DNA of 64,000 nucleotides from the NCBI GenBank assembly GCA_046727855.1, contig JBKPDL010000036.1, positions 65-64,064 on the forward strand, in the 5' to 3' direction. The position numbers and the translations under genes were made by a program. Below the pieces are notes generated by a model. The model did no database searches. It was not told the DNA's origin and saw nothing but the letters and a program-made list of their open reading frames with translations. Within the stretch, counting starts at the first letter, position 1, and each line of letters begins with the position of its first letter. This document shows positions 1 through 64,000 of the stretch, piece by piece. Source of the DNA: Acidobacteriota bacterium (GTDB lineage Bacteria > Acidobacteriota > Vicinamibacteria > Vicinamibacterales > UBA2999).

Positions 1-197
1 TCCTGAATCGGCGGAAACGTCTCGAGCCAGGCACGGATGGCGGCACGCCCGCGGATCGGAGCCCGATGCGGCGGGAACCGTATCGCATCGGCAGTGAACA
101 TCCGCGTCACCGCATCCCAGTTGGCGCGCCGCACGGCGGCGGCATCTTGCTCGATGGCACGGCGAATTGCCGCAATGTCAGTTTCACTCAACGCCAT
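1..197 (-). CDS. SnoaL-like/DUF4440 (NTF2-fold) protein, N-terminal part; gene runs off the left edge
   Basis: Not in ORF track (no stop in window). Own minus-strand translation from ATG 195-197: MALSETDIAAIRRAIEQDAAAVRRANWDAVTRMFTADAIRFPPHRAPIRGRAAIRAWLETFPPIQ. This is a typical DUF4440/SnoaL N-terminus. GGAGGAT lies 7 nt upstream (205-211). Confidence 0.6.
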   Translation of the reverse strand, partial: MALSETDIAAIRRAIEQDAAAVRRANWDAVTRMFTADAIRFPPHRAPIRGRAAIRAWLETFPPIQ

Positions 198-214
198 GGC
201 GCGAATCCTCCGGC

Positions 215-480
215 TCGATCCGGTCCGTCAACGGCGCGGCAAGCGGTGGTTGCTGTTGCGACGCTGGAAGACGGTCCGCGCCTCGAAGCGCGCGGAGCTC
301 CAGACGCTGTTCGCGGCCAATCGCCGCGTTTTCAAAGCGTACGTGCTGCGGGAACAACTCGATCGGCTTTGGACCTATAAGACCGGTGCCACCCCGACGC
401 CATCAGCTCGTGCCAGCTGCTATTCAACGACTTGCGGGGACCGGCGCTACCGTCGTACTCGGTTTGTGCAGCTCGCCTAG
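215..480 (+). pseudogene. ISL3-family transposase remnant (internal fragment, truncated at both ends, frame lost after ~387)
   Basis: ORF 37..480 contains KRWLLLRRWKTVRASKRAELQTLFAANRRVFKAYVLREQLDRLWTYKTG (core 241-387). This matches the conserved RWxLLK...L..L...N..L..AY.LKE.L..LW.Y block of ISL3 transposases. No DDE core, no proper start, no inverted repeats seen. Confidence 0.6.
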
Positions 481-575
481 CCTCGTCCGATCGTAAGAAC
501 TGCTTACGGCAAAAATCGTTTGCCGCGCTTGATCTTCGCGTTTTCGCGTTTCGTTTCAGCCTTTATCGTTCGTCG

Positions 576-592
576 TTCTTCGTTCTTCGTTC
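576..592 (-). repeat. GAACGAAGAACGAAGAA 17-mer (sense on minus strand), copy 1 of 3
   Basis: Plus strand reads TTCTTCGTTCTTCGTTC. The identical 17-mer occurs at 18588-18604 and its reverse complement at 56920-56936. It starts 7 nt after the TGA (600-602) of the upstream minus-strand gene and sits in a TTCG-rich AT-rich tract (541-599). Confidence 0.9.
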
Positions 593-599
593 CTCGTCC

Positions 600-2213
<1,614 letters not shown>

Positions 2214-2396
2214 AACCCTCCCGACCCCTTCATTAGGCTTAGACGCCGCGGCCGCGCAAAGGTGCCAACCCGCCGGCATCGCGACCATCTGTTGGCGCGA
2301 TCACGTTGGCACCTGCCGTTGCCTCTCGCCGAACGTTCGCGCGTAAGTCCTCACTTCCTTTCGCCTTACCAGATGTTGTCCGACGTGAAATAGCGA

Positions 2397-2412
2397 CGGC
2401 ACGCCCATCGCT
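2397..2412 (+). promoter_or_regulatory. candidate sigma-54 (-24/-12) promoter for the STAS-like/RND efflux operon
   Basis: CGGCACGCCCATCGCT has GG (2398-2399) and GC (2410-2411) separated by the canonical 10 nt, the same GGCAC-N5-TCGCT layout as E. coli glnAp2. The predicted start lies ~15-20 nt before ATG 2439 and precedes the GGAG RBS. The cognate-type activator is encoded divergently. Confidence 0.5.
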
Positions 2413-2438
2413 AGTGGTTGACGCGGGCGAGGAGTGAC

Positions 2439-2720
2439 ATGTTCCGCATCACCTCACACATAGACCATGACCTGGTGGTGAAAGTCGAGGGCTGCCTTGC
2501 CGGCCCGTGTGTCCCCGCGCTCAATGCGTGTTGGCACGAAGCCACCCTCGCCGGTCTGGGGCTGCGCGTCGACCTGACGGAGGTTTGCCATGTCGATCAT
2601 GACGGCCGCGTGCTGATGGCCCGCATGCACCACGCGGGTGCGCGCTTTGTCGCGCGCGGATGCGCCATGCGGGAACTGGTGAGAGAAATTGGCGAACCAG
2701 CCGATCAGGAGAGGAGTTGA
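2439..2720 (+). CDS. small STAS-domain-like protein (anti-sigma-factor-antagonist fold), function unknown
   Basis: ORF 2418..2720. ATG 2439 is preceded by GAGGAG. MFRITSHIDHDLVVKVEGCLAGPCVPALNACW...RVDLTEVCHVDHDGRVLMARM follows the STAS pattern (beta-strand, then 'DL..V..iD..G'). Confidence 0.45.
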   Translation: MFRITSHIDHDLVVKVEGCLAGPCVPALNACWHEATLAGLGLRVDLTEVCHVDHDGRVLMARMHHAGARFVARGCAMRELVREIGEPADQERS

Positions 2721-2844
2721 ACGTGTTCAGGGTTTGTGCTTCGCAGCTGCCTCGGGCGCTTTCGTCTAGGCAATGTCCGGTGACCGCATCCTCGAACGTC
2801 CTATGTCTGGAGCATTCGGAGAATAGGGTGCAGGGAGCACACAC

Positions 2845-4305
2845 ATGAGCCAGTTCATTTACCTCTATCGAATGGCTGACGCGGCGCGACAGCAAGCGCA
2901 TGCTGCAGTTGTCGTGCTCGGCGCCATTCTGCTCGCGTCGTGCACGCTTGGGCCGAACTACCAGCGTCCCACCGTCGGAACGCCTGCCACATTTCGCGGC
3001 GGCGAAACTGCGATCTCCGCGGATCAGGCGGCATCGCTCGCCGACGTCAAGTGGTTCGACCTGTTCCGCGACGACACGCTTACACAGCTCGTCAACACAG
3101 CGCTGAAGCAGAACTTCGAGCTGCGGATTGCGGCCGAGCGAGTGCTGCAGGCACGCGCGCTGTTTCGGATCACCCGCGCGGATCAGTTTCCAACTGTTAC
3201 GGGTTCGATTGATGGCACGGCGACGCGCCTGCCCGAGGTCGGCGGGAGCGGCACGAGTCCGTCCGGTGCCGACAGGGATTTCAGTTATGTCCAGGCCGGA
3301 TTCAACCTTGGCTGGGAGCTCGACGTCTGGGGACGCGTTCGCCGCCTCAAGGAGTCGGCGCGTGCGCAGTATCTCGCCACCGAGGATGCACAGCGCGGCG
3401 TCATCACCACGCTCGTTGCCGATGTCACACAGACGTATCTCGCGCTGCGTGCGCTCGATTTCGAGCTCGAGATCGCGCAGCGCACGCGCGATGTCGCCAC
3501 CGACAGCGTGCGGCTCACCGAGACGCGGCGTGCGAGCGGCGTAGCGAGCGGACTTGATGTGCGCCAGGCGGAGCAGCTGCTCTACGCTGCGACCGGACAA
3601 ATCGCGAGCGTGGAACGCGAAATCGCACAAACCGAAAATGCACTGAGCCTCTTGCTCGGACTCGTGCCGGGCGACGTGACGCGCGGCCGCGAGCTGGAAT
3701 CCTTCGCCGCGCCGCCCACGGTGCCCGCAGGGCTTCCTTCGGCGCTTCTCGAACGGCGGCCCGACATCCGTCAGGCGGAGCAGCAGCTCGTCGCCGCCAA
3801 CGCGCAAATCGGCGCTGCCAAAGCCGATTACTTCCCGCGCATCACGCTCACTGGTTTCTTCGGCGTGCAGAGCCGCGCGCTCTCGAACCTGCTCACCGGA
3901 CCGGCGAGTTTCCTGACCGCAACCCTCGGCGCCGCTGCCCCGCTGCTCAACCTGGAGCGCGTTCGCGGCAACGTACAGTTGGTCGAATCGCTCCACCGTG
4001 AAGCGGTGGTGAATTACGAGCGGGCTGTTTACAGCGCCTTTCGCGAGGTGTCCGACGCCCTTGCGGGCTACACGAAAACGCGCGAACAGCGCACCGAAGA
4101 GGAACGGCTCGTGGGGGCGCTACGCGAATCGACGCGGCTTGCCACCGAGCGCTACCAGGGTGGATTGGACAGCTATCTGGTCGTGCTCGATGCGCAGCGC
4201 AGTTTGTTCGTCCGCGAGACCGAACTGGCGCGCATTCGGCAGAGAGAGCTGGCCGCGATCGTCGAGCTCTATCGCGCGCTCGGGGGCGGATGGTCGACGA
4301 CATGA
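2845..4305 (+). CDS. RND efflux outer-membrane factor lipoprotein (NodT/OprM family)
   Basis: 486 aa. Lipobox LLASC followed by TLGPNYQRP, the hallmark N-terminus of NodT-family OMFs. Two-repeat alpha/beta OMF layout, C-terminal LYRALGGGW. Confidence 0.9.
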   Translation: MSQFIYLYRMADAARQQAHAAVVVLGAILLASCTLGPNYQRPTVGTPATFRGGETAISADQAASLADVKWFDLFRDDTLTQLVNTALKQNFELRIAAERVLQARALFRITRADQFPTVTGSIDGTATRLPEVGGSGTSPSGADRDFSYVQAGFNLGWELDVWGRVRRLKESARAQYLATEDAQRGVITTLVADVTQTYLALRALDFELEIAQRTRDVATDSVRLTETRRASGVASGLDVRQAEQLLYAATGQIASVEREIAQTENALSLLLGLVPGDVTRGRELESFAAPPTVPAGLPSALLERRPDIRQAEQQLVAANAQIGAAKADYFPRITLTGFFGVQSRALSNLLTGPASFLTATLGAAAPLLNLERVRGNVQLVESLHREAVVNYERAVYSAFREVSDALAGYTKTREQRTEEERLVGALRESTRLATERYQGGLDSYLVVLDAQRSLFVRETELARIRQRELAAIVELYRALGGGWSTT

Positions 4306-4326
4306 CATCGAAGACGGAGGACGCAC

Positions 4327-5454
4327 GTGGCTAAGCGAATGATTCTGATGTTGACGGCGATGGCTGCCTTGATCGCCGTTCTCGGCTTTGTGAAGGTCAG
4401 GCAGTTTCAAGCAATGGCGCAGCAGTTTGCCGCCATGCAGCCTCCGCCTGAGGCCGTTACGACCATTGTGACAGCGCGCGAAGAGTGGCCGGCGACGATC
4501 AGCGCCATCGGCACCGTTGCACCTGTACAGGGTGTGACGGTCAGCGCCGATTTGCCCGGCATTGTCGAGCGCATTGCGTTCGATTCCGGCCGCAGTGTCG
4601 CGCAGGGCGACGTGCTCGTGGAGTTGGACACGCGGCAGGAACGCGCGCAGCTCACGGCGGCCGAAGCGCAGCTCGAGCTCACGCGTCTCAACTTCGAACG
4701 GATGGAGCGGCTGGTCGCAGAGGATGCGGTGTCGCGCGCCGAGTACGACAGCGCCGCGGCTGCGCACCGGCAAGCCGACGCGCGAATTCACGAAATCCGC
4801 GCGACCATCGAGCGCAAGACGATCCGCGCGCCGTTTTCCGGAATTCTCGGCATTCGCCAGGTCAATCTCGGTCAGTACCTGACGGGAGGTGATCCGGTAG
4901 TGCCGCTGCAATCGCTCAATCCGATCTACGTCAACTTCGGTGTGCCGCAGCAGGATATGGCACAAATCCGTCTGGGCCGAAGCGTCCGCATCACGGCCAA
5001 CAATCTCGACGCGACTGAGTTTACCGGCCGTGTCAGCGCCATCGATTCGGTTGCCGACGCCGCCACCCGAAACGTGCAGGTTCAGGCCACGCTCGCAAAC
5101 ACCGGCGCGAAATTGAGACCGGGCATGTTCGTGCAGGCGCAGGTCATGCTCGGCGCCACGCACTCGGTCATCGCGCTGCCGGCATCGGCCATCAATTACG
5201 CGCCCTATGGCGACTCGGTGTTCGTGGTTGCCGATCTGAAGAACGAACAGGGGCAAACGTACCGCGGCGTGCGTCAGCAGGTGGTGAAGCTGGGTGCCAC
5301 GCGCGGCGATCAAATCGCGGTGGTCTCGGGTCTCAACCCGGGCGAGGAGGTCGTCACCTCCGGCGTGTTCAAGCTCCGCAACGGCGCCGCCGTGCAGATC
5401 AACAACTCCGTGCAGCCGGCCAACAGCCGCGCACCGAAACCGGAGGACAGCTAA
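4327..5454 (+). CDS. RND efflux periplasmic adaptor (membrane fusion protein, HlyD/AcrA family)
   Basis: 375 aa. N-terminal TM anchor, coiled-coil hairpin (LTAAEAQLELTRLNFERMERL), IRAPFSGILG lipoyl motif. TAATG overlap with the downstream pump gene. Confidence 0.9.
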   Translation: MAKRMILMLTAMAALIAVLGFVKVRQFQAMAQQFAAMQPPPEAVTTIVTAREEWPATISAIGTVAPVQGVTVSADLPGIVERIAFDSGRSVAQGDVLVELDTRQERAQLTAAEAQLELTRLNFERMERLVAEDAVSRAEYDSAAAAHRQADARIHEIRATIERKTIRAPFSGILGIRQVNLGQYLTGGDPVVPLQSLNPIYVNFGVPQQDMAQIRLGRSVRITANNLDATEFTGRVSAIDSVADAATRNVQVQATLANTGAKLRPGMFVQAQVMLGATHSVIALPASAINYAPYGDSVFVVADLKNEQGQTYRGVRQQVVKLGATRGDQIAVVSGLNPGEEVVTSGVFKLRNGAAVQINNSVQPANSRAPKPEDS

Positions 5455-8400
5455 TGAAGTTCACCGACCTGTTCGTCAAGCGCCCGGTGCTGGCGCTCGT
5501 CGTCAACCTGGTGATCCTCATCGCCGGCCTGCAGTCGATTCGCGCTTTGAGCGTGCGGCAGTATCCGCGCAGTGATATCGCGGTGATTCGCGTGGCAACA
5601 GTGTACGTCGGCGCCAACGCCGACCTCGTGCGAGGTTTCATCACCACGCCGCTGGAACGCGTCATCGCAAGCGCCGACGGCATCGACTACATGGAGTCGT
5701 CCAGCGCGCAGTCGCTGAGCACTATCACCGTGCATTTGAAGCTGAATTACGACACCAATGCCGCTTTGACGCAGATCCAGGCGAAGGTGGCACAGGTGCG
5801 CAACAATCTGCCGCCGGAAGCCGAGGCGCCCACGATCGAGCTCGAGACGGCGGATACCGAGTTTGCGGCGATGTACATCGGGTTCTCGTCGAGCGACCTC
5901 GATCAGAACCAGATCACCGATTACCTGACGCGGGTCGTGCAGCCGAAGCTGAGCGCCGTCAGCGGCGTGCAACGTGCCGACATCCTCGGCGACCGCACGT
6001 TCGCGATGCGAGTTTGGCTGAAGTCGGATCAAATGGCCGCGCACGGCATCTCCGCGACGGCGGTGCGCGAGGCGCTCGCGCGCAACAACTATCTGGCGGC
6101 GCTCGGCAAGACGAAGGGATCGATGGTGTCGGTAAACCTCGTCGCCAACACCGATCTCCGCACCCCGGAGGAATTCCGCCAGCTCGTCGTCAAGGAATCC
6201 AACGGCGTCGTCGTCCGGCTCGGCGAAATCGCCGATATCGTCCTCGGCGCTGAGAACTACGACCAGGAAGTGCGGTTCAATGGACAAACCGCGACGTTCA
6301 TGGGCGTCTGGGTGCTGCCGACCGCAAACACGCTCGACGTGATCCACAGAGTTCGCGCCGAGCTGCCTGCGATCGAGTCACAGCTGCCCACCGGTATGAC
6401 GGTCGGCATTCCATACGATTCGACCGAATACATCCAGGATGCGATCGACGAAGTGCTCACCACGCTGAGCGAGACGTTGTTGATTGTGATCGTGGTGATC
6501 TTCCTGTTCCTGGGATCGGTGCGGGCGCTGATCATCCCGGTGGTCGCGATTCCGATCTCGCTGGTCGGGGCGGTTTTTCTGATGCTGGTCGCGGGATTCA
6601 CGATCAATCTGCTGACGCTGCTCGCGATCGTGCTCGCCGTCGGCCTCGTCGTCGACGATGCCATCGTGATGGTCGAGAACGTCGAACGGCATCTGCATGC
6701 CGGCAAGCAGCCGTTCCGGGCCGCGGTCGACGCAGCTCGCGAGCTGGTTGGCCCGATTATCGCGATGACCATCACGCTCGCCGCGGTGTACGCGCCCGTC
6801 GGCATTCAGGGCGGCCTCACGGGTGCGCTCTTTCGTGAGTTCGCATTCACACTCTCGTCGGCGGTCATCGTCTCGGGTGTCGTGGCGTTGACGCTCTCGC
6901 CGATGATGGGATCGCGGCTGCTGCGTGCCGGAGGTTCGGAGCGAGGCTTCGCAGGTTGGATCAATCGTCGATTCGAGAGCCTCAGGAGCGGCTACTCGCG
7001 ATCGCTCTCGTGGACGCTCGCCTACCGCCCCGTTGTGCTGGTGCTCTGGGCGATCGTGGCGCTGTTGGCGGTGCCGTTTTACTTGTTCTCGCAGCGCGAG
7101 CTCGCGCCGGATGAGGATCAGGGCGTGGTGTTCGGCGTGGTGCAGGCCGCGGGCAATGCCACGGTCGATCAGACCCGGCTCTTCACACAGCAGATTCACG
7201 ACGTGTATCGCGCGTTTCCCGAGAGCGCCAGCATCTTCCAGATCACGTTTCCCAGCAGTGGCTTTGGCGGCATGGTCACCAAACGCTGGAGCGAGCGCAG
7301 CAAGACCACTCAGGAATTGCTGATGGAATCGCGCCTTCCGCTGTCACAGATTCCTGGCGTGCGAGTGATTCCGCTCACGCCACCGTCCCTCCCGGGCGGA
7401 GGGGATTTCCCCGTCGATCTCGTGATTGCGTCGGCGGCCGAGCCGGAGCAGCTCAGCAACTTCGCCAAACAGCTGGTTGAGAAGGCGTTTGCGAGCGGCA
7501 TGTTCATGTTTGCCGACGCGGATCTGAAGTTCGATCAGCCGCAGGTGGAAGTCGTGTTCGATCGCGACAAGCTGCGCTCGCAGGGCGTCGATCTGAGCCA
7601 GGCCGGTCAGGACCTTGCCGTGCTGTTCGGGGGCAATTACGTCAACCGCTTCAGCATTCAGGGGCGCAGCTACAAGGTGATTCCGCAGATCAAGCGGAGC
7701 GAGCGCCTCACGCCGGATCAGCTGTCGGACATCTACGTTCGCGGTTCGGCGGATCGGCTCGTGCCGCTGTCGACCTTTGCCACGCTGCGAACCACGACGC
7801 AGCCGCGCGAGCTGAAGAAGTTCCAACAGCTCAACGCCGTGCGGGTTCAGGGCGTGATTCCGCCGCCCGTGCCGCTCGACCAGGCCCTTGGCTTTCTTGA
7901 AAACGAAGCACGCAGCATTCTGCCGCAGGGCTTCACGATCGACTACGCCGGTGAGTCGCGGCAGCTGCGCACCGAAGGCAGCAAGTTCCTCGGCGTGTTC
8001 CTGTTGTCGGCCATCCTGATCTATCTGGTCCTGGCGGCGCAGTTCGAGAGTTTTCGCGATCCGTTCATCATCCTCGCGGGCTCCGTCCCGCTGGCGATTT
8101 CCGGAGCGCTGATGTTCTCGTTCCTCGGCCTGACGACGCTCAACATCTACAGCCAGGTCGGACTCATCACGCTCGTGGGTCTGGTCGCGAAAAACGGCAT
8201 CTTGATCGTGCAGTTCGCCAATCATCTGCAGGAAACAGGCACCGACAAACTGCGCGCGGTGATCGACGCGTCGACTATCCGTCTGCGTCCGATTCTCATG
8301 ACCACGGCTGCGACGGTGGTTGGACACACACCGCTGATTCTGGCGACCGGTCCCGGCGCCGGCGCACGCAACAGCATCGGCATCATGCTGGTCAGCGGAA

Positions 8401-8561
8401 TGATCATCGGCACGTTCTTCACGCTGTTCGTCGTGCCGTCCATCTACATGCTGGTCGCGCGCAAGCATGCCGTCATTACGCAAGGAGAGCAACATGACAG
8501 CGAACTCGGAACGGACGTTCCTTCCCGCGGCGGGACACGACTACTTCCTGCCGGTGTATGA
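5454..8561 (+). CDS. RND efflux permease (AcrB/MexB-type, hydrophobe/amphiphile efflux-1)
   Basis: 1035 aa. MKFTDLFVKRPVLALVVNL N-terminus, 12-TM architecture with two large periplasmic loops, conserved VGLVVDDAIVMVEN motif. Confidence 0.95.
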   Translation: MKFTDLFVKRPVLALVVNLVILIAGLQSIRALSVRQYPRSDIAVIRVATVYVGANADLVRGFITTPLERVIASADGIDYMESSSAQSLSTITVHLKLNYDTNAALTQIQAKVAQVRNNLPPEAEAPTIELETADTEFAAMYIGFSSSDLDQNQITDYLTRVVQPKLSAVSGVQRADILGDRTFAMRVWLKSDQMAAHGISATAVREALARNNYLAALGKTKGSMVSVNLVANTDLRTPEEFRQLVVKESNGVVVRLGEIADIVLGAENYDQEVRFNGQTATFMGVWVLPTANTLDVIHRVRAELPAIESQLPTGMTVGIPYDSTEYIQDAIDEVLTTLSETLLIVIVVIFLFLGSVRALIIPVVAIPISLVGAVFLMLVAGFTINLLTLLAIVLAVGLVVDDAIVMVENVERHLHAGKQPFRAAVDAARELVGPIIAMTITLAAVYAPVGIQGGLTGALFREFAFTLSSAVIVSGVVALTLSPMMGSRLLRAGGSERGFAGWINRRFESLRSGYSRSLSWTLAYRPVVLVLWAIVALLAVPFYLFSQRELAPDEDQGVVFGVVQAAGNATVDQTRLFTQQIHDVYRAFPESASIFQITFPSSGFGGMVTKRWSERSKTTQELLMESRLPLSQIPGVRVIPLTPPSLPGGGDFPVDLVIASAAEPEQLSNFAKQLVEKAFASGMFMFADADLKFDQPQVEVVFDRDKLRSQGVDLSQAGQDLAVLFGGNYVNRFSIQGRSYKVIPQIKRSERLTPDQLSDIYVRGSADRLVPLSTFATLRTTTQPRELKKFQQLNAVRVQGVIPPPVPLDQALGFLENEARSILPQGFTIDYAGESRQLRTEGSKFLGVFLLSAILIYLVLAAQFESFRDPFIILAGSVPLAISGALMFSFLGLTTLNIYSQVGLITLVGLVAKNGILIVQFANHLQETGTDKLRAVIDASTIRLRPILMTTAATVVGHTPLILATGPGAGARNSIGIMLVSGMIIGTFFTLFVVPSIYMLVARKHAVITQGEQHDSELGTDVPSRGGTRLLPAGV

Positions 8562-9111
8562 CCCACTCACATCGATCCTCGGTGTGAACAGGGCGCGCAG
8601 GGCGTTGCTCGATCAAGCCGGCTTGCGCGCCTATCACCGCGTGCTCGACGTCGGCTGCGGCACCGGTACCCTCGCGATCGCGATCAAGCGGGATTATCCG
8701 AGCGTGGACGTGATCGCGCTCGATCCCGACTCGAAGGCGCTCGCGCGCGCCGAACGCAAGGCGTTTCGCGCGGGAGTATCGGTACGCTTCGATCAGGGAT
8801 TTGCCGACGGGCTCGCGTATCGCGAGGCGACGTTCGATCGCGTGTTCTCATCCTTGATGTTTCATCATCTCGAGCACGACGACAAGGAAAAGGCACTGAG
8901 CGAGATCCGGCGCGTGCTCAAACCGGGAGGCCGGCTCGAATTTCTCGATTTCGACGGCAGCAACGTGAATCGGCGACTGAAAGACAACGCCGCGCAGCAA
9001 ATCCTGAAGTTGATGGAGCGCGCGGGTTTGGTGAACGCGACCAGGACCGGACACAAGACGTTGCTCGTCGGACGGCTCGCGTTTTATCAGGCGTCTGCTC
9101 CCGCGCGGTAG
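8494..9111 (+). CDS. class I SAM-dependent methyltransferase
   Basis: ORF 8467..9111. ATG 8494 is preceded by AAGGAGAG. Motif I VLDVGCGTGTL, then LKPGGRLEFLDF. Overlaps the non-conserved tail of the RND gene by ~68 nt in another frame. Confidence 0.8.
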   Translation: MTANSERTFLPAAGHDYFLPVYDPLTSILGVNRARRALLDQAGLRAYHRVLDVGCGTGTLAIAIKRDYPSVDVIALDPDSKALARAERKAFRAGVSVRFDQGFADGLAYREATFDRVFSSLMFHHLEHDDKEKALSEIRRVLKPGGRLEFLDFDGSNVNRRLKDNAAQQILKLMERAGLVNATRTGHKTLLVGRLAFYQASAPAR

Positions 9112-9117
9112 CGCTTC

Positions 9118-9219
9118 GGTTGCAGGTTTCAGGTTCCCGCCCCTCGCTACCTCATTTTGCCTCGCTGCCTGTTCCCTACCACTTCACACCGCCCGAGACG
9201 TGACCTGAAACCTGCAACC
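9118..9219. repeat. 17-bp perfect inverted repeat (GGTTGCAGGTTTCAGGT / ACCTGAAACCTGCAACC) with 68-nt spacer between convergent genes
   Basis: Arms at 9118-9134 and 9203-9219, read directly. Lies between the methyltransferase stop (9111) and the MFS stop (9355). Possible bidirectional terminator or REP-like element. Confidence 0.7.
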
Positions 9220-9354
9220 TGACTTCACCGCGGACGTCTGCGCGCACCGCGTTCCGCCGCTCGAGGAGGCAGCTATGGCCGCTGATGCAGACGAAAGTGA
9301 CAAACGATAGTCGTGAGCCGATGGCCGAAAGGCGATCGCCGAGAGCTCTCCCGA

Positions 9355-10731
9355 TCACGCGATCTTTGCCGGCTCCAGCCGCGGCAACAGCAAGTGCACG
9401 ATCAGGAGCGCAATGAGGTATGTGGATCCGGCAATGATGAACACGGGAACGTAACTGCCCGTCCACTGCAGCAGCGCGCCCGTGAGTTTCGCGATCAGCA
9501 TGCCGCCGACCGCGCCCATCATGCCGCCGAAGCCAACGACAGAACCGACCGCCTGACGCGGGAAGGTATCTGATGCGAGCGTGAAGAGATTGCACGACCA
9601 CGCCTGATGCGCCGATGCGGCGAGGCTGATCAACGCGACGGCCCCCCACAGGCTGCTCACATTCGCCGCAATCATCATCGGCACCACCGCCAACGCCGAC
9701 ACAAGCATCGCGGTCTTACGCGCGGCGTTCACCGTCCAGCCGCGTTTGATCAGTGCCGACGACAGCCACCCGCCGCCGATGCTGCCGCCGTCGGCGACCA
9801 GGTAGATCGTCATGAGGGGCAACCCCACGCTCGACAAGTTGACGCCGTGATTGCGATTGAGGAAATCGGGGACCCAAAACAGATACAGCCACCAGATTGG
9901 GTCGGTCATGAACTTGGCGATCGCAAACGCCCACGTTTGCCGCAGCGGCAGCAGCTGCATCCACGGCACCCTGACCGACGGCTCGGGCGGATCGCTGCGA
10001 ATCAGCTCCATCTCCGTGCGGCTGACGCGAGGATGCCGTTCCGGCGCGTTGTAGAAGAGCAGCCATGCGGCGACCCACAAGAAGCCCAGGGCGCCGGTCA
10101 CGATGAACGCCCAGTACCACCCGAACTGCAACGTGACCCACGGCACCACGAGCGGCGTCACCACAGCACCGATGTTCGTGCCCGAATTGAAGATGCCCGT
10201 GGCCAGCGCGCGTTCGCGCTTGGGGAACCATTCCGCCACGGTTTTGATCGCGGCCGGAAAGTTTCCGGCTTCGCCGATTCCGAGAGCAAAGCGCGCGGCG
10301 ATGAAACCCGCTACGGAAGGCGCATACGCCACGCCCAGGAGCGCAAGAAGCGGCGCCGCAATCCCGCCCAGCGTCACCGCTTCGGCGTGCGCCATCGCGG
10401 CAACGCTCCAGATGATCACGGCGAGCGCAAAGCCCAGGCGTGTGCCAATGCGATCCATCAGCCTGCCGGCAAGCAGCAACCCGATCGCGTAGGCGAGCTG
10501 AAACGCAAAGACGATGTCCGCGTAATCGAGCTCGCTCCAGCCAAACTGCTGCTGCAGCGTCGGCTTGAGGATGCCGATCACCTGACGATCGATGTAGTTG
10601 ATGGTGGCGGCAAAGAAGAGCAACGCGCAGACCAGCCAGCGGATATAACCGGTGCGCGCGAGCTCGCGCGGCGCCACATGCGCCGCGACCCCTCCGATGA
10701 CCTGTCCGTTGGCGCGAACGTCGCTGCTCAT
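9355..10731 (-). CDS. MFS transporter, hexuronate (ExuT)-like
   Basis: 458 aa. YIRWLVCALLFFAATINYIDRQVIGILKP...FGWSELDYADIVFAFQLAYAIG is the ACS/ExuT-family N-terminal signature. 12 TM segments. Confidence 0.85.
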   Translation of the reverse strand: MSSDVRANGQVIGGVAAHVAPRELARTGYIRWLVCALLFFAATINYIDRQVIGILKPTLQQQFGWSELDYADIVFAFQLAYAIGLLLAGRLMDRIGTRLGFALAVIIWSVAAMAHAEAVTLGGIAAPLLALLGVAYAPSVAGFIAARFALGIGEAGNFPAAIKTVAEWFPKRERALATGIFNSGTNIGAVVTPLVVPWVTLQFGWYWAFIVTGALGFLWVAAWLLFYNAPERHPRVSRTEMELIRSDPPEPSVRVPWMQLLPLRQTWAFAIAKFMTDPIWWLYLFWVPDFLNRNHGVNLSSVGLPLMTIYLVADGGSIGGGWLSSALIKRGWTVNAARKTAMLVSALAVVPMMIAANVSSLWGAVALISLAASAHQAWSCNLFTLASDTFPRQAVGSVVGFGGMMGAVGGMLIAKLTGALLQWTGSYVPVFIIAGSTYLIALLIVHLLLPRLEPAKIA

Positions 10732-11900
10732 ATGGTTGGGTTCCGGCGATGAATCGCGAACTCACGATGGCCCAGGCGCTCGGCGGCGGTGAGCTGGCCA
10801 GAACAAACCGCGACCACCAGCTGGAACAGCCGCTCCGCCGCCGCGTCGAGCGTCTCAGTGTCGTTCATCACGCCGCTCACGTCGAGGTCGATATTGTCGG
10901 CCATGTGACGGGCGGTCCGCGCGTTGCCAGTGATTTTGATCACCGGTGCAATCGGGTTGCCGGTCGGCGTGCCAAGACCCGTGGTGAATACGACGACCTG
11001 CGCGCCGCCGCCCACCATGCCGGTGACCGACTCCACATCGAGCCCTGGCGTGTCCATCACGGTGAGTCCCTTGCGCGTGATGCGCCCGGCGTATGGCACG
11101 ACGTCCTCGAGCGTCGATTGCTCGCCGCCTTTGTGCGCCGCCCCCAGTGACTTCTCCTCGATGGTGGTCAAGCCGCCGCGGATGTTGCCGGGAGACGGCT
11201 GCGTGCCGCGAATATCCAGGCCGAGCGCCCGCGTCTCGGCTTCCACGCGATCGATCAACTGGATGAGTCGCGCGCCCACGTGCGCTTCGCGCGCCCGCGC
11301 GGCGAGGATATGCTCGGCACCCATGATTTCGGCGATCTCGCCCAGCACCGCGGCGCCACCGAGCGCGACGAGTCGATCGGCAACGCGGCCGAGCGTAGGA
11401 TTCGAGGCAAGGCCCGACGTGTAGTCCGATCCACCACATTTGAGCGAGAGAACGAGCGTGCTCGCATCGCAGAACTGGCGCGCCGCAGTCGAGATTTGCG
11501 CCGCGAGTCGTTGCGCGACGCTCGTTCCCGCCGCAATCGCGCGCGGCGTGCCGCCTTCCCCTTGAATCGAGACGATCTCAGCAGGCTTCCCCGCCCGTCT
11601 CGCCGCGGCCGCCAGTTCCTGCGCGACCACCTGCTCGCACCCAAGCGCGACAACGAGGACAGCGCCAACGTTGGGATGCTCACAATAGGCCGCCAGCGTT
11701 TGATGCGTGAGCGACATGTCGGGACCCAGCTGGCCGCATCCGGCCAGATGTGGGAGCGCGACGAGCGAACCGGGATCCGTCGCTGCAATGCGCTCGCTCA
11801 CCACCGCCGAACAGATCACGGTCGGCACCACGAGCACGTAGTTGCGCACGCCGACGCGGCCGTCCGGCCGGACGTAGCCGAGGAGTTGGGACTCGGTCAC
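10728..11900 (-). CDS. UxaA-family (altronate/galactarate-type) dehydratase, large subunit
   Basis: 390 aa. GYVRPDGRVGVRNYVLVVPTVICS N-terminus and C-terminal UxaA_C-like region. 4-nt overlaps with both neighbours. Confidence 0.9.
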   Translation of the reverse strand: MTESQLLGYVRPDGRVGVRNYVLVVPTVICSAVVSERIAATDPGSLVALPHLAGCGQLGPDMSLTHQTLAAYCEHPNVGAVLVVALGCEQVVAQELAAAARRAGKPAEIVSIQGEGGTPRAIAAGTSVAQRLAAQISTAARQFCDASTLVLSLKCGGSDYTSGLASNPTLGRVADRLVALGGAAVLGEIAEIMGAEHILAARAREAHVGARLIQLIDRVEAETRALGLDIRGTQPSPGNIRGGLTTIEEKSLGAAHKGGEQSTLEDVVPYAGRITRKGLTVMDTPGLDVESVTGMVGGGAQVVVFTTGLGTPTGNPIAPVIKITGNARTARHMADNIDLDVSGVMNDTETLDAAAERLFQLVVAVCSGQLTAAERLGHREFAIHRRNPTI

Positions 11901-12181
11901 GAGCTCTCCTTGCGATCACCACGCCCACGTGTGCTGGCGACGTTGTGCGTATGAACGTGCGCGCCACACTCGATCGCGGCCGTGGCGATACCGATCGGGC
12001 TGCCGTATTTGACGATCGGCGCACCGGCCTCGATCCGTCCAATCGCAACCTTGTGACCGGCGGCAACCGCCTCGCGCACAACCACCTCCTCGCCGTTCAC
12101 CACTACGCGGCGGCCGGCATCGAGCGGCTCGAGCGCCGTCGCGACGTTGTCGCGCGCGCTGATCACCAGCACCGCTTTCAT
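11897..12181 (-). CDS. UxaA-family dehydratase small subunit (SAF domain)
   Basis: Internal ATG of ORF 11897..12712. MKAVLVISARDNVATALEPLDAGRRVVVNGEEVVVREAVAAGHKVAIGRIEAGAPIVKYG is the SAF N-domain of split UxaA enzymes. ATGA overlap with the upstream SDR stop (12178-12181). Confidence 0.8.
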   Translation of the reverse strand: MKAVLVISARDNVATALEPLDAGRRVVVNGEEVVVREAVAAGHKVAIGRIEAGAPIVKYGSPIGIATAAIECGAHVHTHNVASTRGRGDRKESS

Positions 12182-12960
12182 TGGTTGACCCCGCTGGCGA
12201 GAAAGCCGCCGTCCACGGCGATCAACTGCCCGGTCACGAAGCTGGCGGCGTCCGATGCCAGGTAAACAGCCGCGCCAACGAGCTCCTCGAGTTTTCCGAA
12301 TCGGCGCATCGGGGTCCGCTGCAGCAGCTCCTGTCCACGTGAAGTCTCGAGCAGCTCCTTGTTGAGATCGGTGCGAAACACGCCCGGCGCGATCGCATTC
12401 ACCGTCACTCCTCGAGGTGCCCACTCCACGGCCAGCGCCCGCGTGAGCCCTGCCACACCTGACTTGCTGGCGGTGTACGCCGCCACTTCCAACAACCCGA
12501 CGAACGACGCGATCGATCCGATCATGATCACGCGGCCGCGCCCACGCTCGATCATCGGCGCACCGAAGGTCCGCGCGGCACGGAACGCGCCAGTGAGGTT
12601 CGTTTCGATCAGCTGGTCCCAGTCGTCCTCGGACATTTCCAGACTGCCGACCCGCTTGGTGATACCCGCGGCGTAAAGCAGAATATCGATGCCGCCGAGC
12701 CGCGCGAGGCACTCGTCGCGCACCTTCTCGAGCGCCTCGCGATCCGCCACATCCCCCGTAACCCGCAGCGTCCGTCGGCCCCGCGACTCAATCTGGCCGG
12801 CAACCTCGTCAACCAGCGCGGCGCGACGCCCGGTGGCAACCACGTCGGCGCCGGCGTCCGCGAGCCCCAGCGCAAGCGTCCGGCCGATGCCGCTGGTGGC
12901 ACCGACGACAACGGCAACCCGGCCCGACAGGTCGAAGAGGGAGCGCATCCGTTCGGTCAT
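12178..12960 (-). CDS. SDR-family oxidoreductase (KduD/gluconate-5-dehydrogenase-like)
   Basis: 260 aa. GATSGIGRTLALGLADAGADVV Rossmann motif, catalytic YTASKSGVAGLTRAL. Confidence 0.9.
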   Translation of the reverse strand: MTERMRSLFDLSGRVAVVVGATSGIGRTLALGLADAGADVVATGRRAALVDEVAGQIESRGRRTLRVTGDVADREALEKVRDECLARLGGIDILLYAAGITKRVGSLEMSEDDWDQLIETNLTGAFRAARTFGAPMIERGRGRVIMIGSIASFVGLLEVAAYTASKSGVAGLTRALAVEWAPRGVTVNAIAPGVFRTDLNKELLETSRGQELLQRTPMRRFGKLEELVGAAVYLASDAASFVTGQLIAVDGGFLASGVNQ

Positions 12961-13071
12961 TATAAGTGGCTAAACCACTTGTCCGGCCGCACCGCGCCGC
13001 CGCCGCCCGTTACGCGAACCGGTTTGACCGTGCAGCCGACGACGTTACAGTAATGTGGATCGGAGGGGTAC

Positions 13072-13827
13072 ATGGCTCGCTGTCTTTCCGTCGTTTTCGC
13101 ATGCCTGCTCTCCGCTGTCCCGATGACCGCACAGAACACCGCACCCACCGGCGCGAATCGATTGACGCCGGAAGAACAGGCAGCAGGCTGGCGGTTGCTG
13201 TTCGACGGCCAGACGACAAAGGGCTGGCGCGGGTTCGGCAAGCCGGTCGGCACGATCAACGGATGGGTCGTTGAGAACGGCCGTCTTCGGCACCCCGCAT
13301 CAACAGGTCAAGACTCCAAAGGCAGCGGCGACATCATCACGATTGACACATTCAACGATTTCGATTTGCGCTTCGAGTGGGTGATTTCCCCCGGCGGCAA
13401 TAGCGGCGTCAAGTATCTGGTTGTGGAGAATCGTGACGGTCCCATCGCCCACGAGTATCAGGTGATCGACGACGTGAAACATCCGGATGCGTTGATTGGG
13501 CCGCATCGTGCCACGGGCGCGCTCTACGATGTCATTGCCGCGCCCGCTCACAAGCCGATCAAACCAGCGGGGCAGATCAACGCAGGGCGCATCCTCGTCA
13601 GCGGCAGTCACGTCGAGCACTGGCTCAACGGCACCAAGATTATCGAATACGAGCTGGGAAGCGCCGCAATGAAAGCCGGCAAAGCGAAGAGCAAATTCAA
13701 GGACGTGCCGGGCTGGGAAGACAAGCTCAAGGGTCACATCCTGCTGCAGGATCACGGCGACGAGGTGGCGTTTTTCAACATCAAGATTCGAGAGCTCCCC
13801 GCGAAGTCCTCGACATCGAAACAGTAA
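13072..13827 (+). CDS. DUF1080 (3-keto-disaccharide hydrolase-like) secreted protein
   Basis: 251 aa. Signal peptide, then GWRLLFDGQTTKGWRGF...NGWVVENGRL...FDLRFEWVISPGGNSGVKY, the DUF1080 signature. Confidence 0.85.
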   Translation: MARCLSVVFACLLSAVPMTAQNTAPTGANRLTPEEQAAGWRLLFDGQTTKGWRGFGKPVGTINGWVVENGRLRHPASTGQDSKGSGDIITIDTFNDFDLRFEWVISPGGNSGVKYLVVENRDGPIAHEYQVIDDVKHPDALIGPHRATGALYDVIAAPAHKPIKPAGQINAGRILVSGSHVEHWLNGTKIIEYELGSAAMKAGKAKSKFKDVPGWEDKLKGHILLQDHGDEVAFFNIKIRELPAKSSTSKQ

Positions 13828-13842
13828 CTTCGCGATCGCCCT

Positions 13843-15471
13843 GTGATACAGCGCGCCGCCGAACTGAGTATGGTTCTGGCGCTCGTCGTGAGCGCCGGCT
13901 CCTCATCGCCGATCACACTCGAGATTGCCGACTATTTCGAGCTGCCCATCACCGGCAAGCTCGATGGCACGGGCCAGACCGACGGCATGCTCGCGAGGGT
14001 CACGTCGCTGCGCGAGGAGCCTGGAGGCAGAAACCGCTTCTTTCTCAATGATCTGAACGGGCCGCTTTACATCCTCGACAAACGCACGAAAGCGCTCACA
14101 ATCTACCTGGACTTCAATGGTCGCGAAGGTCACACCGGCATCTTTCACAAGCTCTCGTATGAGGTGGGCTTTGCCAACGGGCTGAACCACTTCCAATTCG
14201 ATCCCGACTACACGCGAAACGGAAAGTTCTACACCGTGCACGTCGAGGATCCATCGCTGCCGGGCTCGAACGCGCCCGACAATTCCAATGTGCCGGGCTT
14301 GCGCCTCGCGGACTACGGGACGACGGCGCCGATCACAACACCCGGTCCGATCCAACGTGAAGGGGTATTGATCGAGTGGACCGACTCGAACGTCACAAAC
14401 ACCACGTTCGAAGGTTCAGCGCGCGAGCTGCTGCGCGTGCAGCTCAACACGCGCATTCATCCGCTCGGCGACATGTCGTTCAATCCGCACGCTCGACGCA
14501 GCGATCCCGAGTGGCGCGTCATGTACGTCGCCTGCGGAGACGGCGGCGCCGGAGAATCGGCTCGGCCGGACACGCGGCCGAACCCGCAGCGCCTGGACAC
14601 TCTGGTCGGCAAGATCCTACGCTTTATTCCGGATTTAGCCGAGCATCAGTCGACGAGCACCGTGAGCGAGAACGGGCGATATCGCATTCCACGCGACAAT
14701 CCCTTCGTTGCGCAGCCCGGAGCGCGGAAAGAAGTCTGGGCCTACGGTTTTCGCAATCCGCATCGTCTGACCTGGGGCGGCGATCCGGAGAACAGTCGCA
14801 ATGTGCGACTGATAACCAATTCAATTGGGCTGCGCACCTGGGAAACGGTGAACATCGTCCACAAGGGTGCCAATTACGGGTATTCGCAGCGTGAAGGCAA
14901 CCAACTGTTGGGGGCCGACAACAAGACAACGGTGCGGCCGTCGCCCGACGAGATTCCCGTTCAGATCAGCGACACAGCGACAAACGGCACGGTCAAGCCG
15001 ACATATCCAGTCGTGCAATATCCGCATCGGCAAGGCGGGGGCGACGCGATCGGCAGCGGGTTCGTGTATCGCGGCAAACGCCTACCGGCGCTGCGAGGTC
15101 AGTACGTATTCACCGATCTCTCGACCGGCCGCGCCTGGCGCGTCGACTACGCCGATATGCTGCGCGCCGATGACGGGGATCCCACTACGATGGCGGAGAT
15201 GCACGAGATTCAGTTCGCGTGGAACGACCCGCACGACGCGCCGGATGCCGGAACACGCGTCTATCCGACGTTCTTTCCGATTGCACAGGCCGCCTACAAG
15301 TTCCGTGGCGGCAATGATCCGGACCTGCCGGGACGTGCGACGGTGTCGGGCGACGGTCGCGCCGATGCGCAATTTGCCGTCGATAGCGAAGGTGAGCTTT
15401 ACGTATTCAGCAAGACCGACGGCATGATCCGTGCCGTCGTATCGCAGTTTGTTACAGTAGCCACGCCGTGA
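13843..15471 (+). CDS. PQQ-dependent sugar dehydrogenase-like (glucose/sorbosone dehydrogenase beta-propeller family)
   Basis: 542 aa. FANGLNHFQFDPDY, GKFYTVH and VWAYGFRNPHRLTW blocks are typical of the GSDH family. Start uncertain (GTG 13843 or ATG 13870). Confidence 0.7.
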   Translation: MIQRAAELSMVLALVVSAGSSSPITLEIADYFELPITGKLDGTGQTDGMLARVTSLREEPGGRNRFFLNDLNGPLYILDKRTKALTIYLDFNGREGHTGIFHKLSYEVGFANGLNHFQFDPDYTRNGKFYTVHVEDPSLPGSNAPDNSNVPGLRLADYGTTAPITTPGPIQREGVLIEWTDSNVTNTTFEGSARELLRVQLNTRIHPLGDMSFNPHARRSDPEWRVMYVACGDGGAGESARPDTRPNPQRLDTLVGKILRFIPDLAEHQSTSTVSENGRYRIPRDNPFVAQPGARKEVWAYGFRNPHRLTWGGDPENSRNVRLITNSIGLRTWETVNIVHKGANYGYSQREGNQLLGADNKTTVRPSPDEIPVQISDTATNGTVKPTYPVVQYPHRQGGGDAIGSGFVYRGKRLPALRGQYVFTDLSTGRAWRVDYADMLRADDGDPTTMAEMHEIQFAWNDPHDAPDAGTRVYPTFFPIAQAAYKFRGGNDPDLPGRATVSGDGRADAQFAVDSEGELYVFSKTDGMIRAVVSQFVTVATP

Positions 15472-16535
15472 CCCCTACGACCACGATGAAGCGAATCGCC
15501 GCCGAACTCGGAGTGTCGGTGACGACGGTTTCAAAGGTGCTGAATCATCACGCCGACATCGGCGACGCAACGCGCGAACGTGTGCTCGCCAAGGTCGAGG
15601 AGCTCGGCTACCGTCCCAATGCGGTAGCTCGCAGTCTCACGCTGCGCCGCACCAGCACGCTCGGCGTCGTCATTCCCGACTTGATGCATTCGTTCTTCGT
15701 CGAGATCGTGGCGGGCATCGAAAGCGTGATGAGCGAGCGCGGCTATGGCCTGCTGCTCTGCTGCTCCGCGGAAAACTCGAAGAAAGAGCGGGCCGAGCTC
15801 GAAATGCTGCGCTCGCGCCAGGTCGACGGCGTCGTGATTGCGTCGGTCAACGCCTCTGGAAACACAAAGCTGCTCCAGGAGCTGCAAGCGCTCGGCCGCG
15901 CGCTCGTAATGATCGATCGCGACGATCACGAAAAGGTCCGCTGTCATCGCGTATTGACCGACGACGTCAAGGTCGGGCGGTTGGCCACCGAGCACCTGCT
16001 GGCGGCGGGCCGGCGCGCCATCGCGCACATTGCCGGGCCCGCCGTCATCCACGCCAAGCGGCGGCAGCAGGGATACCTGGATGCTCTGCGCGCGTGCGGA
16101 ATTGATCCGAAACCTGGATGGATCGTCGCCGGCGGCTTCATGGAGGACGACGGCTACCGCGCTATGAAGCGCTTGCTCGAGGCGCGATCGCGCATCGACG
16201 CCGTGTTTGCCGCCAACGACCCGGCGGCCATTGGCGCGATGAAAGCCATCTGGGACGCAGGTCTCTCGGTTCCAGACGACATCGCCATCGTCGGCGCGGG
16301 CAACGTCGTACACAGCGATCTGTTGCGCGTACCGCTGACGACGTTGAGCTGGTCGAAGGAGGAGATGGGGCGCCGCGCCGCGGAGTTGATTCTCGATCAG
16401 ATCGGTCCGCATCCTACGGGGCCGTTCCGGCGAGTCATCGTGCCGCCGGAATTGATCGTGCGCAGCTCGTCGGGCGTCAACAATGCCGATATCCAAGCGT
16501 CGCGCCGCCCTCGACGGGCAGCGCGACTCCCGTAA
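15468..16535 (+). CDS. LacI-family transcriptional regulator
   Basis: MKRIAAELGVSVTTVSKVLNHH HTH plus a periplasmic-binding-protein-like sugar-binding core. Likely start ATG 15486. 3' end overlaps the convergent SDR gene. Confidence 0.9.
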   Translation: MTPTTTMKRIAAELGVSVTTVSKVLNHHADIGDATRERVLAKVEELGYRPNAVARSLTLRRTSTLGVVIPDLMHSFFVEIVAGIESVMSERGYGLLLCCSAENSKKERAELEMLRSRQVDGVVIASVNASGNTKLLQELQALGRALVMIDRDDHEKVRCHRVLTDDVKVGRLATEHLLAAGRRAIAHIAGPAVIHAKRRQQGYLDALRACGIDPKPGWIVAGGFMEDDGYRAMKRLLEARSRIDAVFAANDPAAIGAMKAIWDAGLSVPDDIAIVGAGNVVHSDLLRVPLTTLSWSKEEMGRRAAELILDQIGPHPTGPFRRVIVPPELIVRSSSGVNNADIQASRRPRRAARLP

Positions 16536-17250
16536 TAAACGACGCGGCCGGCGAGGCAAGAAACAGAATGGCCGACGCAATTTCCTGCGCAGTGGCCATC
16601 CGCTTGAGCAGATGCATATCGGCCTGCTGTTGCAGCACGACACTGGGATTCGGCAAGGTTGCCGCCCACGTTCGCATCAGCGGCGTATCCACGCCAGCGG
16701 GGCATACGCAATTCACGCGGACACCGTCTCCCGCAAGTTCAAGCGCCAGCGAACGGGTCATCGCGATGAGCGCGCCTTTGCTCGCATCGTAGGCGGCGCC
16801 TTGGCGCTGACCAACGAGTCCGGTCATCGACGACACGAACACGATTGACCCCCGACGCTGTTTCACATAGGGAACCGCCGCGCGCACGGTAAAGAACGCG
16901 CCATTCAGGTTGACGCCAAGGATCCGATTCCACTCGTCGTTCGAGTACTCGTCGATCGCGCGGGCGAAGCTGATGCCGGCATTCGGGACAACGACGTCGA
17001 GGGCGCCAAACCGCGCAATGCACTCTGCCACCGCGCGATCGACATCAGAGCTGCACGATACGTCCGCACCAAGCGCCAAAACGTCGTCGCCGGTCTTGCC
17101 GATCGACTCTGCCACCGCTTTCAACGTAAGGGCATCGCGATCGAGCAACGCCACGGTTGCGCCGGCCGTGGCAAACGCCTCCGCGGTGGCGCGCCCGATG
17201 CCGCGGGCGGCGCCGGTCACGAGCACGATTTTGCCGGCAAACATCGTCAT
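16477..17250 (-). CDS. SDR-family oxidoreductase (candidate L-fucose or 2-keto-3-deoxy-L-fuconate dehydrogenase)
   Basis: 257 aa. GKIVLVTGAARGIGRATAEAF, YDASKGALIAMTRSLALE. The pathway role is inferred from context only. Confidence 0.85.
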   Translation of the reverse strand: MTMFAGKIVLVTGAARGIGRATAEAFATAGATVALLDRDALTLKAVAESIGKTGDDVLALGADVSCSSDVDRAVAECIARFGALDVVVPNAGISFARAIDEYSNDEWNRILGVNLNGAFFTVRAAVPYVKQRRGSIVFVSSMTGLVGQRQGAAYDASKGALIAMTRSLALELAGDGVRVNCVCPAGVDTPLMRTWAATLPNPSVVLQQQADMHLLKRMATAQEIASAILFLASPAASFITGVALPVEGGATLGYRHC

Positions 17251-18458
17251 AGCGCGCCGACTTTGGCTCCTATGATGATCTGCGCTTCGGCGGCGGCATG
17301 CCTGGCGGCATCTTCGGGCGACATCGCTCCGAGCATAGCCTGCTGGACGGCTTGCCAGATCGCGTCCTCACACTGAGGGTAAGCGGCAAAACGCGGCGGC
17401 ACGATCATCGTGCGTTCGGTTTCGGCCAGGAGCTGCCACCGGGCGCCATCGCCGTTCGCGCTCGCCTCGCTGCGAATTCGCTCGAGCACGCTCGCGCGGC
17501 AGGGGATCGCACCGTGGCGCGCCTCTCCGAGCTGCGCGTCGGACGACGTGAGGAACCGCATCAGCGCGATGCCTCCTTCCACATTAGCGGTGCTGTTCGG
17601 GATAGCAAACGAATGACAGCCGGCATAGGCGGCGCGCACTCCGGCGGGCCCCATCGGCAGGAGCGCGAGCGCGACCTCGTCGGCGACGCTGCAGGTCGCT
17701 GGATTCCGATACAGATGGTAGCTGCCCGGCCAATCGCACACCATGGCAGCGGACCCACCGCGAAACGCCTGCGAAATCTCGTCGTAGTGCCATGTCGTCA
17801 ACTCGCGTGGGACGACACCGCGAGTGCGATAGAGATCGACCAGATAGGACACGGCCCAGGCGCCGGCGGGCGAATCAAACGCCGGTCGAAGCGACTTGTC
17901 GAACAGCTTGCCACCCGCGCCAATGAGCAGCTCGTAGAACGTGCCGAAGAGGCCCGAGTCGCGGCCCGGAAAGAGAAAACCCCAGAGCGGCGTTCCGGCG
18001 CTGGTTGCCGGCCGTGTCAACGACGACGCGATCTCCGCAAGCTCGCTCCACGTCGCGGGCGGCTTGTCGATGAGGTCGCGGCGATAATGGAGCAGCCGCA
18101 CGTCGAGATTCCGCGGCAGTTGCAGCAGGCGCCCGTCGATGCGTGACAGTTCGTGGGCGCGCGGCAGCAGATCCGCAATCAGCCCTTCGTCGACGAGGGG
18201 ATCGAGCGGCGTGAGCCATTGCGCCTGCGACGGCGCATATTTCGTGTGCGTGGAGAGCAGATCGATATCGGCGTCGCCGTGTTCGAAGGCGTGACGGACG
18301 TAGACGTTGAGCTCCGGGTGCGGCAACCGCGCGACCACTTCGACGGCGTTCCCGGTCTCACGTTCGAACACCGGTATCGCATCGTAGAGCGGGTCGTACA
18401 TTGGTCCGCCCACCAGCAACGCTCGCACACGTTTCGATCTGTTCATCATTTCAGCCAA
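17247..18458 (-). CDS. solute-binding-protein-fold protein (SBP family 1-like) without recognisable signal peptide
   Basis: 403 aa. Overall SBP_bac_1/8-like sequence, but the N-terminus MAEMMNRSKRVRALLVGGPMYDPLYD lacks a hydrophobic leader or lipobox. ATGA overlap with the downstream SDR (17247-17250). True start may be ATG ~18449. Confidence 0.7.
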   Translation of the reverse strand: MAEMMNRSKRVRALLVGGPMYDPLYDAIPVFERETGNAVEVVARLPHPELNVYVRHAFEHGDADIDLLSTHTKYAPSQAQWLTPLDPLVDEGLIADLLPRAHELSRIDGRLLQLPRNLDVRLLHYRRDLIDKPPATWSELAEIASSLTRPATSAGTPLWGFLFPGRDSGLFGTFYELLIGAGGKLFDKSLRPAFDSPAGAWAVSYLVDLYRTRGVVPRELTTWHYDEISQAFRGGSAAMVCDWPGSYHLYRNPATCSVADEVALALLPMGPAGVRAAYAGCHSFAIPNSTANVEGGIALMRFLTSSDAQLGEARHGAIPCRASVLERIRSEASANGDGARWQLLAETERTMIVPPRFAAYPQCEDAIWQAVQQAMLGAMSPEDAARHAAAEAQIIIGAKVGAL

Positions 18459-18485
18459 CGGTCAACGGCCGATGGTCGTCAGTTA

Positions 18486-18534
18486 GTTCAAAGTTCAAAG
18501 TTCAAAGTTCAAAGTTCAAAGTTCAAAGTTCAAA
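18486..18534. repeat. (GTTCAAA)7 perfect heptanucleotide tandem repeat
   Basis: Seven exact units counted from 18486. Lies in the 154-nt spacer between two co-directional minus-strand genes (SDR stop 18613, SBP-like start 18458). Confidence 0.95.
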
Positions 18535-18587
18535 GTTTTAGTTCGCCAGTTTCTCAAGTTCTAAGTTCTTGCCTCTTCGGTCTTGTT

Positions 18588-18604
18588 TTCTTCGTTCTTC
18601 GTTC
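18588..18604 (-). repeat. GAACGAAGAACGAAGAA 17-mer, copy 2 of 3
   Basis: Plus strand TTCTTCGTTCTTCGTTC, identical to 576-592. Starts 8 nt after the TAG (18613-18615) of the minus-strand SDR gene. Confidence 0.9.
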
Positions 18605-18612
18605 GGCAGTTG

Positions 18613-19380
18613 CTACTTGCCAGCAGTCCATCCGCCGTCGATATTCAACGCCGTTCCCGTAATGAACGCCGCTTCGTCGCTTGCGAGATACAGCGCCGCG
18701 GCGGCGATCTCCTCAGGCTTGCCCATTCGCCCAATCGCTTGCGATGCCGCCATCTCCTTGTAAGCCTGCTCCGGATCCGGGTAGGCCTTGATGCGCTCGG
18801 CCACCCACGGCGTTTCGACGCGTCCAGGGCAGATGCAGTTGACGCGAATGCCGTCGAGCGCGTGATCGAGCGCCATGCTCCTGGTCAGACCGACCACGGC
18901 GAATTTCGTGATCGAGTACGCGAGCCGATCGCGCAAGCCAACCACGCCCGCCGCCGACGCCATATTGATGATGACACCCTGCCGCCGCGCCACCATCTGC
19001 GGCAAAAACGCTTTCGTCACGTTGAACGTGCCGCGCACGTTCACGGCATACAGCTGATCGAGATCGGCGCCGGTGGTGGTGAGCGCCGTGCCGACGTGGC
19101 CAATGCCGGCGTTGTTCACCAGGACATCGAGCCGTCCCGCCGTCTGGTGCACTCGTTCCGCGGCGCGCGAGCACTCTGACTCGTCCCGGATGTCGAGCGC
19201 CATTGCTTCACTAGAGTGTCCCCGTTGCACGATGCGGCTGGCGGTCTTGGCGGCGGTCTCCTCGTTGACATCGGCGGCGAACACTTGCGCACCCGCGTTC
19301 GCAAACGTCTCGGCGATGGCTGCTCCAATGCCCGATCCGGCGCCGGTAACCAGTGCCGTTTTCCGCGACAGATCGAACAT
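18613..19380 (-). CDS. SDR-family oxidoreductase (second candidate fucose-pathway dehydrogenase)
   Basis: Internal ATG 19380 of ORF 18613..19482. MFDLSRKTALVTGAGSGIGAAIAETF, YSITKFAVVGLTRSMALD. Confidence 0.9.
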   Translation of the reverse strand: MFDLSRKTALVTGAGSGIGAAIAETFANAGAQVFAADVNEETAAKTASRIVQRGHSSEAMALDIRDESECSRAAERVHQTAGRLDVLVNNAGIGHVGTALTTTGADLDQLYAVNVRGTFNVTKAFLPQMVARRQGVIINMASAAGVVGLRDRLAYSITKFAVVGLTRSMALDHALDGIRVNCICPGRVETPWVAERIKAYPDPEQAYKEMAASQAIGRMGKPEEIAAAALYLASDEAAFITGTALNIDGGWTAGK

Positions 19381-19481
19381 CAATTCAACGCAGACGCTAC
19401 GGCGGGTATGGCAGGGTGTCAAGCGCGGGCCGTTACCGGCTGCATCCGCGCGCGCGACAGATCGTCGTATGCTGAGCCGCA

Positions 19482-20345
19482 ATGAAACTGATTCGCTACG
19501 GCGATGCCGGACGCGAACGCCCCGGTCTGCAATTGCCCAACGGCGAGCGGATCGACGTATCGGGCGTCACGCCCGATTTCGATGAACGGTTTTTCTCGGA
19601 CGACGGACTCGACAGGCTGGCGCAATGGGCAGAAACGGACGCGGCGGCCGCTCCCAAGGTGCCGCCGACGGCACGGCTCGGCGCGCCCATCGCAAGGCCC
19701 AACAAGATCGTCTGCATCGGCCTCAACTTCCGCGACCATGCGGCCGAAACCGGCGCGCCGCCGCCACCGGAGCCCGTGATCTTTTTCAAGGCCACAACGG
19801 CGCTGGCCGGCCCCAACGACGATGTCGTCATTCCAAAGGGCGCATCGAAGCTCGATTGGGAAGTGGAGCTCGCCATCATCATCGGTCGTACCGCGCGATA
19901 CGTGTCACGTGAAGCCGCGCTCGCACATATTGCCGGTTACGCACTGCACAACGACTATTCAGAGCGCGGGTTTCAACTCGAACGCGGCGGCCAGTGGGTC
20001 AAGGGCAAAAGTGCCGACACGTTCGCGCCGATCGGTCCGTACCTCGCGACCAAAGACGAAGTGCCTCAGCCGCAGGCGCTGGCAATGTGGCTCAAAGTGA
20101 ATGGCGAATTCCGTCAACGCAGCACGACGGCCAACATGATCTTCGACGTAGCCGCGCTGGTGAGCTACGTGAGCGAATTCATGACGCTGCTTCCGGGCGA
20201 TGTGATCAGCACCGGAACACCGGCTGGCGTGGGGCTCGGCATGAAACCGGAGCCGAGCTACCTCCGTCCGGGCGACCTCGTCGAGCTCGGCATAGAACGT
20301 CTTGGCGACTCGCGCCAGCGGGTCGTGGCGTACAAGGAGTCCTAG
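19482..20345 (+). CDS. fumarylacetoacetate hydrolase (FAH) family protein, candidate 2,4-diketo-3-deoxy-L-fuconate hydrolase
   Basis: 287 aa. MKLIRYG...PNKIVCIGLNFRDHAAE...DWEVELAIIIG...GDVISTGTPAGVG are FAH-family blocks. The specific role is inferred from linkage to L-fuconate dehydratase. Confidence 0.85.
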   Translation: MKLIRYGDAGRERPGLQLPNGERIDVSGVTPDFDERFFSDDGLDRLAQWAETDAAAAPKVPPTARLGAPIARPNKIVCIGLNFRDHAAETGAPPPPEPVIFFKATTALAGPNDDVVIPKGASKLDWEVELAIIIGRTARYVSREAALAHIAGYALHNDYSERGFQLERGGQWVKGKSADTFAPIGPYLATKDEVPQPQALAMWLKVNGEFRQRSTTANMIFDVAALVSYVSEFMTLLPGDVISTGTPAGVGLGMKPEPSYLRPGDLVELGIERLGDSRQRVVAYKES

Positions 20346-20347
20346 TG

Positions 20348-21325
20348 ATGCGACGCATCGTTGCCGCCAGTCTGCTCCTCGCGGCGCTGACCGGCTGCTC
20401 GTCCAGTTCAGGCACGCCATCGTCAAATCTCACGCTTGCGGTGATTCCAAAAGGGACGTCGCATGTGTTCTGGCAAAGCGTACATGCCGGCGCACGGCGC
20501 GCCGCAAGGGAGCTGGGTGTGGAGATCGCGTGGCGCGGGCCGCTGCGCGAAGACGATCGCGACGCGCAGATCTCCGAAGTGGAAAACGCCATCGCGCGCG
20601 GCGTGTCGGGCATTGCGCTGGCGCCGCTCGATGAAACCGCGTTGGTCGGACCTGTTGACGCCGCACAAAAACGTGGGATCCCGGTCGTCATCTTCGATTC
20701 CGGCCTGAAGAGCGAGAACTACGTCAGCTTCGTTGCGACCGACAACGACCAGGGCGGCCGGCTCGCCGGCGAGGAGCTCGCCCGGCAGCTCGGCGGGCGT
20801 GGCAAGGTGATGCTCCTCCGCTATGCCGAAGGCCATGACAGCACCGCACGGCGCGAGGAAGGGTTTTTGTCGGCGATTCGCGCCCAGACAGGGATTGAGA
20901 TTCTCAGCTCGAATCAATACGTTGGAGCGGATGTCGAAGGCGCATATAAGCGCATCGAGGCGCTTTTGAGTCAGCACGTCAAACCCGATCGGGAGCTTGA
21001 CATCGACGGCTTGTTTGCGCCGAACGAATCAAGCGCGTTTGCCATGGCGCGGGTGCTGCAGGACAACGGGTGGGCCGGAAAAGTGCGCGCAATCGGCTTC
21101 GATGCCTCGGATAGCTTGATCAAAGCGCTGCGCGATGGCCATCTCAACGCTCTTGTGGTGCAGGATCCCGTGCGCATGGGATATCTCAGCGTCAAGACGC
21201 TGGTGGCGCAGATCAAAGGTGAAAAAGTGGAACGCCGCATCGACACTGGCGTGCGGCTGATCACGCGCGACGTCATGGACCAGCCCGACATTCAGCAGCT
21301 GCTCAAGCCCGACCTCTCGCAATGA
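20348..21325 (+). CDS. sugar ABC transporter substrate-binding lipoprotein (RbsB/periplasmic-binding-protein type I)
   Basis: ATG 20348 within ORF 19994..21325. MRRIVAASLLLAALTGCSSS lipobox, then a type I PBP fold (AVIPKGTSHVFWQSV...VATDNDQGG). Confidence 0.9.
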   Translation: MRRIVAASLLLAALTGCSSSSGTPSSNLTLAVIPKGTSHVFWQSVHAGARRAARELGVEIAWRGPLREDDRDAQISEVENAIARGVSGIALAPLDETALVGPVDAAQKRGIPVVIFDSGLKSENYVSFVATDNDQGGRLAGEELARQLGGRGKVMLLRYAEGHDSTARREEGFLSAIRAQTGIEILSSNQYVGADVEGAYKRIEALLSQHVKPDRELDIDGLFAPNESSAFAMARVLQDNGWAGKVRAIGFDASDSLIKALRDGHLNALVVQDPVRMGYLSVKTLVAQIKGEKVERRIDTGVRLITRDVMDQPDIQQLLKPDLSQ

Positions 21326-22842
21326 ACGCGGCGACGCCCCGGTTCTCCATGCGCGGCATCCGTAAGACCTTTGGCGGGACGGTTGCCGTCGATGGGATCG
21401 ACCTCGAGGTGCCGCCGGGCCAGGTATGCGGCCTCGTCGGACAAAACGGCGCAGGGAAAAGCACGCTGATGGCGGTGCTCGCCGGCGCGCTGCAACCCGA
21501 CGCCGGCGAGATGACCCTGGACGGCGAGCCGTATCGACCGAAAACGCCGCTCGACGCGCGGCGCGCCGGCGTCACGATGATCTATCAGGAGCTGTCGCTT
21601 GCGCCGCATCTGTCGGTGGCCGAAAACATCTCCTTGGGCGTGGAACCTGGACGGTTCGGCCTGGTCTCGAAGCGCGAACTCCGCGCCACCGCCGTGCGCG
21701 CGCTCGGCGAGTTGGGACATCCCGACATCGATTGCGACGCGCCCGTGTCGTCTTTGTCGGTCGCCGAGCAGCAAATCATCGAAATCGCGCGCGCGCTCGC
21801 TGGCGGATCGCGAGTGCTGGTGCTGGACGAGCCGACGAGCAGTCTCGGCGGCGAGGACGTCGAGCGGCTATTCGCGCTTGTTGCACGACTCAAGAAGCAG
21901 GGACACGCGATCGTCTACATCTCACATTTCATCGAGGAGGTCACACGCATCGCCGATCGCATCGTCGTGTTACGCGATGGGCGGATTGCCGGCGGAGGTT
22001 TCTCGTACGAGCTCGCGTCAAAGGACATCGTCAGCTTGATGGTAGGACGAACTGTCGACGAGCTCTACCCGCGCAGCGCGCGCCGGGCAGGCGAACCGCT
22101 CCTGCAGATTGATCCGCTCGTGCCGGGGTCGCACGCCCTCACGCTTCATCGCGGCGAGATCGTGGGCATTGCCGGCCTTGTCGGCGCGGGACGCACCCGC
22201 CTGTTGCGGACGATCGCCGGCCTCGAACCCGTGGCCTCCGGACGCGTGCGCGTGCTCGCGGCGCACGGCCTGGGCATGCTCAGCGAGGACCGCAAAGGTG
22301 AGGGGCTGGCCGTCGGCCTGGGCATTGCGGACAACGTGACCTTGTCGCGCCTCGAAGGGCTCGGGCCTGGACCGTTTGTCTCTCCGCGCCGGCAGCGGTC
22401 AGTCGCGGCGATGTGGATGGAGCGCCTGCAGGTGCGCGCCGCGGGCGCGGACCAGCCGGTCGAGGAATTATCCGGAGGTAATCAGCAGAAGATCGCTTTC
22501 GCACGGCTGCTCCATCAGGATGTCGATGTGTTGATTCTGGACGAGCCCACCCGCGGCATCGACGTGGCAAGCAAAGCACAGATTTACGCGTTGATCGACG
22601 AGTTGGTGGCCGGAGGCGGGGCCGAAGCCCCGTCGCCACGCAGCAGCGCGGCTTTGGCCGCGCCGTCACCACAATCACCAAAATCGGTTCTGATGGTCAG
22701 CAGCTACTGGCCCGAGCTGTTCGGCCTTTGCGATCGCGTGGCAGTCATGCACCGCGGCCGCCTCGGACCCGCGCGACCGGTCGCCGAGTGGGACGAGCAC
22801 GCGCTGATGATGGCGGCAACCGGCGCCGGAGACGCCGAGTGA
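21322..22842 (+). CDS. sugar ABC transporter ATP-binding protein (two fused ABC domains)
   Basis: 506 aa. Walker A GQNGAGKST, signatures LSVAEQQ and LSGGNQQK, Walker B VLVLDEPTS / ILDEPTRGID. Carries a low-complexity insert (see findings). Confidence 0.9.
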   Translation: MNAATPRFSMRGIRKTFGGTVAVDGIDLEVPPGQVCGLVGQNGAGKSTLMAVLAGALQPDAGEMTLDGEPYRPKTPLDARRAGVTMIYQELSLAPHLSVAENISLGVEPGRFGLVSKRELRATAVRALGELGHPDIDCDAPVSSLSVAEQQIIEIARALAGGSRVLVLDEPTSSLGGEDVERLFALVARLKKQGHAIVYISHFIEEVTRIADRIVVLRDGRIAGGGFSYELASKDIVSLMVGRTVDELYPRSARRAGEPLLQIDPLVPGSHALTLHRGEIVGIAGLVGAGRTRLLRTIAGLEPVASGRVRVLAAHGLGMLSEDRKGEGLAVGLGIADNVTLSRLEGLGPGPFVSPRRQRSVAAMWMERLQVRAAGADQPVEELSGGNQQKIAFARLLHQDVDVLILDEPTRGIDVASKAQIYALIDELVAGGGAEAPSPRSSAALAAPSPQSPKSVLMVSSYWPELFGLCDRVAVMHRGRLGPARPVAEWDEHALMMAATGAGDAE

Positions 22843-23786
22843 ATCGACGCGCCGTTGCTGTCATTGCAGGTCCTGTGCTGGGCCTCACGTTCGTCACCTT
22901 CGTTTTCACCTTGCTCATCGGCCGCTCGTTTCTCGGCATCGACAACATCGAGTTGATCGCGCGGCAAACCGCGGTGGTATGCGCGGCAGCACTTGGCATG
23001 ACGATGATCATCGTGTCGGCCGGGATCGATTTGTCCGTGGGCTCGGTCGTGGCGCTGACCACGGTCGTGATCGCGCAGATGCTCCGCTGGGGGAGCGATC
23101 CGGCGATTGCGGCGGGCGCGGCGGTGGCTACCGCCGCCGCGTGCGGAATGATCAACGGCGTGCTCGTCACTCAATTGCGTGTGGTGCCGTTCATCGTGAC
23201 GCTGGGCACGATGATTCTGATCCGCGGTGCCGCAAAAGGGCTCGCTGAGGAACGGCGGATCGAAGCGCCCGCCACCTGGCTCAACGACCTGCTACGCTCG
23301 GTCGCAGGTGATCGCGGGCTCCTGATGCCCTCGGGCATCTGGCTCGTCGCCCTGCTCGCGCTCGTGGTCGCGGCGACGCTTCGCTACACCCGCTTTGGAC
23401 GGCATTTGTTCGCCATCGGATCCAACGAGCGCACCGCACGTCTGTGCGGCGTGCCCGTCACGCGCCGCAAAGTCACGGTTTACGCACTGGGTGCCGCGCT
23501 CGCCGGCGTTGCAGGTGTGCTGCAGTTTTCGCGGTTGTCGGTTGGCGATCCGACTGTGGCGGATGGCCTCGAGCTCGACGTCATTGCCGCAGTGATCATC
23601 GGCGGCGGCAGCCTGTCCGGGGGACACGGCACCGTGCTCGGCACTGTGCTGGGCGCGACCACGATGGCGGTGATTCAAATCGGCTGCGCCCAGCGCGGTT
23701 TCGCGAACTGGGTGCAACAGATCGTCACCGGCGCCATCATTGTTCTGGCGGTGGCGCTGGATCGCTGGCGCTATCGCGCGAGATAA
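22839..23786 (+). CDS. sugar ABC transporter permease (RbsC/branched-chain type)
   Basis: GTG 22839 (GTGA overlap with the ATPase stop) within ORF 22728..23786. Multi-TM protein with the conserved [12 protein letters not shown] block. Confidence 0.85.
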
Positions 23787-23788
23787 GC

Positions 23789-25093
23789 ATGTCGCTCTTC
23801 GTCACCGAGATGCGCGTGCTCGACATCCGGTTCCCGACGGCACGTGCCGCCGTCGGCACCGATGCGATGCACCCGGATCCCAATTACTCCGCGGCGTACG
23901 TCATCCTCGAAACGAATGACGGCGGACTCGAAGGACACGGACTCACGTTCACCATCGGCCGCGGCAACGAAGTGTGTGTGGCTGCCATCCACGCCTTCCG
24001 CGAGCACGTCGTCGGACGCCGTGTTGCCGATCTCACGCACGATCTCGGGGCGTTCTGGCGGCAACTCGCCGGCGATTCACAACTGCGATGGCTCGGACCC
24101 GAAAAGGGCGTCATCCACCTCGCGATGGCTGCCGTGGTAAACGCGGTATGGGATCTGTACGCGAAGGTCGAAGGCAAGCCGATATGGAAGCTGCTCGCGG
24201 ACATGACGCCGCAGGAATTGGTCCGCTGTATCGACTTCCGTTATCTCACCGACGCGCTCACGCCTGACGAAGCGCTCGATCTTCTGCAACGCCAGCAGCC
24301 TGGCAAAGCCGATCGCGAACGCACGCTTTTTCGATCGGGATATCCGGCGTACACGACATCCGCCGGCTGGATCGGATACTCCGACGAGCGCATTCGTCAG
24401 GCCTGTCGTGATGCGCTGGCACAGGGCTGGACACACTTCAAAGTGAAAGTTGGCGGCGCACCGGAGGACGATGCGCGGCGCGTCGCGCTGGTGCGAGAGG
24501 CGATCGGCCAGGAACACATCTTGATGATCGACGCCAATCAGCGGTGGGACGTCGGCGAAGCTATTGCGAGAGTGAAGGCGCTGAGCCGGTTCAAGCTGCT
24601 CTGGATCGAAGAGCCAACCAGTCCGGACGATGTTCTCGGCCACGCCGCGATCGCGCGGGCAGTGGCACCGGTCGGCGTCGCCACAGGCGAACACTGCGCC
24701 AATCGCGTGCTGTTCAAGCAGTTGCTTCAGGCCGGCGCAATGAGCTACTGCCAAATCGACAGCTGCCGCCTCGGCGGCGTCAACGAAAATCTCGCCGTCA
24801 TTCTCCTCGCCGCCAAGTTCGGCGTGCCGGTATGCCCACATGCCGGCGGCGTCGGCCTCTGCGAACTGGTGCAGCACTTGTCGATGTTCGACTTCATCGC
24901 GGTAACGGGAACAATGGAGCGCCGCGTCACCGAATTCGTTGATCATCTGCACGAGCACTTCGTGGACCCTGTCGTGATCAGAAACGCGCGCTATATGCCG
25001 CCGCTCCGGCCCGGCTACTCGGCAACGATCCAGCCGGAGTCCCGCGAGTACTATTCGTATCCGGACGGTCGCGCATGGGCAGAGTCGTCGTAG
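23789..25093 (+). CDS. fucD: L-fuconate dehydratase (enolase superfamily, mandelate racemase subgroup)
   Basis: ATG 23789 within ORF 23444..25093. [51 protein letters not shown] matches my recollection of the characterised Xanthomonas FucD N-terminus. Confidence 0.8.
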
Positions 25094-27375
25094 CAATTGC
25101 GCTCGCGCTTCTGGCGCAGGCGCCGCCAACCGGTCGAACGAGCGCGCCGCGTGGAGAGCACGTGCTCTGGTACCGGGCTGCCGCGCCACAGTGGGATCAC
25201 GCCATGCCGCTCGGCAACGGACGGCTCGGCGCGATGGTATTCGGCAACGTCAATCGCGAACGCATTCAACTCAACGAACAGACGTTGTGGATGGGTGGGC
25301 CGCGAGAGCGGGACAATCCGGATGCGTTGACGCATTTACCCGAAGTTCGACGACTGCTGTTCGAGGGAAAGCCGCGCGAAGCGTACGCGGTCGCCGAACG
25401 CTATCTCATGGGCAAGCCGTCGCGTCTCGAGTCCTACCAGACGCTCGGCGATCTACGGCTCAATTTCGATTACGAAGATCCAATCACAGACTATCGCCGC
25501 GAGCTCGATCTGGATACGGCAGTGGCGCGCGTCTCGTACCTCGTCAACGGCGTCGGTTATACCCGCGAGACCTTCGTCTCGCATCCCGATCAGGCGATCG
25601 TTGTTCGCGTCACGGCCGATCGACCCCGACAGGTGACCGTTGGCGTCTGGATGGACCGATCGCAGGACGCCACCACGACCATCGCTGGCAATGACCGGCT
25701 CGATCTGGCCGGGAAACTAGGCGGAGGCGCCGGCTTGTCCTTTCTTGCGTCGGCAAAGGTGATGGCCGAGGGCGGTACGCAGGAGACCTTTCCCGAGCGC
25801 ATCTTCGTCGAGGGCGCCGACGCCGTCACGATCGTTCTTGCGGCGCGGACCTCGTTTCGCAGCAGCGATCCGGCAGCACGGGTCGCGCACGACATCCGCG
25901 GTGCAACGGCAAAGCCGCATTCACGGCTCCTTGCAGATCACGTGGCCGATCACCAGCGGCTGTTCCAACGCGTCGATTTCCAGCTTGACGCGCCGGTTGC
26001 TGCCGACGTCGCGGCGATGCCCACCGATCAACGGCTCGAGCGCGTCAAGGCGGGCCAGTCCGACGCAGGAGTGGATTCACTCTTCTTTCAATTCGGGCGC
26101 TACCTTTTGATCGCGAGCAGCCGTCCGGGCAATCTGCCCGCGAACCTGCAGGGCCTTTGGAACGACAGCATGAGCCCACCGTGGGATGCCGACTATCACC
26201 TCAACATCAACCTGCAGATGAATTACTGGCCGGCGGAGGTCACCAACCTCGCGGAGTTGCACGAGCCGCTGTTTGATTTTCTCGAGTCGTTACGCGAGCC
26301 CGGCCGGCGGACGGCGCGCATCCACTACGGCGCGCGCGGATTCGTCGCGCATCACATCTCAGACGTATGGGGCTTCACATCGCCGGGCGACCTGCCGCGT
26401 TCCGGTCTGTGGCCCACGGGCGCGGCATGGCTGACGCAGCATCTCTGGGAGCACTATCAGTTCGGCCTCGATCGCGCGTTCCTTGAGCGCGCGTATCCGA
26501 CCATGAAGGAAGCCGCCGATTTCTTTCTCGATTATCTTGTTGCCGACCCCAAAGGGCGGCTGGTAAGTGGTCCGTCTGTCTCGCCGGAGAATCGCTATCG
26601 TCTGCCGAACGGGCAGGTCGGCATTCTGACGATGGGACCCTCAATGGATCACCAGATCATCGCGGGCCTCTTTCTTCAGACGGAACGCGCGAGCGAGCTT
26701 CTTGGCGTCGACGCGGCGTTCCGTCAAACGCTCGCAGCCTCACGGGCGAAACTGCCCGCTCCCGCAATCGGCAAACACGGGCAGATTCAGGAGTGGTCCG
26801 AAGACTACGACGAGCCCGAGCCCGGTCATCGCCACATCTCGCAACTCTTCGCCTTGCATCCCGGCGATCAAATCACGATGCGCGGCACGCCGGCGCTCGC
26901 ACGCGCGGCGCGCGCCACCATCGAGCGGCGCCTGGCGCATGGCGGTGGCCACACCGGCTGGAGCCGCGCGTGGATCATCAACTTTTGGGCGCGGCTCGAG
27001 GACGGCGAACAGGCGTACGAGAACTACCAGGCGCTGCTTGCAAAGTCCACGCTCCCCAACCTGTGGGACCTGCATCCGCCGTTTCAAATCGACGGCAACT
27101 TCGGAGGCACGGCCGGCGTTGCGGAGATGCTCGTGCAAAGCCACGCGGGTGAAATCCATTTGCTGCCGGCGCTGCCGCGTGCCTGGTCCAACGGTATGGT
27201 TCGCGGTCTGCGCGCGCGCGGCAACGTCGAAATCGCCATCGAGTGGAACGGCGGTCGCGTGCAGCGTGCAACGTTCATGTCAACGACGGGAGGCGCGCAT
27301 CGGATTCGCGTCAACGGCAGCGCGTCCGAAATCTCGCTGAAGCCCGGTCATCCTTACGAGATGACGTTCAACTAG
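25075..27375 (+). CDS. glycoside hydrolase family 95 (alpha-L-fucosidase)
   Basis: 766 aa. Signal peptide. [27 protein letters not shown]...[11 protein letters not shown] is the GH95 N-domain signature. The TAG stop (27373-27375) lies inside repeat unit P. Confidence 0.9.
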
Positions 27376-27425
27376 CCAAGGGCCCTGCCCTTGATATCCG
27401 GCTAACTCCGCGGCCCTTGCCTAGT
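27371..27425. repeat. 55-nt palindromic repeat unit P, copy 1 (REP/MITE-like hairpin)
   Basis: ACTAGCCAAGGGCC...GGCCCTTGCCTAGT. It is the reverse complement of the copies at 28391-28445 and 56936-56990 with 1 mismatch (hand alignment). Confidence 0.9.
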
Positions 27426-27512
27426 TGGCTTGGCGCGCTCCGCGCGCCGTAGACCGTTATGCGGGTCCACAACGCGTACAAAATTCACGTCTGTGGCCGC
27501 ATAACGGTCTAA
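27426..27512. repeat. 87-nt repeat unit Q, copy 1 (two internal hairpins)
   Basis: Contains GGCGCGC-TCC-GCGCGCC and TAGACCGTTATGCGG...CCGCATAACGGTCTA. The inverted copy lies at 28295-28381, with ~3 mismatches by hand alignment. Confidence 0.9.
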
Positions 27513-27527
27513 GTCTGCCCGCGCGCG

Positions 27528-28046
27528 TCACGGCGCCTTGGGAACTGTCCAGAGGAACAACTCGACTTCGTCGGCAAGAAGGCGGCGGTCGGGCGCCCAC
27601 TTCCCAATCTGAAACTGTTCCGAAACAACTCTGGTCCCGGGTTTGAGCTCGGCGCGAAGTTTTGGTTCGAGCCGCGCGTTGACCGAGTTCGACAGGTACA
27701 ACGTCACCACGGTCGCTTTCGAAATATCCGCTGCGAACAGATCACCTTCGATAAAGGTGACCCGATCGCCGACGCCGCTTTCCTGCGCAATCTGGCGGGC
27801 GATCGCCACCAGCTTGGGATCGAGCTCGATACCAACCCCGCGTGACCCATACTTCTGTGCCGCGAGGATGACGATGCGGCCGTCGCCGGATCCGAGATCG
27901 TAAACAATATCGTCCTTGCTGACGCCGGCGAGCCGCAGCATGGCATCGGCAACGGCGTGACGCGTCGGGACGAAAAAGATGTCGGGCGTGCGGGCTGGCG
28001 CTTGCGTCATGAAAAGCGCGGCCGCGAGCAGGGAAAGACTCTTCAT
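27528..28046 (-). CDS. class I SAM-dependent methyltransferase with N-terminal signal peptide
   Basis: 172 aa. MKSLSLLAAALFMTQAPA leader, motif I VYDLGSGDGRIVI, post-I GIELD, then FIEGDLF. The only gene between the inverted P/Q arms. Confidence 0.8.
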   Translation of the reverse strand: MKSLSLLAAALFMTQAPARTPDIFFVPTRHAVADAMLRLAGVSKDDIVYDLGSGDGRIVILAAQKYGSRGVGIELDPKLVAIARQIAQESGVGDRVTFIEGDLFAADISKATVVTLYLSNSVNARLEPKLRAELKPGTRVVSEQFQIGKWAPDRRLLADEVELFLWTVPKAP

Positions 28047-28294
28047 GGCCCTTCCTACGATATCGCTGGTTGCGTTGCGCTGTGTTTGTGCGGGATGAAA
28101 ACGGTTCCATGCTCATCGACGACGTCGGTGCGCGATCTCGTCCATGCTGCCCGCGGGTTTCGAAAACAGGTGCGCGGATACGAGCTCTGGACGCTCTTTG
28201 TGCCCGCCGAAGCCGGCGTACGGACCAGGCGGCTCGGGACCGATCGCGATTTTCAGGCGACGAAGCTGCCGGTCTTTCGCATGAGATTGCTGGG

Positions 28295-28381
28295 TTAGAC
28301 CGTTACGCGGCCACAGACATGAATTTTGTACGCGTTGTGGACCCGCATAACGGTCTACAGCGCGCGGAGCGCGCCAAGCCA
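28295..28381. repeat. repeat unit Q, copy 2 (inverted)
   Basis: Reverse complement of 27426-27512 apart from ~3 substitutions. Followed by a 9-nt spacer ACAACAAGA, then P copy 2. Confidence 0.9.
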
Positions 28382-28390
28382 ACAACAAGA

Positions 28391-28445
28391 ACTAGCCAAG
28401 GGCCGCGGAGTTAGCCGGATATCAAGGGCAGGGCCCTTGGCTAGT
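28391..28445. repeat. palindromic repeat unit P, copy 2
   Basis: ACTAGCCAAGGGCCGCGGAGTTAGCCGGATATCAAGGGCAGGGCCCTTGGCTAGT. Identical to 56936-56990; identity extends over 61 nt (28387-28447 = 56932-56992). Confidence 0.95.
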
Positions 28446-28447
28446 TC

Positions 28448-28806
28448 GGAGCAGCCAGTCTGCTGCTCACGGCCATCGGCGTGTACGGGCTCGTCGCGCA
28501 CGGCGTCGCCCGGCGCATCCGCGAGATCGGCATCCGCATGGAACTCGGGCGACCGCTGGCGAAGTGATCGCCCGCGTGACCCGCTCGGCGATCAGGGCGG
28601 CTGTCGTTGGCGCCACCAGCGGCATCGCGATCGCGATCGTGTTCACGAGGATGCTGCAGGCAGTGGTTTATGGCGTGCAGACCACCGGCGCCGTCTCCTA
28701 CGTCTCGGCTGCTGCGGTCTTATTGCTTGTTACGGCTGGTTCGGCATTTCTCCCGGCCCTGCAGGCAACTCGCATCAACGCGGTCGACGTGCTGCGTTCG
28801 GAGTGA
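28448..28806 (+). pseudogene. FtsX/MacB-type (ADOP-like) ABC permease remnant: last ~115 codons only, plus a frameshift
   Basis: Own translation gives [34 protein letters not shown], then a frame break at the GGG run 28547-28549. One extra G would give [18 protein letters not shown] 28564..28806 then continues to ...LPALQATRINAVDVLRSE, the canonical FtsX C-terminus. Begins directly at the end of repeat P. Confidence 0.8.
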
Positions 28807-30729
28807 GGGTTCGATCTTCATGACGAACCCGCCGCGCGCGCGCAGCGGAACTTCGATCACGTCCTTGGCCGCCACGGGGCGCGCGCTGCTGTTGAACGCG
28901 CGATCGTCGGCGCCGTCGCGAATCAACGTCATCTGAAACGCGCCCGTCCCGAGAAAACCGGGCGCGACACGCACGGTACGAGCCGTATCGGCATTGAGCC
29001 CACCGACGTACCACACGCTGCCGCTCCGCCGCGCGACGATGACGAATGCTCCCGGCCCGCCCGCGAGCGCGCGCGTGTCGTCCCACGCCGATGGCACGCT
29101 CTTCAGAAACGCCTTTGGCTCGGCGGGCAGCGACTCGTACGCCTTGACGCTATCGGCAAAATGCTGCACGCCGGTGGTGAAGACAACCGACAACGCGAGC
29201 TCGTGCGCGTTGGTCGTGGTGCGTTTGAACTTGTGATCCGTGAACGTGACCGGCGTGTAGTCCATCACGCCGAGGGCGTTTCGTGTAAACGGCAGGATCG
29301 TGTTGTGCGACGCGGCGCGAGTGCTGAACGCCTCGCGAAATTTGTACTGCTCCGCGCCAAACACGGCTTCCATCCCCACCAGGTGCGGGAACTCGCGCTC
29401 CCAGCCGCGAGGAATGGTCGACCCGTGAAAGTTGACGAGCAATTGGAAGTCGGCCGCGTCTTCGAGAACCTCCCGGTACTGCTGGATGCGGTCCTGCTTG
29501 TCGCTGTGCCAGAAGTCCACTTTGACGCCCTTGATGCCCCAGTCGCGAATCTTCGCAAGCTCGGCCCGGCGCACGTCGCGTACGTGCATGCGGTCGCGCG
29601 GCGCCTCGGTGACGTCGTTGTGCGGACCACCGGAGTTGTACCAAAGCAGGAGACCAACGTTCTTCTCGCGCGCGTGCGCGATCACCTCGTCGATCGTGCC
29701 CGTCTGCATGAAGTTCCAGTTCGCATCGACAAGCGCGTATTCCCATCCCATCGCCGCCGCCAGATCGGTGAACGCGTTGAGCCGTTCGGCGTGCTTGGGG
29801 CTGTCGCTATCCGACCACCAGCTCCACGCCGCGCGGCCAGGTTTAATCCAGCTCGTGTCCTTGATCCGCGTCGGCGGTGCGAGATCGTTCACCAAATCCG
29901 ACACGAGAATGTCGCCCGCGGTGTCGCCGACAATGACCACTCGCCAGGGCAATGTCCATGGGATCGTGGCGGTCGGATTCACGGCGCCAACGCCCATGCC
30001 CTCCCTGGCATCAGGAAACGCGAGGCGATAAAGGCCGCCGCTCGCATCGGCCCCAAGATGCGAGCCGCAGTAGCTCCCATCGAGCCCGCTCTCTGAAATC
30101 AGCAGCCACGGGCCGGTCGCGGCATGGAAGAGGGCCGGGAACGACCAGCCGTCGGACCGCGGCGCGCGCGCTCCTGCTGCGACCTCTTCAAAAAACTCCT
30201 CGTACGCCGGACCATACCGATGAACTTCCTGCTGCGGCTCCAGCCACGCCGTTGACCGCGACGGTACCCGGAAGCCGGTGAGCTCTTCGACAACCGTCTT
30301 GCGCTCTCCAGCGGTTCCGGCAAAGTCAGGAAACCGATAGCGGAAGGCGACGCCGTCGTCATGTGCGCGAAGCACGATCTCGATTCGCGCGTTCGCGGCG
30401 TTGGCGAACGTGACGACGCGTTCGCGCCCGCGAACCTGGTGCTCGCGGCGTTTCCCGTGCGGCGTCGTGTAGCGCTCCTCGACGGGCCTGATGTCGGTGG
30501 CGTTGACGAACGTGAGCGTATCGACAAACGCCTGATCGCTGCGCCGAATGCCAAGCGGCGAATCGGCCAGAACGAGCGCGCCGCGATGCGTGACGCGCCA
30601 CAACAGTTGACCGCTGCCCTGCCGCGTCAAGACAATCGCCGTGCGATTGTCCGGGGAGTTGACGCTCCACTGCTGCGCCGCCGCCGGGGTAACGTGAAGG
30701 AGCACAAGCGCCATCACGAGGCGAGTCAT
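28720..30729 (-). CDS. glycoside hydrolase family 97 (alpha-glucosidase/alpha-galactosidase type)
   Basis: 669 aa. Signal peptide. GIKGVKVDFWHSDKQDRIQQYREVLEDAADFQLLVNFHGSTIPRGWEREFPHLVGMEAVFGAEQYKF is the GH97 catalytic-domain signature. The last ~30 codons run antisense into the FtsX remnant. Confidence 0.9.
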   Translation of the reverse strand: MTRLVMALVLLHVTPAAAQQWSVNSPDNRTAIVLTRQGSGQLLWRVTHRGALVLADSPLGIRRSDQAFVDTLTFVNATDIRPVEERYTTPHGKRREHQVRGRERVVTFANAANARIEIVLRAHDDGVAFRYRFPDFAGTAGERKTVVEELTGFRVPSRSTAWLEPQQEVHRYGPAYEEFFEEVAAGARAPRSDGWSFPALFHAATGPWLLISESGLDGSYCGSHLGADASGGLYRLAFPDAREGMGVGAVNPTATIPWTLPWRVVIVGDTAGDILVSDLVNDLAPPTRIKDTSWIKPGRAAWSWWSDSDSPKHAERLNAFTDLAAAMGWEYALVDANWNFMQTGTIDEVIAHAREKNVGLLLWYNSGGPHNDVTEAPRDRMHVRDVRRAELAKIRDWGIKGVKVDFWHSDKQDRIQQYREVLEDAADFQLLVNFHGSTIPRGWEREFPHLVGMEAVFGAEQYKFREAFSTRAASHNTILPFTRNALGVMDYTPVTFTDHKFKRTTTNAHELALSVVFTTGVQHFADSVKAYESLPAEPKAFLKSVPSAWDDTRALAGGPGAFVIVARRSGSVWYVGGLNADTARTVRVAPGFLGTGAFQMTLIRDGADDRAFNSSARPVAAKDVIEVPLRARGGFVMKIEPSLRTQHVDRVDASCLQGREKCRTSRNKQ

Positions 30730-30750
30730 CGACGGGTAAAGTACACCGGC

Positions 30751-31917
30751 ATGTGGACGCGGCGGCAGGTTTTGGTGTTACCGATGGGCATCGCGGCCTC
30801 GAGCGTGGCGCGCGCACAGGGGCTCGACCTGGTTTCGTTCGAGCGCGCGCGTGTGCTTCGCATCGCGAACAAACTTCTGAACGAGGCGCCCGTCACCGTC
30901 ACGTCCGCATCCAGCCCACGCAGCGCCGGCGGACCGCACGACTACTTTTCCGAAGGGGACTACTGGTGGCCTGACCCGCAGAATCCGGATGGTCCGTACA
31001 TCCAGCGCGACGGCGAAAGCAATCCCGACAACTTTCTCGCGCATCGGCGCGCGCTGATGCGTCTGAGTGTGCACGTGCCGGCGCTCGCGGTCGCCTGGCT
31101 GGTGACGAAGCAACAGCGGTACTCGGATCACGCGCGGCGCCACCTGCGCGCGTGGTTTCGCGACGAGCCAACGCGCATGACGCCGCACCTGCTGTATTCG
31201 CAGGCGATCAAAGGACGCTTCACGGGCCGCGGCACCGGGATCATCGACACCGTCCATCTTGTCGAAGTGGCGCGCGCCATAACTGTCCTCGAGCGCGGTA
31301 AGCAGCTGGCGGACGAGGAGCAGACGGCCTTCCGCGACTGGTTTTCGCGCTATCTCACCTGGATGACGACACACCAGTACGGCATCGATGAGCGTGAGGC
31401 ACGCAACAACCACGGCACGTGCTGGGTGATGCAGGTGGCGGAGTTCGCGCGATACGTGGGGCGCGACGATCTCGTCGCCTACTGCCGCGATCGTTACCGC
31501 ACTGTGCTCGTCCCGAATCAGATCGCCGCGGACGGGAGCTTCCCCGAAGAACTGCGGCGCACGAAGCCGTACGGGTATTCACTGTTCAATCTCGACGGCA
31601 TGGCGATGTGTTGCGAGATTCTGAGCGCTCCGCAGGACAGTCTCTGGACCTTCGAGCTGGCCGACGGACGCGGCATCCGCAAGGCCTTTGCGTTCCTGGT
31701 GCCGTTTATCGCAGACAAGAAGAAGTGGACGCGAACGCCCGACGTCATGTATTTCGACGAATGGCCGGTGAGACAGCCGGCGCTGTTGTTTGGCGGCATC
31801 GGGTTGCACGAGCCGTCCTACATCGAGTTGTGGAAGAAGCTGAATCCGGATCCGACTGTTGAGGAAGTGGTGCGGAATTATTTCATCCGGCAGCCGGTAT
31901 TGTGGTCGCGGACCTAG
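30751..31917 (+). CDS. alginate-lyase-family (PF05426-like) polysaccharide lyase, secreted
   Basis: ATG 30751 within ORF 30361..31917. Signal peptide MWTRRQVLVLPMGIAASSVARAQG. PRSAGGPHDYFSEGDYWWPDPQNPDGPYIQRDGESNPDNF matches the family as I recall it. Substrate unknown. Confidence 0.65.
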   Translation: MWTRRQVLVLPMGIAASSVARAQGLDLVSFERARVLRIANKLLNEAPVTVTSASSPRSAGGPHDYFSEGDYWWPDPQNPDGPYIQRDGESNPDNFLAHRRALMRLSVHVPALAVAWLVTKQQRYSDHARRHLRAWFRDEPTRMTPHLLYSQAIKGRFTGRGTGIIDTVHLVEVARAITVLERGKQLADEEQTAFRDWFSRYLTWMTTHQYGIDEREARNNHGTCWVMQVAEFARYVGRDDLVAYCRDRYRTVLVPNQIAADGSFPEELRRTKPYGYSLFNLDGMAMCCEILSAPQDSLWTFELADGRGIRKAFAFLVPFIADKKKWTRTPDVMYFDEWPVRQPALLFGGIGLHEPSYIELWKKLNPDPTVEEVVRNYFIRQPVLWSRT

Positions 31918-31930
31918 CCGGTATTGCGGT

Positions 31931-31950
31931 CGCGGACCTAAAGGTCCGCG
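31931..31950. terminator. GC-rich hairpin between convergent genes (CGCGGACC-TAAA-GGTCCGCG)
   Basis: 8-bp perfect stem with a 4-nt loop, read directly. Lies between stop 31917 (+) and stop 31976 (-). No clear U-tract. Confidence 0.4.
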
Positions 31951-31975
31951 CTACGGGTGAGCGTGGCCGCGGCCT

Positions 31976-33766
31976 TCAGGCCCTCAATTGCGAACCAACC
32001 AACACGCGGCCGCCGTGCGCCGGCACCGTCAATGCGACACGGCCCTCTCGCCGTCCCAAATCCGCTTCGGTCCACAATTCGCGAACCGCGTGCGGCCCGC
32101 GCAGCGAGAACGTCAGCTCGCGGGGTTGATCGCTCCAGTTGAGCAGCACCACATCGCTGCCGCCGGCGCGTGCCACGACGCCAACCTGCAGCTCGTCGTC
32201 CTCGAACTGCGCGGCGCGGCCTGTCGGCGGCTGAAGCTTCTTCAGCATCGCAAGCCGCGGCGCGCTGATTGCCGTGAGATCGTCGCCCGACAAGATCATG
32301 CCGCCCGTCGCATAGATCGCGGTCACGTGAAAACGAAATTCTTCTTCCGGTAAATCGCCCGTCAACACCACCGCATCGGGATCGTTCCACCACAACGTCC
32401 CGTTCTGCCAATTGCGCATCAGATTCTGCCGGGCGGTCGTGGCGATGCGATCCCACGTCCGCCTGATGTCATTCGAGCTTCGCGACCCGTGAATAAGTCC
32501 GAGCGACGCCCAAATCGGATGGTTGCACCCGAGAATGAACGCGTCGCCTGCCCCGTCGAGCAGCGCGCGCATGCCACGCCGGTAGGCATCGATCCGGGTG
32601 GCACGCGGATCGTGAAAGCGTCCGCCATGAATCGCGCCCCAGAAATTCGCGTCGAGCTTGAAATACGTACAGCCCCACTCCTGCCGCATGGTGCGGAACA
32701 CGCCGGTGAGATGTGCCTGCGCCTGCGGGTGCGTGCCGTCGAGCGCATACCATGGGGCGCGCCGCCAGCCAGCGAAAGTCACGCGATCGGCCCGAAGCGG
32801 CTCGCCGTTGTCATCCTTCACAAACCAATCGGGATGCGACTGGAATAACCGGGAGCCCGCTTCCGCGATGAACGGCGCGACCCATATTGCGGGCTCGAAG
32901 CCTTTGGCGCGAATCTGCTTCAGCACCGTCTGTACGTTCCCGCCGAACGCGGCGCCGGTGTCGAGCCAGTCGCCCATTGCCGGCTGATACCCGTCGTCTA
33001 TCTGGATGTATTTGAGACCAGGCACCTCGCGCGCGATGACGTCGAGATTCGCGAGCACCTGTTCGGCGGTCACGTTCGGGCCGAAGCAGTACCATGAGCA
33101 CCACCCGGACGGCGGATCGCGAAACGCGAGGCGCGGATGATGGCGAGTCAACCGCGCCGCCAGCGCCTGCAACAACTCTTCGCGGCTGGCTCCGCTCGAC
33201 CAGGTGAGCTCCTCGAGCAGCCACTCCTCCCCTGGCGTGAGCTCGAGCCCCTCGCTATCGATGACGATCTGAATGGACGATGGCAGCAGCCTGAATTTGC
33301 CCACGAAGCGGCGCGCCGATGTAAACGCAAGGAGATGATGCGTATCGGCAGCGCGAGCGCTGAGCGTCAGCGCACCGTAGACAGCTCGCGCGCCGTCGGG
33401 TTCGATCAGTTTGTAATGCTTGACGTCGGCGTAGTTGCCGAGATCCACCGGCTGTGCGAGCGTGCCGCCGGTCTGCGACAGCATCTGAAAACCCTCGCCG
33501 TACAGCCGCGTCTCGCCGGGCAGGCCGTGCTGGTAATCGAACAGCACGACCTCGCGCACACGCGCAGCGCGCTTGCCTGTATTACGGAGCGTGCAGCGGC
33601 AGACGCTGCCGTCCCACTGGCGTGTCAATCGCAGCGTGGCATCGGCCAGCGAACCGTCGTGCAGGACGATACGGGAGGGACCGGACAGCGACGCGCGCTG
33701 AAACGCGAGGGCGCCGAGAGGAAGCGCCGCGGCGAGTTGCAGTGCTTCGCGGCGCGACAGCTTCAT
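31976..33766 (-). CDS. GH36/GH27-clan alpha-galactosidase-like glycoside hydrolase with TAT-type signal
   Basis: 596 aa. MKLSRREALQLAAALPLGALA leader. WCSWYCFGPNVTAEQV...KYIQIDDGYQPAMGDW...KGFEPAIWVAPF is a melibiase-type TIM-barrel core. Confidence 0.8.
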   Translation of the reverse strand: MKLSRREALQLAAALPLGALAFQRASLSGPSRIVLHDGSLADATLRLTRQWDGSVCRCTLRNTGKRAARVREVVLFDYQHGLPGETRLYGEGFQMLSQTGGTLAQPVDLGNYADVKHYKLIEPDGARAVYGALTLSARAADTHHLLAFTSARRFVGKFRLLPSSIQIVIDSEGLELTPGEEWLLEELTWSSGASREELLQALAARLTRHHPRLAFRDPPSGWCSWYCFGPNVTAEQVLANLDVIAREVPGLKYIQIDDGYQPAMGDWLDTGAAFGGNVQTVLKQIRAKGFEPAIWVAPFIAEAGSRLFQSHPDWFVKDDNGEPLRADRVTFAGWRRAPWYALDGTHPQAQAHLTGVFRTMRQEWGCTYFKLDANFWGAIHGGRFHDPRATRIDAYRRGMRALLDGAGDAFILGCNHPIWASLGLIHGSRSSNDIRRTWDRIATTARQNLMRNWQNGTLWWNDPDAVVLTGDLPEEEFRFHVTAIYATGGMILSGDDLTAISAPRLAMLKKLQPPTGRAAQFEDDELQVGVVARAGGSDVVLLNWSDQPRELTFSLRGPHAVRELWTEADLGRREGRVALTVPAHGGRVLVGSQLRA

Positions 33767-35202
33767 GGCTTGACGATGCGATCGCCGTCGATTTCGACCA
33801 CGACCACCGTCGCCATCGGATCGAGAATCGGCCGCTCGAGATTGAGGAACCGTTTTCCTCCTTCGCTCGTGATCGGCACGGCCGCCTTGTTCTCGAGCAG
33901 ATAGGCGCGCTTGACCGCATTCTTCATTGCCGGCAGCTCAAAGGGCGCGCGCGGCTCCTCGAAAAACGTCACGAACAGTCTTCCGGGTTTCGTGGTGACA
34001 CGCCACTCGGTGCGCGCCAGAAACAGCGGCTCGCCGCGGACGTTCTTGGCGCCTTGCGACGAGGGTTCGGCCAGCTCCTCGCCAAGCGGCGTCGGCCCGG
34101 CGCCATACACCGCCTCGCCGTTGACCTTCAGCCACTTTCCGGCGGCGCGCAGTGTCTCCTGACTCGCCGGCGGAATCACGCCGTCAGCGCGCGGTCCGAC
34201 GTTGAGCAGATAGTTGCCGCCCTTGCTCACGATATCCACGAGCTTGAAGACGATTTGCCCCGGCGATTTCCAATCGAGGTCGTAATGCTTGTAACCCCAC
34301 GTGTGGTTGATCGTCGCCGGCGTTTCCCACGCGTCGTACTGCACCGTGGGCGGAATGACGTTATCGCCGGTGGTCGCGTAATCGCCGGCCATGCCGAGAC
34401 GCCCGTCGATCAGCGTCGCGGGCTGCAGCGAGCGCACGATATCCACAAAGCGTTGCGCGCGCACGGGCGTCATCATCCGCGGTGTGTCGAACCAGACGAG
34501 CGCGACCGGACCGTATCCGGTCAGCAGCTCCCGCACCTGCGGTTCGGCCTTTTCGCGAAGGTACTTGTCGTAAGCCTTTTTTTCGTCCGGCCCGAAATCC
34601 CAGTTGTTGCCGGCGCCGTTCGGGTCGTGCCAGTCCTGTGATTGCGAGTAGTAAAACCCAAGACGCATGCCGCGCTTCGCGCACGCGTCGGCGAGCTCCT
34701 TGAGCAGATCGCGCTTGAACGGCGTGGCGTCGACGATGTCGTATGGGCTGACCTTGGAGTCGTACAAGGCAAAGCCGTCGTGGTGCTTCGCGGTGATCAC
34801 GATGTACTTCATGCCCGCATCGCTCGCCAGCTGCACCCACTCGTCGGCGTTGAAGTGAAACGGGTTGAAGCCGGCGGCGAGCCGTTCGTACTCGCGCACG
34901 GGGATCTGCGCGCGATTCATGATCCACTCGCCGATGCCGGGAATGCGCTTGCCTTTCCACTCGCCGGCGGGAATCGCATACAAGCCGAAGTGGATGAACA
35001 GGCCGTACTTCGCTTCGTGAAACCACTTCAGACGTTCGGCGCTCGCGGGATCCTTCGTCGGCGGCGCTTGATCCGCGTGCGGGTGTGCGCCGGGCAGCAG
35101 GCACGCGGCCACGAGGACCGCGGCGGCCACTCGCACAGGTTGCTGAAGAAAACCAGGCAACCTGAATGCGAAATTCAAAATGCGAAATTCCGAATTTTTC
35201 AT
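33763..35202 (-). CDS. glycoside hydrolase family 29 alpha-L-fucosidase
   Basis: 479 aa. WFHEAKYGLFIHFGLYAIPAGEW...MKYIVITAKHHDGFALYDS is the GH29 signature. ATG 35202 lies inside an AT-rich hairpin. GTG 35136 (MRVAAAVLVAACLL, lipobox-like) is a plausible alternative start. Confidence 0.9.
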   Translation of the reverse strand: MKNSEFRILNFAFRLPGFLQQPVRVAAAVLVAACLLPGAHPHADQAPPTKDPASAERLKWFHEAKYGLFIHFGLYAIPAGEWKGKRIPGIGEWIMNRAQIPVREYERLAAGFNPFHFNADEWVQLASDAGMKYIVITAKHHDGFALYDSKVSPYDIVDATPFKRDLLKELADACAKRGMRLGFYYSQSQDWHDPNGAGNNWDFGPDEKKAYDKYLREKAEPQVRELLTGYGPVALVWFDTPRMMTPVRAQRFVDIVRSLQPATLIDGRLGMAGDYATTGDNVIPPTVQYDAWETPATINHTWGYKHYDLDWKSPGQIVFKLVDIVSKGGNYLLNVGPRADGVIPPASQETLRAAGKWLKVNGEAVYGAGPTPLGEELAEPSSQGAKNVRGEPLFLARTEWRVTTKPGRLFVTFFEEPRAPFELPAMKNAVKRAYLLENKAAVPITSEGGKRFLNLERPILDPMATVVVVEIDGDRIVKP

Positions 35203-35214
35203 TTTGAATTCAGG
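35161..35214. repeat. AT-rich hairpin/direct-repeat element
   Basis: CCTGAAT...CATTTTGAATTCAGG inverted arms plus a direct repeat AATGCGAAATTC x2 (35165, 35179). Much more AT-rich than its surroundings. Confidence 0.8.
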
Positions 35215-35233
35215 CTGCGTTGTTCAGCAGCTG

Positions 35234-35650
35234 CTACGCATGCTGCACCTGAACACCGGCTGTCGTCGGCGTTACCGGCGACTCGACACGTCGCGCTGCA
35301 CGCGCGGCGTTGCGCGAAAACATCGGCACGTAGCTGCCCTTGGGGACGTCGATGCGAATCTTGGCGTGTGCGAGCTCGCTCGCATACACCTGATCGAGCT
35401 TGCGACGCAGCGCGTAGGCACGCCGGCGGACGCTCGAGTCCTCGTCGGTCGAGTACGCGGTGGGCCGCCCGAGCGCTTCGACCCCGATCAGGTACTCGTG
35501 CAGCGTCGCGCCGCGTCCGGCGAGCTCCATCTCGCAGATGTAGCGCAGGAAATTACGCACCTGATTGGCGCGCAAGAACGTCACGCTCTGAAGCACCTGC
35601 TCCAGCGCCTGCCGCTTTTCGGCTTCGTGAATCACGGATGCGGCACTCAT
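35234..35650 (-). CDS. hypothetical protein with winged-helix (CadC/OmpR trans_reg_C-like) pattern
   Basis: 138 aa. Strong RBS GGGAGGA upstream of ATG 35650. FLRYICEMELAGRGATLHEYLIGVEALGRPTAYSTDEDSSVRRRAYALRRKLDQVY...IDVPKGSYVPMF resembles the N-terminal DNA-binding module of TPR/kinase-type regulators, here stand-alone. Confidence 0.55.
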   Translation of the reverse strand: MSAASVIHEAEKRQALEQVLQSVTFLRANQVRNFLRYICEMELAGRGATLHEYLIGVEALGRPTAYSTDEDSSVRRRAYALRRKLDQVYASELAHAKIRIDVPKGSYVPMFSRNAARAARRVESPVTPTTAGVQVQHA

Positions 35651-35778
35651 GGATTTGATTCCTCCCGGCGCATGTCATACGAGGGTCGCGGGCCCGCTGT
35701 CAAGCTTTACCGGTAAAGTTCACGGAAATCAGTGCTTTTTGCACGGCTTGTGAAAACAAGCACATGCCCGCGACGCCC

Positions 35779-37038
35779 TTATGACGCCGTCGGTGCCGCC
35801 GCCGTCCGTGTCTGCGCTGCCAGTCTGGGCAGAAAGCTCACCGCCACAGCGCCGATCGCCGCCAGCACTACCAGCAGCAGAAAGCCGCCTTCGTAGCTGC
35901 CGGTGCGGTCCCGAATGCCCGCCACCAGCATCGGCACCAGCGCCTCCGCAACGCTGTCGGCCGTGAGCACAACTCCCATCACGCGGCCCATCACCGCGAG
36001 GCCATAGAGATCGGCCGCCATGAGCGGAATGATCATGTAGTCGCCGCCCAGGCCGATGCCAAAGAGAAGCGCCGCCGCGCTCAACGCGCCGGTGGTCGGC
36101 GCGAAAAAGAGCGGCGGGATCGCGACCGCCACGATCAGGTAGATCAACAGCATCACCCGCTTGCGCGGCCAGCGATCGGCCAGCCATCCCATCAGCAGGC
36201 GGCCGATGAGACTTCCAATCAGAACGAGCGACAGCATGCCGTCCACGTCGCGCTGCGGCAGCTTTCGATCGAGGCTCAAATACAGCGCCAGGTTTTGCAC
36301 CGTGCCTCCCACTGCGCCGATCGACGCCATGCTGCCCAGGGCGAGAAAGTAAAAAGGCGCCTGCCGCAGGATGTGACTGAACCCGGAACCCGTGCCGCCA
36401 GCGGTCGCACCCGCAGCATGCGTCGCGGGTTTACCCAGGGCGAGCGCCTGCGAGTCGAAGGGGTCCTTGACGAAGTACGCCGCCGGCAGCGCCACGGCAA
36501 TCATCGACCAGCCGAGGATTTGCAGCGCGCCGCGCCAGCCGTATCGCTGCGTCAACGTGTACGCTAGCAGTGGCACGATTGCGCCGCCCAGGCCGATGCC
36601 GAGATACGCAATCCCCATCGCGCGCCCGCGCGCGCGATCGAACCATCGTGACAACAACACCTGATTCGGGAGCGGGCCGCCAAAGACATAACCCAGCGCG
36701 TTGAAGCAATAAAAGAAATAGAACGCCGCCATCGTCTTTACCGAGGCAAGGCCGACGAGCGCGCCGCCGGCCATGACGATGCCAACGAGCATCAAACGCC
36801 GCGGCCCGAAGCGATCGACGAGACGTCCCGCGAGGAAACCAAACGCAATCGCGACGGCGACTTTGCTGTAGGCGTTGCCGGATGTGACCTGCTGCCGGGT
36901 CCAGCCAAGCTCCTGCACGTAGAACGGATAAAAGCGCGGCAGTCCGTACAACGCGAAGCCGACGATGGCAAACAGCGCCAGAAACGCGGTGACGACGGCG
37001 AACAGCTGATGACGGCGGTCTATTGCGGCGTCGCTCAT
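35779..37038 (-). CDS. MFS transporter
   Basis: ATG 37038 ([23 protein letters not shown]) within ORF 35779..37305. 12-TM MFS layout. ATGA overlap with the upstream OYE gene. Confidence 0.85.
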
Positions 37039-38480
37039 GTGCGTGTCGGCGTCTTCGCTTCGCGCAACCGTGCACCATGCGGATGGTTCGTGTAGTACGG
37101 ATCGAGCGGAAAACAGCCCGAGACCAGCCCCAGTCGCGGTCCGGTCGTGCAGTCGCTGAACGTGCGGCACAGCGACCGGCGCGCGAGCGGCCGCCCGGCC
37201 AGCACATCGGCCGGGAAGTCCGGATACGCAAGCACCATTCTGCCGATACCGACGAAATCGGTCATTCCTTCGCGCACGTTGTGCTGCGCAACATGCGGCA
37301 GCCACTCCTGCAAATAGGTGTAGCCGGATCCGACGAGCGCAAGATGGGGAAACTCACGCTTCAAGCGCGCCGTGATCGCGACGTGACGAGCGACACCACG
37401 CAGCGGATCCTCCGGCGGGTCGTAGCCATCGCTTGGAGGAAACAGCGCCGGCCGCTGCATGTGCGGGTTGTAGTAGGGACTGCCTGCCGTGATGCACACC
37501 CAGCGCACGCCCAGCTCGGTCAGCAATCGCAACAGCTGGCGCGCATCTTCCAGCGAGGCGTCGTCAGCTTCACCATCCGTCATCAAGCCGAACGCGCATT
37601 CGTACGTGCTGGCGTCTACCTCTGGCTTGCCCAGGCCGTCGGCCGCTTTGCGATAGGGCACCGAATCAACCGCGGAGACACGCACGCCCACATGCAATCG
37701 CGGCGCACTGGCGCGGATACCCTCGACGATCTTCTGAAGAAACCGTGTCCGGTTGGAAAACGAACCGCCGTAGCGACCAGGTCGGCTGCGTCCGCTGAGC
37801 AACTCATGACCGAGATAGCCGTGACAGTGCTTGATGTCGACAAAGGCAAAGCCGATGCGCGACGCGATCTGCGCCGCCACGATGTAATCGTCGACGAGTC
37901 GATCGAGGTCCTCGTCGCTGAACACCTGCACGCCGGCGGAAAAGCGGCGATCGAGAAGTGGATGATGATAGGCAACCCGCGGCTCGGGGCGATCGGATTG
38001 ATTGGGACGCGAGTAGCGTCCCGAATGCGTCAATTGCAGACCGATGAGAAGATCGCCGGCAGCGTTCGCGCCAAACCGATCGCAATGCGAAGCGATGAGA
38101 TCTTCCCGCAGCGAGGCGAGCGCACGCTCGGTGCGGGTGGTGATCACGAGCTGATTGGGATTGGCCCGGCCATCGTGGCGAACGGCGACGGCTTCGCCGC
38201 CCCAGATCAGCTTCGCGCCGCTCTGACCGAAATGGCGCCAGCGCCGGCGCGTCAACTCACTCGGTTCACCGGCCAGCGTACCGTCCCAGCCTTCCATCGG
38301 CAGGATGCAGAACCGATTGCCCACGCGCGTGCCGTTGAGTGCGAACGGCGCCGCGAGCGGAGAAGGCTGCGACAGCTCCCGATCGAAGGCAAGTGAGATA
38401 CCGGACGCGGCAAGATGCTGCGCCAAGGCGTCCGCACTCTTGATCGTGGCGATACGCGGGTAGCGCTGAACGTCGCTCAT
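37035..38480 (-). CDS. NADH:flavin oxidoreductase (Old Yellow Enzyme family), long form
   Basis: 481 aa. [30 protein letters not shown] and [17 protein letters not shown] blocks of OYE-type FMN TIM barrels. Cys-containing C-terminal extension. Confidence 0.85.
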
Positions 38481-39187
38481 CGCGCGCTGCGCCGGCGAGC
38501 GGCCGCCGCGGGATCGTCGAAGTACGCGGTGTACGCTGCCAGCGCGCTTTCGTTGTGCCGCCGGACCGTCTGCTCGAGCCCGAGGAGATCGCGCGATCGC
38601 ATCTGCTGCAGCATGAGGCGATGTTCGGCCTGCGCCGTGGGGGCGCGTCGCACCAGCACGCCGTTGAAGTAATAGCGCCGCACGCGATCCCAGAGATCGA
38701 GCGCGCGCTGCGTCATCTGCTGCAGAATCGGCATGCCGGCGGCGCGGCTGATCGCAACATGAAACTCGGTGTTCAAATCGGCCCAGCGCTGCGGCTTGCC
38801 GGCGGCGAGCGCCTCGTCCATGCTCCGAACGAGCGCCTCGATGGCGTCGAGATCCTCGGCGCTCGCGCGCTCGGCGGCGGCGCGCGTGCCCACGAGTTCG
38901 AGCCCTTCGAGCAGCGTGAACACTTCGAGCACCGAGTCGCGCGAAATCGGCGCCACTGTCGCGCCGACGTGTGCCACGCTCACCACCAGCCCCTCGGATT
39001 GCAGCAGCCGCAGCGCCTCGCGCACCGGGATGATGCTGATGTCGTAGCGCCGTGCGAGTTCGTCGATCACCAGCCGCTCGCCCGGTTTCAGCTCACACGT
39101 CAAAATCGCGTCGCGCAAGGTGGCGTAGACAAACGCCTGCTTGGTAAGGTGACGCGGTTCGGCCGCCGCAATCTTCGCTGCGCTCAT
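38477..39187 (-). CDS. GntR-family transcriptional regulator (FadR/FCD subfamily)
   Basis: 236 aa. [48 protein letters not shown] wHTH plus an all-helical FCD domain. Confidence 0.9.
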
Positions 39188-40485
39188 ATTGCAACTCGAG
39201 TCTTCGCCTCGACCGCCTCGTGGGCGCGGATGCAGGCGCGCGCCGAGTGATAGGCTTTGTCCACGCCGGTTGAAAGCGGCGTCCCCGTACGAATCGCCGA
39301 GCAGAATCCGCGGATCTGCCGCCGTGTTGATTCGCTGCGGTCGACCATCTGGCGTCCGCTCGAACCTTCCGAATTGACTGCCGACGCTCGATTGCCAGCC
39401 TGCGTCTCGGACGCGTCAATCACCGGCCCAGTGCCGCGGGCGGCAACTTCGAGACCGGTGGCGCGATCGCCGGTCCCTTCGTCGAAGAGCATCGCCTCCA
39501 CTTCGCGCCGCAGAATCAACGTGCCCTTCGTCCCCATGTACATCTCGTAGTAATCGTCGAACGCATTCGACTCGATCGACGAGAACACCGCGGTGCGGCC
39601 ACCAGGGTACTCAAACGTGGCATACACGTGATCCCAGGCTTCACGCCCATCCTTGAATCGATAGACGCCGCCGGTTGCGCACACCGCTTCCGGCTGCGCC
39701 TTGTAAACCTGATTCGTGATGTTGATTTGATGGCTGGCGAGCTCGGCGAAGAGGCCCTTCGAGTACTTCCAATACAGACGCCAGTTGAGCAGGTGCTCGA
39801 AGGTGGGATAGCCCCACTGCGACGGGTCATAGTCGGGCGAGGGCGGCTTGCCCTGGCGTCGCCAATTGCCGTTGCGGTGCCATGCCAGGCGCGTGAGATA
39901 GATGTCGCCGAGCGCGCCCTTATCGAAGATGCCCTTGAACGCCGCGTCATAGAGCGTGTTGTAGTTGCGCTGATAACCGATTTCGAGCACGCGGCGATTT
40001 TTCTGGGCCGCCTGCTGCATCCGCTCGCAGCTCGGGATGTCCCACGCCATCATCTTTTCGCAGAGAACGTGTTTGCCGGCGTCGAGACATCCGCCGGCAA
40101 TGTCGGCATGCGCCCACAACGGCGGCGCCATCACCACCGCTTCGATGTCTTCCTTCTCGAGCATCTCCTGCCAGGTGGCGTAGTTGCGCGCGGGTGCCAC
40201 GTTGTTGCTCTTGAGCACCTCGTTGGCACGCGTCAGGGAATCGGGATTGATATCGGCGATCGCGCGGATTTCCGCGTACCCAGTCGGAACCGCGCCCACC
40301 GCCGCGCCGGTCAGCAACACCCGACCTTGTCCACCTACGCCAACGAACCCGAGCCGCACGGGGCCGCCCGGAATCGGCCCGCGAACGGCTGCCGCCGCAC
40401 CAAGCGCCACGAGCGCCGGCGTTCCGGCGAGCACCTTGAGAAAATTCCGGCGACCGGCAGCTTCTTGTTCCGGAGTGAGCATCAT
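39184..40485 (-). CDS. Gfo/Idh/MocA-family oxidoreductase with twin-arginine signal
   Basis: 433 aa. [26 protein letters not shown] leader, [12 protein letters not shown] Rossmann start, EKMMA motif. Confidence 0.85.
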
Positions 40486-40961
40486 CGCGTGACCTCGCGA
40501 ATAGGAAAAAGCAACAGCACCACGACGGCGGCCGCTTCAATCAGGTTCTTGTTGACCAAAAGGTAAGCACCTTCGGCGCGCGGCTCGGGTATGCCCGACA
40601 TGGGAATGGCGGAGAGATAAAACAACGTCAGCAGCGCGAGCGCGCCGATACATCCCGCCCGCGTGAAGATCCCCAGGAGCAGCGACAAACCGACGACGAC
40701 GAGCGCGAGTGCGACAATCACGTCGAGCGTGCCAATCCAGGGTGAGTTGCCCAGAGCGTGAAAGATGCCGGCGAACGGTCCCGTGGCCGCGCGCAAGTAG
40801 CCGGCGGCGCTCCACGCTTCGAGGGGGACACCATCGCGTCCCCATGCCGGGCGCAACAGTTTGTAGTAGCCCTCGTACAGAAAATGCCAGCCGATGAGCG
40901 TGCGCAACACGACGAGCGCCAGGTATTGCCGGCCGGTGACGACCGATGCGACAGTGCTCAC
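40482..40961 (-). CDS. DoxX-family integral membrane protein
   Basis: 159 aa, 4 [24 protein letters not shown] is the typical DoxX N-terminus. Confidence 0.75.
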
Positions 40962-41959
40962 GCGATCTCCACGTCTGCGCCCGGGTACTCGCCAATCACG
41001 ACGGGCCGGCGCTCGCCTTCGTCAGGGACGAAGACGACGAGCGTGAATGGATAGGCAGCGCAATAGCGCCGCGCGAGATCGAGGCCGCCAACAAAAAACG
41101 CCGTGGAGAGCGCGTCGGCAACGGCGGCTTCAGTGCTGAAGACGCTCACGCTCAACGCGCCCTGCGCGGGCCAGCCGGTTCGCGGATCGATGACATGACC
41201 GTAGCGCTTGCCGTCGATCTCGAAATACTGCTCGCCGGCGCCGCTTGTGGCCAACGCGCCGTAGTGCAGCACGAGGTGCGCGAACGGCCGATCGAGGCGC
41301 GGCGACGACAGGCTGATCGGCCAGCCGCCCGCGGGGGTGCCGATTGCGCGAATGCTGCTGTGGCCGGCGGACAAGAGCGCGCGCGATACGCCGTTGCGCC
41401 GCAGCGTGTCGGCGACGCGATCGAGCGCCCATCCCTTGCCGATGGCGCCGAGGTTCAGTTCAACGCCAGCTCGATTGAAGCGCACCGTGCGCCGCGTTCG
41501 CTCGAGCACGACGTGGCGCATTCCCACGACATCTCGCGCGACGCCGATTTCGTCTGCTGTTGGCAGGCGGCCTTCTCTTCGAAGAAACCCCCAGCACCTG
41601 CTGAGCGGTGTCGAGGTTACGTCGAACGCGCCATCGGTGATGTCGTGAAGGCTGCGGCAACGCTGCAGCAGATCGAATAAATCGTCGTCGACAGTGACGG
41701 GATGGCTCGCGGCCGTGCGGTTGACCTGTGTCACCGTGCTCGATTCACGGAACACGGTTAGATGTGCTTCGATGGCGTCGATCTGATCGAGTGCCGCGCG
41801 CGCGGCCGCCACGTCTCCCGCGTCCTCACCGGCGAGCGTGATTTCAAACCGGCACGCCATGGCGCGGCGATGGACGCGCAGCCAGTAGTCGCTTGCCGCC
41901 TGGTACGTGTCCCGGCGCACGAGGTCGCGGCGGGAGATGACAGAAAGAGGTGGCGCCAT
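40958..41959 (-). CDS. apbE: FAD:protein FMN transferase (ApbE family), no signal peptide or lipobox visible
   Basis: 333 aa. [33 protein letters not shown] and [11 protein letters not shown] are ApbE blocks. The N-terminus [20 protein letters not shown] is hydrophilic. Confidence 0.85.
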
Positions 41960-42006
41960 GCGCTCGTTGGCTGAGTGAGCGGGACGATCATATATGATAT
42001 GCGCCC

Positions 42007-43401
42007 GTGACGCGGACCCGCGCCGACGTGCATTCCCGTTACTCCCCTGCGTCGCTCCTTCCTCGCATCGAGCGCATGTTTGCGCTCTCGGCCGGCAAGA
42101 TCCTGAGTCTTGAAGGGTCCTGGAATCCGCGCGACGGCGCGCCCGTGTTCACCGTCGAGGGACGCTATCGCACGCGCGGGTGGACGCAGTGGACCGAAGG
42201 ATTTCAATACGGCTCGGCGCTGCTGCAATTCGATGCGAGTGGCGATACGTCGTTCCTCGATCTCGGCCGGTCGCGAACCGTCGAGCGGATGTCGCCGCAT
42301 CTCACACACACCGGCGTTCACGATCACGGGTTCAACAACGTCAGCACCTACGGCGCGCTCTGGCGTCTCGCACACGAGAGACGAATCAACGCCTCGGAGT
42401 GGGAAGTGCGCTTCTACGAGCTGGCGCTCAAAGCAAGCGGCGCGGTCCAGGCGAGCCGGTGGACTCCCCTTCCGTCCGGAGGCTTCATTCATTCGTTCAA
42501 CGGCGCGCATTCGCTGTTCGTTGATACGATCCGCTCGCTTCGCGCGCTGGCACTCGCGCATCAGCTCGGGCAGCGGCTGCTCGGCGAGCAGGACAAGACG
42601 ATCAACCTGCTCGACCGTCTGCTGCACCACGCGCACGCAACTGCGGAGCATAACGTGTGGTACGGGCGTGCAGACGATGTTTACGACGTTCGCGGCCGCG
42701 TAGCGCACGAGAGCATGTTCAACGTGGCGAGCGGCACCTATCGCGGACCGAGCACGCAGCAAGGCTATTCGCCGTTCTCGACATGGACGCGCGGTCTCGC
42801 GTGGGCGATGCTCGGGTTCACCGAGCTGATCGAGTTTCTCGCCACCATCCCTGATCAGCAGTTTGCGGCGCACGGCAACCGAGCCGAGGTGAATCGCTGG
42901 ATGCTCGACGCCGCGCTGGCGACGTGCGATTTCTATCTCGATCACGCCGCGGCAGCCGACGGCGTGCCGTATTGGGACACGGGTGCGCCCGGCCTCGCGA
43001 TGCTCGGCGATTGGAGAAGGCGTCCGTCGGATCCGTTCAACGATCACGAACCGGTTGACAGCTCCGCGGCGGCAATCGCCGCACAGGGACTGTTGCGGCT
43101 CGGCCGTATCCTGCAGCTGCGCGGGCGGGACGGCACGCGTTACGAACAGGGCGGCTATCGAGTGCTCGACACGCTCCTCGGCGAACCGTATCTGAGCACC
43201 GACGTGGAGCACCAGGGACTATTACTGCACGCCGTCTACCATCGTCCGAACGGCTGGGATCACGTGCCGGCCGGCGCGCGCATTCCGCGCGGCGAGTCGT
43301 GCATGTGGGGCGACTACCATTTTCGCGAGCTTGCGCTCTACGTGCAGCGTCTCGCCACCAGCGGCCCTTACTTGACGTTCTTCGGACCTGCCGATCGATG
43401 A
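42007..43401 (+). CDS. glycoside hydrolase family 88-like (unsaturated glucuronyl/uronyl hydrolase type)
   Basis: 464 aa. GWTQWTEGFQYG..., THTGVHDHGFNNVSTYG and QQGYSPFSTWTRGLAWAMLGFTE fit the GH88 (alpha/alpha)6 pattern. GTG start uncertain. Confidence 0.65.
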   Translation: MTRTRADVHSRYSPASLLPRIERMFALSAGKILSLEGSWNPRDGAPVFTVEGRYRTRGWTQWTEGFQYGSALLQFDASGDTSFLDLGRSRTVERMSPHLTHTGVHDHGFNNVSTYGALWRLAHERRINASEWEVRFYELALKASGAVQASRWTPLPSGGFIHSFNGAHSLFVDTIRSLRALALAHQLGQRLLGEQDKTINLLDRLLHHAHATAEHNVWYGRADDVYDVRGRVAHESMFNVASGTYRGPSTQQGYSPFSTWTRGLAWAMLGFTELIEFLATIPDQQFAAHGNRAEVNRWMLDAALATCDFYLDHAAAADGVPYWDTGAPGLAMLGDWRRRPSDPFNDHEPVDSSAAAIAAQGLLRLGRILQLRGRDGTRYEQGGYRVLDTLLGEPYLSTDVEHQGLLLHAVYHRPNGWDHVPAGARIPRGESCMWGDYHFRELALYVQRLATSGPYLTFFGPADR

Positions 43402-44177
43402 CAGCCGCGAGGCGCGCTGCGCTCGTCACCGGCGGAACGCGCGGGATCGGACTGGGCATTGCGCGGGCGCTCGCGCGCGAGCACTGGGATCTGGCGCTCT
43501 GCGGCGTGCGGGCTGAGAACGAGGTAGGTGCCACCCTCGACGAGCTGCGGAACGATGGCGGCCGCGTCGAGTACGTGCAGGCGGATGTCGCGAGCGTTTC
43601 TGCGCGGGAGGCGCTTCTGACCAGTGTGCGCTCGTCGTTTGACGTCGTGCACGCGCTCGTCAACAACGCCGGTCGTGCGCCGCGCGTGCGGGCCGACCTC
43701 CTCGAGGCGTCGGAGGAGAGCTTCGAGGAGTTGATCCACACCAATCTGCAAGGACCTTACTTTCTGACGCAGGCGGTGGCGCGGGACATGATTGACCGGC
43801 GCCGGCGCGATCCGCAGTTTGCCGGCGTTATCGTCTTCGTGACTTCCGTTTCATCCGAGTTCGCTTCGGTCAATCGCGGCGATTACTGCGTCAGCAAGGC
43901 GGGCCTCTCGATGACCGCACGCCTCTTCGCCAGCCGGCTGGCGAGTGAAGGCGTGTCGGTCTACGAAGTCCGGCCCGGGATCGTCGACACCGACATGACC
44001 GCGCGCGTGAAAGAGCTCTACGACAAACGGATCGCGGACGGCCTTGTACCGGAGAGACGCTGGGGCCAGCCTGCGGACGTAGGCCGGGTCGTCGCAGCGC
44101 TACTGCGCGGCGATCTGCCGTACACAACTGGATCCGTGATCAACGTCGACGGCGGGTTCTCGCTACCGCGCTTGTAG
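43398..44177 (+). CDS. SDR-family oxidoreductase
   Basis: ATG 43398 (ATGA overlap) within ORF 43299..44177. AALVTGGTRGIGLGIARAL, YCVSKAGLSMTARLFA. Confidence 0.85.
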   Translation: MTAARRAALVTGGTRGIGLGIARALAREHWDLALCGVRAENEVGATLDELRNDGGRVEYVQADVASVSAREALLTSVRSSFDVVHALVNNAGRAPRVRADLLEASEESFEELIHTNLQGPYFLTQAVARDMIDRRRRDPQFAGVIVFVTSVSSEFASVNRGDYCVSKAGLSMTARLFASRLASEGVSVYEVRPGIVDTDMTARVKELYDKRIADGLVPERRWGQPADVGRVVAALLRGDLPYTTGSVINVDGGFSLPRL

Positions 44178-44191
44178 CCACAGACGCGCTT

Positions 44192-45349
44192 TTGGCAGTC
44201 GGCACAACTACTCGTCAACCCGACTATGATCGACGCGAGGTGAACGATCTCCGCAATCGCTTTGCCGCGCGTTTCGGCGGCGAGGCTACGGTCTATCAGG
44301 CGCCCGGCCGGGTGAACCTGATTGGCGAACATACCGATTACAACGACGGCTTCGTAATGCCCGTCACGATCGATCGGTCGACTTATGCCGCCGTCGCATG
44401 CCGGCCCGATCGCCGGCTCGTCGTCCATTCCGCGACGATTGACAGGACCGCCGACGCGTCGCTCGACGCGCTCGTGCCGCAAAGACGCTGGAGCGATTAT
44501 GTGTTCGGCGTCGCGGCCATGCTGCTCTCGCACGGCGTGCCCGTGAACGGCGCCAACCTGCTGATCGACAGCGACGTACCGTTAGGCGCCGGGTTGAGCT
44601 CTTCGGCGGCGCTCGAAGTCGCGGTTGCCCGGGCGTTGCTTGGAATTTCGGGACGCGAGCTCGGACGAGGCGACCTGGCGCGGCTATGCCAGCGTGCGGA
44701 GAACGAATTCGTCGGCGCGCGTTGCGGCATCATGGACCAGTTTGTCTCTCTGCACGGCGCGCCCGGTCACGCACTTCTTCTCGATTGCCGCTCGCTCGAC
44801 TACTCGCTCATCCCGCTTCCGTCAGATGTGCGCGTCGTCGTCTGCAACAGCATGGTGCGCCACTCGGTTGCCGCGGGCGAATACAACGCCCGGCGCGCGG
44901 ACTGCGAAGCGGCCGCGCGCGCGATGGCGACCAGGACACCGCACGTGCGCGCGTTGCGTGATGTGACGGCCGCAGATCTCGAGCAGCACCGCGACGTGCT
45001 CACGCCAGGACAACTGCGGCGCGCGCGCCACGTCATTTCAGAAAACGCGCGCGTTCTTGCCATGGCGCCGGCGCTGCCGCGCGGCGACTTCAACACGATC
45101 GGCCGCGTGATGCACGAATCGCACGAGTCATTACGCGGCGATTTCGAAGTGAGCTGCAGTGAGCTCGATGCGCTCGTCGAGTTGGCGGGTGACATTCCGG
45201 GCGCGAAGGGCGCACGCATGACGGGCGGTGGCTTCGGCGGATGTACGGTGAATCTCGTCGCGAGCGAAGCCTTGACGGCGTTCTGCGAGCGAATTACGGC
45301 GGAATATCAACTACGGACGAACGTTCGACCGGACGTGTACACAGTATGA
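44192..45349 (+). CDS. galK: galactokinase
   Basis: 385 aa. APGRVNLIGEHTDYNDGFVMP, GAGLSSSAALEVA and MTGGGFGGCTVNLV are GHMP/GalK signatures. Start is TTG 44192 or GTG 44240. Confidence 0.9.
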   Translation: MAVGTTTRQPDYDRREVNDLRNRFAARFGGEATVYQAPGRVNLIGEHTDYNDGFVMPVTIDRSTYAAVACRPDRRLVVHSATIDRTADASLDALVPQRRWSDYVFGVAAMLLSHGVPVNGANLLIDSDVPLGAGLSSSAALEVAVARALLGISGRELGRGDLARLCQRAENEFVGARCGIMDQFVSLHGAPGHALLLDCRSLDYSLIPLPSDVRVVVCNSMVRHSVAAGEYNARRADCEAAARAMATRTPHVRALRDVTAADLEQHRDVLTPGQLRRARHVISENARVLAMAPALPRGDFNTIGRVMHESHESLRGDFEVSCSELDALVELAGDIPGAKGARMTGGGFGGCTVNLVASEALTAFCERITAEYQLRTNVRPDVYTV

Positions 45350-46422
45350 GTTCTCTCGACTTGCGCTCCGACGTGCATCGACGGCTCAATCCGCTGACAG
45401 GTGATTGGGTGCTGGTGTCGCCGCACCGCGCCGCTCGGCCGTGGCAAGGACACGTCGACACCACACCTGTCGAATCCATTGCCGAGTTCGACCCCGCGTG
45501 TTACATGTGTCCCGGCAATGTGCGCGCGAACGGCCAAGCGAACCCTGCCTATCGATCGGTCTTCGTCTTCGACAACGACTTCCCCGCGCTCCGGCCAGAC
45601 ACGACGCGCGACAGTTTTTCCGATCACGAGCTCCTCGTCGCGACCGGTGAACCCGGCATCTGTCGAGTGGTTTGCTTTTCGCCCCGGCATGATCTGACGC
45701 TCGCGCGGATGTCGCGGTCCGAGATCCGGCAGGTGATCGACGTCTGGACCGGGCAGGCCGCCGAAATCGCGCAAACGCCCGGCATCCAATACGTGCAGGT
45801 GTTTGAAAACCGCGGCGCCATCATGGGCGCGAGCAATCCACATCCCCACTGCCAGATTTGGGCAACGGCCCATTTGCCAAACGAAGTCATGAAGGAGCAC
45901 GCGAATCTGCAGCGCCATTTCGACGGCTACGGTTCGGATCTGCTCGGCGACTACCTCGCTATCGAACAGCAACGCGGCGAGCGCATGGTGTGCGAGAACG
46001 CGCACTTTACGGCGCTGGTACCGTTCTGGGCGCTATGGCCTTTCGAGACGATGCTGATCGCGAAACACCGTGTCACCGATTTCAGTGAACTGACCGACGC
46101 CGGAAGGGATGGCCTCGCGGATCTGTTGAAACGTTTGCTGACGCGCTACGACAACCTGTTTGAATCGTCGTGTGCGTACTCGATGGGCTTTCACCTCAGG
46201 CCGGCGCATATGGCGGATGCGCGGCACTGGCGGCTGCACGCGCACGTCTATCCCCCGGTCCTGCGGTCCGCCACAATCAGGAAGTTCATGGTGGGATACG
46301 AGATGCTCGGAACACCCCAGCGCGACCTTACTGCGGAAGGCGCGGCCGAGCGTTTGCGAAGCCTTCCCGATCGCCACTACCGTGAGGGCACGCAAGGCTT
46401 GCCGCTTCGCGCCGATTCGTAG
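45346..46422 (+). CDS. galT: galactose-1-phosphate uridylyltransferase
   Basis: ATG 45346 (ATGA overlap with galK). RLNPLTGDWVLVSPHRAARPWQG, CYMCPGN and SNPHPHCQIWA (HPH active site). Confidence 0.9.
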   Translation: MSSLDLRSDVHRRLNPLTGDWVLVSPHRAARPWQGHVDTTPVESIAEFDPACYMCPGNVRANGQANPAYRSVFVFDNDFPALRPDTTRDSFSDHELLVATGEPGICRVVCFSPRHDLTLARMSRSEIRQVIDVWTGQAAEIAQTPGIQYVQVFENRGAIMGASNPHPHCQIWATAHLPNEVMKEHANLQRHFDGYGSDLLGDYLAIEQQRGERMVCENAHFTALVPFWALWPFETMLIAKHRVTDFSELTDAGRDGLADLLKRLLTRYDNLFESSCAYSMGFHLRPAHMADARHWRLHAHVYPPVLRSATIRKFMVGYEMLGTPQRDLTAEGAAERLRSLPDRHYREGTQGLPLRADS

Positions 46423-47393
46423 ATCGCTTCGACCACCGCAACGCTGCGCCGCCCTTCTTCCCCGCTGCAGGCAGGCTCGCGGTTCGAGCGAATCGCCGCG
46501 ATGAAATCCTCGAACACGCGGCGATGCGGTCCTACGTCGCCGACCACCGGCGACGATTGACTGACGTTCGCGGACGCTGCTGTCTGGTGCAGCTCGCCGA
46601 GCGGCCTGCGGAGATCGGCGGACACAAGCTGATCGCCGTCCACGATCAGCGTGCCTTCGGTTCCCGTGATCTCGAGACGGCGAGGATATCCGGGATACGC
46701 CGCGGTCGTTGCTTCGAGTGTCGCCAAGGCGCCGCCGGCAAACTCCAGTGTGGCAACCACAGTGTCCTCAACTTCAATCGTATGCAGTGCGGCTGCGGTC
46801 CTCGCGCTGACGGACACGATCGGTCCAAGCAGCCACAGCAGCATGTCAACGGTGTGGATGCCTTGATTCATCAGCGCGCCGCCGCCGTCGAGCGCCCAGG
46901 TGCCGCGCCATTTCGACGCCGCGTAATACTCAGGCGCGCGATACCACTTCACGCGCGCGCTGGCGAGAATGGGACGACCAATCCGCCCTTCGCGAATCAG
47001 TTGCCTGACGCGTAACAGATCCGGCTTGAGTCGATCCTGAAAGAACACACCCAACCGCACACCGGCGGTGTGGGCGTCGGCAATCGCCTGGTCGACGCGT
47101 GCGACGGAAATATCCACCGGCTTCTCCACCAGCACGTGCAGGCCATGGCGCGCGGCAAGAGCAATGTGCAAGGCGTGAAGACCTGATGGACTGCCGACGG
47201 CAACGAGATCCATCGGGCGCTGCCTGAAGAAACGATCGACATCGTCGTACGGAGTCGCGCCGTGCTCGCGCGCAATCGCGGCCGTCTTTTCGGCGTTGGT
47301 GCCGCAAACGGCCGCGACCGCGCAGCCCGCAGCCGCGGCCGCGCGCGCATGGGTTGTGCTGATGTTGCCGCCGCCCAGGATGCCGACGTGCAC
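46377..47393 (-). CDS. Gfo/Idh/MocA-family oxidoreductase (cytoplasmic)
   Basis: 338 aa. MHVGILGGGNISTTHARAA Rossmann start, VLVEKPV motif. 3' end overlaps the galT 3' end (convergent). Confidence 0.85.
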   Translation of the reverse strand: MHVGILGGGNISTTHARAAAAAGCAVAAVCGTNAEKTAAIAREHGATPYDDVDRFFRQRPMDLVAVGSPSGLHALHIALAARHGLHVLVEKPVDISVARVDQAIADAHTAGVRLGVFFQDRLKPDLLRVRQLIREGRIGRPILASARVKWYRAPEYYAASKWRGTWALDGGGALMNQGIHTVDMLLWLLGPIVSVSARTAAALHTIEVEDTVVATLEFAGGALATLEATTAAYPGYPRRLEITGTEGTLIVDGDQLVSADLRRPLGELHQTAASANVSQSSPVVGDVGPHRRVFEDFIAAIRSNREPACSGEEGRRSVAVVEAIYESARSGKPCVPSR

Positions 47394-47397
47394 CGGA

Positions 47398-48039
47398 CTA
47401 TTTTCGTCCGGTCACTTCGATGGAGCGAAACTCACCGGTCTCGTCGAAGGATCCGACGCCGACTCGCCCCGACGTCAGCGTTTTATCCGTCGCCGATAAC
47501 GCCGGCGCCTTGTCGTCGTCCACGAACACGAGAATGCTGCCAGTCGTCACGTTGCGCTCGAGACGAACGCGGTGCCACGCCTGGTCCACCAGACGGGGAC
47601 GCGACGTGGGTTCGTCGATACGGCGGCGATCGGCGTTGTTCACCAGAAAAATCCCGTTGTGAACCGGATCCGTCTTTGCGCCGAGGTGGACGTAATAGAA
47701 CTGAGTAGGTGACTGATACCCGACAATCAGCTGGACGTCGCGCACCGCCAGGTCCACCGGCGCCGTCGACCGAACTTCTGCAGTGAGCGTGAGATCCGTC
47801 AGCGGTTCGCTCTTGAGGATGGCGAGCGCTGCGGGACGCCGAATCGGCCCGCCGGGCACGCCGGCCTTATCGAGCACGAGGCTGCGATCGCGAACGGTCC
47901 ACGTGCCGTTGCCGTCGAGATCGAAATCGGCCAGGCCGCGCCGATCCGAAAGCGCGGGTTTCACTCTGGCCGTTGGAACGGCTTGCGCGATCACGCTGAG
48001 ACCAACGACCGACAGAACTGCGAGTGCTCCATGCATCAT
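47398..48039 (-). CDS. secreted concanavalin-like (LamG/DUF1080-like) protein
   Basis: ATG 48039 (MMHGALAVLSVVGLSVIAQA signal) within ORF 47398..48177. WTVRDRSLVLDKAG...AWHRVRLERN...GRVGVGSFDETGEFRSIEV resembles jelly-roll lectin/glucanase-fold proteins. Confidence 0.5.
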   Translation of the reverse strand: MMHGALAVLSVVGLSVIAQAVPTARVKPALSDRRGLADFDLDGNGTWTVRDRSLVLDKAGVPGGPIRRPAALAILKSEPLTDLTLTAEVRSTAPVDLAVRDVQLIVGYQSPTQFYYVHLGAKTDPVHNGIFLVNNADRRRIDEPTSRPRLVDQAWHRVRLERNVTTGSILVFVDDDKAPALSATDKTLTSGRVGVGSFDETGEFRSIEVTGRK

Positions 48040-48134
48040 TCGCAACTCGACTCTTCCGCTTTGCGGGCGTCTATGATAATACGAGCGCTGCAAGTGGTAT
48101 GACCAATTTCCCTGTTGCCTTTGGAGGATCCCGT

Positions 48135-51100
48135 ATGGCACGGCGCGCTGTGCATCACGTCTTGGTTTTCGTATCACTGCTGATCGTCCCGGCCGTTGCG
48201 GCCGCGCAGGACTCCCGCGGTGCCATCACCGGCCGCGTCGCCGACGCGCAAGGCGGTGTACTACCGGTGTCACCGTCACCATCGTCAACACCGGCACCAA
48301 TTCCACAACCACTACTGTCAGCAATGACACCGGCCAGTACAGCGCGTTGTTCCTGATTCCGGGCACCTATCGCGTGACCGTTGAATTGAGCGGCTTTCGG
48401 ACCGCGGTCAACGAACGCGTCGTGGTGAGCGTCGGAGATCGTCTGCAGCTCGACTTCACGCTCGAGCCCGCTGGCCTCAGCGAATCCGTTCAAGTTGTCG
48501 CTGAAACGCCGCAGCTCGAGACCGGCACCGCGTCGATGGGGCAAGTCATCAACAGCAAGTTGATCAGCGAGATCCCGCTCGGCGATGGCACCGCCTACGG
48601 ACTGACGCGTCTCGTGCCCGGCGCCACGTTCGAGCGGTCGTACGCGCTGCAACGCCCCATGGACAATGACAACCTGCGCGGGCTGTCGGTGACAGGAACG
48701 ATCAACAGCGAGTTCACTATCGACGGATCGAGCAACGTCGTGTCACAGGCCCGCGTCGGCATTCAGCCGCCGTCGGACGCCATCGAAGAGTTCAAGGTCG
48801 AAACGGTCGTCTATGACGCGCAGATTGGCCATACCGGCGCCGGCAACGTCAACCTTGCCCTCAAGAGCGGCACCAACCAGTGGCACGGCGCGGCCACGTA
48901 CAACAACCGCGACGATTCCCGTTCGGCGAATCTGTTTGCCTCGAATCGTTCGGGAACTGGCAAACAGCCGCGCAACTACAACCGCGGCAGCGCGACACTG
49001 ACGGGACCGATCTTCAAGAACCGCACGTTCTTCATGTTTTCGTACGAGCGGCTCCAGGACGACGCGGTCGAGGCCGTGACGCACTCCGTGCCGACGATGG
49101 CGATGCGCTCGGGCGATTTCTCCGAGTTGCTGCGCATGGGGGTGCAGATTTACGACCCGACCACCGCGCGGCTCGTCAACGGCGTCGTCGTGCGCGAGCC
49201 GTTCCCCGGCAACATCATCCCGTCCAACTTCATCAACCCGATTGCGGCCAACGTGCTGAAATACTTTCCGCCGCCCAATCAAGCGGGTGCGGCCGACTTA
49301 TCGGAGAACTATTTCTTCGAGCAGCCCTGGACCTACGCGTACAACCTGCAGCTCACGCGTATCGATCACGAGTGGGCATCGAGCCAGCGTACTTACGGCC
49401 GCTTCATTCGCAACTTCCGACGCGAAGAGCGCTACAACTACGCCGGCGAGCAGAACGGCGTCGAGATTACACGCGGCGCGACCGATCGCTTCAACTACAA
49501 CTACGCCGTGGGACACACCGCGGTACTCTCACCATCGACCGTGCTCGACGTGAAGGGCAGCTGGCTGCGCTTCAACGACGATCTGTTTCCGCTCTACGAG
49601 ATCGATCCGGCGACGCTCGGCTATTCGTCGTCCACAGCGGCGCTCTTCCGCGGATTCCGGCAGCTCCCGCGCTACAGCATCGAGTCGAGCTCGCCCACGG
49701 TCGCCGGCCGCGTGGCCACACTCGGCGCGCAGCAGAGCGGCTTCAACAGCGGCCGCAATCAGCCGTTTTACAACGTGCAATTCTCCGGCACGCTCACCAA
49801 GACGATGGGCGCGCACACGATGAAAATGGGATACGACTGGCGCACGCTGCGGCAGAAGGAAGTGAACAACGGTTGGCAGGCAGGCGCGTATCAGTTTGAC
49901 GGCACCTATACGCGCGCATCGAGCACCGGGACCAGCCAATACGGGCAGGGCATCGCGGCGTTCGTGCTCGGCCTCCCGTCGAACAACTCGTTCATCGAGA
50001 CCCGTGCGCCGTACGACGTCGCCGTCGTCGGTCACGGACTGTTCGTGCACGACGACTGGCGCGTGTCGGATCGTCTGACGCTGAATCTCGGGTTGCGCTA
50101 CGACCTCGAGCTCGGCATGACGGAAGCCGAGCACCGCAACGTCGGCCCGTTCGACACCACCTCGCCGAATCCGATCGAGGCACAGGCGCAGGCGCAGTTT
50201 GCGGCCAATCCCCCGGCTGGTGTGCCGCTCTCGGCGTCGCAGTTCCGAGTGCTGGGCGGTTACACCCATCTGTCCGACGCGCAGCCGCGCGTGTGGGACG
50301 CCGACAGCAACAATATCCAGCCGCGTGCCGGCGTGACGTTCAAGCTGACCGATACCGCGGTGCTCCGCGGCGGCGCCGGACTGTTCATCGCGCCGTTCCA
50401 GCTGCAAGGCGTACCGGGCATCAACACCGCCATCAATCAGCTCGGGTATTCGCGAAACACGCCGGTGCCGGTGTCCTCCGACAGCGGGCTGACGTTTGGC
50501 GCGAATCTCAGTAATCCCGTGCCGAGCGGCACGCTGCTCGCACCCGTCGGCTCCGCGCTCGGCCTGCGCACGAACCTGGGCAACGCGCCGGGGAATGTCT
50601 TTCCGGCCGATCGCGTGAACGGCGAATACTGGCGCTACAGCGCGGGCGTCGAAAAGCAATTCCCAGCCGGATTCCTCGTCGAGCTCTCCTACATCGGGCA
50701 GAAGGGCAACAACGTGCCGATTCTCGAGACGCTCAACTTCGTGCCGCAGCAGTACCGCACGGCAAGTCCCATCCGCGACGCCACAGCGGAGTTGTTCCTG
50801 AGTCAGCTCGTTGCCAATCCGTTGCAGGGTCTCACGCCAGAGGCGCCTGCCAGCAACGGCGCCACTATCGCGCGCCGTCGTCTGCTCTATCAGTTCCCGC
50901 AGTTCGAAGCGAGCGCCATCTGCACCGGCAACGGCACGTTCTGTATGGAAACTTCGCGCGGCTCGAACATCTATCACGGCGCGATCGTGCGCGTCGACAA
51001 GCGCTTCACCCAAGGCTTCATGTTGATGACGTCGTACACGTGGTCGCGGCTGCGTGAGGACGTGACGCCGCTCAATCCGTGGGAAGCGCCGGAGCACCGC

Positions 51101-51751
51101 GTCGGCGCCACCGATCGGCCGCACCGCGTCACGCTCGCCAGCGTGACCGAGCTGCCGTTTGGCCGCGATCACCGCTTCGGCACCAACTGGAACACGCTCA
51201 TCGATTCCATTCTCGGCGGCTGGCAGTTCAGCGCGAAGTACGAGTGGCAGACGGGCCAGCCGCTCGTCTTCAACAACAATACCTACTACGACCCCGCGTG
51301 CGGCGATCCGCGCGAGCTCAAATCACAGTGGGGCAAAGAGTCGAACGGCGCTGTGCGCGGCGTGGACGTGCCGATCCTCGACGTGTCCTGCTTCTACACT
51401 CTGAACCGGCAGCCGTTCGTCAACGCCGCGGGCCAGCCGATCACGTTTACGGCGACCGAGATTCAGCTCGGTCAGTCAAACCTGCGGACCTTCCCGACTA
51501 CGCTGCCGGATGTGCGGTTCATGAACCACCACCTCCTCGATCTCGGGCTGACCAAGACCTTCCGCGTCCGCGAGCGGGTCCGCGTACAAGTCCGTATCGA
51601 GGCGCTCAACGCCACCAACTACACCCTCTTCGGCTCGGGCTTTATGGTGCTGACGCCGACCAGCGCATCGTTCATGAAGTTGAACAACATCGATTCGAGC
51701 ACTGTGATGAAGCCGCGCGACATTCAGATCGGCGCAAGGGTGACATTCTGA
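48135..51751 (+). pseudogene. TonB-dependent receptor (carboxypeptidase-regulatory-like domain + plug + barrel) with a 1-nt frameshift; pseudogene or homopolymer sequencing error
   Basis: ATG 48135 (GGAGGA at 48123-48128), signal MARRAVHHVLVFVSLLIVPAVAAAQ. ORFs 48024..48356 and 48347..51751 are two halves of one gene. Adding one G to CCGG at 48264-48267 gives AQGGVLPGVTVTIVNTGTNSTTTTVSNDTGQYSALFLIPGTYRVTVELSGF. C-terminus ...IQIGARVTF. Confidence 0.8.
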
Positions 51752-51804
51752 AGAACTTGAGCGCGTAACAAAACCAGCATAGTGGGCGGCATGGACGCCT
51801 TTCG

Positions 51805-51987
51805 TTGGGCGCAGTAACGTCAACGTTTTATGGCCGCCGGCTTAGGCCGCGGTGGCTCGTGGAGCGGACGTTTGCCTGGCTCAATCAGTTTCGCCGTCTG
51901 CGCGTGCGGTATGACAAGCGGGCCGACATTCGCGAGGCATTCCTCTCGCTGGGATGCGCGCTGATTTGTTGGAGTCGCTGCGCATGA
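51805..51987 (+). pseudogene. IS5-family (DDE_Tnp_1) transposase C-terminal remnant
   Basis: RPRWLVERTFAWLNQFRRLRVRYDKRADIREAFLSLGCALICW is the conserved extreme C-terminus of IS5/IS1182-type transposases. The upstream ~250 codons are absent. Confidence 0.75.
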
Positions 51988-52130
51988 CGTGGAGAATCGC
52001 CTGAGCCGCTGCCCATATTCTCCGGCGTCGATCGCCAGGTCGCCGTTTTCCTGCAGTAATCGCGTCCGCATGATATGTGTAGCTCGCACAGATGCACCTG
52101 GACGTGAATGCCGCGGCAGACCGATCGTTT

Positions 52131-52805
52131 TCAGTCGTGCAGAACGACGCTGAGCAGGGCTGTGCGGATGACGAGTTCCCCGTTGTAGGTGATGAACCCA
52201 AGGGCGCGAAACTTGTTCATGAAGAAGTTGATGCGCGGCCGCGTGGTCCCGACCATCTCCGCAAGCGTCTCCTGCGACACAGCAGGGAGCACCCATGCGT
52301 CGCCTTCGGCCCGTCCGTAACGCGCCATCAACATCAACGCCCGGGCGAATCGCTTTTCTGCGGGGTTGAAGAGCCGATCGATGAGGTCTTCCTCGACACG
52401 GATGCTTCTGGTCAGGATGTAGGCGATGAAGCGTTGCGACAGCGCCGGTTCACGCTGGAGCAGCCTGCGCATGCGCCCGCGTTCAATCGTCAGGATCCGG
52501 CTACCGGCCATTGCGGTCGCGGTGCTCATGCGCACTGTCTGGCCGGCCAGGCATCCCTCGCCGAAGAAATCGCCGCGGCCGAGCGCACCCACGATGGCTT
52601 CCTTGCCCCGCGCCGACACCACGGATAGCTTCACCCGTCCGGCCTGGATGTACATGACTGAGGTCGCCGAGTCGCCCTGTCGGTAAATCCGGTCTCCGGT
52701 CGCGAATTCGGCAACCCGGCTCGCAATGCGGGTGGAATTCAGAAAGCGCTCGACATCGAATGGACCCGCGTGTATTCGCGTTGGCCGCGGTCGGGCCGTC
52801 CCCAT
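52131..52805 (-). CDS. Crp/Fnr-family transcriptional regulator (no N-terminal Cys cluster, so Crp-like)
   Basis: ATG 52805 within ORF 52131..52901. cNMP-binding beta-roll (GDRIYRQGDSATSVMYIQAGRVKL...GDFFGEGCL) and C-terminal HTH (SQETLAEMVGTTRPRINFFMNKF). Confidence 0.85.
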   Translation of the reverse strand: MGTARPRPTRIHAGPFDVERFLNSTRIASRVAEFATGDRIYRQGDSATSVMYIQAGRVKLSVVSARGKEAIVGALGRGDFFGEGCLAGQTVRMSTATAMAGSRILTIERGRMRRLLQREPALSQRFIAYILTRSIRVEEDLIDRLFNPAEKRFARALMLMARYGRAEGDAWVLPAVSQETLAEMVGTTRPRINFFMNKFRALGFITYNGELVIRTALLSVVLHD

Positions 52806-52906
52806 CGAACCGGACTGTATCCCGAACAGGCGCCCTGTCCAAAACAGAACAGCGGCGCAATTGGTCGACCGGCTACTGTGAAGGCGCGCTCGGAGGCGCA
52901 ACCCTG

Positions 52907-53041
52907 ATGATTCTGGTGCTGAGCGTTGGTGTTCTCGTTTTTGGCGTGGCTGCCCTCATGCTCGCGCGAGCCTGCGGTTCAACGCGCTCAGTCGGCCAAC
53001 TGTTGTACGACACCGAGCACCCCGAGGCAGACGACCGCTGA
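52907..53041 (+). CDS. possible 44-aa single-TM small protein
   Basis: MILVLSVGVLVFGVAALMLARACGSTRSVGQLLYDTEHPEADDR. GGAGG lies ~10 nt upstream. Divergent from the Crp-family gene. Support is only ORF + RBS + TM-like composition. Confidence 0.3.
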   Translation: MILVLSVGVLVFGVAALMLARACGSTRSVGQLLYDTEHPEADDR

Positions 53042-53192
53042 GCGACGTGCCTTCGTCTCACTTCTCGCAGCGGCCGCACTGTTTGCAGTTCCTGCCGCGA
53101 ACGCGCACTGAGACCGCACGGTGGTCACTGACGCTTTCAGAAGGACGGCACAACTCACGCACCATGAACAAACGATCACGAAGGAGTTGTCA

Positions 53193-53438
53193 ATGAGCAA
53201 GCCTGTTGCGATCCGCAAGCACGCGATACTGAAGCGGCACTACAGTCGCGCGGTCAAAGCCACACCGCAGTTTCATCAGCTCGATGCAATCGGACGGTGG
53301 GCCGTGCTGCGCCAGCAAGTCGAAGCGGATGCGACGCCGATCGGCGCCACACTGCTGAAGATCATGGACAGCCGCGAGGGGCGCCGGGACGAGGTGCTCA
53401 GTGCGCTCGAAGACGCACGTCAGACCACCGTCCGCTAG
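53193..53438 (+). CDS. hypothetical protein (81 aa)
   Basis: ATG 53193 is preceded by GAAGGAG. MSKPVAIRKHAILKRHYSRAVKATPQFHQLDAIGRWAVLRQQVEAD... No family recognised. Confidence 0.4.
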   Translation: MSKPVAIRKHAILKRHYSRAVKATPQFHQLDAIGRWAVLRQQVEADATPIGATLLKIMDSREGRRDEVLSALEDARQTTVR

Positions 53439-53701
53439 CCCGCAGAACAACGCCGAACGACCTCGTGCCGTGTGCCCACTCCATGAGCCCTGAAGCTTCT
53501 TTGTCCAGATGCACGAACACCTGGCTCAAACGCGGACGGACCGGGGGTCCGGACGAGCAGCACGGCGTTCCTGAGTCGCCGAGGGGCGAGCAACGTTGCG
53601 GCAGGGATTCGTAGTGAAATCGGCGCGACCTACGTCAACGCTCCGCTTGATCCGCGGCGGTTCAAGTTTCTCAAGCATCGTCTCCGTGGCATAGAGAAGC
53701 G

Positions 53702-54049
53702 CTACTTGCGGATATCAAAGCGCCTGATCAGGCCGTCCTCGATCTGGAAAACGTGGCCTGCCTTCTCGTCGAACAATACGTTTCCGTTGAGATCGCGCGC
53801 GGTCACATGAACCTCGACGTAGGCCGTTCCATCCTCGCCGATCGAAAAACCGATTGGCTCCGCGCGTGACTCCATCATTGCCCATTGTCGCGTCCAGTAG
53901 TCGCGGACGCCGTCGTGCCCGCGGACATCTCCCCCCTCCAGCCCATTGGCCCACGTGACGTCCGTGTACATGGTCGCAAGCGCCGCTTCCATGTCGCGGG
54001 CATTGAAACGGTCGTACAAACGCTCGAGAAGTTCTCTGTCGCTGGGCAT
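53702..54049 (-). CDS. NTF2-fold/SnoaL-like (ketosteroid-isomerase-like) protein
   Basis: 115 aa. ELLERLYDRFNARDMEAALATMYTDVTW...RDYWTRQWAMM...HVFQIEDGLIRRFDI is a typical SnoaL_2/DUF4440 pattern. Confidence 0.8.
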   Translation of the reverse strand: MPSDRELLERLYDRFNARDMEAALATMYTDVTWANGLEGGDVRGHDGVRDYWTRQWAMMESRAEPIGFSIGEDGTAYVEVHVTARDLNGNVLFDEKAGHVFQIEDGLIRRFDIRK

Positions 54050-54310
54050 GGCGCGCTCCTTGGGCTTGTCGGACGCTCCCGTTACAAGTCTTCGTAAACG
54101 CCCATTCTTTGCGCAACCTCTTCTCTACATCGAGGTCACCGTTGCGCGCGAGCCAATTCAGGAGCGCGAAGTGCATCAGATCCCAATGCCTACTTGCCGC
54201 CTGACGCGCAAGCGCCGCCAGCACGTCATGCCAGATCCGCAGCCCAGTTCCTTCGGCAACATCTGCCACGGAATCGCGCTGCGAGATGCGGGTTTTGTCA
54301 CGCGCTCTTT

Positions 54311-54336
54311 AGTTCGTCGTTCTCAGTTCGTCGTTC
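54311..54336 (-). repeat. direct repeat (GAACGACGAACT)x2 in sense orientation, GAAC-word family
   Basis: Plus strand AGTTCGTCGTTC at 54311-54322 and 54325-54336. Begins 14 nt after the TAG (54351-54353) of the minus-strand oxidoreductase gene. GAACGACGAAC also occurs in the 541-599 tract. Confidence 0.85.
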
Positions 54337-54350
54337 GCAGCTCGTAGCCC

Positions 54351-55697
54351 CTACGTAAGTCGGATCAGTTCGCTGATCTTGATGGGACGCCGCTTGTCGA
54401 TGCTGTGACGGGCGGCGATGCCAGTCAGACAGGACATCGCCCCTGCCCGTGAGTTCGGCAGCCGCATGTGCTCCACGACGTCGATGTTGCGAAAGACCAA
54501 GTTGCGCAGCACATCGTCTCCGCCGCCGTGGCCGCCGGTCGCCTTCGGGATTTCGACTTTCACGCGCTGCCCGAAGTTGCCGATGACGTGCATCTCGGTT
54601 TCCTCGCCCGGATCCCAGGCCTGGCGCTCGTAGTCGCGGACCTCGAGGCGGCCCTTGGTGCCGTTGAATGCGACCCGATAGCCCTCGATCGGCATGAAGG
54701 TGTTGACCGAGTAGCTCATTTGCACGCCGGTCGAGTAGCGCACGATCGCGTTCATCGTGTCGAAGATGTTGATGTCTTCCTTGAACACGCAGCCGTCGCG
54801 ATGATAGCCGTCGGCCGATTCGCACTCGGCGTAGAGCTCGTAGAGCTGCTTGTCTTTGCGCAAATCCCAGAAGTACTCGCACTGGTTGGTGTGCGGACAT
54901 GAGCGGCAGTTGGTGCTGCGGAAGGGGCCGTTCTTGCCATAAAACGCGAGCCGGCCGTAAGCGGTGACTTCAACGGGATCGGCGTTGAGCCACCAGTTGA
55001 TCAAATCGAAGTGATGCGTCGCTTTGTGCACCCACAACGAGCCGCTGCGCTCGCGCAGCCGGTGCCAGCGCCGGAAGTAGTCGGCGCCGTGAGTGGTGTC
55101 GAGGTACCAGGAGAAATCGACGCCGGTCACCGTGCCGATCTCGCCCGACATCAGGATTTCCTTGATCTTCTGATGCTTCGGCGCGTAGCGATAGTTGAAC
55201 GTGACCACGATCGGCTTCGCCGATGCACGCTCAGCGTCGAGCACCGTCTGGCACTGCTTCTCGTCAATCGTCATCGGCTTTTCCGTGATGACGTTGACCC
55301 CCGCCTTCAGCGCTTTAACGATGCACTCGGCGTGAAACGCGTCTACCGTGGTGACCATGAGATGCGTCGGCTTCGCCTCGGCGATCATCTCGTCGAGATT
55401 GGTGAACGTGGGGCACGACACGCCGATGCGGCGCTTGGCGACTTCGACGCGCAGCGGGTTGATATCGCACAAGCCGACGAAATCCACGACGTCGCCAAAG
55501 CGCTCGGCGATCGGCCGGCCCCACATGCCGATGCCGCGCACGCCGGTGCCGACGATGGCGTAACGTTTTTTCGCAGCGGCCTGTGCCCCCAATAGCGGGC
55601 TCGATGCGGCGAGGGCGCCGACAGTTGCCGCGCCGGTCGTGGAGACAAATTCTCTCCGTGTCACGCCTGGCCTGGGTTCGGTCGAAAGCCCTTCCAT
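54351..55697 (-). CDS. Gfo/Idh/MocA-family oxidoreductase with twin-arginine signal
   Basis: ATG 55697 (GGAGG upstream) within ORF 54351..55727. TRREFVSTTGAATVGALAASSPLLGA TAT leader, YAIVGTGVRGIGMW Rossmann start. Confidence 0.85.
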   Translation of the reverse strand: MEGLSTEPRPGVTRREFVSTTGAATVGALAASSPLLGAQAAAKKRYAIVGTGVRGIGMWGRPIAERFGDVVDFVGLCDINPLRVEVAKRRIGVSCPTFTNLDEMIAEAKPTHLMVTTVDAFHAECIVKALKAGVNVITEKPMTIDEKQCQTVLDAERASAKPIVVTFNYRYAPKHQKIKEILMSGEIGTVTGVDFSWYLDTTHGADYFRRWHRLRERSGSLWVHKATHHFDLINWWLNADPVEVTAYGRLAFYGKNGPFRSTNCRSCPHTNQCEYFWDLRKDKQLYELYAECESADGYHRDGCVFKEDINIFDTMNAIVRYSTGVQMSYSVNTFMPIEGYRVAFNGTKGRLEVRDYERQAWDPGEETEMHVIGNFGQRVKVEIPKATGGHGGGDDVLRNLVFRNIDVVEHMRLPNSRAGAMSCLTGIAARHSIDKRRPIKISELIRLT

Positions 55698-55714
55698 GCC
55701 GTACCTCCGGATAA

Positions 55715-56911
55715 GTGGATATACCACTTTCGGAGTTAGTCTACAGCCAGTTTTTTCGGCACGCGCAGGGGCGCGATGTTACCGAGCGAGGCGGTGTGAA
55801 GCGGGAAACTGACGAGAAGGTCGAGCGCGTTGCACGGGTTGCGCGCGACACCGGCGTGGGAGGCATTCTGCTCACCACCCAGCGCAATGTCGCCTGGCTC
55901 ACCGGCGGCGGCACCACCAGAATTGACGGCAGCCGCGAAACGGGCGCAGGCGCATTGCTGGTGACCGCCGACGCGCGCCGCTTCGCGGTGGCCAATGCGA
56001 TCGAAATGCCGCGGTTGATGGCGGAGGTCGTGGCGGGCTTGTCGTTCGAGCCGATCGAGTATCCGTGGATTGACGATCAGGCCAATCCCGCCGCGCCGGC
56101 CGATATCGCGCGGTCTCTGCTTCCACGAGGCGCGACACTCGGCGCCGACTGGCCGCTGCGCGACACACAACCGAGCGAGACCGCCCTCATGCGTGGGCGT
56201 GTGCCGCTCGTGGACGAAGAGATCGTGCGCTATCGCGCGCTGGGTCGAGATATGGGCGAGCTTCTCGGCACGGCATGCCGTTCGCTGCACCCTGGCGAGA
56301 GTGAAGAACGCATCGCCACGCTGGTATCCGCTCGCATCTGCGAGGCCGGTGCACGGCCGCTCGTGATTCTCGTCGCGGCCGACGATCGGCTCGCACGCTA
56401 TCGGCATCCCGTGCCAACTGCTGCGACGTGGCACGACACGGTCATGGTGGTGGTGTGTGCCGAGCGGCACGGCCTCGTGGTGGCGCTGTCGCGCATCGTG
56501 ACGGCGGGCACGCCGCGCCCCGAGCTGCGCGATCGCACGCGCGCGACGGCACAGGTCTTTGCGCGGCTGCTGCAGGGCACGCGGTCGGGCGTCACCGGCT
56601 CGGATCTGTACGCCATCGCAGCAAACGCGTATGAGGCCGTTGGATTTCGCGGCGAGGAACGAAAGCATCATCAGGGAGGCGCCATCGGGTACCGCTCGCG
56701 GGAGTGGATCGCACATCCCGGCTGCGAAGAGGTTGTCGCGGCGAGGCAGGCGTTCGCCTGGAACCCCAGCATCACCGGGACGAAGGTGGAAGATACGGTC
56801 TTGCTGATCGACGGCGGTTACGAACTGCTCACACCGAGCCCTGGGTGGCCTTCGATCCGCATCGATTTCGATGGCCACGCTCTGCCCGTCGCCGACGTTC
56901 TCTCGCGGTAG
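55715..56911 (+). CDS. M24-family metallopeptidase (Xaa-Pro aminopeptidase/creatinase-like)
   Basis: 398 aa. Creatinase-like N-domain (ILLTTQRNVAWLTGG) and pita-bread C-domain (HHQGGAIGYRSRE...TGTKVEDTVLL). Start codon uncertain. Confidence 0.7.
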   Translation: MDIPLSELVYSQFFRHAQGRDVTERGGVKRETDEKVERVARVARDTGVGGILLTTQRNVAWLTGGGTTRIDGSRETGAGALLVTADARRFAVANAIEMPRLMAEVVAGLSFEPIEYPWIDDQANPAAPADIARSLLPRGATLGADWPLRDTQPSETALMRGRVPLVDEEIVRYRALGRDMGELLGTACRSLHPGESEERIATLVSARICEAGARPLVILVAADDRLARYRHPVPTAATWHDTVMVVVCAERHGLVVALSRIVTAGTPRPELRDRTRATAQVFARLLQGTRSGVTGSDLYAIAANAYEAVGFRGEERKHHQGGAIGYRSREWIAHPGCEEVVAARQAFAWNPSITGTKVEDTVLLIDGGYELLTPSPGWPSIRIDFDGHALPVADVLSR

Positions 56912-56919
56912 CGGAGCTA

Positions 56920-56936
56920 GAACGAAGAACGAAGAA
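56920..56936 (+). repeat. GAACGAAGAACGAAGAA 17-mer, copy 3 of 3
   Basis: Exact reverse complement of 576-592 and 18588-18604. Starts 8 nt after the TAG (56909-56911) of the plus-strand M24 gene and abuts repeat P copy 3. Confidence 0.9.
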
Positions 56937-56990
56937 CTAGCCAAGGGCCGCGGAGTTAGCCGGATATCAAGGGCAGGGCCCTTGGCTAGT
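56936..56990. repeat. palindromic repeat unit P, copy 3 (solo)
   Basis: Identical to 28391-28445. Sits between convergent genes (M24 stop 56911, GntR stop 57003), where it could act as a bidirectional terminator hairpin (13-16 bp stem). Confidence 0.95.
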
Positions 56991-57002
56991 TCTCCAATTC
57001 CT

Positions 57003-57767
57003 TCAACGACGTCCGCGACGCTTCGGCGTGGCGGCGCGAGCACCAGTGTCGCGCTCCTGCGCCGTGTATGCGCTCGAGCGCAAGAGATGCTCGTTCATCG
57101 CCGTGCGCGCGCCGTCGCCGTCGTGCTCGCGAATCGCCCGGTAGATGCGCCGGTGCATGTCGGCGGCGTCGCGCAGATTGCGGTCCGTGGCGCGTTCGGC
57201 GGTTTCCTTCCGCTTTTCGTAGAACAGCCGCGACACCATGTCGACGAGCGACGCGACGATTGGATTCCCCGATGCTGACGCCACGATGCGATGGAAGTTG
57301 ATGTCGTGGACGAGAAAGATCTGCGGTTCGTGCAGCGCGTCGAACATGTTCGTCACTTCCTCGTCGAGCGCGGCAATCTGATCGTTGGTCGCACGTTCGG
57401 CGGCAAGCGCGGCCGCCTCGCTTTCCAGAATCCGGCGCGCTTCGTACATCTCGCCGTGTGTAATCCCGTGCAGCGCCGCGAGAAAACTCAACGGCTCGCT
57501 TCCGAGCGTCGGCGGGCCCGAGGGTATGAAGGTGCCGGAACCGTGGCGCGCCTGCACCACGCCAATCGCGGCAAGCGCGCGCAGGCCGGCGCGAACCGTG
57601 GGACGGCTGACGCCAACGTGCAGCGCCAGGTCGCGCTCCGCCGGCAAGCGATCGCCGGGTTTGAGCGCGCCGCGCTCGATCAGCGCCCGGACGTGCGAGA
57701 CCACCTGCTCGGTGCTACCTTCGGCAACCGGCCCAGCCACCTTTTCACGGGATGCTGATCGCGCCAT
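57003..57767 (-). CDS. GntR-family transcriptional regulator (FadR/FCD subfamily)
   Basis: ATG 57767 (MARSASREK) within ORF 57003..57872. ALKPGDRLPAERDLALHVGVSRPTVRAGLRALAAIGVVQARHGSGTFI wHTH plus an FCD domain. Confidence 0.9.
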   Translation of the reverse strand: MARSASREKVAGPVAEGSTEQVVSHVRALIERGALKPGDRLPAERDLALHVGVSRPTVRAGLRALAAIGVVQARHGSGTFIPSGPPTLGSEPLSFLAALHGITHGEMYEARRILESEAAALAAERATNDQIAALDEEVTNMFDALHEPQIFLVHDINFHRIVASASGNPIVASLVDMVSRLFYEKRKETAERATDRNLRDAADMHRRIYRAIREHDGDGARTAMNEHLLRSSAYTAQERDTGARAATPKRRGRR

Positions 57768-57830
57768 GGCGGTGATTATAGAGCGGTGCTGAATCGTGAA
57801 TTTGGAGATCTCGAGATGTGGAGATTGCGA

Positions 57831-57862
57831 GATTTGGCGATTTGGCGATTTGGCGATTTGGC
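57831..57862. repeat. (GATTTGGC)4 perfect octanucleotide tandem repeat in a divergent promoter region
   Basis: Four exact units. Faced by three CCAAATC (reverse complement) words at 57869, 57880 and 57896. Flanked by GGAGATT (57820) and AATCTCC (57864). Confidence 0.95.
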
Positions 57863-57944
57863 CAATCTCCAAATCGACTCCAAATCACCAGCTCGCCAAA
57901 TCACCAACTTCGGTTACCACTTGCCTGCGGCGCAGGCAGTTGCT

Positions 57945-58751
57945 ATGTTCAGCGCCGGTATGCTCTCCGACACGTTGTTCAGAATTCCGCGCGCGGAAGG
58001 GCTGCAGGCGCTGCAGCGGCGCGGTGAGCACGGCGCGCGCGAGCTTTCGAGCTGGCGGCTGTGCCTGTCGGCGGGAAATAGCGAACGATTTGCCCTCGAA
58101 GGCGAGGAAACCATCTGCGTACTGCAGCAGGGGCGCGCGCGCATCAGCGTGGGCGACGCGAGCTGGACGGCGTCGCGGAGCAATGTGTTCGACGATCGCG
58201 CCACCGCCGTGTACGTGCCACCCGGGGCGGCGTTGACCGTTACCGCAGAAGCCCCGCTCGAAGCTGTCCTGGTTTCGGCGCCCACGTCCGAACGCTCGGC
58301 TCCGGCCGCGATCACACCGGACGACGTGGTGGTGAACCCGCGCGGCCGCGGCAACTATTTGCGCGAGGTGCACGACATCTTCGTGCGCGACGGACACGCG
58401 AAACGCTTGATGGTTGGAGAGACCTTCAACCCGGCGGGCAATTGGAGCAGCTATCCGCCGCACAAACACGACGGCCGAAACGGAGAACCGTGCCTCGAAG
58501 AGGTCTACCATTTCCGCATCGATCCGGCGCAGGGCTTCGGCCAGCAGGTGCTCTACACCAACGACGGTGAATCCGTGACCCACCAGGTCCGCGACGGCGA
58601 CGCGGTGTTGCTGCCGTACGGCTACCATCCGGTGTCGGCGGCGCCCGGCTACCGCCTCTACTATCTTTGGGCGATGGCCGGCGAACAGCGGAAGCTCGCG
58701 CTCTACGAAGATCCTGCGCACCGCTGGATTCATGATGCACCCGTCGCCTGA
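57945..58751 (+). CDS. IolB/KduI-type cupin sugar isomerase (5-deoxy-glucuronate isomerase family)
   Basis: ATG 57945 within ORF 57786..58751. NPAGNWSSYPPHKHD...EEVYHFRI and LLPYGYHPVSAAPGYRLYYLWAMAG are IolB-family blocks. Given the kdgK/eda neighbours, a uronate (KduI-like) role is possible. Confidence 0.8.
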   Translation: MFSAGMLSDTLFRIPRAEGLQALQRRGEHGARELSSWRLCLSAGNSERFALEGEETICVLQQGRARISVGDASWTASRSNVFDDRATAVYVPPGAALTVTAEAPLEAVLVSAPTSERSAPAAITPDDVVVNPRGRGNYLREVHDIFVRDGHAKRLMVGETFNPAGNWSSYPPHKHDGRNGEPCLEEVYHFRIDPAQGFGQQVLYTNDGESVTHQVRDGDAVLLPYGYHPVSAAPGYRLYYLWAMAGEQRKLALYEDPAHRWIHDAPVA

Positions 58752-59043
58752 CGCCGCGATCTCAGGACGGGATCGCATCACCCGCGCGATCGAAGCGTGT
58801 GGCGTCGTCGCCGTCATCCGCTTGAAGGAACCAGACAAGCTGCGCGGTGTCGTGGACGCGCTCGCCGAGGGCGGCGTCACCGTGGACAACGCTGGAGACT
58901 GGATCCGCGCGGGCGCCGTTGCCGTCGGTGTCGGGTCGGCACTCCTCGATGCCAAATCGATTTCTTCGGGATCGTACGCTCCGATCGCCGACAACGCGCG
59001 CCGCATTGTCGCCAACGTCCGCGCGGCGCGAGCGCGGTCCTAG
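58732..59043 (+). pseudogene. eda: KDPG/KHG aldolase (Eda) remnant with large in-frame internal deletion
   Basis: 103 aa versus ~210 expected. N-part GVVAVIRLKEPDKLRGVVDALAEGGVTV joins directly to the C-part DNAGDWIRAGAVAVGVGSALL. The central barrel strands, including the Schiff-base lysine region, are missing. Confidence 0.7.
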
Positions 59044-59169
59044 GCCCGGCGCTCACCCGCGTGAAAAGCGCCCAGCGGCGCGAGCCGCTTGAAAGCAGCG
59101 CATTCTTCGCCCATACATTTGCGATTACCTCGACGCCACGTTGCGCCACGCAGTAAATTTTGAGGGTAA

Positions 59170-60201
59170 ATGCCGATCAAAGTCGTCACGTTCGGTGAAA
59201 TCATGCTGCGTCTCAGCCCGCCGGGCTTCGAGCGCTTCTTTCAATCACCCGTACTCTCTGCGACGTTTGGCGGCGGCGAAGCGAATGTCGCGGTCAGCCT
59301 CGCGCACTTCGGCCTCGAAAGCTATTACGTCACGCGCTTGCCGGCGCACGCCATCGGCGACGCCGCCGTGCGCGCACTCCGGGCCGAGGGCGTGCGCACC
59401 GACTTCATCGTGCGCGGCGGCGAACGCGTCGGCATTTACTTCGCGGAAAACGGCGCGAGCCAGCGCGCCTCCACGGTGATCTACGATCGCGCGCAGTCCG
59501 CGATCAGCCAGATGAATCCGGACGAAGTGAACTGGCAAGCAGTGTTTTCTGGCGCCGCGTGGTTTCACGTCACCGGTATCACACCCGCTCTCGGCGATCG
59601 CGCCGCGACGTCCACCACCAGAGCCGTCGAGGCGGCCAAGGCAGCGGGCCTTCGCGTGAGCGTTGATCTGAATTTTCGCAAAAAGCTCTGGAGCGAAAGC
59701 GCGGCGCAAAAGACGATGCGGCCGTTGATGCGGAATGTGGACGTCGTGATCGCCAACGAAGAAGACATGCAGTCGGTGCTCGGACTGCACGTGCCCGACA
59801 CTGACGTCACGAGCGGGCAGCTCAACGTCGCCGGATATCGCCAGGTGACCGAGCAGCTGTCGCGCGAATTCGGCCCCTCGGTTGTGGCGATCACGCTGCG
59901 CGAAAGCCAGTCGGCGAGCGACAACGGGTGGAGCGGCGTCTTGTGGGACAACGCCGCCGGAACTTTCCACATCAGCCAGCGCTACGACGTGCGGCTGGTC
60001 GATCGCATTGGCGGCGGCGACAGTTTCGCCGCCGGCCTCATTTACGGTCTCGCCTCCGGCCGCGCGCCGGACGCCGCCTTGCGGTTTGCGGTCGCGGCAA
60101 GCGCGCTCAAGCAAACCATTCCGGGCGACTTCAACCGCGTGAGCGTGGACGAAGTCGATCGCGTTGCAAAAGGAGATGCATCGGGGCGCGTGCAGCGCTG
60201 A
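59170..60201 (+). CDS. kdgK: 2-dehydro-3-deoxygluconokinase (PfkB family)
   Basis: 343 aa. VVTFGEIMLRLSPPGFERF N-terminus typical of KdgK, C-terminal DRIGGGDSFAAGLIYG PfkB motif. Confidence 0.85.
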   Translation: MPIKVVTFGEIMLRLSPPGFERFFQSPVLSATFGGGEANVAVSLAHFGLESYYVTRLPAHAIGDAAVRALRAEGVRTDFIVRGGERVGIYFAENGASQRASTVIYDRAQSAISQMNPDEVNWQAVFSGAAWFHVTGITPALGDRAATSTTRAVEAAKAAGLRVSVDLNFRKKLWSESAAQKTMRPLMRNVDVVIANEEDMQSVLGLHVPDTDVTSGQLNVAGYRQVTEQLSREFGPSVVAITLRESQSASDNGWSGVLWDNAAGTFHISQRYDVRLVDRIGGGDSFAAGLIYGLASGRAPDAALRFAVAASALKQTIPGDFNRVSVDEVDRVAKGDASGRVQR

Positions 60202-60260
60202 GGCCCCGTGTCTTCACTGCCCGGCGGAGCATGATCCAGTGCTCTTGTACGATGGGATCA

Positions 60261-61142
60261 ATGCGCATCGGCGCCCACATGTCGGTCGCGGGCGGTGTCT
60301 CAAAGGCGGTGGATCGCGCCGCCGTGCACGGCTGCGAATCGCTGCAGATCTTCACCAAGAACGCGAATCAATGGCGCAACAAGCCGTTGGATCCCGCTGA
60401 GATCAAGCGGTTTCGCCAGCGGATCGATGACACCGGCATTCGACCAGTGGTGTCGCATGCGAGCTATCTGATCAATCTTGCGACCACGATACCCGCGCTG
60501 CGCCAGCTCTCGATCGAAGCGTTCGGGGACGAGCTCGATCGGGCGCACGCGCTCGGACTCCTCGGCGTGGTCATTCACCCGGGCACCTGCACCGCGGGCT
60601 CAGAGGATGACGCGCTGCGGCTGATCGCCGAGGCGGTGCGCCTGGCCTTCAAGGCGAGGCCGCGGCGCAAAACAATGGTCCTCTTCGAGCACACCGCCGG
60701 TCAGGGACGCACGCTCGGCCATCGCTTCGAGCAACTCGCCGCCATCATCGATCACCTCGACGGCTCTCTACGCGCCGGTGTGTGCCTCGACACGTGTCAC
60801 CTCGTCGCGTCGGGCTATGACATCATGAGCCCGGAGCGATACGAGGATACGTTTGGCATGTTCGACCGACTGGTCGGCCTCGAGCGACTGCGGGTCTTTC
60901 ACGGCAACGATTCAAAGCGGCCGTGCGGCAGCCGCGTCGATCGCCATGAACATATTGGCGCGGGCTGCCTGGGGCTCGATCCTTTCCGCCGGCTGCTGCA
61001 GGATCGGCGGTTCACCGAACTGCCGATTCTGATCGAGACGGAAAAATCGCCGAATTGCAACAAACCGAATCTGATTGCGCCCGACCCGCTGGACGTAAAG
61101 AACCTTGACACGCTGCGGCGGCTGAGAGACGGTGAGGTATGA
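60261..61142 (+). CDS. nfo: deoxyribonuclease IV (endonuclease IV)
   Basis: ATG 60261 (MRIGAHMSVAGG) within ORF 59928..61142. LQIFTKNANQW, VSHASYLINLA, VIHPG and DTCH blocks of the AP endonuclease 2 family. Confidence 0.9.
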   Translation: MRIGAHMSVAGGVSKAVDRAAVHGCESLQIFTKNANQWRNKPLDPAEIKRFRQRIDDTGIRPVVSHASYLINLATTIPALRQLSIEAFGDELDRAHALGLLGVVIHPGTCTAGSEDDALRLIAEAVRLAFKARPRRKTMVLFEHTAGQGRTLGHRFEQLAAIIDHLDGSLRAGVCLDTCHLVASGYDIMSPERYEDTFGMFDRLVGLERLRVFHGNDSKRPCGSRVDRHEHIGAGCLGLDPFRRLLQDRRFTELPILIETEKSPNCNKPNLIAPDPLDVKNLDTLRRLRDGEV

Positions 61143-61588
61143 CGTTATCCCTGCTGCTGGCGTTGACCATGGGCGCGGCCGGTGCCCAATCTCCAGAAGC
61201 CAAACGGATCCCGAACGACTCGGTGGAGGTTGAAGCGCGCGGGTGCGTGAAGGGTCGAATCTTCACTGCCACATCCGAGCCGGAGGACGAAGGCGTTCGG
61301 CGCGGGCCGGATGTCATCGGTCGCCAGTTCCGGATGAGCGGCAAGCGCGATGTGATGGACACGGTGAAAGCCACCAATGGCCATCGCGTTCTTGTTGTGG
61401 GCCTGGTCAAGAAGTCGGACTTGTCCGACGAAGGCGTCGGCATGAAGGTCGGTGGCACGCGTGTCGTGATTGGAGCGCAGGGGGCCGACCCGAACAATCG
61501 CATGAGTTCGCGAGTATCCGCGCCCACCATGGCGGTGATGGACGTCACGTCGATTCGCGATCTCTCGGACCGCTGCTACGCGCCGTGA
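61139..61588 (+). CDS. hypothetical secreted protein
   Basis: 149 aa. ATGA overlap with nfo. MTLSLLLALTMGAAGAQS signal-like N-terminus. No family recognised. Confidence 0.5.
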   Translation: MTLSLLLALTMGAAGAQSPEAKRIPNDSVEVEARGCVKGRIFTATSEPEDEGVRRGPDVIGRQFRMSGKRDVMDTVKATNGHRVLVVGLVKKSDLSDEGVGMKVGGTRVVIGAQGADPNNRMSSRVSAPTMAVMDVTSIRDLSDRCYAP

Positions 61589-61590
61589 CG

Positions 61591-61851
61591 TCAGTAGATT
61601 GAAAGCGACAGCTCAATGGTGAGGCGCACGGCCACCGGCTGCCCGTCCAGCGTGCCGGGCCCGAACCGCCACTGGCGCGCCGCCTTGACCGCTTCTTCGT
61701 CCAGTCCGAATCGCGAATCGAGCGATCGCACGACACGAACCTGATCGACCGTGCCGTCGCGCATGACCACGCACTCAACCAGGGCAACGCCGGCCAGGCG
61801 AGCGGCCATAGCAGCGCTCGTGTAGGACGGACGCACCCGCACGAGCGGCAC
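61591..61851 (-). CDS. TonB C-terminal domain only (probable N-terminally truncated TonB remnant)
   Basis: 86 aa from a GTG start. RPSYTSAAMAARLAGVALVECVVMRDGTVDQVRVVRSLDSRFGLDEEAVKAARQWRFGPGTLDGQPV is a TonB_C domain. My translation of the upstream frame shows no TM anchor or Pro-rich spacer. Confidence 0.6.
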   Translation of the reverse strand: MPLVRVRPSYTSAAMAARLAGVALVECVVMRDGTVDQVRVVRSLDSRFGLDEEAVKAARQWRFGPGTLDGQPVAVRLTIELSLSIY

Positions 61852-62016
61852 GGGCCGCCCGAGCGGCCGGACGTGTCCCGACCGAGCGTGAGCGAGTCGA
61901 GGGACTGGTCCCGAGCGTGACCGGGTCGAGGGATGGTGGCGTAACAGGTGACGCGAGCCCGGTAGCGAGCGTTCGGCGTATATTGCTCGACCATGCGCTC
62001 AGCCGCAGGAGGACAG

Positions 62017-64000
62017 ATGAACGCGCGCAAACAAACGGAAATCCTTGGCAGCCTGGGTAGACGTACGATCGTCGCTGCGATCGTCACGCTGCTCCTGACG
62101 ACGCCACTCGCTGCACAGGTGCCGACGGGAAATATTCTCGGCAATGTGAAAGACACCTCCGGCGCGGCGGTGCCCGGGGCGACCGTCACGGTGACAAACG
62201 TCGATACGGGATTTACGCGCGCGGCGACGACCGATGCCGAGGGTCAATATGCGCTGCGACTGCTGCCGCTCGGCAATTACAAGGTGGACGTCACGCTCGA
62301 GGGCTTCAAAACATTTACACAAAGCGGCATCGTCCTCGAGGTCGGCCGCAACGCGCGCGTGGACGCGACCATCGAGCCGGGCGGCGTGTCCGAAGTCGTG
62401 TCGGTCGTCGCTGACTCGCCGCTGATCGAATCGAACACGGCCTCGCTTTCGCGCACCGTCGGCCAGAACGATGTGTTGAATCTGCCGCTCGTCAACCGCG
62501 ATCTCTACTCATTGCTGAGCATTACCGGCGGGGTGACGAGCAATGACAACTCCAATTCGCTCGGCGGTCCCGAACAACTCACGACCGTCAACGGATCGCA
62601 GAAGGCACAGATCGGCACGGTCAACTTTCAGCTCGATGGCGGCAACAACACCGCGGGCCTGCGTGGCACCGGCAACCCGGCGCCCAATCCGGAGGCGATT
62701 CAGGAGTTCCGCGTCATCACCAACAACTACGCGGCGGAGTACGGCCGCTATCCGGCCGGCATCGTGGATGTGGTCACGAAGTCCGGAACAAACCAGCTGC
62801 ACGGTGCGGCGTTCGAGTTCTTCCGCGACGAATCGCTGAACGCCAAGCGCTGGGCGCCGCCCGGTGTAACAGCCGTCAAAGATCCGCTCGATCGGCATCA
62901 GTACGGAGCCGCTGGAGGCGGTCCGTTCAAAAAGGATCGAACGTTTTACTTTCTGAGCTACTCCGGGTTGCGGCAGGAGGAAACCTATTATCGCAACAGC
63001 GCGGTGGTACCGACCGACCGCGAGCGCGCGGGCGACTTCTCGCAGTCCGCGATCAAGCCGCGCGATCCGCTCACCAATGCGCCGTTTCTCAACGACATCA
63101 TCCCTGCCGATCGTCTTGATCGCGCGGCGCTGACCATCCAGGAACGATACGTCCCGCGGGCGAATCTGCCGAACAACTTTTACGAGGTCAGTCGTCCGGA
63201 TCCGCTCGACACAGACGAAGCCACTGTCAAGCTCGATCACACACTGTCGAACAGCCATGGCTTCGCGGTCAGTTATTTCTTTCAAAAAGGCAGCGATACA
63301 CAGCCGCTCTCTGGCATCGCGGGCATGCCCACCACTGGTGGCAACATCCCGTGGGTGGATCGCGATTTCAACTGGACGCAGCACAACCTCAATGCGACGC
63401 ACACGTGGACGATGAGTCCGACGATGTTCAATCAATTGCGCTTCACCTATGTGCGGCAATTTGGCGCCCGCGTCAACGGCCCGACCACGTCGCTCGGCGA
63501 CCTGAATTCGCGCTTCCAGATTCAGGGCGATCCCACGCTCCCGCGCATCACCGTTTCCGGATACTTCACGGCGCAAACCTCCATCGCCGGTCCCGACGCG
63601 GGCAGCAACTACTTCGCGGTAAAAGACAGCTTGAGCCTCGCGCGCGGGAATCACGCGTTCAAATTTGGCGGCGAGATATCCTACGAAACGATCGTTCACG
63701 ACACGCTGCTCGACAACTACGGCGTGTTCACCTTCAACAACAGTAAAACAAGCAACGCGTATGCCGATTTCCTCCTCGGTCTGCCGGCGACGATGACGCA
63801 GGACGCGCCGATTCGAAAGTTGGACAACGGCGCCTACATCAGCGCCTTTGCGCAGGACGACTACCGTGTCCATCCCCACGTCACGCTCAATCTGGGCGTG
63901 CGTTATGACTTGCAGTTTCCTTACACCGACCCCGAGAACCGCAAGCTCGCGTTCGTGCCGGGCGCAAAGTCGCAGGTGTCGCCCACGGCACTAGAGGGAC
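62017..64000 (+). CDS. TonB-dependent receptor (carboxypeptidase-regulatory-like N-domain), 5' part; runs off the right edge
   Basis: Not in ORF track (no stop in window). Own translation from ATG 62017 (AGGAGGA at 62007-62013): MNARKQTEILGSLGRRTIVAAIVTLLLTTPLAAQVPTGNILGNVKDTSGAAVPGATVTVTNVDTGFTRAATTDAEGQYALRLLPLGNYKVDVTLEGFKTF... The listed 456-aa ORF 62509..63879 (-) is its antisense shadow. Confidence 0.85.
   Translation, partial: MNARKQTEILGSLGRRTIVAAIVTLLLTTPLAAQVPTGNILGNVKDTSGAAVPGATVTVTNVDTGFTRAATTDAEGQYALRLLPLGNYKVDVTLEGFKTFTQSGIVLEVGRNARVDATIEPGGVSEVVSVVADSPLIESNTASLSRTVGQNDVLNLPLVNRDLYSLLSITGGVTSNDNSNSLGGPEQLTTVNGSQKAQIGTVNFQLDGGNNTAGLRGTGNPAPNPEAIQEFRVITNNYAAEYGRYPAGIVDVVTKSGTNQLHGAAFEFFRDESLNAKRWAPPGVTAVKDPLDRHQYGAAGGGPFKKDRTFYFLSYSGLRQEETYYRNSAVVPTDRERAGDFSQSAIKPRDPLTNAPFLNDIIPADRLDRAALTIQERYVPRANLPNNFYEVSRPDPLDTDEATVKLDHTLSNSHGFAVSYFFQKGSDTQPLSGIAGMPTTGGNIPWVDRDFNWTQHNLNATHTWTMSPTMFNQLRFTYVRQFGARVNGPTTSLGDLNSRFQIQGDPTLPRITVSGYFTAQTSIAGPDAGSNYFAVKDSLSLARGNHAFKFGGEISYETIVHDTLLDNYGVFTFNNSKTSNAYADFLLGLPATMTQDAPIRKLDNGAYISAFAQDDYRVHPHVTLNLGVRYDLQFPYTDPENRKLAFVPGAKSQVSPTALEG

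Follow-up and report, generated by a model that had tools for sequence, protein, structure and literature searches.

The closest described counterparts of the repeat reported here are the REP, BIME and REPIN elements of Proteobacteria, which are associated with RAYT proteins. They are short extragenic hairpin repeats built as mosaics of palindromic units with fixed linkers; they are multicopy and long-lived within a lineage, have neither terminal inverted repeats (TIRs) nor target duplications, and are found chiefly at the 3' ends of genes or in the gaps between convergent ones. In Acidobacteria, high-copy hairpin repeats have been tied to class 3 Y1 endonucleases (PMC6006769) and to TIRYTs (PMC3733652). 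Around 600 copies of the repeats flanking class 3 TnpA-Y1 genes are given for Solibacter usitatus (PMC6006769). BOX of Streptococcus pneumoniae and Correia/NEMIS of Neisseria are modular (boxA-B-C-like) or ~100–150-bp structured intergenic repeats, inserted beside genes and able to alter gene ends or expression. The miniature elements derived from IS200/IS605 (PATEs) carry different subterminal hairpins at each end and leave no target duplication.

The locus compared here with these systems lies in a 64,000-nt stretch of DNA from an Acidobacteriota bacterium, referred to below as the window. It contains two inverted arms on either side of a single gene, and each arm is a composite of three hairpin modules designated P, GC and Q. 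The relevant features are the following:

25075..27375, + strand: GH95 gene, with its TAG stop within P of the left composite
27370..27512, - strand (Q to P direction): left composite repeat, the older copy (lengths of the arms ~145/153 nt), made of the P hairpin 27370-27426, a 5-nt spacer 27427-27431, the GC hairpin 27432-27448 and the Q hairpin 27450-27511
27528..28046, - strand: class I SAM methyltransferase gene, aKMT/DOT1-like, 172 aa, with a conserved hydrophobic N-terminus, apparently resident
28281..28806, + strand: ADOP-family (FtsX) permease pseudogene remnant, matching TIGR03434 at positions 726-803 of 803
28295..28447, + strand: right composite repeat, a recent insertion inside the ADOP/FtsX pseudogene, made of the Q hairpin 28296-28357, the GC hairpin 28359-28375, the full 14-nt spacer AAGCCAACAACAAG 28376-28389 and the P hairpin 28389-28447
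28720..30729, - strand: GH97 gene, whose final ~29 codons overlap the ADOP remnant in antisense
56934..56992, strand not assigned: solo P hairpin, with the same sequence as P of the right arm (100% identity)

The initial annotation described two inverted arms with three hairpins each, and the repeat search, the pairwise alignment and the folding z-scores all agree with it. The repeat search of the window returned an inverted pair of 89 nt with 97% complementarity and 782 nt between its members (27424-27512 / 28295-28383), together with a second pair of 78 nt (27370-27447 / 28369-28446) whose complementarity is only 86% because of an indel. According to the pairwise alignment, Q differs between the arms by three substitutions and P by one, which matches the earlier hand count of about three and one, and the stretch from P to the GC hairpin has a 9-nt indel. 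The indel had been taken for an extra 9-nt spacer in the right arm; it is instead a 9-nt deletion in the left arm, since the long spacer of 13–14 nt is found in other members of the family and in the left-arm orthologue of locus L109. The composite is a non-coding unit of ~145–155 bp with the order Q hairpin, GGCGCGC-nnn-GCGCGCC hairpin, short A-rich spacer and P hairpin. Compared with shuffled sequences, the right arm folds as DNA with z = -6.3 and the left arm as RNA with z = -6.8, in both cases into three consecutive hairpins. The 62-nt Q core is expected to have 0 chance matches in the window, and the census of the 64 kb amounts to two composites and one solo P, the latter placed after a (GAACGAA)n-like tract between convergent M24 peptidase and GntR/FCD genes.

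In all probability, the arms represent two independent insertions, in opposite orientations, of one mosaic repeat from a REP/BIME/REPIN-like family widespread in Acidobacteriota. Filled and empty alleles carry this reading. Two metagenome contigs from different samples, L001 (99.9% identical to the window) and L116 (99.0–99.6%), have the left arm and lack the right one; in place of the 153-nt arm they read ...GCTGCTCCGAAC-C-AACCCAGCAATC..., and the ADOP frame is unbroken at this point. The right arm is therefore a very recent insertion of ~150 bp. It is a presence/absence polymorphism within a population of 99–99.9% identity, and the composite moves as a single insertion unit. The left arm occupies the same site in L109-L114 (95–97% identity) and is missing from the sister species L002 (91–92%) and from L003/L004; it is the older of the two, the arms having arrived at different times. 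Because the 9-nt spacer deletion is already present in the left arm of L001, which has no right arm, and because the spacer of the right arm has the family-typical 14 nt, the left arm in its present form was not the donor of the right one. A composite in L109 (1-124), situated nearby at an alginate-lyase site that is free of any element in the window, shares an identical spacer and P with the right arm. A copy of the element in L109 also holds a nested true MITE, with TIRs of 22 nt and a duplicated TTAG.

The insertions also affect the ends of the neighbouring genes. The C-terminus of GH95 reads F-N-TAG in the window versus F-K-TGA/TAA in its orthologues, so that the earlier proposal of a stop codon provided by the left arm holds: the TAG lies inside P, and the insertion of the left composite put its P end in place of the gene's last codon and stop. 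The stop codon of the L109 alginate lyase has likewise been rewritten by the element. More generally, the element ends bear TAG/CTA and frequently cover, or substitute for, a neighbouring gene's stop codon. On the other side of the methyltransferase gene, the initial annotation had placed the right arm against the tail of a truncated FtsX gene. A decayed FtsX gene is indeed present, reduced to its C-terminal ~170 codons and carrying a 1-nt frameshift near 28553; the arm, however, does not abut this tail but interrupts it, since both the ADOP homology and the reading frame run on across this position in alleles that lack the arm. The split falls between the codons ...MRLLG and (W)FGAAS.... The truncation of FtsX is older than both arms, and they are not its cause.

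Filled and empty right-arm alleles are one nucleotide apart, with one nucleotide extra and a C (G on the + strand) replaced, and AAC/GTT already stands on both sides of the site in the empty allele. The insertion was consequently not a textbook precise event. No clean target duplication is present at the right-arm site, the one site for which both flanks and an empty allele are known. The two empty sites, GGTTGGTT and GGCTAGGT, look like the P terminus GGCTAGTT, a likeness that could point instead to microhomology-mediated copying. Beyond these two sites and a frequent T before TAGACC, no target-site consensus emerged.

Copies of the composite are dispersed. Full composites lie beside unrelated genes at L007, L015, L020, L050, L054, L077, L089, L095, L098 and L100, and the MAG JBOGIR01 alone has at least three. 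The order Q-GC-spacer-P is kept in 12 copies from several MAGs, as expected of a BIME-type mosaic, and there are module variants as well, namely sub-families with another module in place of P and solo P copies. The alignment of the 12 copies comprises 33 pairs in three helices, with 97.7% of the cells paired versus 25–39% when the alignment is slid; five pairs show double compensatory changes, a number reached in 0 of 500 shuffles. Such changes maintain the hairpins, and the pairing together with the fold z-scores (-6.3/-6.8) gives the composite the stable hairpins typical of REP/REPIN. The stem sequence is conserved across orders of Acidobacteriota. Among the matches listed in the genome-collection scan, most were chance 15-mers in unrelated phyla, and real extended similarity was confined to Acidobacteriota loci; a search of metagenomes for the Q loop specific to the window returned only one further contig, L100. 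The recognition of the arms as REP/MITE-like hairpin repeats has thus stood, with copies found singly beside unrelated genes, and the contrary case considered at that time, P+Q arms existing nowhere else, does not apply given the dispersed composites. Copy-orientation statistics derived from GC3-based gene calling were too coarse to be reliable.

The initial annotation saw in the arms and the methyltransferase one non-autonomous hairpin-ended cassette, a REPtron- or IS200-like unit with non-transposase cargo that moves or traps the gene. Inverted arms that are 97% alike around one gene invite such a reading, as does a hairpin-ended layout recalling REPtrons and IS200/IS605. The gene itself was correctly identified, as the ORF 27528-28046(-) is annotated as a class I methyltransferase of 172 aa, but it is the only gene between the arms, in the place where a REPtron or IS200/IS605 unit has a Y1 (HUH) transposase. 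The arms, moreover, differ in age and are separable, the composite is single elsewhere, and the ~1.08-kb module was not found at any other locus. In a composite transposon the arms and the cargo are gained and lost together, whereas here L001 and L116 possess the left arm only and the supposed cargo is syntenic in L002, L003 and L004, where it adjoins GH95 without the arms and in the same orientation. We therefore give the cassette almost no credence; the methyltransferase appears to be an ordinary resident gene between two landing sites and not cargo. The other proposal of the initial annotation, a recombination product between REP clusters, is not needed, because the orientation of the gene relative to GH95 is the same with and without arms. 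It is also very improbable that template switching or recombination over the 782 bp produced the right arm as an inverted local copy of the left one. The closeness, inversion and high similarity of the arms would fit, but the right arm retains the ancestral 14-nt spacer that the left arm had lost in the same population (L001), three Q substitutions and one P substitution separate them, and an identical spacer and P exist at the L109 lyase site, with an identical solo P at 56.9 kb.

Two further readings concern the nature of the composite. Its size of ~150 bp, non-coding character, insertion polymorphism and multiple copies would suit a classical MITE, moved by the cut-and-paste activity of a DDE transposase acting on TIRs and generating a target-site duplication. 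Nevertheless, TTAGACC... at one end has no inverted counterpart in ...GGCTAGTT at the other, the one fully known site has no duplication, and the element nested in L109 shows what true MITEs of this lineage look like, which leaves this reading a very small chance of being right. The chance is better, albeit still low, that the composite is mainly a host-selected structured element, such as a 3'-end mRNA stabiliser, a terminator or a BIME-like binding site for a protein or gyrase, and that it spread by selection and not by selfish transposition. Stems conserved across orders, G-U-compatible changes, and copies placed at the 3' ends of genes or separating convergent ones all speak for it. On the other hand, G-U and A-C mismatches are similarly frequent, so no strand preference is evident, and the newest copy, instead of lying at a 3' end, landed in a pseudogene that precedes a gene. 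The arms show neither a terminator nor a promoter signal and have no T-run signature, and Rfam 15 yielded no match at gathering score for the window and none even at E<=10 for 27300-28520. A host-selected role is compatible with mobility.

Returning to the preferred reading of two independent insertions, the composite is best regarded as a new repeat family caught while spreading. The likeness to REP/BIME/REPIN appears to extend to the properties listed at the outset, whereas the composite differs in its longer stems (13–16 bp), large loops, three different hairpins moving as a ~150-bp unit, the lack of any RAYT linked to it in the DNA screened and the phylum. The 5' GTAG foot of REP is not conserved either: most copies have T-TAGACC, and GTAG was seen only in L098 and, within the window, on the inward-facing side of its copies. 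The class 3/TIRYT repeats share the phylum and have atypical secondary structures for which mobilisation by HUH/Y1 enzymes has been proposed, but a CnGA foot is described for them (PMC6006769; PMC3733652). Neither P nor Q matched any sequence in the supplementary data searched from the class 3 paper (PMC6006769), and the surroundings of P/Q examined here showed no class 3 gene. Correia elements, unlike the composite, have TIRs and a TA duplication, the BOX modules are of unrelated sequence, and neither possesses P/GC/Q hairpins. The insertion sites of PATEs lie 3' of a fixed tetra- or pentanucleotide and their excision is precise, in contrast to the weak T before TAGACC and the filled and empty alleles one nucleotide apart observed here.

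Hairpin ends combined with the lack of TIRs and target-site duplications suggest that the element may spread by copying of single-stranded DNA through a trans-acting enzyme recognising the conserved stems. The likeliest candidate would be an HUH/Y1 endonuclease of the RAYT type or of the 'class 3' type known from Acidobacteria. A phmmer screen of all six-frame ORFs with single-sequence RayT and IS200 TnpA probes, and hence of limited sensitivity, detected no Y1/HUH gene in the window or in ~0.9 Mb of loci. The right arm had no blastn match among plasmids and phages, and viral contigs gave only chance matches to Q 15-mers and none to the P hairpin pattern. The inverted pair around the methyltransferase would be a by-product of two insertions, through which the 782 bp in between could become more prone to being inverted or deleted, although neither was seen. 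A bolder version, in which we place little confidence, makes P-GC-Q an undescribed three-hairpin replicator of Acidobacteriota with a stem-specific copying enzyme (possibly class 3 Y1), preferring sites where its TAG/CTA termini meet stop codons or P-end-like sequence, the inverted pairs being the stage at which mobilisation or inversion of the gene between them would begin.

The apparent novelty of the locus, a gene cassette without a transposase, is thus gone. Its value lies in documenting, for an abundant soil phylum that has received little study, a mosaic repeat of REP/BIME-like type, with natural filled and empty alleles that capture recent movement as a single 150-bp unit and with gene ends rewritten in both GH95 and the alginate lyase. 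The filled/empty pairs and the 12-copy alignment provide a start for finding the mobilising enzyme and for annotating repeats absent from Rfam.

Some observations concern the resident genes themselves. The 234-bp leader contained no significant traces of PadR or of upstream ADOP sequence, and the window offered no ADOP paralogues with which to extend the pseudogene alignment; the resemblance of the scar to an internal deletion of a PadR-ADOP operon, arranged as in L005, is only an analogy. Exact-sequence look-ups of the GH95 and GntR-gene proteins gave no record. The methyltransferase family has more than 8000 homologues and conserves the hydrophobic N-terminus, which makes a Sec signal on this protein plausible.

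A repeat search of the window and direct alignment confirmed two inverted arms within 27369–28447. The search returned an inverted pair of 89 nt, 97% complementary and 782 nt apart (27424–27512 versus 28295–28383), and a second inverted match (27370–27447 versus 28369–28446). Aligned with each other, the arms differ by three substitutions in Q, by one in P and by an indel of 9 nt in the stretch linking P to the GC hairpin, exactly matching the counts made by hand in the initial annotation. Each arm contains three consecutive hairpins, the P stem of 13–16 bp, the GC hairpin GGCGCGC-nnn-GCGCGCC and the Q hairpin TAGACCGTTATGCGG...CCGCATAACGGTCTA, and its fold energy lies far under that of shuffled controls (z = -6.3 as DNA, -6.8 as RNA). 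The Q core (62 nt) is not expected to occur by chance. The features of the locus are as follows.

25075–27375, (+) strand: GH95 glycoside hydrolase gene
27370–27512: left arm
27528–28046, (-) strand: methyltransferase (MTase) gene, the sole ORF between the arms
28295–28447: right arm
28720–30729, (-) strand: GH97 glycoside hydrolase gene
31893–31940: 24-nt end of the alginate-lyase gene, duplicated in tandem
56932–56992: solo third P, between convergent genes

The identical MTase protein is encoded on a 1063-bp JGI contig, L001, which matches the window at 99.9% identity over the locus and carries the left arm, whereas in place of the 153-nt right arm it has the empty site ...GCTGCTCCGAAC-C-AACCCAGCAATC... 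The same empty site, continuing through the FtsX tail into GH97, is present in L116, a contig from a different sample retrieved via the 90% cluster of the MTase protein. In both empty alleles an uninterrupted 38-residue frame aligns without gaps to residues 788–825 of an intact ADOP permease; the ORF downstream of the right arm corresponds to the last 78 positions of TIGR03434 ADOP. The empty site and the continuous ADOP frame show that the right arm, the whole P-spacer-GC-Q unit, was inserted very recently, into an ADOP pseudogene that already carried its truncation and frameshift. The arm thus interrupts this pseudogene rather than abutting an FtsX tail, as had been supposed, and it did not cause the ADOP truncation. 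The final ~29 codons of GH97 run antisense through the ADOP/FtsX pseudogene (28720–28806).

The left arm is older than the right one. The contigs L109–L114, 95%–97% identical to the window, carry Q+GC and P at the position of the window left arm, with P again at the GH95 stop. Neither P nor Q is found in L002, a ~91% sister lineage with the same gene order GH97-MTase-GH95, or in L003/L004, where the MTase is 89% identical and the order is PMT_2-MTase-GH95. The GH95 protein terminates with ...F-N-TAG in the window versus ...F-K-TGA/TAA in these arm-less relatives, which indicates that the left arm replaced the last codon and the stop, and bears out the earlier proposal that it supplies the TAG. 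In L109 (3857–3979; also in L110–L112 and L114), a 123-nt element sits inside the TTAG at the Q end of the orthologous left arm; its terminal inverted repeats of 22 nt (CCCAGAGTTCACTTGAATTGAC / GTCAACGCAAGTGAATTGAGGG), TTAG duplication and IS5-like YTAR target mark it as a genuine classical MITE in the same lineage. In L109 (4066–4249), a ~166-nt sequence, GCCTCAGACCGTCGAGCATG...GGGCCGCCGAGGCTC, also splits the left-arm P stem (AACTA/.../CTAGCC); in L113 (800–965), it is joined to other downstream genes (Bestrophin-like, DUF308) and Q is deleted. This sequence may be a further mobile or recombination-prone segment, or it may mark a hotspot of rearrangement.

L109 starts within a further composite, which has exactly the spacer and P of the window right arm and abuts the alginate-lyase stop codon (GACC-TAA/CTAGCC). 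At this site the window has no element and contains the gene end in tandem, GCCGGTATTG(T/C)GGTCGCGGACCTA x2; in the outgroup L002 the gene end occurs once, with (GATTGCA)n after it. The presence of a composite in L109 and its absence from the window show that the lyase site is polymorphic; the duplication is either a pre-insertion target or a post-excision footprint. The family-typical 14-nt spacer occurs in the right arm, the L109 left arm and the L109 lyase-site copy, and the left arms of the window and L001 have lost 9 nt between GTT repeats. The 9-nt difference between the arms is a left-arm loss and not the extra right-arm spacer initially described. As L001 carries this deletion and lacks the right arm, the left arm in its present form is not the donor of the right arm, which came from another master copy. 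Heptamer-type tandem repeats, (GTTCAAA)n, (CGTTCTT)n, (GATTGCA)n and (GAGAGCTGA)n, are abundant in intergenic spacers of this lineage, and the composite spacer and the tract beside the solo P resemble these slippage-prone repeats.

Window 545–606, 18487–18604, 54300–54336, 56915–56937: heptamer-type tandem repeats
L002 10521–10567, 6190–6370: heptamer-type tandem repeats
L003 2760–2805: heptamer-type tandem repeats

Further copies, which the initial annotation had thought worth seeking, exist as P+Q composites at other loci and as the solo P, which matches the right-arm P at all 61 nt. When species-representative genomes were scanned for the Q stem, the matches listed were mostly chance 15-mers; in Acidobacteriota/Vicinamibacterales MAGs, the Q 15-mer opens a full composite of Q, GGCGCGC-nnn-GCGCGCC, a 13–14-nt A-rich spacer and P of the form AAC(T/C)AGCCAAGGGC...GCCCTTGGCT(A/G)GTT. 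The composites adjoin unrelated genes (L007, L015, L020, L050, L054, L077, L089, L095, L098), which supports the suggested REP-like nature of the arms, and the MAG JBOGIR01 contains at least three full ones. One further composite, L100, came from a metagenome scan with the window-specific Q loop; both of its long stems show compensatory changes, and an additional hairpin is nested in its P loop. Across 12 copies, the 33 base pairs of the three helices are 97.7% paired, versus 25%–39% with partners slid, and five pairs are changed on both sides, a number reached by none of 500 shuffles; because the copies were searched for with the 5' arm of helix 1, ascertainment accounts for part of the invariance of that arm. 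Across orders the stems keep their sequence, and loops are variable and tolerate nested hairpins. A sister sub-family (L009, L012, L027, L028, L068, L091) keeps Q and GC and has P swapped for a GC-rich module, CGCGAGGGAGCGGCGCGGGGCG(A/T)(A/G)GGGCCCCCGCGAGCG, and in Bryobacterales loci (L019, L060, L072) the Q stem occurs together with modules of the GATATCAAGGGCGCAGCCCTGG type. Q-like hairpins also score on contigs binned as Phycisphaerales (L083, 282–354) and Chthoniobacteraceae (L056, 156–205), reflecting either a wider family range or mis-binned Acidobacteriota contigs.

The ORF between the arms encodes a 172-aa class I SAM methyltransferase (Pfam Methyltransf_31/25, DOT1), with an archaeal protein-lysine methyltransferase model as top NCBIfam match, at a score under the cutoff, 5bxy and the aKMT entries 5fa8 and 5jwj as nearest solved structures, and more than 8000 homologous matches among the scored candidates. 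Its short hydrophobic N-terminus followed by PARTPD is kept in single-domain family members. A Sec signal is plausible; as an exported SAM-dependent enzyme would be odd, the segment may instead be a membrane anchor. The family is a very large, soil-metagenome one of ~170-aa aKMT/DOT1-like enzymes sharing this signal-like N-terminus, and related 292-aa proteins (P0003, P0005) are tandem domain duplications without it. The MTase is convergent with GH95 also in arm-less relatives, its orientation is unchanged whether arms are present or absent, and no second locus with the ~1.08-kb module was found. The reading of the locus as a gene-capturing cassette is unsupported, given that the arms can occur separately and differ in age, the MTase-GH95 adjacency exists without them and the module was found at no other locus; on this comparative evidence the MTase is not their cargo. 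In L005 (2406–6133), a 78%-identical MTase homologue is the divergent neighbour of an intact PadR-ADOP operon. Internal deletion of such an arrangement would yield the ADOP tail of the window, in whose leader no PadR trace remains.

The composite moves as a single unit, and we propose that it is mobilised in trans by an HUH/Y1-type enzyme. Its ends, T-TAGACC... and ...GGCTAGTT(C), are not related as inverted repeats, and no target duplication was found at the right-arm site, the only one for which both flanks and an empty allele are available, where the insertion replaces one nucleotide and the 3-nt AAC/GTT on both sides already occurs in the empty allele. REP/BIME/REPIN elements and IS200/IS605-type ends are processed as single-stranded hairpins by HUH/Y1 enzymes, and the composite resembles them in its conserved stems, variable loops, non-inverted ends and lack of target duplication. 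A GTAG foot is typical of RAYT substrates and is not conserved in the composite, hence membership in the strict RAYT-REP family is only putative. In Acidobacteria, class 3 TnpA-Y1 proteins occur with high-copy hairpin repeats, about 600 structures in Solibacter usitatus (PMC6006769), as do the TIRYTs, unusual Y1 proteins (PMC3733652). These REP/IS200-like features and the known acidobacterial Y1 proteins make trans-mobilisation the most likely mechanism, tentatively so since neither the window nor the fetched loci yielded a Y1 gene with single RayT and IS200 TnpA sequences as probes, the foot is not conserved and published descriptions of acidobacterial Y1-linked repeats contain no sequence matching P or Q.

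The alternative of microhomology-assisted copying is left some room by two empty sites, GGTTGGTT and GGCTAGGT, which resemble the P terminus, GGCTAGTT. A classical DDE-type MITE is unlikely, as the composite has neither terminal inverted repeats nor target duplication, in contrast to the MITE nested in the L109 left arm. Membership among MITEs, REPtrons or cassettes was rejected on the tested features. In its behaviour the element matches a mosaic repeat of BIME/REPIN type, and it is best classed there, as a newcomer from Acidobacteriota and not a new kind of system. It is a clear natural case of a new family of structured repeats that spreads and rewrites the ends of genes.

Neither a T-run terminator signature nor a sigma-70-like promoter is present on the arms, and they have no Rfam relatives. 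The left arm lies between convergent genes, both of which it may provide with a 3' structure; the MTase starts 248 nt downstream of the right arm. Inversion or hairpin-driven deletion could arise from two inverted copies that are 97% identical and 782 bp apart; no such allele was seen. The L109 group has an independent 679-bp deletion between GH97 and the MTase, leaving a 670-aa GH97 whose stop overlaps the MTase start, and L113 carries another rearrangement in the spacer.
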